From positions 1-33,990 of IMG/VR virus record IMGVR_UViG_3300007606_000015: 33,990 nucleotides of DNA, one strand, 5' to 3'. A model generated the notes under the pieces. It was not told where the DNA came from. It did not search any database and saw nothing but the letters and a program-made list of their open reading frames with translations. This document shows, one piece after another, positions 1-33,990 of this stretch (the first letter of the stretch is position 1; every line of letters starts with the position of its first letter). The translations under genes were made by a program, and so were the position numbers. This DNA comes from a virus. Taxonomy: Duplodnaviria; Caudoviricetes.

Positions 1-375
1 GAAGTAAATGTCGGCAAGGTTATCCCACATTTCATCACCAGACTCGGCTTGTGCCTTGATGCCCGAACCGACCGAATAAAGTGCCATGTCACCAATGGCC
101 TGTCTGATAAGTCCCGCATTGAGTTCCAAGTACCGCATCCTGCGGGTCGTCTCCATGCGGTCGAACACCGTCATGGTTTTCTTGAAATCCTGCGGCCAGG
201 ATGACCAAATCCAACTACGCTTGTTGGAGAACTTTGCGGACTCGAAGTTACTGAAGATGCCAGGGCCAGCGGACGCCTGCTTCTTTAGGGCTGGGCTGAC
301 CGTAACGCCTGGGGCAATCTTTGGAACTCTAGACGCCTTGATGGGCGAATCTTTCTTGGTGGGTTTCTTACGCAT
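1..375 (-). CDS. Portal protein, lambda family (N-terminal part, runs off window)
   Basis: Not in ORF track. Manual translation from ATG 375: MRKKPTKK...RMETTRRMRYLELNAGLIRQAIGDMALYSVGSGIKAQ, matching the lambda-portal N-terminal RxRxLxxN...VGxG pattern; follows terL and gpW-like gene; TAATG overlap with upstream stop. Confidence 0.85.
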   Translation of the reverse strand, partial: MRKKPTKKDSPIKASRVPKIAPGVTVSPALKKQASAGPGIFSNFESAKFSNKRSWIWSSWPQDFKKTMTVFDRMETTRRMRYLELNAGLIRQAIGDMALYSVGSGIKAQAESGDEMWDNLADIYF

Positions 376-641
376 TACATCGAACGGAAATTATTGAGGC
401 CGTTATAAACACGCACCCTATCGACAGCCCCATACTTCTGGGGGTCTTTAATCTGCAAAGCATAACGAGACTCGACAAGAACCGTAGTGATGTCGATGGG
501 CCAGCCCTTGACCACGGAGGTACCCGAATCCGAGTATTCCATCATGGTTTTGCCTTCCTTGAGCAAGGCAACTGCTCGGGCAACAATGTCCTCAATGTCC
601 TGTACGGACAAAATAGTGAAAATACCAGTTGCTCTAGCCAT
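375..641 (-). CDS. Head completion/head-tail joining protein (gpW-like)
   Basis: 88 aa between terL and portal, the lambda gpW position; helix-beta hairpin-helix pattern. Confidence 0.65.
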   Translation of the reverse strand: MARATGIFTILSVQDIEDIVARAVALLKEGKTMMEYSDSGTSVVKGWPIDITTVLVESRYALQIKDPQKYGAVDRVRVYNGLNNFRSM

Positions 642-662
642 TTGGAATTAGCCCGATGTAAA
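642..662 (-). promoter_or_regulatory. Putative late promoter motif, copy 1 (TTTACA-tcgg-GCTAATT-ccaa-ATG)
   Basis: Same motif occurs before three other structural genes. Confidence 0.65.
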
Positions 663-665
663 GGG

Positions 666-734
666 GTCTGCGGCCCACTCATTTGCATCACCAGAGCCAC
701 CACAGCACGACACGCCACCGAGTGAACCGCAGAC
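666..734 (-). other. Intergenic RNA stem-loop: 15-bp stem, 39-nt G/U-rich loop
   Basis: GUCUGCGGUUCACUC pairs with GAGUGGGCCGCAGAC; two G-U pairs make the stem continuous only on the minus-strand transcript. Confidence 0.7.
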
Positions 735-766
735 TTGATTGGACTGTGCCCCACCTGGCAGGAAGG

Positions 767-2611
767 TCAAGCGGTTTCTGCTTCCACGGCAGGTTTTTCT
801 TCGGCTACGGTTGCCCCCTTGTTTTTGCCCTTACCGATGATTTTGGACATCATGGCAAACAGCATACCCTGCACCTCGCAGTCCCACAAGTGGTTGGCTC
901 GATCCCCGATGGGGAGCCAAATGGGGGTGCCTGCGTTGTTCTTGGTGCGATGTTCGGACTGCATCTGCTTGCGGTACTCGTCCCCAAAGTCCTCGGGGTA
1001 AGTGTGGGCACCAGCCCTCCGCAGGCGGGAAAGGGCGTCTTTAAACACCAAGTTGGAATACAGGAACAGTTTGCAGGACTGGGCACCGACCTGGATTACC
1101 TTTGAGCGAGAGTAGGGACGATAGGCGACTTTGATGCCGTAAGGAGTCTGGACACGCCATGCGAACTCGTTTTGACCAGCACCCTTGGTAGCGTTCCATC
1201 CGTATTTTGAACAAGTACGATAAACGGCATCAGTATTCGGGCCGTCACCCGAGTCCAGAAAGACGAAGAAATTGGATACATCATGCTTGAGTTGGAAAGC
1301 CCGTAGTTCGTCCTCGGTGGCCAAGAACGCCCATTCCTTGCCTCGGCTCTTGCCGTCCGTTGCCCAGCGGCGGACGATGGCGTAGTAGCCGTTGCGTTGC
1401 ACATCGACATTGAGCGAGCGTAGCCAAGCGAACTGCTTGGACTTCTTGTGTTCTTCGGTGATCGGGGCTGGCACCATCTTGCCATCGACCATCGCCGCTT
1501 CGTCCGTCCATTCGTCCGACATCTTGTAACCGCTAGGCAAGATTTCGCCGCCGTCCTCGTCTGGGTTCTCGACCCAAGACTCTGCCAGACGCTTTTGTTT
1601 GAACTCGATGCGAGCCGTCTCATCCCCGTGTTCATCGTATGCACGCTTGGCGTTAATAGCCTCCTCTGCCAAGTCACCCCAGGACAGACCCCATTGGCCG
1701 CACAGCGAGTTCCAATGGAAGCCAACTATGCCCTTCGGTGCCGAAGTGTTCATGGGCACATACGCCGCCTTGAGGTTCATCTCTTGGCGTACGGCGAAGG
1801 AGTCATCGTGCATATGGCCGCACGACTTGCACTTGTATTTGATGCCCTTCTTGACGGCCTCGATGTCCCAGCCGCCACCGCCCTTGGCGTCCTCTGGGTA
1901 AATCAACTGCGTCCACTCGTACGGCTGTTGGGTGTCGCAGGCAAGGCAACGAAACATCCACTCACGGCGGTCGGAGGTGTTCCAGAGGTTCGTGATGTCA
2001 TCGCCTTCCACGCCGCCTTGCGAAATGAACACGGACTTGCCGTTCCATGTGAAAGCGGTGCGGCGGCGTTGGGCTTCACCGAGGTGACCCTTCTTCCACG
2101 ACCACACTTCGTCCCCGCCCAGGAAGCGGATGGAACGGCGTTGGAGATTTCGTTTGTTGTCAGCACCCAGCACCCACATCGTGCAACGCTGGAACTGGTG
2201 CGTGTGCCAGTTGGACTTCTCGGTGTTGCTGATCTTCGACTTTGCCGCAGGGGTCGCTTCCCAGATAGGACGCAGGCGGTTGGCCTGCCAATCCTTGGCG
2301 TTCAAGTCCACATCCTGCAAGAGCAGGGTCGGCCCTGGGGTGCGTGCGGCGATGAAGGCTGACCAGAGTTCAAGCAGGGTGGACTTACCCATCTGAACGG
2401 CACCGAACACCACGATGGTGTGTATCTCTGGGTCAGTCATCGCCCGCAGGACAAACGAAAGGTACGGCGTTGACTCAACACGAAACGCTCCAGGCATCGG
2501 CCCTGGCATATTCTTCACATTGGCTTCCAACCAATCCACGATGTCCCCATCTGGGTCTGGGGCCAGCATCGCACGCAAATGCGACTCGTAGATGTCCGCC
2601 GTCTCGTCCAT
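767..2611 (-). CDS. terL: Terminase large subunit, GpA (lambda) family
   Basis: TPYL motif, Walker A-like GAVQMGKS, Walker B FLGGDEV, CxxC...CxxC zinc motifs, GFHWNSL, nuclease VDVQ and NHLWDCE; start placed at ATG 2611 (TAATG coupling). Confidence 0.95.
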   Translation of the reverse strand: MDETADIYESHLRAMLAPDPDGDIVDWLEANVKNMPGPMPGAFRVESTPYLSFVLRAMTDPEIHTIVVFGAVQMGKSTLLELWSAFIAARTPGPTLLLQDVDLNAKDWQANRLRPIWEATPAAKSKISNTEKSNWHTHQFQRCTMWVLGADNKRNLQRRSIRFLGGDEVWSWKKGHLGEAQRRRTAFTWNGKSVFISQGGVEGDDITNLWNTSDRREWMFRCLACDTQQPYEWTQLIYPEDAKGGGGWDIEAVKKGIKYKCKSCGHMHDDSFAVRQEMNLKAAYVPMNTSAPKGIVGFHWNSLCGQWGLSWGDLAEEAINAKRAYDEHGDETARIEFKQKRLAESWVENPDEDGGEILPSGYKMSDEWTDEAAMVDGKMVPAPITEEHKKSKQFAWLRSLNVDVQRNGYYAIVRRWATDGKSRGKEWAFLATEDELRAFQLKHDVSNFFVFLDSGDGPNTDAVYRTCSKYGWNATKGAGQNEFAWRVQTPYGIKVAYRPYSRSKVIQVGAQSCKLFLYSNLVFKDALSRLRRAGAHTYPEDFGDEYRKQMQSEHRTKNNAGTPIWLPIGDRANHLWDCEVQGMLFAMMSKIIGKGKNKGATVAEEKPAVEAETA

Positions 2612-3480
2612 TACATTCCGCACATTCCTTCACACTCGGATTTGAAATCGAAACCAAGTTGACCAGCATCCTTGTCCGTAAAATCAACTTCATCAAGCGG
2701 CTTGCAGGACTTGTGGAGATACACTTCGATGCGTAAGCCACCAGGGTTCTCATTCTGGAGACGCCTATATGTCCTATCAAACTCCACGGCCTTCTGGAAA
2801 TGCTCTGGGTCTTGTTCCTTCAATCGACGCCATTCATCGTCATCGTGGAATGGGCAATAGTAGCAAGCAGACCGAGGGGGTTCTGGATACCCGTTCTTCT
2901 TCATCCATTCAAGACAATGTGCCCGAGTCATCCGCTTCTCAACCAATGGCCAGCGAGGTTGTTGCCAAGGATTAGACATTAACTTCATGCGTTGCATCTC
3001 GTCATAGGAGATGCCAATCCATGATGTAACTGTAAGTTCTTTTTGACCGTGTTTGATTTTGCAACGGCTACGAATCTCCTTCGTGATCGGTGCAATCTTA
3101 AAGTCAGCCGTACAAGCCCGTCCAAGTGCCGCCTTTACTTCGCCATGTTGAGTAAGTCCAAATACAGGGATGTTTGAACGCAGATAGGTCATTGGCTTGT
3201 CTGAATACTTGCACTTTTCCTTTACACGAATCTTTAAAACACTTTCGGTAAGGCTACCCTTGGTCACTCGGATGACGGGAAAAGGCAACTGCGTCTCAAG
3301 CCAATCCAACCATTTGTAAACGCTGGTCGGCTCGGCTTGCGTGTCGGCAAACACGGCGAAGTCTGGCATGGGGGTAATTTCCCCACGGGCCGCCATCAAC
3401 GCAAGGCATGACGATTGCACGCCAGCACCGAGGTTTAGGACATTGTATTTGGTTTGGGGTGGTGGTTCGAAGTAACTCAT
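2611..3480 (-). CDS. PP-loop adenine nucleotide alpha-hydrolase, PAPS-reductase/DndC-like
   Basis: LNLGAGVQS PP-loop, FADTQAE, RACTADFKI, WIGISYDE, WPL, PPRSACYYCPF and C-terminal CEGMC cysteines. Confidence 0.8.
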   Translation of the reverse strand: MSYFEPPPQTKYNVLNLGAGVQSSCLALMAARGEITPMPDFAVFADTQAEPTSVYKWLDWLETQLPFPVIRVTKGSLTESVLKIRVKEKCKYSDKPMTYLRSNIPVFGLTQHGEVKAALGRACTADFKIAPITKEIRSRCKIKHGQKELTVTSWIGISYDEMQRMKLMSNPWQQPRWPLVEKRMTRAHCLEWMKKNGYPEPPRSACYYCPFHDDDEWRRLKEQDPEHFQKAVEFDRTYRRLQNENPGGLRIEVYLHKSCKPLDEVDFTDKDAGQLGFDFKSECEGMCGM

Positions 3481-4112
3481 TCTTCGGTATCATCGACTTC
3501 TTCCGTGGCGTTGTCAACCTCCGTTGGGTCGATGTCCGTCTGCGGCATCTTGATTTCTTCCTCGGACTCGGCCACCGCTTCGGACACTCGTGAGAGGATA
3601 CGGGTCATCTCCTCGTCAATGGCTTTCAACGCACGCCCAGGATGGTCGGGGTTCGCCCGTGACGCCACCTTGGTGCCCAACTGGGTCAGTTCGTTGCGGA
3701 GGTTCGTCAGAATCTTCCCGAAACGCTCGATGGCCGTCTGCGTGCGGATGAACTCACGGGAGGCGATCTGTCGGGCATGGAGTTCCTTCTCCATCGTGAT
3801 GAGTGTCTTGACCAACTTGTCGTAGGTCGAGTAAGACTTGCTGGCGTCTGGCGAATCGTTGGCAAGGTCATCGAGGTACTTGCGGTGGGCCAGAGCCTTG
3901 AGTTCCCGCTGACGCTCAACTGTCTCGTTGAAGTCCTTGTCTCCCGTGACGGCGGCTTGCGTTCCACCCCGCACCGCCCGTCTCGACATGACCCACGACT
4001 CGGCGGACTCGATGGAGTCGATGGGCATCCCTTGGGTGATGTAGGCGTTGACCAACTGCTTGGAGATGCCAAGCCGTCCAGCCAAGTCGATGGGTCGCAG
4101 TCGTTCGCTCAT
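3477..4112 (-). CDS. terS: Terminase small subunit, Nu1-like
   Basis: N-terminal HTH ending in GMP (DLAGRLGISKQLVNAYITQGMP), helical oligomerisation region, acidic tail, upstream of terL; ATGA overlap at 4109-4112. Confidence 0.8.
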   Translation of the reverse strand: MSERLRPIDLAGRLGISKQLVNAYITQGMPIDSIESAESWVMSRRAVRGGTQAAVTGDKDFNETVERQRELKALAHRKYLDDLANDSPDASKSYSTYDKLVKTLITMEKELHARQIASREFIRTQTAIERFGKILTNLRNELTQLGTKVASRANPDHPGRALKAIDEEMTRILSRVSEAVAESEEEIKMPQTDIDPTEVDNATEEVDDTEE

Positions 4113-4663
4113 TTCTTCTTCTTCAGCCTCGCACAAGCGTAGTCGGACTTCATATACACCGAGGGCGGTAAGCCCAACTTACGCTGGATGGTCTTTACCC
4201 GCAGGCTGATCGCCGCCCGAGTCAAGGAGTGTTCTTTTGCCAAGGCCGTCATGTTCGGCTGGCCAGGCATCCCGATAGCCAAGAAGATGCAAGTCGCCTG
4301 CAACCTGTTCTCGGGGTGCTCGCTGTCGCCCAGCACCGAGACAATCTTGGCGATGATGTCTAACACCTCATCCTTCGTGTAGTTGCGGTCGGTCATGTGC
4401 GTTTCGGGTTCAAGGTAATAGTCCTCGGGTCGATACTCACGCCGTTGGATGGAGTCCACATTGTAGCCTCTCGGCCCATGTTGCATCTTGGTGTCGCTGT
4501 CGTAGCCGTCCTCCTTGTCGGAGTCCACATAACGATAGGCCAGCCCGATGCCGCTGGATGATGGACGCTTTGGGTCAAATCCTGTCTCCGCCAAAACAGC
4601 CTTTTGCTCGGGCGTGCATTTACGCCACCACACGGTATAAACCTGTAACATATCAATTTTCAT
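4109..4663 (-). CDS. HTH protein, sigma-region-4-like C-terminus (candidate transcription regulator)
   Basis: PNMTALAKEHSLTRAAISLRVKTIQRKLGL fits an HTH; coupled to neighbours by ATGA overlaps. Confidence 0.55.
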   Translation of the reverse strand: MKIDMLQVYTVWWRKCTPEQKAVLAETGFDPKRPSSSGIGLAYRYVDSDKEDGYDSDTKMQHGPRGYNVDSIQRREYRPEDYYLEPETHMTDRNYTKDEVLDIIAKIVSVLGDSEHPENRLQATCIFLAIGMPGQPNMTALAKEHSLTRAAISLRVKTIQRKLGLPPSVYMKSDYACARLKKKK

Positions 4664-4944
4664 TTTTTGATAAGTTCCTCCACCTTCGACACAACCGTTA
4701 GCATGATGGCCGCTTCCGCCATAATCTTGTCGGCGATCGCCGAGTCGTCCGTGTTGTACGCCCGTATCAAGTGCCGCACCGCTACACGGCGAAGTTCGTC
4801 CAAGTCGGCACGAATGTCGTTGGGGAACCTGTCGGGATGGAAGTCGCAGATCAATCTGACTCCGACATATGACTGCTTTCGCCCAACCGTCAACAGGTCA
4901 AACCGAGTGCCGTACGAAATACAAGTTGTCGTCCGTTTGGCCAA
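4660..4944 (-). CDS. Hypothetical protein
   Basis: 94-aa ORF in the coupled operon; TTG start uncertain. Confidence 0.55.
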   Translation of the reverse strand: MAKRTTTCISYGTRFDLLTVGRKQSYVGVRLICDFHPDRFPNDIRADLDELRRVAVRHLIRAYNTDDSAIADKIMAEAAIMLTVVSKVEELIKK

Positions 4945-5278
4945 TCATCCCCAGACGCTGGGCAGACCGCACCATGTTCCAAGCCGCCTTCTTGTCCATC
5001 GGCTCGCCGTAGGTTTCTGTCCACAGCAAGGCCAACGCATCTCGCAGTTCGTGCGGTCGCATAGGCTCGGTCGGAATCATATCGAACACCGCCTGGATGA
5101 GCCGCCCCCTCTCCTCCGCCTTCGCCCCCCTCGCCGCCGTCAGCCTGTCGATGTGCTGACGCAGACGCTCGGGATGCTTCGCCCACATCGCCTGCCAATG
5201 GGTCGGCTTCTGGTTGAAGTTCGGGTTCGATCTGCGGCCCCGCTTGCGAGGCTGGTCTTGTGGTGCTTGGTGGCTCAT
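4898..5278 (-). CDS. Hypothetical basic protein, possible winged-helix C-terminus
   Basis: First ORF of leftward operon, A-rich leader; PMRPHELRDAL...AWNMVRSAQRLGMI pattern. Confidence 0.6.
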   Translation of the reverse strand: MSHQAPQDQPRKRGRRSNPNFNQKPTHWQAMWAKHPERLRQHIDRLTAARGAKAEERGRLIQAVFDMIPTEPMRPHELRDALALLWTETYGEPMDKKAAWNMVRSAQRLGMIGQTDDNLYFVRHSV

Positions 5279-5296
5279 GTCTTTTTTGATGTTGCA

Positions 5297-5473
5297 TAAG
5301 GGTCACCCTAATTGGCAAGCCCTAAAAGGCGTAAAGCCAATTAAGGGTTAAACCCTTATTCTATTTACATATGTTATCCCCGAAGGGGATACAGTAAATA
5401 GGTTCAATGCTACTGTGATGGTTACTGTGATGGTTAATGTGGTGGTTATAACAGTTAATACGCCGTCACAGTA
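5297..5473. repeat. AT-rich palindrome and tandem-repeat cluster (candidate cos/terminase-binding or operator region)
   Basis: TAATTGGC/GCCAATTA (5309, 5336), TAAGGGTT-A-AACCCTTA (5342-5358), TATCCCC-GAA-GGGGATA (5375-5391), 12-mer TACTGTGATGGT twice plus a degenerate copy (5411-5446), inverted TCACAGTA (5466-5473). Confidence 0.7.
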
Positions 5474-5659
5474 CCCATTACATTGATTTTGGTCATTTTA
5501 CTTCTGGGTATTCAGCGGGGTCGGAGGGCTAAAGCCCCCCCCTCGATTTTGGGCTATAATAGATTTCTTTGGGGGTATTGAGTGGGGTGCTTATCATTAC
5601 TATTGTTCTCATGTAATGATTAGAAAAATGGCAAAAAACAGCGATTTTTTCATCATTAG

Positions 5660-6030
5660 TGTTGTGCCTTGGTAATGATGGCCTGGTAACGATGGCGATG
5701 GCCTGTGTTGCCTGGTCGTTGTGCCTGGTGGCGTGCCTAGTCTGGGCAGATCGCACAGCACGCCAAGAGAATGGCCTGCTTGCCATTGTGAGGCCACTAT
5801 GGTGGTGGTGGCGATACAGCACCAGCACAGGACGCCAGGACGCCACAGGAGGCCACAGGAGGCCAGGACGCAGGACGCCACCAGGCAAGGCGACAGGACG
5901 CCAGGCAAGGCGATGGCATGGGCAGGCTATAGGAAGGACGCCAGGAGGAGGCCAGACGCCACTCCATAGGGAAGGACGCCACCAGGACGCCAGGACGCCA
6001 CCAGGCGATCACCTGGTCGTTACCTGGTCG
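5660..6030. repeat. GC-rich non-coding repeat block (GGACGCCA / CCWGG)
   Basis: Eight exact GGACGCCA (5830, 5838, 5873, 5896, 5936, 5974, 5985, 5993), three GGAGGCCA, many CCWGG; no credible ORF. Confidence 0.8.
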
Positions 6031-6079
6031 ATGTGTCGCACCCTATAGAAGCACCCCTAAAAATCGTCACAGATTGTTC

Positions 6080-6107
6080 TTGTGCCTGGCGTGGCGATTC
6101 GCACAGT
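6080..6107 (+). promoter_or_regulatory. Putative sigma70-like promoter TTGTGC-N16-CACAGT
   Basis: Upstream of first island gene; same TTG-N3-N16-YAnnnT geometry as 10940, 15248 and 19541; lies within inverted repeat ACAGATT...AATCTGT. Confidence 0.4.
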
Positions 6108-6151
6108 CGAATCTGTTCCCACCACAAAACACCACCAACCACATCACCACA

Positions 6152-6454
6152 ATGATCATCCAAACCATCCACGACATCACCACCATCCAGAACGACATCA
6201 AGGCCATGTCCAAGGCGATCGCATCGCTCAAGAAACATCGTGCCCAGGTCAAGAAGGTGAAGATCGCCATTAACTCTTCCCGCCTTACGGAAGAGCGTGG
6301 CCAGGAATTGCTGTCGTCCTTGCACAGCGAAATCACCAACGATCTTTTCATCATCCAGGATCGTGGCATGGCCTTGGGCCAGGGCGACATTGGCAAAGAC
6401 CACGAAGAGTCTGCTGTGACCATGGCACAATATATCATCACCACCACCAAGTAA
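6152..6454 (+). CDS. Hypothetical (probable early) protein, coiled-coil
   Basis: ATG after C/A-rich leader; 100 aa. Confidence 0.75.
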   Translation: MIIQTIHDITTIQNDIKAMSKAIASLKKHRAQVKKVKIAINSSRLTEERGQELLSSLHSEITNDLFIIQDRGMALGQGDIGKDHEESAVTMAQYIITTTK

Positions 6455-6510
6455 TCCTTGTAAACTTCCCACAACCCATCCACATTCACCAACGCAACCC
6501 AATCACCACC

Positions 6511-6795
6511 ATGACCACCAAGAATCTTACCCCATCGCAATTCATGAAGCAGATCAAAGGCGAACGCATCGCCAAACTCCAGGCCATGCACGACATCATC
6601 CAGGCCAAGGTTGACGCCATGCGTAATCCCATCACCAAGGAGTCGCCTTACAAGCGAACCAACAAGGACGCCAAGGCCATCGCCTGGGACATTCTCATCA
6701 ACGATCTCCTGCTGGTCGCAAACAACATCCACAACGCACAGCATGGTTTTGTCGATGTTGAGGCAATTCGTTCCCAGGTTTCTCGTTCCCTCTAA
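6511..6795 (+). CDS. Hypothetical (probable early) protein
   Basis: CACCACC-ATG leader; 94 aa. Confidence 0.8.
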   Translation: MTTKNLTPSQFMKQIKGERIAKLQAMHDIIQAKVDAMRNPITKESPYKRTNKDAKAIAWDILINDLLLVANNIHNAQHGFVDVEAIRSQVSRSL

Positions 6796-6829
6796 TTTCC
6801 AACGCAACCCAATCACCACCACCACCACC

Positions 6830-7105
6830 ATGACCAACTACCAAATCAACACCCTCGCCAAAACCCTCAAGAAGCACCAGGTGACCGAGACCTGTGCTGT
6901 CCTGGCAGGAGAACATTCTGGGTTCTCGTACATGATCGAAAACCTGGACGCATCGAATCCTGTTCATGCGTTCTTCATCGCCAACGCAGAAATGACGGAG
7001 GAGAAATTCAAAACCTGTTCGATCTGGGGTGCTTTCCTCCGTTCGGGCAACATCACCAAACTCTTGGCCTTCCTGGAGATTCCCGAACGCAACCCATCGC
7101 TCTAA
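6830..7105 (+). CDS. Hypothetical (probable early) protein
   Basis: Start moved to ATG 6830 after (ACC)n leader; 91 aa. Confidence 0.75.
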   Translation: MTNYQINTLAKTLKKHQVTETCAVLAGEHSGFSYMIENLDASNPVHAFFIANAEMTEEKFKTCSIWGAFLRSGNITKLLAFLEIPERNPSL

Positions 7106-7146
7106 TTTTCCACCACCACCACAACCCACCAAGCACCATCACCACC

Positions 7147-7488
7147 ATGATCGTCCTTAATCTCTACGCAAAGCACGAACCAATCTTGGTTCATCGCATC
7201 GCCTTGGCCCAGGCCATCGAGCGAATCCAGGAGGAGATCGAAACCATCGCCATCAAGATCGCCCATGAACAGGCGACCGATTCCGACATCGAACGCCAAG
7301 ACAATCTTGTGAATGTCCACCTGCGGAACGCCACCTATGCTTTCCGCCTTCACCTTGAGGGTTCTGGTTCGAATGTGCGTGCCTACAATTCGGTGCATGA
7401 TCGCACCATCCAAACCCTTGCCATCGATTTCCTGCGAACCATCCAAATGGTCGCCATCGAATGCGAGAAGGCCAACGCCAAGAAGTAA
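7147..7488 (+). CDS. Hypothetical (probable early) protein
   Basis: Leader motif; 113 aa. Confidence 0.8.
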   Translation: MIVLNLYAKHEPILVHRIALAQAIERIQEEIETIAIKIAHEQATDSDIERQDNLVNVHLRNATYAFRLHLEGSGSNVRAYNSVHDRTIQTLAIDFLRTIQMVAIECEKANAKK

Positions 7489-7519
7489 TTTTCCACAACC
7501 ACCAAATCACATCACCACC

Positions 7520-7669
7520 ATGACCAAGAAAAAATCCGCATTGTCCAATTCGCTCAACGAGATTGCTGTGCGTGCCAACAAGAAGGCACACAAGGAGATC
7601 AACGCCAAGCGAAAGAAGAATGGCCTTCCTGCTTTGAAATATAATCCCAATCGGAATTATTGGATTTAA
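7520..7669 (+). CDS. Small basic (probable early) protein
   Basis: ATG 7520 after leader; MTKKKSALS...RNYWI, 49 aa, K/R-rich. Confidence 0.7.
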   Translation: MTKKKSALSNSLNEIAVRANKKAHKEINAKRKKNGLPALKYNPNRNYWI

Positions 7670-7703
7670 CAATTTCCCACCACCACAAAATCAAATCATC
7701 ACC

Positions 7704-7982
7704 ATGACGATCAACGAACAGAAGCAAATCCTGCGAGGCCATGTGTTGGCCTTCCTGGAACATCAACGCCAGGCGACCATCGCCTTGCGTGCCATCAACG
7801 AAATCGGTTTGCTGGAGAACGATGGGAATCCCCTTCCTCATTCCATCCAAGGCGAATCCGTATTGCGTCATTGGACGACCACCGATTCCCTTGGCCTGTC
7901 GCCTGCGTTCGAATCTGGCGAGTTTTCTGATGTCATCGCAGACGCAAACCAGGCGATCAACGCAAATGGTTACATCGTCTAA
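7704..7982 (+). CDS. Hypothetical (probable early) protein
   Basis: Leader motif; 92 aa. Confidence 0.8.
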   Translation: MTINEQKQILRGHVLAFLEHQRQATIALRAINEIGLLENDGNPLPHSIQGESVLRHWTTTDSLGLSPAFESGEFSDVIADANQAINANGYIV

Positions 7983-7992
7983 TTTCACCACC

Positions 7993-8100
7993 ATGCGAAC
8001 CATCACCATCATCACCATCGCCATCGCTTTGGCCTTTGCGATTTACGCATTGGCGTCTGGGCCTGGCATCATCGAGATCATCGACAACCCCAAGTTTTAA
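7993..8100 (+). CDS. Small single-pass membrane peptide
   Basis: MRTITIITIAIALAFAIYALASGPGIIEIIDNPKF, 35 aa, with leader motif. Confidence 0.7.
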   Translation: MRTITIITIAIALAFAIYALASGPGIIEIIDNPKF

Positions 8101-8129
8101 TTTCCCACCACCAACCCACCACCACAAAC

Positions 8130-8888
8130 ATGGCAACACATCGAACCATCAACATCAACCCAGGCATCATCGTCTGCACCGAAAGCATGACTGTCACCAT
8201 CGACCAAATGGCGTTCTTCCAATGGCCTTGGTCTGGCAAAGCATGGCCTGGCAAAACGGATTCGCTCCATTCGGTGCGATTCGCCTTTGAGGAGAATGGC
8301 GAGAAGGACATCACCTTGGTGGACATCACCAATGACGCAGGCCATGACGAGGCCATGATGAATGCGATGGCACAGGACGCCAAGGCCATCCTGGTCGCCT
8401 GCTTACATGGTTGCGATTTTGCTGTGCGTAATCTTTTTGCAGATCGATGGCATTCGTGCCTGGAGAACGCCAAGGACGCAGGCCATCGTGCTGGTGCAGA
8501 TTCCGCAGAATGGATCGCCCAAGAATCCTTTGGTGGTCGCACCAAGGACAAGGAGATCGTGCCCAATGCAAAGCGATTCCTGGCGATGCATGAGGAAGGC
8601 GATCCTGCGTTGTATGATGGTCTGCCATGTTCGCCACTATCTGGCGAATACGCAGGCGATACTACTGCCAAGGACGCAGTTTGCGATGCGTTGAATCTCA
8701 ACGATTCGTCCTATGATGCGTTGCATGATTTCGCCCAGGCCATCGATATGGAAGATTCGCTCGAATCGTTGAAGGATCAAATCTGCTCGTCCTATGAGGA
8801 AGCACATTCTGACGCCATGATGTCTCGCCTGGTCGAGATTGCTCAAGGAATCGTCACCAACGACAACGAGAACAACGCCACCAAGTAA
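8130..8888 (+). CDS. Hypothetical acidic (probable early) protein
   Basis: 252 aa, D/E-rich; leader motif. Confidence 0.8.
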   Translation: MATHRTININPGIIVCTESMTVTIDQMAFFQWPWSGKAWPGKTDSLHSVRFAFEENGEKDITLVDITNDAGHDEAMMNAMAQDAKAILVACLHGCDFAVRNLFADRWHSCLENAKDAGHRAGADSAEWIAQESFGGRTKDKEIVPNAKRFLAMHEEGDPALYDGLPCSPLSGEYAGDTTAKDAVCDALNLNDSSYDALHDFAQAIDMEDSLESLKDQICSSYEEAHSDAMMSRLVEIAQGIVTNDNENNATK

Positions 8889-8898
8889 TTTTTCCACC

Positions 8899-9348
8899 AT
8901 GAAAAAACCCACCACCATGAAAAAAGAAATTAGTCGTTCCGAATTGGTCGCCCGACTCAAGGCCACCAAAGCGAAATTAACGAAAGCGGAAAACTCTTTT
9001 CCGCCATCCACCAAAAGAGATTTGCACGATCTGCAAGAATCTGTCGCCCATGCGGAAAATGATTTGATGAATCATGACAGCAAAAACAAACCCACCACCA
9101 AGGTGGCGTTGGGCGATGTCCAGCGTGCTGTGATTATCCAGACGGCCACCATTGGCGAACAAACATTCGCCTGGTGGTCAGACGATGATCGCTTCCTGGT
9201 CGCCATCGATGGCGTTGGCCTTGGTGCTGATGCGTGCAAAGCATGGTTTAAGGAATGGTTCACCATCCAACCAGGCCAGGAGATTAATGTCCATTCGTTG
9301 AAGCAGGACGCAGGCGAGACATTTGTAGTCCAGATTCGAACCAAGTAA
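8899..9348 (+). CDS. Hypothetical (probable early) protein, possible two-gene fusion
   Basis: Start 8899 or 8917, both CCACC-ATG; internal leader-like relic at 9081-9102. Confidence 0.7.
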   Translation: MKKPTTMKKEISRSELVARLKATKAKLTKAENSFPPSTKRDLHDLQESVAHAENDLMNHDSKNKPTTKVALGDVQRAVIIQTATIGEQTFAWWSDDDRFLVAIDGVGLGADACKAWFKEWFTIQPGQEINVHSLKQDAGETFVVQIRTK

Positions 9349-9359
9349 TTTCCACCACC

Positions 9360-9641
9360 ATGCACGAAATCAAAACCACCAAGGACATCGCTGAAATGTT
9401 GATGTCACAACGAAAAACCAAAAACGAGAAAAGGGGAAAGCACAGTTTCCTCTTTGGCATTACATCGCTTGCGGCGACCAATTACGATCCACAGGATTGG
9501 GTCGATTCGTTGAAGATCGCAAACGACATGATTGATTCCGAATTGCTCCAGGTTAAGGAATCGGGCCAACGCATCACCAAGCGGAGATTCGTCCTAGGTC
9601 TGCTTCTCCTTGGCCTGGATGCCCACAAGCAAAATCGATAA
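9360..9641 (+). CDS. Hypothetical (probable early) protein
   Basis: Leader motif; 93 aa. Confidence 0.7.
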   Translation: MHEIKTTKDIAEMLMSQRKTKNEKRGKHSFLFGITSLAATNYDPQDWVDSLKIANDMIDSELLQVKESGQRITKRRFVLGLLLLGLDAHKQNR

Positions 9642-9645
9642 CACC

Positions 9646-10017
9646 ATGAGCGAACGAAACGAAATTGCCATGACGACCGAACAGGCGACCGAGATCGTTG
9701 ACGGATTCCTTCACCTGGTGCGTGGGCGATCTGCTGTGCGTCTGGATTTCCGAGATTATGGCGAACGAGAGTTTTATCTCCAAGATCGCAACACCATCAG
9801 ACGCCAAACCTTGGCGTTCGATAAGTCCTGGCGAGAAATTAAATGGCGGAACAAGCACGATCTCGCCTGTGCGTTGATTGTGGCGTGCAAACCTTCTCGC
9901 ATCGAATGGAACGCAGAAAAGAAAACCTGGTCGTACTGCGTTGGATTATATCAACCCACCGAGATTCGTTGTGCTGGTGAATCCGTAGTGAAGCAGGCCA
10001 AGCGAATCCTGGGATAA
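9646..10017 (+). CDS. Hypothetical (probable early) protein
   Basis: CACC-ATG at 9646; 123 aa; followed by terminator. Confidence 0.75.
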   Translation: MSERNEIAMTTEQATEIVDGFLHLVRGRSAVRLDFRDYGEREFYLQDRNTIRRQTLAFDKSWREIKWRNKHDLACALIVACKPSRIEWNAEKKTWSYCVGLYQPTEIRCAGESVVKQAKRILG

Positions 10018-10049
10018 CGATCTAACGACAGTCATTAGTCCATGCCAAC

Positions 10050-10082
10050 AGGCCACCATGCGAATGGTGGCCTTTCTGCTTT
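10050..10082 (+). terminator. Intrinsic terminator of the island operon
   Basis: AGGCCACCAT-GCGA-ATGGTGGCCT 10-bp stem, GNRA loop, then TTCTGCTTT. Confidence 0.75.
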
Positions 10083-10089
10083 ACCCATA

Positions 10090-10495
10090 TGCCAACCCAC
10101 AGCACGCACAGCACCGACAACCAGGCGACAACGCCAAGCGATCGCCTGCGTGCCTTCCTGCGTCCTTCTGGCGTCCAGGCCATGCCACGCATCGCATCGC
10201 CTGCTGTCTTGCCTTGTGAGGCCACGCAGACGCCACGAATGGCCTATGGCGTTGCCTATGGCCTTGCCCAATTTGATGGCCTGCGTGCCTCCCAGAACCC
10301 TTTTGATGGTTTCGCCCATGTCCTTGGTCGCATCGAACAATCAAATGGCCTCAAAATCGACTTTAGACGCCATTCCAGCGATCGACCACCAGACGACCAG
10401 GCGACCAAGCCAGACGCCAGGAGAACATGAACAAGCGACCACATGAACCATCGTTCACCATGAACAGACGACCACCATGAACAATCGTTCACCAT
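10090..10495. repeat. Second GC-rich non-coding repeat block
   Basis: Shares words with 5660-6030; CATGAAC at 10426, 10442, 10459, 10476; ATCGTTCACCAT twice. Confidence 0.65.
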
Positions 10496-10499
10496 TTCG

Positions 10500-10800
10500 A
10501 TGGGTTTATAATATGACAAAAATACTCATGATTAAAATCCGAATCATGACCATTTTAATCATGTATTGCCAGGTCATGATTCAAATCCGAGGGGTCGGCA
10601 GGGCCGATTCATTGAGGGGGGGGGAGGGGGTGGGCGGGATTTTCAAAATCTATTATTTCAAAAAAGTTTTTGGCGGCGAATCTCCGTATTTTTGCGTAGG
10701 TTAATCGGGTTAATCTACGCAGGACATTACCGAACGGTAACATAAAGCGTCAAACTTGGCGTTTTTGTGTCAAAAGTTACCGAACGGGAATGTCGTGTTT
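10500..10800. promoter_or_regulatory. Structured non-coding segment: AT-rich direct repeats, G-tracts, operator-like palindromes
   Basis: TCATGATT(A/C)AAATCCGA at 10526 and 10574; G9-A-G5-T-G3-C-G3 at 10616-10638; hairpin 10693-10721; TTACCG-AA-CGG(T/G)AA twice. Confidence 0.55.
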
Positions 10801-10939
10801 AATCAATGCCCGCTTGGTTATAATGATGTTTTTAGAATCATTTTCTAGGTTGGTTAACCCGCCGAGAATGGCGTCCCAAATATATTGCGACCCTTTTTTT
10901 TTCGAGAAAGACATTTCCCCCCTGGGGTATATTTTCCCC

Positions 10940-10967
10940 TTGCGTGTGAGCATTACAAGGGCACGAT
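10940..10967 (+). promoter_or_regulatory. Putative promoter TTGCGT-N16-CACGAT
   Basis: Ends 9 nt before ATG of first replication-module gene; shared geometry with other plus-strand starts. Confidence 0.45.
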
Positions 10968-10976
10968 GCGTAGCCT

Positions 10977-11444
10977 ATGAACCACATCGCATCATTGGCC
11001 ATGACGCTGGCCGCTATGAACCCTGCTGATCGAGAGAAAGCGGAGATGGTCGTGCTGTCTAACTGTGTAGCCTCCGTGGAAAGCGGGATGGACTACAAGG
11101 CTATTGGTGACGGCGGAAAGGCGGTCGGGGCGTGGCAGATGCACTTGGTTGCTTGGATTACGGCCAATCAATGGCGTACGGCAAACGGCTTGGCGACCAT
11201 CAAGCGTTCGGAATGGAAGCACCCAGAGAACCAGCGTGCGATGGCTATTTCTTATTTGAACTGGTGCAAGGAGCAGTTGCAAAAGAACGGCATCAAGGAG
11301 CCGAGCGTGGAGCAAATCTACATGGCCTACGGCTGGGGCTTCAGCAACTTCAAGGACTCTGGGTTCGACATGGAGAAGGCACCCGCCCACAAGCGTGATG
11401 CCGCCCAGCGGGTCGGGAACATCTTTAAGGAACTTACAAAATGA
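10977..11444 (+). CDS. Lysozyme-like / lytic transglycosylase-fold protein
   Basis: VASVES catalytic Glu motif, AIGDGGKAVGAWQMH, later AYGWG motif. Confidence 0.75.
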   Translation: MNHIASLAMTLAAMNPADREKAEMVVLSNCVASVESGMDYKAIGDGGKAVGAWQMHLVAWITANQWRTANGLATIKRSEWKHPENQRAMAISYLNWCKEQLQKNGIKEPSVEQIYMAYGWGFSNFKDSGFDMEKAPAHKRDAAQRVGNIFKELTK

Positions 11445-11722
11445 TTGACGGCGATATGGATGGATATACAACACTCCTCTACCAACAAAACGAGGAACTT
11501 GAACTTATGCTCCAAACCCAATCAGACGAAATCGAGAAACTTAATGAGAAGGTTAAACTTCTTAAACAAAAACTTTCCATCATTAAGAAATCTGGCGACA
11601 AGATGTATTTATTTATGGAGTCGATGATCGAGGACTCCATGTTCCATGATAAGACTTTTGATAAAGCCAACCAGGTTTGCGGACATTGGCATGAAACAAA
11701 GCAATTTGTTAAGCGGAAATGA
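11441..11722 (+). CDS. Hypothetical coiled-coil protein
   Basis: Coupled ORF, heptad pattern, AT-rich. Confidence 0.7.
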   Translation: MIDGDMDGYTTLLYQQNEELELMLQTQSDEIEKLNEKVKLLKQKLSIIKKSGDKMYLFMESMIEDSMFHDKTFDKANQVCGHWHETKQFVKRK

Positions 11723-12399
11723 AAACCTTGATTTATGAAAATGGCTTACTTGAGCGTAAGGCCGTAGGAATTACCAATGGTGTGTTATCCCTTACGGAAT
11801 GTCCTGCACATGAGGCTGATGAATACATTATCAAGCACCACTATTCGCACAAGGCCACGAATAACCGTTTTTTAAGTTTAAGAGTCAATGAAGGAAAAGA
11901 CGATGGTGGTTATATCCAACTTGGTTACGGCATTAGACCATCAATCAAACACACCATTTCGAAACACATTACAAAGGACAATTATTGTGAGTTTGACCGA
12001 ATGTGGCTATCGGATGCGTTGCCAAAGATGTCGGAAAGCCAAGTGATAGCGTTGTTGCTTTCGTATATCCGACAATGCTACAAAAAAATCAAGTTTATCA
12101 TCACTTACGCAGACAGTACGGCTGGAAATAAAGGAACCATTTACAAGGCGACCAACGCCATCATACTTGAGCCGATTAAAGCCGATCTATATATATTGGC
12201 CAACGGCGAGCGTGTTCATCCTGTAACGATGTGGCACAGGCACAAAACACGGGCTTGGGATAAAATGAAGGAATTGTACCCAGGAATTATAAGGCCGAAG
12301 GGAGTTCAGTTCAAGTTTCTATACATTTTGGATAAAAAAACATTAAGAAATTACACCAAAGAACATAATCAAAAAAATGAAGAACTACCTTGCGATTGA
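11719..12399 (+). CDS. Mom-family (GNAT fold) DNA adenine modification protein
   Basis: IIKHHYSH, EFDRMWLSD, SESQVI, IITYAD..G..GTIYKATN match Mu Mom-like proteins. Confidence 0.8.
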   Translation: MKTLIYENGLLERKAVGITNGVLSLTECPAHEADEYIIKHHYSHKATNNRFLSLRVNEGKDDGGYIQLGYGIRPSIKHTISKHITKDNYCEFDRMWLSDALPKMSESQVIALLLSYIRQCYKKIKFIITYADSTAGNKGTIYKATNAIILEPIKADLYILANGERVHPVTMWHRHKTRAWDKMKELYPGIIRPKGVQFKFLYILDKKTLRNYTKEHNQKNEELPCD

Positions 12400-12808
12400 C
12401 CCTGGTGCCTCTGGTGGCTGGGTATTTAAAATGGGCGACGATGCCTGCACCTCTGGGGGCATTACCGAACTGGTGGACTTGCATTTCCCGTTAAACACAG
12501 TCGTGGTGCTGGAGAATGTACCGCCCTTTGTTGGTCGGGTCATCCCCTCATCGGCGGCGTTCAAGTTGGGCAAGTCCTGCGGCTGGCTGGAGGGCTACTT
12601 CACGGGTAAGGGCTTTGCGGTCGTGCTGGTGCGTCCCCAGGAATGGCAAAAGACTATGGGGGTCGGCACCAAGGGTGCGTCCTCCACTTCGGAGTGGAAG
12701 AACAAGTTGAAGGCCGAGGCCCAACGCCGTTTCCCTTTGAATACGATCACGCTGAAAACTGCTGACGCTTTTTGCTTGCTTGCCCACGCACGCCAGTTCA
12801 ACCTGTAA
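12377..12808 (+). CDS. RuvC-like Holliday junction resolvase
   Basis: LAIDPG.SGG, VVLE, SAAFKLG, V.PQEW.K, ADA motifs. Confidence 0.85.
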   Translation: MKNYLAIDPGASGGWVFKMGDDACTSGGITELVDLHFPLNTVVVLENVPPFVGRVIPSSAAFKLGKSCGWLEGYFTGKGFAVVLVRPQEWQKTMGVGTKGASSTSEWKNKLKAEAQRRFPLNTITLKTADAFCLLAHARQFNL

Positions 12809-12818
12809 AACTTCCACC

Positions 12819-13040
12819 ATGACAATCACCGAAATCGCTAATACAAACTATGTCGTCCTACCAGACGGCACCGTTGCCCGCAAACTCACGCCGACCTTGA
12901 AAAAAGGCGGACTCTATTGGTTTCTCCATGTGGGGGAGCCTTCCAAGTTGGTACGCTTTACCGACAAGGAAGTGATTGATGCCGAGGCTATGAAGAACAA
13001 AATTGAAAAGAACTCCGCTGGCCAGGAAGCCATCGCCTAA
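12819..13040 (+). CDS. Hypothetical protein
   Basis: TTCCACC-ATG at 12819; 73 aa. Confidence 0.7.
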   Translation: MTITEIANTNYVVLPDGTVARKLTPTLKKGGLYWFLHVGEPSKLVRFTDKEVIDAEAMKNKIEKNSAGQEAIA

Positions 13041-13041
13041 C

Positions 13042-13818
13042 ATGAGCCAACCTAACGAAGAAGCGGCAAACCTCCCTGCAACCATTCAGACTGCTGAACT
13101 TGGCAACATCGCTATGTATGACCGCATCACCGACCCGATGCAGGCCATTAAGACACTCGGTGCCGCCATCTTTAAGTCGGGCATCTTTGGCGTGGACAAG
13201 CCCGAGATCGGCGAAGTGCTTGCGATGCAGTGCCTGGCCGAACGCAAGTCCCCGCTGGAACTCGCACGAACCTATCACTTCATTGAAGGCAAGTTGGCCA
13301 TTAAGTCGGACGCCCTGCTTGCCAAGTTTCAGATGGCTGGCGGTACGGTGAACTGGACGACCCGCAACGACAAGTTGGTGGTCGCCACCTTTAGCAACAA
13401 GGGGTCGAGCGTTGAGATCGTAGCCGCCTTTGAGGATTTCGAGAAGAAGGGCATCGTGTTTGGTAAGGACGGAAAGACGCTCAAGGACAACTGGCGTAAA
13501 TGGCCCAAGCAAATGCTGACGGCTCGGGCGATCTCCGAGGGCGTACGCTTGGTAGCCCCAGAGTGTGCCTTCATCACAGTTGAAGAACTTGACCACAATA
13601 CCAAGGCTACGGCCATTGAGGTGGTCGCAACGCTCGACTCTATTATCCCAGAGTTCCAGCGGGATGCCGCCGTCCGAGTGCTACGCAAAGTTGGGCACTT
13701 GACGGACACCCAATCCTGGGCAGACATTCCCAATGAGTTGGCCAACACTTTGAGCCATCCCAAGCGTTCGCAGGCTTTTGCCTCCGCCGTCAAAGCCGAA
13801 TACGAATCCAACCTATGA
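13042..13818 (+). CDS. RecT/Red-beta-like single-strand annealing protein
   Basis: FIEGK, W.KWPKQML.ARA...R...PE motif; next to RecE-like nuclease. Confidence 0.75.
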   Translation: MSQPNEEAANLPATIQTAELGNIAMYDRITDPMQAIKTLGAAIFKSGIFGVDKPEIGEVLAMQCLAERKSPLELARTYHFIEGKLAIKSDALLAKFQMAGGTVNWTTRNDKLVVATFSNKGSSVEIVAAFEDFEKKGIVFGKDGKTLKDNWRKWPKQMLTARAISEGVRLVAPECAFITVEELDHNTKATAIEVVATLDSIIPEFQRDAAVRVLRKVGHLTDTQSWADIPNELANTLSHPKRSQAFASAVKAEYESNL

Positions 13819-13940
13819 CCATCACCATCGACCCAGAAAGTTTCAAGCAACTCTGTTTGCTTGCCATCGGCACGCTGGCCTTCGCCACCTTGTTGTCCTT
13901 TGTGGTCATCAAGGTCATCACCGACTGGAACAACAAATAA
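13815..13940 (+). CDS. Small membrane peptide
   Basis: Not in track; MTITIDPESFKQLCLLAIGTLAFATLLSFVVIKVITDWNNK, ATGA-coupled, fills the gap. Confidence 0.65.
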   Translation: MTITIDPESFKQLCLLAIGTLAFATLLSFVVIKVITDWNNK

Positions 13941-13950
13941 TTTCCCTACC

Positions 13951-14733
13951 ATGAGTCATACTGACTATAATGAAATGAAGGCACTCAACTATTCGGGTGC
14001 CAAGCAAATCCTCGTTAGCCCAGCCCATTACCAGGCGTGGCTCGATGAAGTCCGTGAGGAGACGCCAGCCTTGAAGTTAGGCCGTCTCGTCCATCTGGCT
14101 TCGTTGGAACCAGAAGTGTTCGACCGCACCGTACGGCTTATGCCAGAGTGTGATCGCCGCACCAAGGAGGGTAAGGCCATCTTTGAAGCCTTTACCGCTA
14201 CGCTAAAGGCTGGCGAGGAGTGTCTTAAAAAGGACGAGATGGACGAGGTGATGGCGATTGCGGAGTCTGCCCAAGCAGGCATCGAGAGTATCGCCAATGG
14301 CCGTGAACTAGCACGCATGAAAGAAGAAGTCGTGACGGGCAAGCATGAGGGCGTAAACATCAAGGGACGACCCGACCTAGTGTTGACTAACGGCTCCACC
14401 TCTATCCTGGTGGACATCAAGACCACTATGGACGCATCGGCTGATGCCTTCTCCAAGGATGTGGCCAAATACAAATACCACCTACAAGCCGCCTTCTACA
14501 TGAAGATGACGGGTGCCAAGGAGTTTTACTTTGTGGCCGTAGAGAAGAAGAATCCTTTTGAATGGGCTGTGTATAGCCTTGATGAAGCGGCACTTGAGTC
14601 TGGCAAGCGAATGATGACGAGTGCGTGCTTGACCTACCGAGAGTGTTCCCTCTATAACAACTGGCCAGGGTACTCCAAGGAACCCAAAACGATCAGCCTG
14701 CCAAAGTGGGCGTTCTTTAACGAGGAGTCCTAA
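13951..14733 (+). CDS. RecE/exonuclease VIII-like PD-(D/E)xK nuclease
   Basis: SPAHY, G..VH...LEP, KGRPD, VDIKTT, YHLQAAFY, FVAVEK. Confidence 0.88.
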   Translation: MSHTDYNEMKALNYSGAKQILVSPAHYQAWLDEVREETPALKLGRLVHLASLEPEVFDRTVRLMPECDRRTKEGKAIFEAFTATLKAGEECLKKDEMDEVMAIAESAQAGIESIANGRELARMKEEVVTGKHEGVNIKGRPDLVLTNGSTSILVDIKTTMDASADAFSKDVAKYKYHLQAAFYMKMTGAKEFYFVAVEKKNPFEWAVYSLDEAALESGKRMMTSACLTYRECSLYNNWPGYSKEPKTISLPKWAFFNEES

Positions 14734-14754
14734 TTTTCCCCCAAACAAAACACC

Positions 14755-15195
14755 ATGAGCATCAAGTCATTCAACCCAAAAGCCGCAGAGTCCACGAACT
14801 GGATTTCCAAGGCTGGCACCTACGAAGTCACCGTCCGTGGCTTTGAGGCCAAATACACTAAAAACGCCGACTACTACGCCAAGTTCACCTTCGTGACGGA
14901 AGGTGGCGAAGCGACCAGCGGCGTCATCTACGCCAAGCCCGACCGCAACGGCAACCACATTGGCCTTGAGTCTTTCATGGCGGCTACGGCCACCGATGAC
15001 GAGATTAAGGAATATGTGGAGGCTGGGGAGATCAGCGTGGACGAAGCGTTCCTTGAGCGTATTTCTACCCGTTCCAAGGGTCGCCACCTTACCGTGGTCG
15101 TGACCGAGCGTGAGTACGAAAAGGACGGCCAGAAGAAGAAGTTGTATGAGGCTTCCTTCTTCCGCCGCCTCCCGAACGGCCCAGGAGCGTTTTAA
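14755..15195 (+). CDS. Putative ssDNA-binding protein (OB-fold, DUF669-like)
   Basis: GTYEVTV start, beta-rich pattern, terminal F, position after recombination genes. Confidence 0.6.
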   Translation: MSIKSFNPKAAESTNWISKAGTYEVTVRGFEAKYTKNADYYAKFTFVTEGGEATSGVIYAKPDRNGNHIGLESFMAATATDDEIKEYVEAGEISVDEAFLERISTRSKGRHLTVVVTEREYEKDGQKKKLYEASFFRRLPNGPGAF

Positions 15196-15219
15196 AGGCT
15201 TTTCTATATCGTTGTTACG

Positions 15220-15243
15220 GGGGGGCAAGTGCCCCCCTTTTTT
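15220..15243 (+). terminator. Intrinsic terminator
   Basis: GGGGGGC-AAGT-GCCCCCC followed by T6. Confidence 0.85.
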
Positions 15244-15247
15244 GTGC

Positions 15248-15275
15248 TTGCGTGGGATGGTTGTGGGTGTAGGTT
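15248..15275 (+). promoter_or_regulatory. Putative promoter TTGCGT-N16-TAGGTT
   Basis: Directly after terminator, before helicase. Confidence 0.45.
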
Positions 15276-15292
15276 CTTTAATACCACCACAT

Positions 15293-16765
15293 ATGAAACT
15301 CCGAGACTACCAAGAAGCCGCTGTCACCTCCGCCTGTTCGCACTTGGCGAAAGGCATCAACCCGCTGGTGATCGCACCAACTGGTGCTGGCAAGACTGTC
15401 ATCGCTTCCGAGATTATGAGACGCTGGCAGTTGGACAACCCGACCAAGGCTTGTTTTTTTGTGGCCCACCGCAACGAACTGCTGGAGCAGGCGGAAGGCA
15501 CGATGGGTAAGTTCGGCGTGCGTGGTAAAGTGCTGTCGGTGTTCCAGCGTGACTTTGCTGACATCTCGGACGCCGACAAGCGTGACGCCTTGGTGGTGTT
15601 CGATGAAGCCCACCATGCGGTGGCATCGTCTTGGGCTAACTTTTCCAGCGTGTTCACGGGGCCAAAGTTGGCGGTGACGGCTACGCCAGACCGCATGGAC
15701 AGACAGAAGATTGAGGAAGTCGGGTTCGTCCAGGCTTACGAAATCGCCATCCGTACGCTTATTGAGCAAGGGCACCTCGTCCGTCCGTTGGCCTACAAGA
15801 TGCCCGTGGAACTGTCCAACATCCTGCTTAAAGGCTACGACCATCCTCTGGAAGCGATTGCTGACAGCATCGTGGACGAGATGAAGCGTTGGGATCGCAA
15901 GAAGGCCATCGCCTTCCTTCCCGATGTGGAAACCTCCGAGCGTCTGGTATCTTTGCTGAACAAGCGTGGATGCCCTGCGTCCCATGTGGACGGCACGACC
16001 CACGACTATATGCGGTCGTATGCCATCAACTCCTACAAGACGGGCGAGACGAAAGTGCTTTGTAATGTCAACCTATTCACGGAAGGCTTCGATGCCCCCG
16101 AAACCGATTGCGTGGTGCTGTTGCGTCCTACGCAGTCTCGGGCCTTGTGGGTGCAGATGATTGGGCGTGGCCTGCGGACGGCGGAAGGCAAGACGGACTG
16201 CCTTATCCTTGACCCCATGTGGATTTCGGGGGAAAACTCCTTCCAGCCTTCGGACGCCTTTACGGTGTTCCCAGGAGCCAAGGGTCGCTTGGTTGAGGGT
16301 GGGCACGACCCGATGGCCGAGGCCGAAATGCAGGACAAGTCGGCTGAACAGCGTATGATTGAACGCATCGCCAAGGAGGAACGCCGCCAGCAGGCCAAGG
16401 ACGCCCGTGAGATGGGTTTCATCGACCTGTCCGTGGCTTGTGCCTGTTTCGGGTTCATCCTGCCTCCTACGGGTAAGGACGAGGCTTTAATGACTTCTGG
16501 CCAAGAGGCTGAACTCAACCGCCACAAAGTTTACGCCAAGGGCGTGACCACCTCGCAGGCTTCATGGATGATCGGTCGCTTGCAGGCTCGGGAGCGTCTG
16601 GGCTTGGCCACGGTAAAGCAAGTCCGCAAGTTGCGTCAGTTCGGTATTGGCAACGCCTTGAAGTTGACGGTGACGCAGGCAAGCCAGGCCATTGGTGCCG
16701 ACTGGCGTATGGCTGGAAAAAACACCTTTACAAACCGCCCCAATGTGGCATATAAACTTAAATAA
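15293..16765 (+). CDS. Superfamily 2 (DEAH) helicase
   Basis: LRDYQ, APTGAGKT, DEAHH, TATP, TEGFD, QMIGRGLR. Confidence 0.93.
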   Translation: MKLRDYQEAAVTSACSHLAKGINPLVIAPTGAGKTVIASEIMRRWQLDNPTKACFFVAHRNELLEQAEGTMGKFGVRGKVLSVFQRDFADISDADKRDALVVFDEAHHAVASSWANFSSVFTGPKLAVTATPDRMDRQKIEEVGFVQAYEIAIRTLIEQGHLVRPLAYKMPVELSNILLKGYDHPLEAIADSIVDEMKRWDRKKAIAFLPDVETSERLVSLLNKRGCPASHVDGTTHDYMRSYAINSYKTGETKVLCNVNLFTEGFDAPETDCVVLLRPTQSRALWVQMIGRGLRTAEGKTDCLILDPMWISGENSFQPSDAFTVFPGAKGRLVEGGHDPMAEAEMQDKSAEQRMIERIAKEERRQQAKDAREMGFIDLSVACACFGFILPPTGKDEALMTSGQEAELNRHKVYAKGVTTSQASWMIGRLQARERLGLATVKQVRKLRQFGIGNALKLTVTQASQAIGADWRMAGKNTFTNRPNVAYKLK

Positions 16766-16769
16766 CACC

Positions 16770-17294
16770 ATGAGTAACCACGACCAAGAAATGGATGCGG
16801 CTATGAGCCGAATCGGAGTATTACGATTTAGACTGGACGAGGCACAAGCCGAGTTGGAGAGGCTTCGTGCGTCATCATTTGTAACGGCTGTGCCGTCAGA
16901 GGAATACGAACGGCTCCAATCCGAAAACAAGTTGGTGCGGGAGGAATCAGATCGCCATTATCAACTGTGGGTGAACTCCCAAGCCGACCTTGAGAAATCC
17001 GATGGTGTTGTCTGGACGCTGGCGGTGGAGAATACCCACCTCAAGGCCGAGGTGACTGATTTAAAGTCTATGGCTGACCGATTTAAGGCCGAGGTGGAGT
17101 CTCTGATGACCAACCCTACTTCCCGACTGTTGCGAGCCGAGCGTGAGGAGAACGCCCGCCTCAAGGCCGAGGTCGAAAGCCTTAAACGGGCAGGGGATTT
17201 GATGCTTAAATGTGCCTCTGCTAATATGCCATATCCACCCTATGCGACTATTGCAAAGGACTGGAACGCCGCCAAGGAGGGCAAGCAGTCGTGA
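16770..17294 (+). CDS. Coiled-coil protein with repeated (L/F)KAEV module
   Basis: CACC-ATG at 16770; AAGGCCGAGGT three times. Confidence 0.7.
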   Translation: MSNHDQEMDAAMSRIGVLRFRLDEAQAELERLRASSFVTAVPSEEYERLQSENKLVREESDRHYQLWVNSQADLEKSDGVVWTLAVENTHLKAEVTDLKSMADRFKAEVESLMTNPTSRLLRAEREENARLKAEVESLKRAGDLMLKCASANMPYPPYATIAKDWNAAKEGKQS

Positions 17295-17614
17295 GGAATA
17301 CAGGTTCAAATACGCTTGGGTACGGCAAGACTCGAGAGGTGGTCATCCAGGGCTACAAGCAAGCTCTTACCAAGAAGCAGATCGCAGAGAAACATGGACT
17401 CTCCCGACCAGCCGTCCATAACTGTGCGTACAGGCTTGGACTCAAGTTTGAGTATGTAGTCCTTAAGCGACCTTATGGCGACATTAAGCACGCTGTTCTT
17501 GAGGCCGCAGAGAAAGGCATGACAGTCCGTGAGATTACCAAGACTTACGGGTTTAGGTATCGTACTGTTTATTGCATTAACCATGACTTTAATCTTGGAC
17601 TAAAATTAAAATGA
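17291..17614 (+). CDS. Tandem HTH protein
   Basis: LTKKQIAEKHGLSRPAVHN and MTVREITKTYGFRYRTVY. Confidence 0.65.
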   Translation: MRNTGSNTLGYGKTREVVIQGYKQALTKKQIAEKHGLSRPAVHNCAYRLGLKFEYVVLKRPYGDIKHAVLEAAEKGMTVREITKTYGFRYRTVYCINHDFNLGLKLK

Positions 17615-17790
17615 CCGACCTAACCCCCGAAGAATTGGCTGAAATTATTGCCAGGTACCGCTATAATTCCGTTCAAAACCGTTACCGAATTGAGCGTCTG
17701 ACTGACGAGAACCTTGAACTTCGTAAAGAACTCGACAAACTTAAATCGACATATCAGAACAAAGGTGTCGATTCCCCTAAACAACCTTAA
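17611..17790 (+). CDS. Small coiled-coil protein
   Basis: Not in track; MTDLTPEELAEIIARYRY...KQP, 59 aa, ATGA-coupled. Confidence 0.65.
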   Translation: MTDLTPEELAEIIARYRYNSVQNRYRIERLTDENLELRKELDKLKSTYQNKGVDSPKQP

Positions 17791-17792
17791 CC

Positions 17793-18125
17793 ATGTCCAC
17801 TCAATACCCTATTCACGGCAACCTGGCCACCGCCGAGTATTGCCAAAGCCTTGATGATCGTGCCAGGTCGCTCGGCCTGCCCGTCAACCGATTGGTGTCC
17901 CTTATGAATGTCGGCTTTGGCGAACCACCCATTGAGGACGCTGGCTACTACAATAAGATTCATAACAACCCGAATCGTAATTTAATGAAAACCTCATTAT
18001 ATTGGTACCTTATGTGGAAAGAGAAAGGCGTCCGCAAGCACCGCAGGATGTCCACCGACATTATAGAATCCCGCCGTATGCGTGACGAGTTCTTTGGACA
18101 AATTGGTTATTACGAAAAGAAATGA
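17793..18125 (+). CDS. Hypothetical protein, possible beta-sheet DNA-binding C-terminus
   Basis: YWYLMW...RKHRRMSTDIIESRRMRD resembles AP2/arm-binding-type folds. Confidence 0.6.
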   Translation: MSTQYPIHGNLATAEYCQSLDDRARSLGLPVNRLVSLMNVGFGEPPIEDAGYYNKIHNNPNRNLMKTSLYWYLMWKEKGVRKHRRMSTDIIESRRMRDEFFGQIGYYEKK

Positions 18126-18412
18126 ACCAACCGCCACTTGCACTACAAGCCTACCGAGATAAGGTACCCAAGCACGCCCTGTTTGCCGTCTATGAGAACG
18201 GCAAGGTCGAGAACCCAGAGTTCGTGGCCGACCACATGGAAGGCGGCAACTGGTTCTGCTGGGATCATCGTCTCTGGAAATGGCTTTCTGAAGTTTACCC
18301 ACACATCAAAAACAAACCCATCCATTACTGGCAACTCCATGCAAAAAAGTTCACCCGATTCTATCCCACCAACCTCCCCCCTACCGTGGTACCAAAAGCC
18401 CGAAAGAGTTAG
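18122..18412 (+). CDS. Hypothetical protein
   Basis: ATGA-coupled, 96 aa, aromatic-rich. Confidence 0.6.
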   Translation: MNQPPLALQAYRDKVPKHALFAVYENGKVENPEFVADHMEGGNWFCWDHRLWKWLSEVYPHIKNKPIHYWQLHAKKFTRFYPTNLPPTVVPKARKS

Positions 18413-18605
18413 GGGCAAGCGGTACACCAACGGGTTGAGCCTGTTGCGGCGTATTCTCGGCCAAGCGGTCGGTAGGAATACCCACGCCACCTTCTCGCCA
18501 AAGGAGGCCATTGACATCCTTTTGGCTGTTGACGAGGTGGCACCACGCAAGGGCACAAGCATCCCAAACTACCAATTCAAAGTTGTGTCTAAACTCCGTG
18601 GCTAA
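18339..18605 (+). CDS. Hypothetical protein (start uncertain)
   Basis: Fills gap before the phosphoesterase gene; overlaps both neighbours. Confidence 0.4.
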   Translation: MQKSSPDSIPPTSPLPWYQKPERVRGKRYTNGLSLLRRILGQAVGRNTHATFSPKEAIDILLAVDEVAPRKGTSIPNYQFKVVSKLRG

Positions 18606-19320
18606 CATTACCAAAGGTTATCGAAGGTTCATGGCCGTTGGGTGTTCCCACGGCATCTACGCTGACCCGCTGGCGGTCGAGGCTGTCGTCAAGTTCCGTG
18701 AGTCCTTTAAGCCCCATGAGATGATACACCTGGGTGACTTCACCGATATGTCCCCGTTCATGGGAAGTGCTGGTGGCGAAGGCGACCCTATCAAGCCCGA
18801 CCTAATGGGGGGCATTGATTTCTTGAACCGCTTGCGTTGCACCGTTGTTCTGGCTGGTAATCACGAAGCCCGTCTTTGGCGTGATCGCCACAGCAACAAT
18901 CAACTGCGGGCGATGGCGGCACAGACAAGCATCGAAGCCATTGAGGTGGCCTGCTTAAAATTGCACGCCCAACTCATCCCGTATTCTGGGGTGTGGCAAG
19001 TCTATCAGTTGGCCAATTACAAGTTTACCCACGGAACAATTTACAATGAGAACTCGGCCCGTGACATGGCGGAGATGTACGGGAATGTCATCTTTGCCCA
19101 TACCCATAAGGCCAGCATCCAGATGGGTCGCACCTACAACGCCGCCCAGGGCATCTCCGTGGGCACGCTGACCCGCAAGGGGTCGCTTGAGTACGCCAAC
19201 ACCCGCCGTAGCACGCTGGGGTGGTCACAGGGCTTCGTCTATGGGGAATACACGGACAACTCGCTGTACCCTACCCTTCACATCCACGATGGCACCGACC
19301 AATGGAAAATCCCGCTGTAA
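18598..19320 (+). CDS. Calcineurin-like metallophosphoesterase
   Basis: GCSHG, HLGDFTD, GNHE, FTHG, AHTH motifs; GTG start at 18598. Confidence 0.85.
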   Translation: MANITKGYRRFMAVGCSHGIYADPLAVEAVVKFRESFKPHEMIHLGDFTDMSPFMGSAGGEGDPIKPDLMGGIDFLNRLRCTVVLAGNHEARLWRDRHSNNQLRAMAAQTSIEAIEVACLKLHAQLIPYSGVWQVYQLANYKFTHGTIYNENSARDMAEMYGNVIFAHTHKASIQMGRTYNAAQGISVGTLTRKGSLEYANTRRSTLGWSQGFVYGEYTDNSLYPTLHIHDGTDQWKIPL

Positions 19321-19544
19321 AGGCACAGAGGTTACTTGAGGAAGTCTATCGTCAACGCAAGGGGGCGGTCGATGTCGTACCCGAGGGCTACATGAGCGTT
19401 GCCCAGTACGCCAAACTTTGGAAGATGGGTCGGACGAACACGGAGATCATCATCAAGGAAGCCGTGAAGAAAAAATTGGTGAAGATGGTTCGCCTGCGAC
19501 AGTTGGCTAAAGGTCGGTTGATGAAGTTGAACTTCTACGGTTGA
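19302..19544 (+). CDS. Small basic protein, winged-helix-like
   Basis: VPEGYMSVAQYAKLWKMGRTNTEIIIKEAVKKKLV. Confidence 0.6.
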   Translation: MENPAVKAQRLLEEVYRQRKGAVDVVPEGYMSVAQYAKLWKMGRTNTEIIIKEAVKKKLVKMVRLRQLAKGRLMKLNFYG

Positions 19545-19568
19545 CACGGGGGTGGGGAGTGGCAAAGT
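19541..19568 (+). promoter_or_regulatory. Putative promoter TTGACA-N16-CAAAGT
   Basis: Consensus -35 upstream of the two-gene primase unit. Confidence 0.45.
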
Positions 19569-19584
19569 CAGAACTCCACCCACC

Positions 19585-19803
19585 ATGAAACAACATATTA
19601 AACTGGAGCCTCACAAGGACTTCAAGAAAGCCATCGTCCGCACAAGCAAGGACGGTTGCATCACCTACAACTATTACCTTCTCATTACGGTGTGCATGAA
19701 GATGCACAAATGGGATTGGGATACGGCGACAGAGTGGGTTGAGTATAACATCGTCAGCCTTGCACCCAACGGCTTCAAGGTGTCCTACACTCAAGTCAAA
19801 TGA
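19585..19803 (+). CDS. Hypothetical phage protein
   Basis: CCACC-ATG at 19585; 72 aa; coupled to primase gene. Confidence 0.65.
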   Translation: MKQHIKLEPHKDFKKAIVRTSKDGCITYNYYLLITVCMKMHKWDWDTATEWVEYNIVSLAPNGFKVSYTQVK

Positions 19804-21785
19804 CCCTTCAAGATCGCATCACGGGAGCCAGGGCGTACCTTGGCAAACTTCCTCCCGCCACGGCAGGCCAAGGCGGGCACCCAGCCACTTATCGTGCGGC
19901 CAGCATACTAGCCAATGGCTTTGACCTTGGCTACGATGACGCCTGGTTCCTGCTTAACGAGTGGAACACCTCCCATTGTTCCCCGCCCTGGGGCGAGAAG
20001 GAACTCCGCCACAAGTTGAACGATGCCTTCGTCAAGCCTCATGAGAAGCCCAAGGGCTGGCTGAACGCAGGCAAGGAACGCAAGGTGGGTGCCAATGGTC
20101 GCTTCGTGTTCGACCCTACGGTGATTGCAGGCATGGTAGATGCCCAGACGCCTTACAACACGGCGGATGTCTTGCTTAACTGCTTTAAGGACGAGGATGT
20201 GGTCTGCATCACCAACGAGGCTGGGCAGACGGAGGACGGCAAATGGTTCCCAGCCTCCAAGGGCATCTTCATTACCCGAGCCGAGTGGCTGTCCAAGTTT
20301 TTCGGCCCAGATGCCAAGCAGGGCAAGCACTTTGCCGAGTCCGAGCAGGGGGCATGGATTCGCATCAACCCCTTTACCAAGGACGACTACACGGGTACGG
20401 ACAACGCCGTGGCCTGTTACCGCCATGTTCTGGTCGAGTTCGACAAGAAGTCCAAGGAGGAGCAGTTTGCGATCTTCCAGCAGTCCAACCTTCCCATCAG
20501 CCTTTTGGTGGACTCGGGCGGCAAATCCATTCACGCCTGGGTCAAGGTGGACGCCGCCGACAAAGCCCAATGGGAAGAACGCCGCACCGCAGTCTATGAA
20601 TACCTTTCCGACCATGAACCCGACCCGCAAAACAAAAACCCGTCTCGCTGGAGCCGCCTCGGTGGGGTCAAGCGTGGCGACAAAGAACAACGCATCCTCG
20701 CCTTCAATGTCGGGGCCGAGGACTGGGACTCCTTCACCGCTTGGCGGGAAGGGCAAGACTTTCCAGACGAAATCCGAACCGACACGCTCGAAACCTACGA
20801 TACCAAGAACGACCCGAACCATGTCATTGGTCATGGTCGGTACCTTTGTCGAGGTGGAAGCCTTCTTGTTACAGGCCAGTCTGGTATTGGAAAATCATCG
20901 TTTGTCATGCAAATGGCGACTTCATGGGCGGTGGGACGGGAACTGTTCGGGATTCCTGTCATTCGACCCCTCCGCATTGGCGTTGTCCAAGCAGAGTGCG
21001 ATATGGGCGATCTTGCGGAGGCTTTCCAAGGAGTGTCATCTGGGATGTGCCTTACCAGTAGTGAACGGGATTTATGCCGTGAAAACCTCCGCTTCTTCAC
21101 CGAAGCCAGCAAGACGGGTAAAGACTTCGTAGATTTGTGCCGTAAGATTATCGTGCGGCTGAAACTGGATGTCCTGGTGGCAGACCCCTTGCTGTCCTAT
21201 GTGGGGGGTGATTTGTCCAAGCAAGAGGTTTGCTCGCACTTCCTCCGCAACCTTATCCAGCCCGTGTTGCAAGAGACGGGGTGCATCATGGTATTCATTC
21301 ACCATGAAGGTAAGCCCAAGCCCAAGGAAACCACGGATGAGCAGACAATCTCGGACATGGCATATAGCGGCCTAGGAAGTTCTGAATTAGTGAACTGGGC
21401 TAGAGCGATCATCAGCGTCCGCCGTGAGTCCAAGGAAAAGCCTATCTTCTCCTTTAACCTTACGAAGCGTGGCAAGTTGGCTGGGATGCGGACTGTGGAT
21501 GGCAAGCCTACCTTGTCTATCAAGTTAAAGCACGCCGACCATAAGGTGCTATGGGAAGTCGCTCCCACTATGGAGGCTTTTGAGTTGCTGAAAGTAGGCC
21601 AGCAGTACGCTCACTTTTCAACCAAGCCTACCTTGAGCCGAAAGGCGTTGCTGGACGAACTGACGAGGGAGTTTAGCCTTCAACAAGACCAGGCTGAAGC
21701 GGTCATTAAGGCGATGGTTACGAACGGCATCATTAAGCCAAAGAAGATTGGTGCCGCCCTATTCTACGAGGGCACGAAGGCTTAA
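19800..21785 (+). CDS. Primase-helicase fusion (PriCT-like, RepB/AEP-type primase, RepA/AAA_25 helicase)
   Basis: WN...CSPPW...EL..K; VLVEFD, DSGGKSIHAW, NPSR.SRL; Walker A GQSGIGKS, Walker B LVADP, IHHEGK, GSS. Confidence 0.88.
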   Translation: MTLQDRITGARAYLGKLPPATAGQGGHPATYRAASILANGFDLGYDDAWFLLNEWNTSHCSPPWGEKELRHKLNDAFVKPHEKPKGWLNAGKERKVGANGRFVFDPTVIAGMVDAQTPYNTADVLLNCFKDEDVVCITNEAGQTEDGKWFPASKGIFITRAEWLSKFFGPDAKQGKHFAESEQGAWIRINPFTKDDYTGTDNAVACYRHVLVEFDKKSKEEQFAIFQQSNLPISLLVDSGGKSIHAWVKVDAADKAQWEERRTAVYEYLSDHEPDPQNKNPSRWSRLGGVKRGDKEQRILAFNVGAEDWDSFTAWREGQDFPDEIRTDTLETYDTKNDPNHVIGHGRYLCRGGSLLVTGQSGIGKSSFVMQMATSWAVGRELFGIPVIRPLRIGVVQAECDMGDLAEAFQGVSSGMCLTSSERDLCRENLRFFTEASKTGKDFVDLCRKIIVRLKLDVLVADPLLSYVGGDLSKQEVCSHFLRNLIQPVLQETGCIMVFIHHEGKPKPKETTDEQTISDMAYSGLGSSELVNWARAIISVRRESKEKPIFSFNLTKRGKLAGMRTVDGKPTLSIKLKHADHKVLWEVAPTMEAFELLKVGQQYAHFSTKPTLSRKALLDELTREFSLQQDQAEAVIKAMVTNGIIKPKKIGAALFYEGTKA

Positions 21786-22102
21786 CGCCTGCGGAACCGT
21801 AAAGCCACCGCTATGGCTACGCCTACGCACCCGACTGCCAAAGCCCAGCCTAGGTCACGGACTGTTTGAAGGGCAAGGGTGGCGGTGGTAAGTTGCTTCT
21901 CTAGAGTGGCATCGTCCGACTTCATCTGCTTGCCCCCGTCCACGATGATCAACGCCATCGCTTGGCTATTGCCGAAAACGGACAGCACATAGTCGCAAAT
22001 CCAGGCGGCGGCAAAAGCGGTAATGCCTGCGATGACGGTCAGAATAACAACCGCCAAGAACAGGCTCTTTTCACTTTCGCTTGGCTGGACGCTTTTTGCC
22101 AT
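21782..22102 (-). CDS. Two-TM membrane protein (lysis-type cluster)
   Basis: Hydrophobic N- and C-terminal segments, basic tail. Confidence 0.7.
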   Translation of the reverse strand: MAKSVQPSESEKSLFLAVVILTVIAGITAFAAAWICDYVLSVFGNSQAMALIIVDGGKQMKSDDATLEKQLTTATLALQTVRDLGWALAVGCVGVAIAVALRFRRR

Positions 22103-22445
22103 TGGGATTTTGCTTGGTCACCTTGGACACCTCGGCCTCGCCACGGGCTTTGATATATTTGAGAACATAGTCTGCCACCTCTGGGGCGGCGTACCCGCAG
22201 GCACCGATGACGGCCATACGCAGAGAAGCGGAGGCAATATGTTCTTGGATGCCCCAGCCCACAAAGGCGGCTACGATGGCGGCTACGGACACACGGCGGA
22301 TCACCCAGAAGATGGTGACAGGTTCTGGCCCCGTGTGTAGGAGCAGTCGGGCGGTCATAGCCAGCGACCCGAGGATGGATGCTACCGCCCCGTCCTTGAT
22401 TTCCTTGGGGATGCTTTCTGGGTCAATCGGGGCGGGGGGACTCAT
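22071..22445 (-). CDS. Putative holin
   Basis: About three hydrophobic segments and highly basic C-terminus; downstream of tail fibre. Confidence 0.6.
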   Translation of the reverse strand: MSPPAPIDPESIPKEIKDGAVASILGSLAMTARLLLHTGPEPVTIFWVIRRVSVAAIVAAFVGWGIQEHIASASLRMAVIGACGYAAPEVADYVLKYIKARGEAEVSKVTKQNPNGKKRPAKRK

Positions 22446-22609
22446 TTGCGGGCGACCGAAAGTAGGAGGCAGATGTTAGCGGTCGAATAGCACAGCCACA
22501 TAATTGCCAGCGGGTAATTCTTTGTGAATAAGTTGGCGATACCCGCAGATAAATAAGCCAAGGACGCAACGCCTGGTACGATGGTCGTGCAAAAAGTTTC
22601 GGCGGTCAT
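22442..22609 (-). CDS. Small two-TM membrane protein
   Basis: Not in track; MTAETFCTTIVPGVASLAYLSAGIANLFTKNYPLAIMWLCYSTANICLLLSVARK, ATGA-coupled at both ends. Confidence 0.7.
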   Translation of the reverse strand: MTAETFCTTIVPGVASLAYLSAGIANLFTKNYPLAIMWLCYSTANICLLLSVARK

Positions 22610-22902
22610 CTGCTTATTTTAACGGGGGTCTTGTGTTTTCCTAGGAGGACTCTGCGAAAGTTCTGCGACCAGAGGGTGCGGGACATCTCTTTGCCTAGGC
22701 GGTCGATTTGAGACTCGGAAAGGTCGGGCAGGGAAAGGTGCAGTTGCTCGTGGCACAGAACCTCTAACTCACGCTTTGGCGACAGGCGTGGGTCTATTTC
22801 AATGGTGGGCCGTGAGGGATCGCAAGTAGCCTGTCCCCATGCTTTCTCTTTTCCTAACTTCCTCCAAACAACTTTAGTTTTTGGGGTCTTTGGGCGGGTC
22901 AT
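22606..22902 (-). CDS. Small HExxH zinc metallopeptidase-like protein
   Basis: AWGQA..IEIDPRL...EVLCHEQLH mini-zincin pattern. Confidence 0.65.
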   Translation of the reverse strand: MTRPKTPKTKVVWRKLGKEKAWGQATCDPSRPTIEIDPRLSPKRELEVLCHEQLHLSLPDLSESQIDRLGKEMSRTLWSQNFRRVLLGKHKTPVKISR

Positions 22903-23590
22903 AGGTTTTAGGGCGTTTGAACCACCAGACAAAAGACCAAATTACGATAGTGCTGATTATGGTAATGGCTACCCCTGGGACAAAATAGGGGGAGGCGAAA
23001 AGGTAAGGTAGCCCTGCGATGGAAGAACCCACCACAAATGCCCCACCAGCCCGTAGGTACTGTCCGAGGATGGCAAGACCAAGGGCGGCAAGGAAACAGG
23101 CTCCAGCGGCCACGGTGAAGGCGTTTCGGATGCCCTCGGTCTTGACCCTCTCCACCTCGGCGGTCAATTCGACCACTTGGGCGTTAGCGGCGTCCAAGGC
23201 GACCTTGTTCTTGGAGGCGTCCGCTTCGGCCTTGGCCCAGTTGGTTTCGATAGCGGCCAGCAGTTTTGCCCCAGCCTCCATCGCTCGCTTATACTCCTCG
23301 GGGTCGTTGCGGGTTACCCGATTGGAAATGTAGCCCAGATTGTGGGGATCGGGGGCTGGGAGGTAGGAGGCTACCACCGCCAGTTCCTTTTCGACCACGG
23401 CTGGTTTACCTAGGGCATTGGCGTTACGGGCAACCTGGACGCCAGCCGACACACGGGCATCAGCCTTGTCGATTTGCTCGCCGACCTTGGCAAACTCATC
23501 GACAGGGGGCGTAGCGGTTCCAGTACCATCGGTGCCCGTGGTGGAGCAACCAACTATAATAAGACCGACCGCTATTAAAGCCAGACGCAT
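22874..23590 (-). CDS. Lipoprotein with coiled coil and C-terminal TM segments (spanin candidate)
   Basis: MRLALIAVGLIIVG-C lipobox, helical middle, hydrophobic C-terminus. Confidence 0.65.
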   Translation of the reverse strand: MRLALIAVGLIIVGCSTTGTDGTGTATPPVDEFAKVGEQIDKADARVSAGVQVARNANALGKPAVVEKELAVVASYLPAPDPHNLGYISNRVTRNDPEEYKRAMEAGAKLLAAIETNWAKAEADASKNKVALDAANAQVVELTAEVERVKTEGIRNAFTVAAGACFLAALGLAILGQYLRAGGAFVVGSSIAGLPYLFASPYFVPGVAITIISTIVIWSFVWWFKRPKTYDPPKDPKN

Positions 23591-23600
23591 CTGGCTTTAA

Positions 23601-23741
23601 TTACTTACCCTTGAGGGCATCCAAGATAGACTTACCTTTGCCTTCGGCGGCTTTGAGTTTATCGATATGCTTTCGGTACACAAGCAACCCAGCGGTAAAG
23701 CCGATGAGGAGTCCAATAATGAATAGGATAGCGTAGGACAT
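23601..23741 (-). CDS. Small single-TM protein
   Basis: MSYAILFIIGLLIGFTAGLLVYRK...; ATG 23741. Confidence 0.7.
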   Translation of the reverse strand: MSYAILFIIGLLIGFTAGLLVYRKHIDKLKAAEGKGKSILDALKGK

Positions 23742-23742
23742 A

Positions 23743-23943
23743 TTAGGAAATGGGAACAACGGTGTAACCCTTGGCGGCGATGAGGGCGAGAAGGGCGGCT
23801 TTGGTTTCGGCAAAGACCACCGTCAAGCCTGTGGCGTTGTAGGTTTGGTTTGCCTTAACGCTGAACACGGTAGGGGTATTTTTGTTACCATCAAAAAGTA
23901 AGGCCGCAAAACCGTCCTTCTCATATCGTTTGGAGATAGGCAT
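23743..23943 (-). CDS. Hypothetical protein downstream of tail fibre
   Basis: 66 aa, TAATG-coupled. Confidence 0.65.
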   Translation of the reverse strand: MPISKRYEKDGFAALLFDGNKNTPTVFSVKANQTYNATGLTVVFAETKAALLALIAAKGYTVVPIS

Positions 23944-26255
23944 TAGTAAGTGTATGTTACGAGTGGAATGGTTGCATCACCAACGCCGTCAGAGATGAAT
24001 ATAGTAATCACATCACCAGATACAGGAGTAGTAACTAGAGTGCCAAATGCAGACATATAATTATAGGCACCAGTACCAGAACTGTCGTAGATACCGTTGA
24101 TGTATAATTTAAAGGTTACACCAGAGGCGTTAAGTTTATTGTAAAACCAGCCACCGCCTGTGTTCATAAACCCATAGTACGCATACCATCCGCCACCGCT
24201 TTCATAGTAGCCAGCCGATGACGAGGTCATCGTTACGATGTCCAAGTAATTCATCGCCCCGTTCAATCCGTTAGCCCCAGCAGGGCCAGTCGCAATCGCC
24301 GTTGTCTGGACGGTCGAGTCGCTAAAGGTGATCCCAGTAGCGTCCACAGTAATGCCGCTAGTAAAGGACGGGGCAGAAAGGTTTGCCTTGAGGTCTAGTT
24401 CACCCTGCAAATCCGTTTGCAATGAAAGCGTGCCAGTTATTGCACCCCAAGCAACGCCACCACCACCACCGCTGACTACAGCCCAAGTTCCGTTGTATCG
24501 AGCGTATTGATTACTGTCGCTAGGGGCGTCAGAAATGAAGCCAGACGGGTTAGTCTGGAGGTAGTAGGTTGAAGCCGCCGTTGCCGAGGTAAGGTAGGTC
24601 GATGCCGCCGTAGCCGAGGTAAGGTAACCTTGACCCTTTACATAAGCGGTCGTGGCGATGCTTGTATCATTGTCCGTAAGCAAAGGCGTTACCGCCCTAG
24701 CATCGCCCGTAAAGGTCGGGCTGGCGATGTTCGCCTTTAGGTTGTTTGCCGTCGTGACGAAGGCCGTGGTAGCGAGGGCCGTGGTCGAGTCGCCAGCCGT
24801 CTGGGTCGTGCCGATTGTGCCAGTCGGAAGGGTCGGGGTACCCGTAAAGGTCGGGGAAGCAAGGGGAGCAAACCCAGAGATAGAAGCCCCAGACGGAATG
24901 GTAACCGTTCCCGTAAAGGTCGGACTAGCCAGGGGTGCTTTGCCGCTTAAAGCCGTGTTGAGGTCAGTCTGTGACGAGAGCGTTCCCGTGATGGCACCCC
25001 AAGCCACCGAGGTCGCAGGGGTAACGCCGCCGACATTAACGACCCATGACGAATAGGTACCAGACCCCGTGTGATTGTTAATGTCCACGGTCAACACGCC
25101 CGTACCACTATTATAAGTCAACACCTCGCCATGCATATGGTTTAAGGAGTCGTACGAAATCGTGATGTTCTGGGTAGGCGTGTACGACAAGCCCGTTCCA
25201 ATCGTAAAAGTCTTGTTCCCGTTGCTTACGGTGTTGCTCGTAGTCGATGAAGTCAGATAACGATCTCCAATGACAGGAGTTTCCCAAGACAGGGCATAAT
25301 CCGTACCGCTGGTCTTGGTAAGGACTTGGCCAGTCGATCCACCTACAAGGACAGCCGCCGCAATAGGGGCGTAGGTAGCCGCCGCCGTAGCCGATGAAAT
25401 GCCAGCCGTTGTCTGGGTCGAAAGGTCTGGGAATACGATACCAACATTATTCAGCGTCAAACCAGCACCTAGCGTGTCGGTAAGAGAGATGTCAGCGGCG
25501 GTGATGTTGGTTACGAAAGACCCATCATTAAGTAGGTACTGACCAGATGTGAGTGAAGTATGTGTACCGACATCTAATTGGTAAAACTTTGGGGAGTAAG
25601 CCCAAGCCCCATCTTTACGAACATACCCGTATCCGTCAGAAGGGGCATCCGTGATGTAACCTTGACTGGTTACAAACGATTCCGTGGCGTAGCCAGTAAG
25701 GTCAGCCGATGTAAGGTAGTTCTGCGAGGTGACCCAAGATTCGGTGGCGTAGCCCGACAAGGCTGATACGGTGATATACCCCGCAGGGTTGGTAAGGGGG
25801 TAGTAAGTAGCCGCCGCCGTAGCCGAGGTAAGGTAGGGAGTAAGGGCAGAGATGGTAATGTACCCCTGCGAGGTTACGAAGGACTGGGTAGCATAGGACG
25901 ACAGGTCGATGCTGATGGTCTGGGTGCCAGAGTTGTAGGCTAGAGGTGCCGTGGCAAAGGCCACGCCGCTGTCGCCCGTGTCCCCCTTCTGGCCTTGAAT
26001 CCCTTGGATGCCCTGGATTCCTTGGATTCCTTGGATTCCTTGATCTCCACGGGGAATGGTGAAATCTAGGATGGCGGCGTAAGGCGTGCCAGCGTTGACC
26101 ACAAGGGCGTTGGAGCCTGGTGCCCCAGTCGTGGTACTGCCAACCGTCACGGTAGCCGAGATGGACGGCAAGGACGGGTTAATGACAACTACCGCTGGGA
26201 CTACTGGATTTACGGCGATGTTTGCCGCTTCGCAGATCGTAAGGGTGATAGCCAT
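23943..26255 (-). CDS. Tail fibre protein with collagen-like and internal repeats
   Basis: (GIQ)n collagen tract, repeated YATxSxVTSQ, TSATAA, ASPTFTG, VAWGAITGTLS, DAPSD modules; T/S/G-rich. Confidence 0.88.
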   Translation of the reverse strand: MAITLTICEAANIAVNPVVPAVVVINPSLPSISATVTVGSTTTGAPGSNALVVNAGTPYAAILDFTIPRGDQGIQGIQGIQGIQGIQGQKGDTGDSGVAFATAPLAYNSGTQTISIDLSSYATQSFVTSQGYITISALTPYLTSATAAATYYPLTNPAGYITVSALSGYATESWVTSQNYLTSADLTGYATESFVTSQGYITDAPSDGYGYVRKDGAWAYSPKFYQLDVGTHTSLTSGQYLLNDGSFVTNITAADISLTDTLGAGLTLNNVGIVFPDLSTQTTAGISSATAAATYAPIAAAVLVGGSTGQVLTKTSGTDYALSWETPVIGDRYLTSSTTSNTVSNGNKTFTIGTGLSYTPTQNITISYDSLNHMHGEVLTYNSGTGVLTVDINNHTGSGTYSSWVVNVGGVTPATSVAWGAITGTLSSQTDLNTALSGKAPLASPTFTGTVTIPSGASISGFAPLASPTFTGTPTLPTGTIGTTQTAGDSTTALATTAFVTTANNLKANIASPTFTGDARAVTPLLTDNDTSIATTAYVKGQGYLTSATAASTYLTSATAASTYYLQTNPSGFISDAPSDSNQYARYNGTWAVVSGGGGGVAWGAITGTLSLQTDLQGELDLKANLSAPSFTSGITVDATGITFSDSTVQTTAIATGPAGANGLNGAMNYLDIVTMTSSSAGYYESGGGWYAYYGFMNTGGGWFYNKLNASGVTFKLYINGIYDSSGTGAYNYMSAFGTLVTTPVSGDVITIFISDGVGDATIPLVTYTY
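25993..26048 (-). repeat. 9-bp tandem repeat encoding Gly-Ile-Gln collagen triplets
   Basis: CCTTGGATT-type units on the plus strand. Confidence 0.8.
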
Positions 26256-26578
26256 TAGGTATAGATGTTCTTGGTTACATTGTTAAGGATAACCACATTT
26301 ACCGTCTCCGAATAGATGGCGATCCCATTAGACACAAACAACATATCCATAAACCCCATGCCCCAATGCCAATCATCGGTATTGGCGTAAAACATCGAAA
26401 ACTCGGTTGGGCTGTCTTTGGTTACCACCAAGGGGTAATCGTTAAAACGGGAGTCACGAACTGTGCAATAAAGGTCGATGCCGTCCAAGTTGGCTGGGGC
26501 GGCAGGGCTGGACTGGGTATAAACCCCAGAAATCGTTAGGGTCGAACCCTTGGTAAAACTGAAGGTAGGAGTAGCCAT
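26255..26578 (-). CDS. Baseplate/tail-fibre attachment protein (BppU N-terminal-like)
   Basis: FTKGST, ANLDG, YSET.V.I pattern; directly upstream of fibre. Confidence 0.55.
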   Translation of the reverse strand: MATPTFSFTKGSTLTISGVYTQSSPAAPANLDGIDLYCTVRDSRFNDYPLVVTKDSPTEFSMFYANTDDWHWGMGFMDMLFVSNGIAIYSETVNVVILNNVTKNIYT

Positions 26579-26585
26579 AGGGCTT

Positions 26586-26605
26586 TGGAATTAGCCCAAT
26601 GTCAA
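26586..26605 (-). promoter_or_regulatory. Putative late promoter motif, copy 2 (TTGACA-ttgg-GCTAATT-cca)
   Basis: Motif match; TGA stop of upstream gene lies inside TTGACA. Confidence 0.65.
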
Positions 26606-27225
26606 CCTACCTCAAAGTCACCAGGAACGACCGAGATGTAGTTCCACCTGTTGGGTGCAAATACAATAAAGCCTATGGTAATCCTAAAGTCCCCACCTCC
26701 CAAGTCCTCGTACTTGTATGAGGTATAGGACGGCCCTGGGGGGGTAGAAGCCCAAGGGGTAATATACTGATTGGGTGGAAAAAAGTTAGGGTCGGTAGGG
26801 CTAGGGATGTAGTTAGCCGCCGTTAGGTTGTAGGTGTAGTTAAGGTAGGAATAGGTGGTGGTGGTATCCCACACCCCCCCGATATATGTAGTTACATCGG
26901 TCTGAAGTTCAGCCCTCATTTCTACCGCAAGACCTACCCACGGGGCATTGGCATAGTCACCCTCTAAAACGGTGATTTCAAAGCGTGGCGTATCAACCGT
27001 TTCGTAATCAGTTGGACTTGTATATGTGGTGACAGAATCCGTGTATGAGTTATAAACCGTAGCCGACCCACCAAGCATGAAACCTAATTGAGTTGGGCAA
27101 TCTGCCTTTAGGTTGGTAAAAACAGGGTCAACGATTCCTGCGTTATTAGTTCCGTCTCCGTTATATTGGTTTGTTTCTCCAATATAAAAAGGAGTCCTAC
27201 GCCACGGCTTGGTAATCTCGATCAT
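26602..27225 (-). CDS. Putative minor tail protein
   Basis: T/Y/P-rich 207 aa in tail operon. Confidence 0.65.
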   Translation of the reverse strand: MIEITKPWRRTPFYIGETNQYNGDGTNNAGIVDPVFTNLKADCPTQLGFMLGGSATVYNSYTDSVTTYTSPTDYETVDTPRFEITVLEGDYANAPWVGLAVEMRAELQTDVTTYIGGVWDTTTTYSYLNYTYNLTAANYIPSPTDPNFFPPNQYITPWASTPPGPSYTSYKYEDLGGGDFRITIGFIVFAPNRWNYISVVPGDFEVG

Positions 27226-27836
27226 ACACGGTAGTAATAATACGATGCCGTGTTGGGGGCGGAATACTTGTGACGCTCGGCGGTAAGGCTACCAGAGACA
27301 AGTTGATTAAGGCCAAAGGAGATGGTACCGCCCGTCCCAGAAGTAGCCGTTAGTACGGACAAGGCGATGTAACCTTCGGTGTCCGTGTCGGTAGTAGGGT
27401 AAGCAATCACCACAATCTCCGAATTAATTAACGGGAAGAAGGCTGGGGCTGGGTCTGCCTTGCACTTGATGGCCACTACATATGTTCCAGCGGATAAGGG
27501 GGCCGTGAGGGGAGTATAGACGCCCGTCATAATAGTCCCGTTGATAAGTGGGATGACGCTATTGACCGACCCTGCTGATACACGCACTACGGTTATTCCA
27601 TCTACTGAATCAAGAAATACCGTGAACGGTGGATAAGACTGAACGCTTACAACTTCCTGTGAACTACTGTATGCAACGCCATTATTGGATGACCTAAAAT
27701 CAATGCCCTGGGACATCATAGTGGACGCCCTGTCCACAGCGATGGCCATGCGGTTCATGGCTCCAGCCGAGATAGGTTGTCCCGTACCAAACGAACCGTA
27801 GGTAGATGAATTAAATCCTCCGATTGAGCGTGGCAT
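27222..27836 (-). CDS. Putative minor tail protein
   Basis: GQPISAGAMNRM motif, beta-rich, tail operon. Confidence 0.65.
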   Translation of the reverse strand: MPRSIGGFNSSTYGSFGTGQPISAGAMNRMAIAVDRASTMMSQGIDFRSSNNGVAYSSSQEVVSVQSYPPFTVFLDSVDGITVVRVSAGSVNSVIPLINGTIMTGVYTPLTAPLSAGTYVVAIKCKADPAPAFFPLINSEIVVIAYPTTDTDTEGYIALSVLTATSGTGGTISFGLNQLVSGSLTAERHKYSAPNTASYYYYRV

Positions 27837-28774
27837 TATCCTAAAGAACTGTCGATATAGACATCCTTATCCCAGCCGCCAAGACCAGAAAGCATGAGGT
27901 CAGCGGTCACCTTCCAGAGTGCCCCAAAACGCTCGACTGACGCATTGGTAACAAGGAAAGATTTATGGATTTTTTCAGTCCAAGGATCGGTGTAATTAAA
28001 GGTACCAGCATATGGGCTAGAACTATACGCAAAAGCCTTGTATGCTTCTGGCAAGTAATAAGCACCACCGTTTGTGACAAACCCAACAATGGAGGCACGA
28101 TCTAATGCTTGTTCTTCTTCCGTGAAGTAAATAAGCACACGAAGCGTCATCTGCGGCTTGTAATAGGATTTGATTCCAGCCTTCAGATTTGGGGTTTCAT
28201 CGGTTGGGTCTTGATTGGGCAAGAAACCGATGAACTGACAGTTATTGATAAGGCCACCCCCAGCCACCTTTGGAGTCCACGCCGCACGATTTGGGTTGGT
28301 GGTAAGGTTGCTGTCAAAACCACCAAGGGCAGGCGGGTGTCCAGCAAGTGGTGGTACATCGCCCCAGTTTAGGGCATTTATAGTAATAAAGTTTGGGTGG
28401 GCTTGGATGCTCTCTGCCGCCGCCGCACCAGTCATCATAATCTGTGGGTCGCTGTAACCACGGCCATTATAATCAGTTCCAGACTCGCCACCACCATTGG
28501 TAGCAAGTCCGCAGTATTCTGCCACGATGCTTACGACCTGTCCCTTTTCCTCGGTCATCGTTGCCTTAAACAACTTGAGTTGCGAGTAATCGTCAGAAGG
28601 GTGGGAACGGCCACGATGGAACCAGTTGGGAAACTGTGCGGTGTAAATCTTCGCCCACTTAAACTTGACGGTGGACTGAAGCATACCAAAGCCGTCCGAG
28701 TCCACAGACCATCCTGGCTGAACTACTGGTGATTCCAGATCGTTCCCGTATTTGATAGAAGTGTCGATTGGCAT
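27836..28774 (-). CDS. Putative tail tip/hub protein
   Basis: Immediately after tape measure; ESIQAHPNF; 312 aa. Confidence 0.65.
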   Translation of the reverse strand: MPIDTSIKYGNDLESPVVQPGWSVDSDGFGMLQSTVKFKWAKIYTAQFPNWFHRGRSHPSDDYSQLKLFKATMTEEKGQVVSIVAEYCGLATNGGGESGTDYNGRGYSDPQIMMTGAAAAESIQAHPNFITINALNWGDVPPLAGHPPALGGFDSNLTTNPNRAAWTPKVAGGGLINNCQFIGFLPNQDPTDETPNLKAGIKSYYKPQMTLRVLIYFTEEEQALDRASIVGFVTNGGAYYLPEAYKAFAYSSSPYAGTFNYTDPWTEKIHKSFLVTNASVERFGALWKVTADLMLSGLGGWDKDVYIDSSLG

Positions 28775-28777
28775 AGA

Positions 28778-29950
28778 TTAGTATCCGAGTGCGGTGTTGC
28801 GGTAGATTTGGATTTCCTCTTTTGGGGTAGCCAACTGGGGAGTGGTATTTTCCGCAGTCTGTTCCGTGGCTGTTGCGATGCGTTCCAAGGGAGTAAAGGC
28901 TATGGCTGAAACGATGTCGCCGCCGCCCATCTGCTGGAGCGATGATGCACCTTGGGCTTCGGACAGGCCAAGCGGAGAGAGTTTCTTGCCATCGGCACCG
29001 CCTTGAAGTTCTTTGATTCTGTCCAAAAAGATTTTCTTTTCATCAGCATCCATAGAATACCTCCAGGCCAAATCATCGTAATATGCTTCATCTTCCTCTT
29101 TTGTATGACCACTTGAGCGATTTTTGTATGTGGCTTCGGCGGCATCCTTTAACATTTGTCCACGATCAACAAACCATCCTTTAAAGTTGTACCAAACGCT
29201 GTTCGCAAAATTATCAATAGCATCAGCAAGTCCTTCCCCCAGGTTGTGCATAGTCCCCACAATGTCGATAAATGCCGATTCAAGAATGGCACCAACCCGT
29301 GTCATCATATCTGCAAAACGAGCCGAACCACGGGCATTTTCTTCTTCGGCTGTTGCAACATTACCCAACTGTTTCTTTAGTTCTCCAGAACCCTGCTTGA
29401 CCAAGGGAAGCATCTGCTCGAAAGACGAGCCGAATAACTGCGTGCCATAGTGCATCAAGGTGGCGTTATCTGTACCAGCCTTATGTGCATCGGCAAGTGC
29501 GTAAAGTGCATCTTCGTATCTTAAACTTTCCTTACCAATGTCCTTTAGTCCAAAGCCCAACTTTGTAAGTGCAGAATTGGCCTCGGAACCCTTGATCTTG
29601 GCTTCGCCCATCTTCTTGTTGAACTCGGCCATCGAGTGCGAAAGCGTGGACAGGCTCATGCCAGAGTTCTGTGCCACTACATTCCATTTTTGGAGTTGCT
29701 CGGTCGGCATACCAGTAGCCACGGACATATTGCGAAGTTCACGGGCCTTCTCCGCATACTTCAACATGAAGTCAAAGATAGGCGTAATTGCCGACATTAA
29801 CATCTGGCCGATACCGTACGCACGACCAAGGATGGACGCAAAGGAAGTGGATTGCGTGGACGCCTTACTGCCTTGCTTGGATACATCCTGCAAACCCTTT
29901 TCCAACTGGGTGGTATCTGCACCGACTGTGACTACGATTTCAGAGGCCAT
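28778..29950 (-). CDS. Tail tape measure protein
   Basis: V.VGADTTQLEKGL start, helical A/L/S-rich, TGMPTEQLQKW, SSLQQMGGG near C-terminus; canonical position. Confidence 0.85.
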   Translation of the reverse strand: MASEIVVTVGADTTQLEKGLQDVSKQGSKASTQSTSFASILGRAYGIGQMLMSAITPIFDFMLKYAEKARELRNMSVATGMPTEQLQKWNVVAQNSGMSLSTLSHSMAEFNKKMGEAKIKGSEANSALTKLGFGLKDIGKESLRYEDALYALADAHKAGTDNATLMHYGTQLFGSSFEQMLPLVKQGSGELKKQLGNVATAEEENARGSARFADMMTRVGAILESAFIDIVGTMHNLGEGLADAIDNFANSVWYNFKGWFVDRGQMLKDAAEATYKNRSSGHTKEEDEAYYDDLAWRYSMDADEKKIFLDRIKELQGGADGKKLSPLGLSEAQGASSLQQMGGGDIVSAIAFTPLERIATATEQTAENTTPQLATPKEEIQIYRNTALGY

Positions 29951-30534
29951 TAGTTTCTAGGAGTTGCTTCTTTAAAGCGGTTGATGATGCTGTCGAACTT
30001 ATCGAGCATATCTTCGTCATCGGTCGATAGGACATCAATCTTGGAACCGTTGTAGATGGCGTGGGAAATGGACATCCATACGGCTTCACCTTCGGGCATT
30101 GTCCATGATTCTTCAAGCGTACAACCGTTCCGAACATTGTTTGCCACACAAGACAGCACCCACGGGATGTTCTCCTTATTCACGCCCTTCTCCTTTGACC
30201 ACATTTTGGGGTAAGAGCAAGACTCTGTGATAACACCAATAATGCGTCCAACTTCACGGGCCAACTTATTTCTATTGGAGTTAAGCACGATCATATGCCA
30301 TTTCTCCATGAAGTTGATTGGTGCGTTGATGCCTTTCTTTTCGTAAGTTGATAGTATTCTTACGGCCTTGATTACATCGGTGGCTGTAAATCCACGCTTG
30401 CCGATGTCCAGGAAAGGGCTGTCGATGGCCATAAGCATCATGCGATGCCGTAGGCAGAAAGGAAGCAACCGCTTCCCGCAGACTTTTACATCCGAGGGAA
30501 GCGTGGTCGTGGCCTTGAGGTAACGAGCATCCAT
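29950..30534 (-). CDS. Tail assembly chaperone (putative)
   Basis: Between tail tube and tape measure. Confidence 0.6.
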   Translation of the reverse strand: MDARYLKATTTLPSDVKVCGKRLLPFCLRHRMMLMAIDSPFLDIGKRGFTATDVIKAVRILSTYEKKGINAPINFMEKWHMIVLNSNRNKLAREVGRIIGVITESCSYPKMWSKEKGVNKENIPWVLSCVANNVRNGCTLEESWTMPEGEAVWMSISHAIYNGSKIDVLSTDDEDMLDKFDSIINRFKEATPRN

Positions 30535-30551
30535 TCGTGGATGCCGCCTCT

Positions 30552-30896
30552 TTAGGCGATTTCCTGGTACTTGATACCTTTTACGGTGACCTTACGGTAG
30601 TCCTTGTTGGAACCTTTGTCGTCAATCGACTTGAGGATATATTGGACACCATCATAGGTAAACTGAACGCCGTTTGTAGGAATTGAGGCAGACTCTTTCA
30701 GAACGCCGTCAAGGGTAACTTCGTTGCGGCGGTCATCAAGGTGATCGGTAATCGTGCGGCCATCTTCGTCTGCGACTTCAACATCAAGTGCGAATGACTG
30801 GGAAATGTCATCAGACTGGACGACCATATAGGTGATGGAAGTCTTGTCACGAAGCCCGTAAAAAAGGGCTACACCGTATTCGATAGCGATTGCCAT
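30552..30896 (-). CDS. Tail tube protein (putative)
   Basis: 114-aa beta-rich protein in tube position, with its own motif upstream. Confidence 0.6.
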   Translation of the reverse strand: MAIAIEYGVALFYGLRDKTSITYMVVQSDDISQSFALDVEVADEDGRTITDHLDDRRNEVTLDGVLKESASIPTNGVQFTYDGVQYILKSIDDKGSNKDYRKVTVKGIKYQEIA

Positions 30897-30906
30897 AGTT
30901 GTTCTT

Positions 30907-30926
30907 TGGAATTAGCGAGGTGTCAA
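30907..30926 (-). promoter_or_regulatory. Putative late promoter motif, copy 3 (TTGACA-cctc-GCTAATT-cca)
   Basis: Motif match; overlaps upstream TGA stop. Confidence 0.65.
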
Positions 30927-31363
30927 GGGGCGGGGGGTAGCATAACAAATACGGTGTATTCAATCAAATTGCCGTACTTACGCTGGTGCATACCCTCCTC
31001 GTCCTGGTTAACCCAAAGGTCGTACAGGATGCCATCCGTAGATAGCGTCCAAAGAGCCTTTAAAGCAGAGGTGTCCGACATAAGGTTTTGGACGCTTTGG
31101 ACACGGGTGCGGTGCTGATCGAGGGTTTCGTCATCGGCGGACGAATAGACCCCGATTTCAAGGGTTACGGTGTAATTACCAAATGGGTGGCTACCAAGGG
31201 CATCAACGGCCTTGGATGCCTTGGCGTAGGCCGTAACCAAAGGGATAACCTTAATTTCTGGAGTAATGCCCTTGTGGACGGCAACGCCCGTAAGGTTGGC
31301 CGTAAGGTAGGCGGAAACCTTTTCCTCTACGATTGTACGGGCGGAATAGAATGGGATGCTCAT
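30923..31363 (-). CDS. Tail terminator/completion protein (putative)
   Basis: Start moved to ACC-ATG 31363 (MSIPFYS); position before tail tube. Confidence 0.6.
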   Translation of the reverse strand: MSIPFYSARTIVEEKVSAYLTANLTGVAVHKGITPEIKVIPLVTAYAKASKAVDALGSHPFGNYTVTLEIGVYSSADDETLDQHRTRVQSVQNLMSDTSALKALWTLSTDGILYDLWVNQDEEGMHQRKYGNLIEYTVFVMLPPAP

Positions 31364-31365
31364 GG

Positions 31366-32328
31366 TTAAACTTGGGTAAGGGTAAAGCCTTTTTGTAGTT
31401 TCTGGGTAATCTGAAGAAGCGTGCCGTGGTTCTTGGAACCCTTTAGGGCGTGGAGCATCTTCTCCCGCATGGCGAAGCCACGGTGGTTCCAAGCCTTTTG
31501 GAACAGGTGCCAGCCTTGTGAATGGTCACGGGCGATGGCGTTGCCGATCTTCACCTTGGGTTTTGTGCCAGTAAGTTGTGGTTGGCAAATAGCGTTGGAT
31601 GAGCCTTGTCCAGAAACCCATTGAGCCGTAGGCATGAAGCCAAGTTTAAGGCCAGCGTGATACCAGCCAGCCTTCAGTTTACCTACACGCTTTTGAACCT
31701 TTTTGATGTAATCTTCGACTAAATTGAAGTTGGCTGTAAAGTTTGTAGGTTTCCTGTTTTTGTTTACAAAATAATTTGGTTTCCCACGAATATGCTCATG
31801 AACCGATTGAATACTTCCTGGCGTATCATAATCGGAAACTTTTGCAAAACCAGACATTTGGTTCTGTTGTGCGTGTCTTTGCTTAAAGTTATCAAAGTCA
31901 GCCTGGGTTACCACCATGCCGTTTAAGTGGAAAACACGGAAAATCCATGAAGGCTCATGAGGGGGGGGCAACTTTTCTTTAAGTCTAATCCATTTATCAA
32001 AGATTCCAAGGTCGCCACGGCTGGCCACTAGAGCGTAGGGAGCCTGGGCAAGCGGGGCAAAAATCCTGCGGACATCACGGCTTACGGCGGCACGACCCTT
32101 ATCACGGGCTTTATTGCCGAATCCGCCTTCGCCGCCCTTGCTGATAGTGGGTGCAGAACCAGAAAACGGTGGGGTGAAGTCGCAAGCGTCACGGGCAAGC
32201 AAGCGTGCCTCGTTTTTGACCACATCGGCCATAGTCTTACGCATTACTTGGCAATAGAGTGCCACATGGGTATGATACAGGTCGGTGTTCATGTGAACAT
32301 TCCGAGCCGTACTGATTTGAATAGCCAT
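31366..32328 (-). CDS. Neck/tail completion protein (HK97 gp10-like, putative)
   Basis: Basic protein, FTPP and VGKLKAGW motifs; start 32328 by TAATG coupling. Confidence 0.6.
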   Translation of the reverse strand: MAIQISTARNVHMNTDLYHTHVALYCQVMRKTMADVVKNEARLLARDACDFTPPFSGSAPTISKGGEGGFGNKARDKGRAAVSRDVRRIFAPLAQAPYALVASRGDLGIFDKWIRLKEKLPPPHEPSWIFRVFHLNGMVVTQADFDNFKQRHAQQNQMSGFAKVSDYDTPGSIQSVHEHIRGKPNYFVNKNRKPTNFTANFNLVEDYIKKVQKRVGKLKAGWYHAGLKLGFMPTAQWVSGQGSSNAICQPQLTGTKPKVKIGNAIARDHSQGWHLFQKAWNHRGFAMREKMLHALKGSKNHGTLLQITQKLQKGFTLTQV

Positions 32329-32666
32329 TACTGAACCAGCGTCTGCACCTTGCAGATCACCCAAGCCGAAGGGGGTCGGTCGGTGACCGTCATGATGCGA
32401 TACTGCTCTCCGTTGAAGGCGATGATGTTACCAAAGGCTACAAGGCCAGGATGGGCGGCGGCTTGAACCCGCAGGATTTTGACATCGTACGAGGTTGAGG
32501 AGGTGAAACCACCCGTTTCCAAGTCCTGCATCACGGCAGGCTGGCTCATTAGAGCATTAAAGGCCACGGGCGTGCCTCCTGGGACGCTTTTGACGGTTAC
32601 CGACTTGGGAATCTCCCCAAGGATTTCAAGGGCGTCTGCGGCCCATTCTGAAGGTAAGTCAGCCAT
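32328..32666 (-). CDS. Head-tail adaptor/closure protein (gpFII-like)
   Basis: 112 aa, G.II.FNGEQYRI beta pattern, directly after capsid gene. Confidence 0.65.
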   Translation of the reverse strand: MADLPSEWAADALEILGEIPKSVTVKSVPGGTPVAFNALMSQPAVMQDLETGGFTSSTSYDVKILRVQAAAHPGLVAFGNIIAFNGEQYRIMTVTDRPPSAWVICKVQTLVQ

Positions 32667-32687
32667 CTGTAATTAGCGGACTGTCAA
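32667..32687 (-). promoter_or_regulatory. Putative late promoter motif, copy 4 (TTGACA-gtcc-GCTAATT-acag-ATG)
   Basis: Motif match, abutting the capsid terminator. Confidence 0.65.
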
Positions 32688-32725
32688 CAAAAGGAGAAGC
32701 CCACCCCCGTGGGGATGGGCCTCTC
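32686..32725 (-). terminator. Intrinsic terminator after major capsid gene
   Basis: 14-bp stem GAGAGGCCCATCCC/GGGGTGGGCTTCTC with two G-U pairs, 4-nt loop, then CTTTTGTT. Confidence 0.8.
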
Positions 32726-32774
32726 GGCATTTTCGCTGGTGGAGGCTGTTAACGGCCTCCTAAATCCCCACCTA

Positions 32775-33686
32775 TTAGGTGAAGATGATACGCTGGAGAG
32801 CCGCAGGGTTACCGACAGCCGTACCCTGGAGCCAGACGGCCTGCATATTGTGCGTGCCCATCTGCCAGTTGTAGAAGTAACGGAGAGCGAAGGTAAAGCC
32901 GCTTTCTGGGTCGGTCACATTCATCTGTTCGCCACCGCCCGTGGTCGGGCTGGCAGGAACACGGGTGACGATGACCAAGCCTTCCTTGCAGGAAGCGATA
33001 CCGTTCAGACCTTCCGAGGAAGGGGTGCCTAGGCCGCTGAAACCATTGAACTCGCTGACGCCGAAGCCGTGGAGTTTCTTGTCGATGGCGTTGTTCTGGA
33101 TAACATCCGAAACACCGTACGAGAAGGTCTGGGCAACGGAAGGGTCTTGGACGAGTTGACCGAGAGCATCGGGCGACAGGAGAAGGTGACGATCGTTGTG
33201 AGGCAAGTTAGCCTTCGTGAGCGAGGTAGCGGCGGCGGCAACCGAAGTACGAGCAAACGAACCGATAGCACCGTTGTAAGCCTTGGTAGCAAAAGCGGCG
33301 TTGGTCACCTTGCCGAGAACTGCGTTGTAAAGCGACAACTGGATGGCGTTGGCCATAGGAGCCATGAACAGACGGCGGAGGCGTTCCAGCGAGAGCGTGG
33401 AGGCTTCGAAGTCCGTGAATGCAACATCGACATAATCGGGTTCTTCAAGGGTGATGGCCACATCGGTCGAGGTAGCGGCGGTTGGGACGAAACCGTTAGC
33501 GGGGTTATACTTCGTGGAAGTAAACGAACCAGCGTAGCGGGTGTGAACGGTGGAGCCTCGTTCAGCGACATAGGAACCGAAGTCCGTAACGGCGATCTTG
33601 GTCAGCGGTACGAGTTCGGGGACGAGCGTGCGGAGGGATTCTTCCGCAACGAGTTGGAGCGTTAAGCCACCAATGGAGTTGGACAT
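32775..33686 (-). CDS. Major capsid protein (HK97 fold)
   Basis: 303 aa, GSTVH, LLLSPD, KLHGFGV-type motifs; followed by terminator and neck genes. Confidence 0.85.
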   Translation of the reverse strand: MSNSIGGLTLQLVAEESLRTLVPELVPLTKIAVTDFGSYVAERGSTVHTRYAGSFTSTKYNPANGFVPTAATSTDVAITLEEPDYVDVAFTDFEASTLSLERLRRLFMAPMANAIQLSLYNAVLGKVTNAAFATKAYNGAIGSFARTSVAAAATSLTKANLPHNDRHLLLSPDALGQLVQDPSVAQTFSYGVSDVIQNNAIDKKLHGFGVSEFNGFSGLGTPSSEGLNGIASCKEGLVIVTRVPASPTTGGGEQMNVTDPESGFTFALRYFYNWQMGTHNMQAVWLQGTAVGNPAALQRIIFT

Positions 33687-33719
33687 ATTAGTATATTACG
33701 GGGTTAAGGTTAAGGAAAA

Positions 33720-33956
33720 TTAGGAGACGGTACCAGTCACCTTTTCGTACTGACTTGCAGAGATTTCAGTACGATAGCGATGGGTGAAGCCGATTTCAAA
33801 AGCCATCGGGCCACCAGGAGGGGAGGTTTCCGTGAGTTTGACTTGGAAGGAAAGATTGGTGACGCCGCTGTTAGCGTCAGCGTCAGCAACGATAGCCGTC
33901 CAGTTGTCGGTCAAAAGAGTGCCGATTTCGGCAGTAAGGGTAGCGGGAAGTGCCAT
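33720..33956 (-). CDS. Hypothetical small protein upstream of capsid gene
   Basis: 78-aa ORF in head operon. Confidence 0.65.
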   Translation of the reverse strand: MALPATLTAEIGTLLTDNWTAIVADADANSGVTNLSFQVKLTETSPPGGPMAFEIGFTHRYRTEISASQYEKVTGTVS

Positions 33957-33962
33957 AAAGAA

Positions 33963-33990
33963 TTACTTGAGTCCAGAAGCACGCAGGATC
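33963..33990 (-). CDS. 3' end of upstream head gene (partial)
   Basis: Reads ...ILRASGLK-stop, 6 nt before next ATG; too short to identify. Confidence 0.35.

Follow-up and report, generated by a model that had tools for sequence, protein, structure and literature searches.

In T5 and BF23, according to the available text of PMC10644984, only sites injected early, those of the first-step region, matter for Type I restriction. The accessible part of PMC12455610 describes the same for Murciavirus, in which only early-injected sites count in Type I restriction and sensitivity is confined to the early-injected region, the case concerning one motif of one enzyme; it also states that phage genomes taken whole seldom avoid Type I and III sites. 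For the leading regions of conjugative plasmids, no systematic motif depletion was found, according to the portion available of PMC13478746. The rule that lambda ejects its last-packaged end first, which the earlier note on the present DNA took as established, is disputed in vitro, as the sections available of PMC10287942 relate.

Here the apparent avoidance is strong, yet it is limited to a terminal module of 2.4–5 kb, and staged entry would not be expected of a phage of lambda type. Our literature search, mostly of open papers without their supplements, gave no report of such dialects or of an A..T spacing deficit.

Layout of the island and the genome end

The window is the whole stretch of DNA analysed, 33,990 nucleotides of IMG/VR record IMGVR_UViG_3300007606_000015 (Caudoviricetes), from a small aquatic phage. 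The genome is about 37 kb (37,122 bp in the relative L076), and about 2.9 kb of it falls outside the window. The features are as follows.

767..2623, minus: terminase large subunit, lambda gpA type (PF05876, PF20454, phrog_15)
2611..3480, minus: PAPS-reductase-like PP-loop protein, accessory, independent of dialect (phrog_424)
3477..4136, minus: terminase small subunit, terS (phrog_57, E 1.6e-6)
5409..5450, plus: direct repeats of 12-nt period on the terS side of cos, candidate cosB-like terminase binding sites (function inferred)
5520..5539, unstranded: likely cos, a 20-nt segment, inferred 5′ cohesive end (contig ends of relatives)
5640..10560, plus: word-purged terminal module, dialect A (word counts, shuffles, Markov score)
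5680..6030, unstranded: left low-complexity repeat block made of allowed words
6152..6454, plus: i1, 100 aa, no known family; homologue in L033 (54%)
6511..6795, plus: i2, 94 aa, no known family; homologue in L033 (54%)
6830..7105, plus: i3, 91 aa, no known family
7147..7488, plus: i4, 113 aa, no known family; homologue in L033 (58%)
7520..7669, plus: i5, 49 aa, basic (13 K/R, 2 D/E)
7704..7982, plus: i6, acidic protein of 92 aa with homologues in L033, L065 and at distant loci
7993..8100, plus: i7, hydrophobic peptide of 35 aa
8130..8888, plus: i8, 252 aa, core gene in islands of dialect A; C-terminal domain helical and acidic, candidate anti-restriction protein of DNA-mimic type
8899..9348, plus: i9, 149 aa; family also in dialect-B islands
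9360..9641, plus: i10, 93 aa, no known family
9646..10017, plus: i11, 123 aa, conserved among dialect-A islands (69–81%)
10050..10073, plus: intrinsic terminator-like hairpin at the operon end (similar hairpin in L017)
10100..10560, unstranded: right repeat block, through which the dialect continues
10616..10790, unstranded: boundary element with a G tract, an inverted repeat (10693–10721) and two TTACCG-type repeats
10977..11444, plus: SLT transglycosylase gene, first backbone gene past the module and search anchor (PF01464)
11719..12399, plus: Mom-family protein, accessory, independent of dialect (PF25680)

Five independent contigs begin at the base equivalent to 5520 and two finish at the last base of the 20-nt element, which measures 20 nt in the 15 loci shown. 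The contig ends of relatives bracket 5520–5539, and thus the island is the terminal block opposite terS, read inward. The segment is likely the 5′ cohesive end of the genome, in line with the earlier proposal of an end near 5.5 kb whose genes are transcribed inward; all 11 island genes lie on the plus strand between cos and the terminator. Repeats resembling those at 5409..5450 are also present in L033, L070, L082, L086 and L113. No doubling of depth over the island, as a long direct terminal repeat would give, was seen in four sequencing runs.

Many contigs run through the cos element uninterrupted, which counts against a mapped end. Logan contigs gave no end signal or loose ends, and contigs as such cannot reveal termini.

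By a leave-one-out Markov score the dialect extends from about 5657 to about 10500. The earlier note had described ten co-oriented unknown genes; the common orientation holds, while the number is 11 (6152–10017). The single terminator and the repeat blocks on either side that it mentioned were both found. The ORF at 10089–10430 is probably a repeat artefact, and two alleles occur in natural populations at about 5608–5740, overlapping the left repeat block. A boundary element with a similar inverted repeat is present in 28 of 42 loci, and the dialect stops just short of it; it is a candidate entry-pause signal, origin or exchange junction. The 11 island genes gave no match above cut-off in PHROGs, Pfam or NCBIfam, a sigma-70 scan gave no island promoter, and profile, fold and sequence searches gave no direct match of any island gene to a known anti-restriction family or fold.

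Words missing from the island

Between 5640 and 10595, GCCG/CGGC occurs only twice (9143, 9472) and AGCC/GGCT only twice (5925, 10408), exactly as the earlier note had counted. Each pair has 365 sites in the window, from which about 59–61 are expected in the island after GC adjustment (about 59 for the former, about 60 for the latter). Both strands are purged, each word being scarce together with its reverse complement, and about 25 four-mers are affected. Further scarce words, observed/expected, are ACGG (8/61), GGTA (6/44), AAGT (8/48), CCGC (11/51) and GCTA (1/23), joined by the gapped or degenerate GGNNCC (0/14) and ACNCG (1/29).

Synonymous-codon shuffling of the 11 genes gives 26.7 ± 4.0 GCCG against the 2 observed, 21.1 ± 3.4 AGCC against 0, and 1440 ± 16 distinct 6-mers against 1059. 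The 1084 nt of non-coding island DNA hold neither GCCG nor ACGG. The bias therefore stays against the codon-shuffled control, and in non-coding DNA as well, showing that it is no artefact of codon or amino acid usage. Forty percent of 6-mers are missing from the island, compared with 19–25% in backbone stretches of equal size.

CCWGG, GGCC, GATC and GAWTC are indeed commoner in the island than in the rest of the window, as had been noted, yet only part of this enrichment stands when the shuffle is constrained to avoid the depleted words. That control reproduces GGCC (31 vs 30.4 ± 3.3), GATC (30 vs 36.1 ± 3.4) and CAGG, and a positive role for these three was rejected since the same counts arise as a by-product. 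A residual excess is kept by CCWGG (35 vs 25.5 ± 2.7) and GAWTC (30 vs 20.3 ± 2.9). A search for one degenerate consensus covering all the missing words found none. GCGC, CGCG, CCGG and GGWCC are all at 0 in the island, as in its own backbone; palindromic Type II-like sites are absent genome-wide, not just from the island.

Rival dialects in related phages

The comparison comprised 43 de-replicated related islands, which form about 8 related groups and hence are not independent. Before this count, 13 distant loci with SLT identity of at most 43% (L038, L041–43, L090, L091, L093, L095, L101, L102 and L116–118) were left out, along with 4 duplicates and 2 near-duplicates; on four indicator words none of the 13 showed a clear dialect.

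The same test in relatives bore the pattern out: the vocabulary is restricted, with step-like edges, in 43 of 43 islands, which use several dialects. In all 25 islands with enough flank, distinct 6-mers fall below every 2-kb chunk of the island's own backbone. The purge is a step with no gradient: across modules of about 2.4–5 kb it stays level all the way between cos and the boundary, without decay with distance from the end. Blocks at the same genome place in relatives are purged of nearly opposite words, and backbones 93–96% identical carry opposite dialects.

Gene content is very variable (113 ORF clusters, 85 of them singletons), and GC ranges from 33 to 74% across loci. Core genes follow the dialect class, i8 going with A, GP88 with most B islands and a 488-aa protein with B2; GP88 islands nevertheless span several different dialects. 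The i9 family is written in both dialects, its DNA scoring A in the window and B1 in L070, L080 and L082, with 46% protein identity to the L082 member. The orthologous L033 island retains GCGC (45) and CGCG (25) like its backbone, whereas the window island has neither.

Spacing of A and T

For an A and a T lying 7–10 nt after it (A>T), the median value of the islands is 0.76, below 1 in 43 of 43, with the reverse order (T>A) at 1.01; the backbone medians are 0.95 and 1.00. A>T lies below that of the own backbone in 26 of 27 islands, and the depleted bipartite words peak at A-to-T distances of 7–10. In the B1 and B3 islands A>T is the sole class to dip among 10 base-pair classes at this distance; C..G, A..G and C..T spacings showed no dip. 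The Type I motifs given in the available text of PMC12455610 and PMC8287963 have an A-to-T spacing that matches the deficit. The idea that defence-type recognition sites were purged thus gains from a Type I-like spacing signal across the 43 islands.

In the window itself the signal is modest. A>T is 0.74 at 8 nt and 0.83 at 9 nt, with a codon-shuffle z of −3.6 at 8 only, and window backbone cells also reach |z| of 3.3–3.4; over 7–10 nt A>T and T>A both equal 0.87. The L035 island shows no A>T deficit (0.98). The T5 first-step region gives 0.84 and 0.88 at 8–9 nt vs 0.97 and 1.00 in the rest of T5, and the values are 0.90 and 0.91 for the last 5 kb of lambda and 0.91 and 0.92 for the first 7.6 kb of T7, so that ratios near 0.9 have no discriminating power. 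No A occurs in GCCG, CCGC and CCCG, the words most strongly missing, and m6A systems therefore leave them unexplained. A search for hosts returned only two short MAG contigs (L119, L120), weakly linked; HsdS is present in one of the two, which is uninformative.

Candidate anti-restriction proteins

The largest island protein, i8, has 43 D/E against 19 K/R and a predicted model of pLDDT 85. Its profile search returned 401 hits. Among 42 scanned relatives 4 are fused to phrog_4239, and 2 of those 4 also match phrog_2568, 'ocr-like anti-restriction'. The C-domain, spanning residues 105–252, belongs to an acidic family (median net charge −0.13 per residue, n = 82). The Atlas gave no usable hit for i8, Foldseek none at E ≤ 0.001 and the PDB sequence search came back empty; the best Z in the VIA comparison was 5.6. 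Judged from its sequence and family, i8 is a candidate anti-restriction protein of the DNA-mimic type.

GP88, the core gene of B islands, is found in several T7-like phages within 0.6–1.9 kb of where the record starts, and in the mycobacteriophages listed at 1.8–4.3 kb from the end. Its model (pLDDT 65) gave a best Z of 5.7 with many radical-SAM rows, which are below trust level and serve as a lead only.

Proposed explanation and its rivals

We place at about two in three the probability that the island is a swappable module of early genes at the likely cos end, likely the first DNA to enter, and purged, likely against host restriction, until predicted anti-restriction proteins appear. The block would enter from the cos end opposite the terminase genes. 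Its stripped words would hide the entering DNA from variable, non-palindromic host systems, namely Type I and probably IIG/III/BREX-like ones, and this protection would last until predicted anti-restriction proteins, the acidic i8 among them, have been produced. Because Type I specificities are put together from half-sites, losing whole words together with A..T spacings may remove many possible sites at once. Each allele of the module would escape recognition in its own subset of host strains, and rival dialects may thus be maintained by frequency-dependent selection. The flat purge stopping at a conserved element suggests that entry pauses or slows there. We give slightly less than an even chance to such a pause or slowing at the boundary element, perhaps with host RNA polymerase pulling DNA in up to the terminator.

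Restriction avoidance might instead accompany ordinary, unpaused entry, the right edge being a recombination junction of module swaps and the backbone kept safe by timing or by accessory methylases or Mom. Shared sequence lies on both sides of the conserved boundary element, module swaps are seen among close relatives, backbones have a slight A>T deficit (the median of 0.95), and several relatives carry Mom homologues or methylase-like ORFs, the latter judged by eye. This is nevertheless unlikely, as the purge keeps one level throughout the module, with no decay away from the end, and genome-wide modification would shield the island too. The earlier suggestion that the island lacks sites which the phage itself would modify through Mom or the PP-loop enzyme, keeping the DNA readable for host polymerase, fares worse and is the least probable of the readings weighed here. 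Both genes are present in the window, but G003–G006, 99–100% complete, have dialect islands with neither a Mom nor a PP-loop match, and Mom is found alongside A and B dialects alike. SASNY, the target motif of Mu Mom, is barely lower (46.7 vs 56.4 per kb), and the frequency of SAS does not change.

Inheritance of the dialects from foreign donors, or a local mutational process, with no current selection, would suit the variable gene content and the wide range of GC. We hold it very unlikely, because the window and L033 islands each share the palindrome content of their own backbones, the i9 family has been rewritten in each of the two dialects, and a point-mutation bias would yield no A..T deficit at 7–10 nt. 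An island nuclease that destroys host DNA before the remaining genome enters, in the manner of T5 A1, could make the island avoid its preferred sequences, and the link between core genes and dialect class fits this; searches, however, found no nuclease fold or family, GP88 spans dialects and the missing words share no single consensus, which renders it highly improbable. Very little credit is likewise due to selection on RNA or single-stranded structure or on how fast the early operon is translated. Most island genes follow A/C-rich leaders that end in CCACC-ATG, the sense strand has a skewed composition, folding is more stable in island windows than in shuffled sequence (mean z −1.55, n = 20, vs −0.46, n = 21), and plasmid leading regions are codon-adapted according to the accessible part of PMC13478746. 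Against this, both a word and its reverse complement are depleted and the bias outlasts codon shuffling; hairpin avoidance would hit A..T and T..A equally, and B islands differ; and opposite dialects sit on near-identical backbones.

A wider and tentative picture, which we regard as rather doubtful, is a family of small cos-ended siphoviruses with two-step injection and swappable first-step cassettes, each in its own dialect. The dialects would partition the hosts' shuffled restriction specificities, the missing words would read out the host pan-methylome, and the A-N(6–9)-T deficit would show, for any uncultured phage, which DNA is injected first. Nearly identical backbones with opposite dialects offer a testable case of frequency-dependent phage–host coevolution in DNA words. 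The spacing statistic may serve as a cheap finder of leading regions and of candidate anti-defence genes, such as the i8 acidic domain family and GP88, in uncultured phages.

Comparison with known systems

The window phage resembles lambda in its cos-type packaging, with a gpA-type terminase, terS and, upstream of terS, what is likely a 5′ cohesive end. The lambda cohesive overlap is 12 nt, shorter than the 20 nt here. The lambda right end, unlike the island, carries lysis genes and no inward early operon, and is not purged.

The early region of T7 and Murciavirus (Autographiviridae) is similar in that its early genes vary and are transcribed inward from the end, and GP88 is common to B islands and the left ends of T7-like pelagiphages. 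Unlike T7, the window phage shows no single-subunit RNA polymerase in the 58 ORFs of the window, which lacks about 2.9 kb of the genome; T7 in turn has no vocabulary restriction, with no more than 2 four-mers purged per 3 kb. Conjugative plasmids have a leading region that is like the island, as interpreted here, in being first-entering DNA under defence pressure with many anti-defence genes. The right-end early genes of Cluster A mycobacteriophages (gp88) are likewise directed inward, at the end away from the structural arm, and share GP88 with B islands, but at the right end of mycobacteriophage Trooper no more than 4 four-mers are purged per 3 kb and 6-mer diversity is not lowered.

T5 differs from the window phage in its 10-kb terminal repeat, its A1/A2 genes and its 121-kb genome; the window phage has about 37 kb, a gpA terminase, a 20-nt overlap and no depth doubling, and PHROG, Pfam and NCBIfam searches gave no A1/A2 match among the 11 island genes. 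The first-step-transfer region of T5/BF23 nevertheless shares with the island its form as a terminal block, a sharp inner boundary and the A..T dip at 8–9 nt, while the word purge is far deeper in the island, at 25–27 four-mers per 3 kb vs at most 5 in T5.

Word content of the island

The window (33,990 nt) covers most of a phage genome of about 37 kb; a contig of 36,895 nt carries the same SLT (transglycosylase) and island proteins. Backbone genes in the window, i.e. those outside the island, are a gpA-type terminase, terS, a PP-loop gene, Mom, SLT, RuvC, RecT, an exonuclease, a helicase, a primase and structural genes. No close cultured phage was found, the best terL matches among those listed reaching 24–25%. 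The PP-loop gene is mobile. It lies between terS and terL in the window (2611–3480), is absent in locus L005, gives way to other DNA upstream of terS in L006, and is beside RecT in L036. The island is flanked by the late operon (minus strand, reading away) on one side and the replication operon on the other.

5520–5539, conserved element, likely cohesive end (cos)
about 5640–10560, + strand, word-purged island
6152–10017, + strand, island genes i1–i11
8130–8888, + strand, i8, largest island protein (252 aa)
10050–10073, terminator
10616–10790, conserved boundary element: G tract, inverted repeat, paired TTACCG repeats
10977–11444, SLT, first backbone gene past the island

The island genes share one orientation, as the earlier note stated, and number 11, not ten; the terminator and the repeat blocks at both island ends are present. 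A/C-rich leaders precede the genes (6121–9645), most ending in CCACC-ATG with no Shine-Dalgarno, and the repeats common to them could aid gene shuffling. Two alleles occur together in natural samples at 5608–5740 and 6157–6193. In i1, 9 inserted nt also consist of allowed words.

The manual counts of two GCCG/CGGC and two AGCC/GGCT in 5640–10595 are correct; 363 sites elsewhere in the window predict about 59–61 for each. A depleted word and its reverse complement are each rare in the island, and this both-strand depletion points to selection on double-stranded DNA. Four-mers at one third of expectation or less per 3 kb number 25–27 in the island and 0–3 in other stretches of the window. When synonymous codons were shuffled among the 11 island genes the bias survived, with GCCG observed 2 times versus 26.7±4.0, AGCC 0 versus 21.1±3.4, ACNCG 1 versus 17.3±3.7, and 1059 distinct 6-mers versus 1440±16. 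Non-coding DNA of the island is likewise purged.

Four words had been thought enriched. In a shuffle constrained by a penalty on missing words, CCWGG (35 versus 25.5±2.7) and GAWTC (30 versus 20.3±2.9) keep an excess, whereas the levels of GGCC and GATC, and also of CAGG, are reproduced. The enrichment is mostly a by-product of the purge. Palindromes such as GCGC, CCGG, CGCG, ACGT, CTNAG, GCWGC and GGWCC are absent from the whole window, as is typical where Type II sites are avoided. Island windows (5640–10500) are more stably folded than dinucleotide shuffles (mean z −1.55 versus −0.46), possibly as a by-product of the closed vocabulary.

Likely genome end and island edges

The proposed genome end near 5.5 kb is bracketed by contig ends. 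Five contigs, drawn from different assemblies and representing both dialects (restricted island vocabularies), start at the exact first base of the element at 5520–5539 (L076, L079, L105, L111, L114), and two stop at its exact last base (L009, G006). Filling in a 5′ overhang would leave the segment on both contig ends in this way, suggesting a 20-nt cohesive end. The element is 20 nt in 15 of 15 loci displayed, its length conserved and its sequence variable. The overhangs of lambda and P2 are shorter. Another five terS-side contigs end somewhere from about 5427 to 5520. Read-through of the element, seen in many contigs, is expected where DNA is ligated or replicating. In Logan contigs there is neither an end signal nor a doubling of depth over the island, the latter indicating no long terminal repeat. 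Direct repeats on the terS side of the element fit a packaging start there, so that the island would be packaged last. By the classical lambda rule it would then be ejected first; one in vitro study disputes that rule (PMC10287942).

In dialect A, that of the window, the edges are steps: indicator words fall from 51–76 per kb to 3–17 at cos and return to 55–71 about 500 nt before SLT. B islands have step edges of matching shape. In 38 of 39 loci the inner edge is found 309–523 nt ahead of SLT, fixed relative to SLT although the cos-to-SLT distance varies from 2.9 to 5.5 kb. It directly precedes the conserved G-tract and inverted-repeat element, which could be an origin, an operator or an entry-pause signal.

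Islands in related phages

Islands were collected through terS, i8 and SLT alignments and junction patterns, giving 45 of at least 1 kb and 43 after de-replication; 13 distant loci, with SLT identity of at most 43% and without a clear dialect by four indicator words, were left out (L038, L041–43, L090, L091, L093, L095, L101, L102, L116–118). The bias recurs in relatives: all 25 islands with enough flank are poorer in distinct 6-mers than every 2-kb chunk of their own backbone. By four-mer profile the 43 fall into A (window, L033, L063, L065, L079), L035, B1 (8), B2 (4), B3 (20), B4 (3), L034 and L064. GCCG, ACGG and CCGC are missing from dialect A, in which CATC and ACCA abound; dialect B shows the opposite pattern, with 0.4–4 CATC and about 45–62 GCCG per kb in most B3 islands. 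Correlation between A and B3 profiles is absent to weakly negative. Backbones 93–96% identical can carry opposite dialects (L015 and L059 versus G001), and the i9 family (46% identity) is written in A in the window and in B1 elsewhere. The window island lacks the same palindromes as its own backbone, and the orthologous L033 island retains GCGC and CGCG like the L033 backbone; thus the modules have co-evolved with their genomes. The 32.3-kb contig G007 (L029, L005) covers the genome from the inner boundary to just short of cos with the whole module absent, and has methylase-like ORFs at the window's Mom position.

Spacing of A and T in avoided words

Depleted bipartite words have spacers clustering at 4–8 nt, with the A-half before the T-half and the A-to-T distance peaking at 7–10. 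This distance is 9 in the Type I motif Mme2I (PMC12455610) and 9–10 in E. coli Type I motifs (PMC8287963, some methylated positions being assumed). The depleted words share the form of Type I motifs. All 43 islands, which represent only about 8 related groups, have an observed/expected A-then-T below 1 at 7–10 nt, the median being 0.76. T-then-A stands at 1.01 in islands; in backbones A-then-T is 0.95 and T-then-A 1.00. In B1 and B3, A-then-T is the sole base pair dipping at these lags.

As a control, the T5 first-step region gives 0.84 and 0.88 at 8–9 nt, the rest of T5 0.97 and 1.00. Restriction sites act only in that region of T5 (PMC10644984). The T5 deficit lies in 1–9100, and no report of it was found in the literature. 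The ends of lambda and T7 give about 0.9. The window island dips only at 8 and 9 nt (0.74, 0.83), with z −3.6 at 8 nt by codon shuffle and 145 versus 164±6.5 by constrained shuffle; its T-then-A is low as well (0.87 over 7–10 nt). L035 shows no dip. As GCCG, CCGC and CCCG are free of A, their loss would require systems that act on cytosine or in some other way.

What the purge may reflect

Palindromic Type II sites are purged across the entire genome, and non-palindromic sites of variable specificity would be purged only where DNA is exposed before counter-defence expression. In the island 40% of 6-mers have no site, against 19–25% in equal backbone stretches; for 3-N6-3 A..T motifs the values are 35% and 13–21%. 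The gaps differ from one module allele to the next, and every allele would therefore get past its own range of host strains. The earlier note also offered avoidance of the phage's own Mom or PP-loop targets. This is not supported: G003–G006 (99–100% complete) have dialect islands without a match to either gene, Mom occurs with both A and B3 islands, and the Mu Mom target SASNY is nearly unchanged in the island. The flat purge and the fixed inner edge argue for entry that pauses or is slow and transcription-linked, to which we give slightly under an even chance; the main alternative is that the inner edge is a mere exchange junction.

Island genes

The predicted fold of i8 is confident (pLDDT 85), and the model has no PDB match. 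Through residues 105–245, i8 is part of a broad family that has no name (401 matches), mostly acidic proteins of 110–170 aa with a median net charge of −0.13 per residue (n=82). The acidic domain of about 130 aa (window 8440–8885, i8 residues 105–252; P0023–P0166) is widespread, and the family is a candidate new DNA mimic. Among 42 relatives scanned, phrog_4239 adjoins the domain in four, two of which also match phrog_2568 'ocr-like anti-restriction', and one carries phrog_7247, which also matches the B2 core protein. This link to Ocr-like domains is an association, not proof of DNA mimicry. The L034, L035 and L064 islands encode a strongly acidic protein (105 aa; L035:4719–5033) from a large viral family that has no name (phrog_9974).

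Most B islands carry GP88 (PF17338; 31 ORFs, including L032:8051–8881). It has three invariant cysteines and weak, radical-SAM-like fold matches (Z 5.7), making a SAM-consuming anti-restriction enzyme possible. GP88 recurs as a genome-end gene across unrelated phages. Several T7-like pelagiphages have a homologue close to the record start, which in HTVC120P is upstream of the RNA polymerase, and in mycobacteriophages the homologues are close to the right end.

Comparison with known systems

Our literature search found no description of wholesale dialects, swappable opposite dialects or the A..T spacing signature. Type I/III avoidance is reported as uncommon by whole-genome analyses (PMC12455610), plasmid leading regions have no systematic depletion (PMC13478746), and T5/BF23 (PMC10644984) and Autographiviridae (PMC12455610) are known to avoid sites in the DNA that they inject first. 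The window phage would work like both of the latter, but is a member of neither group.
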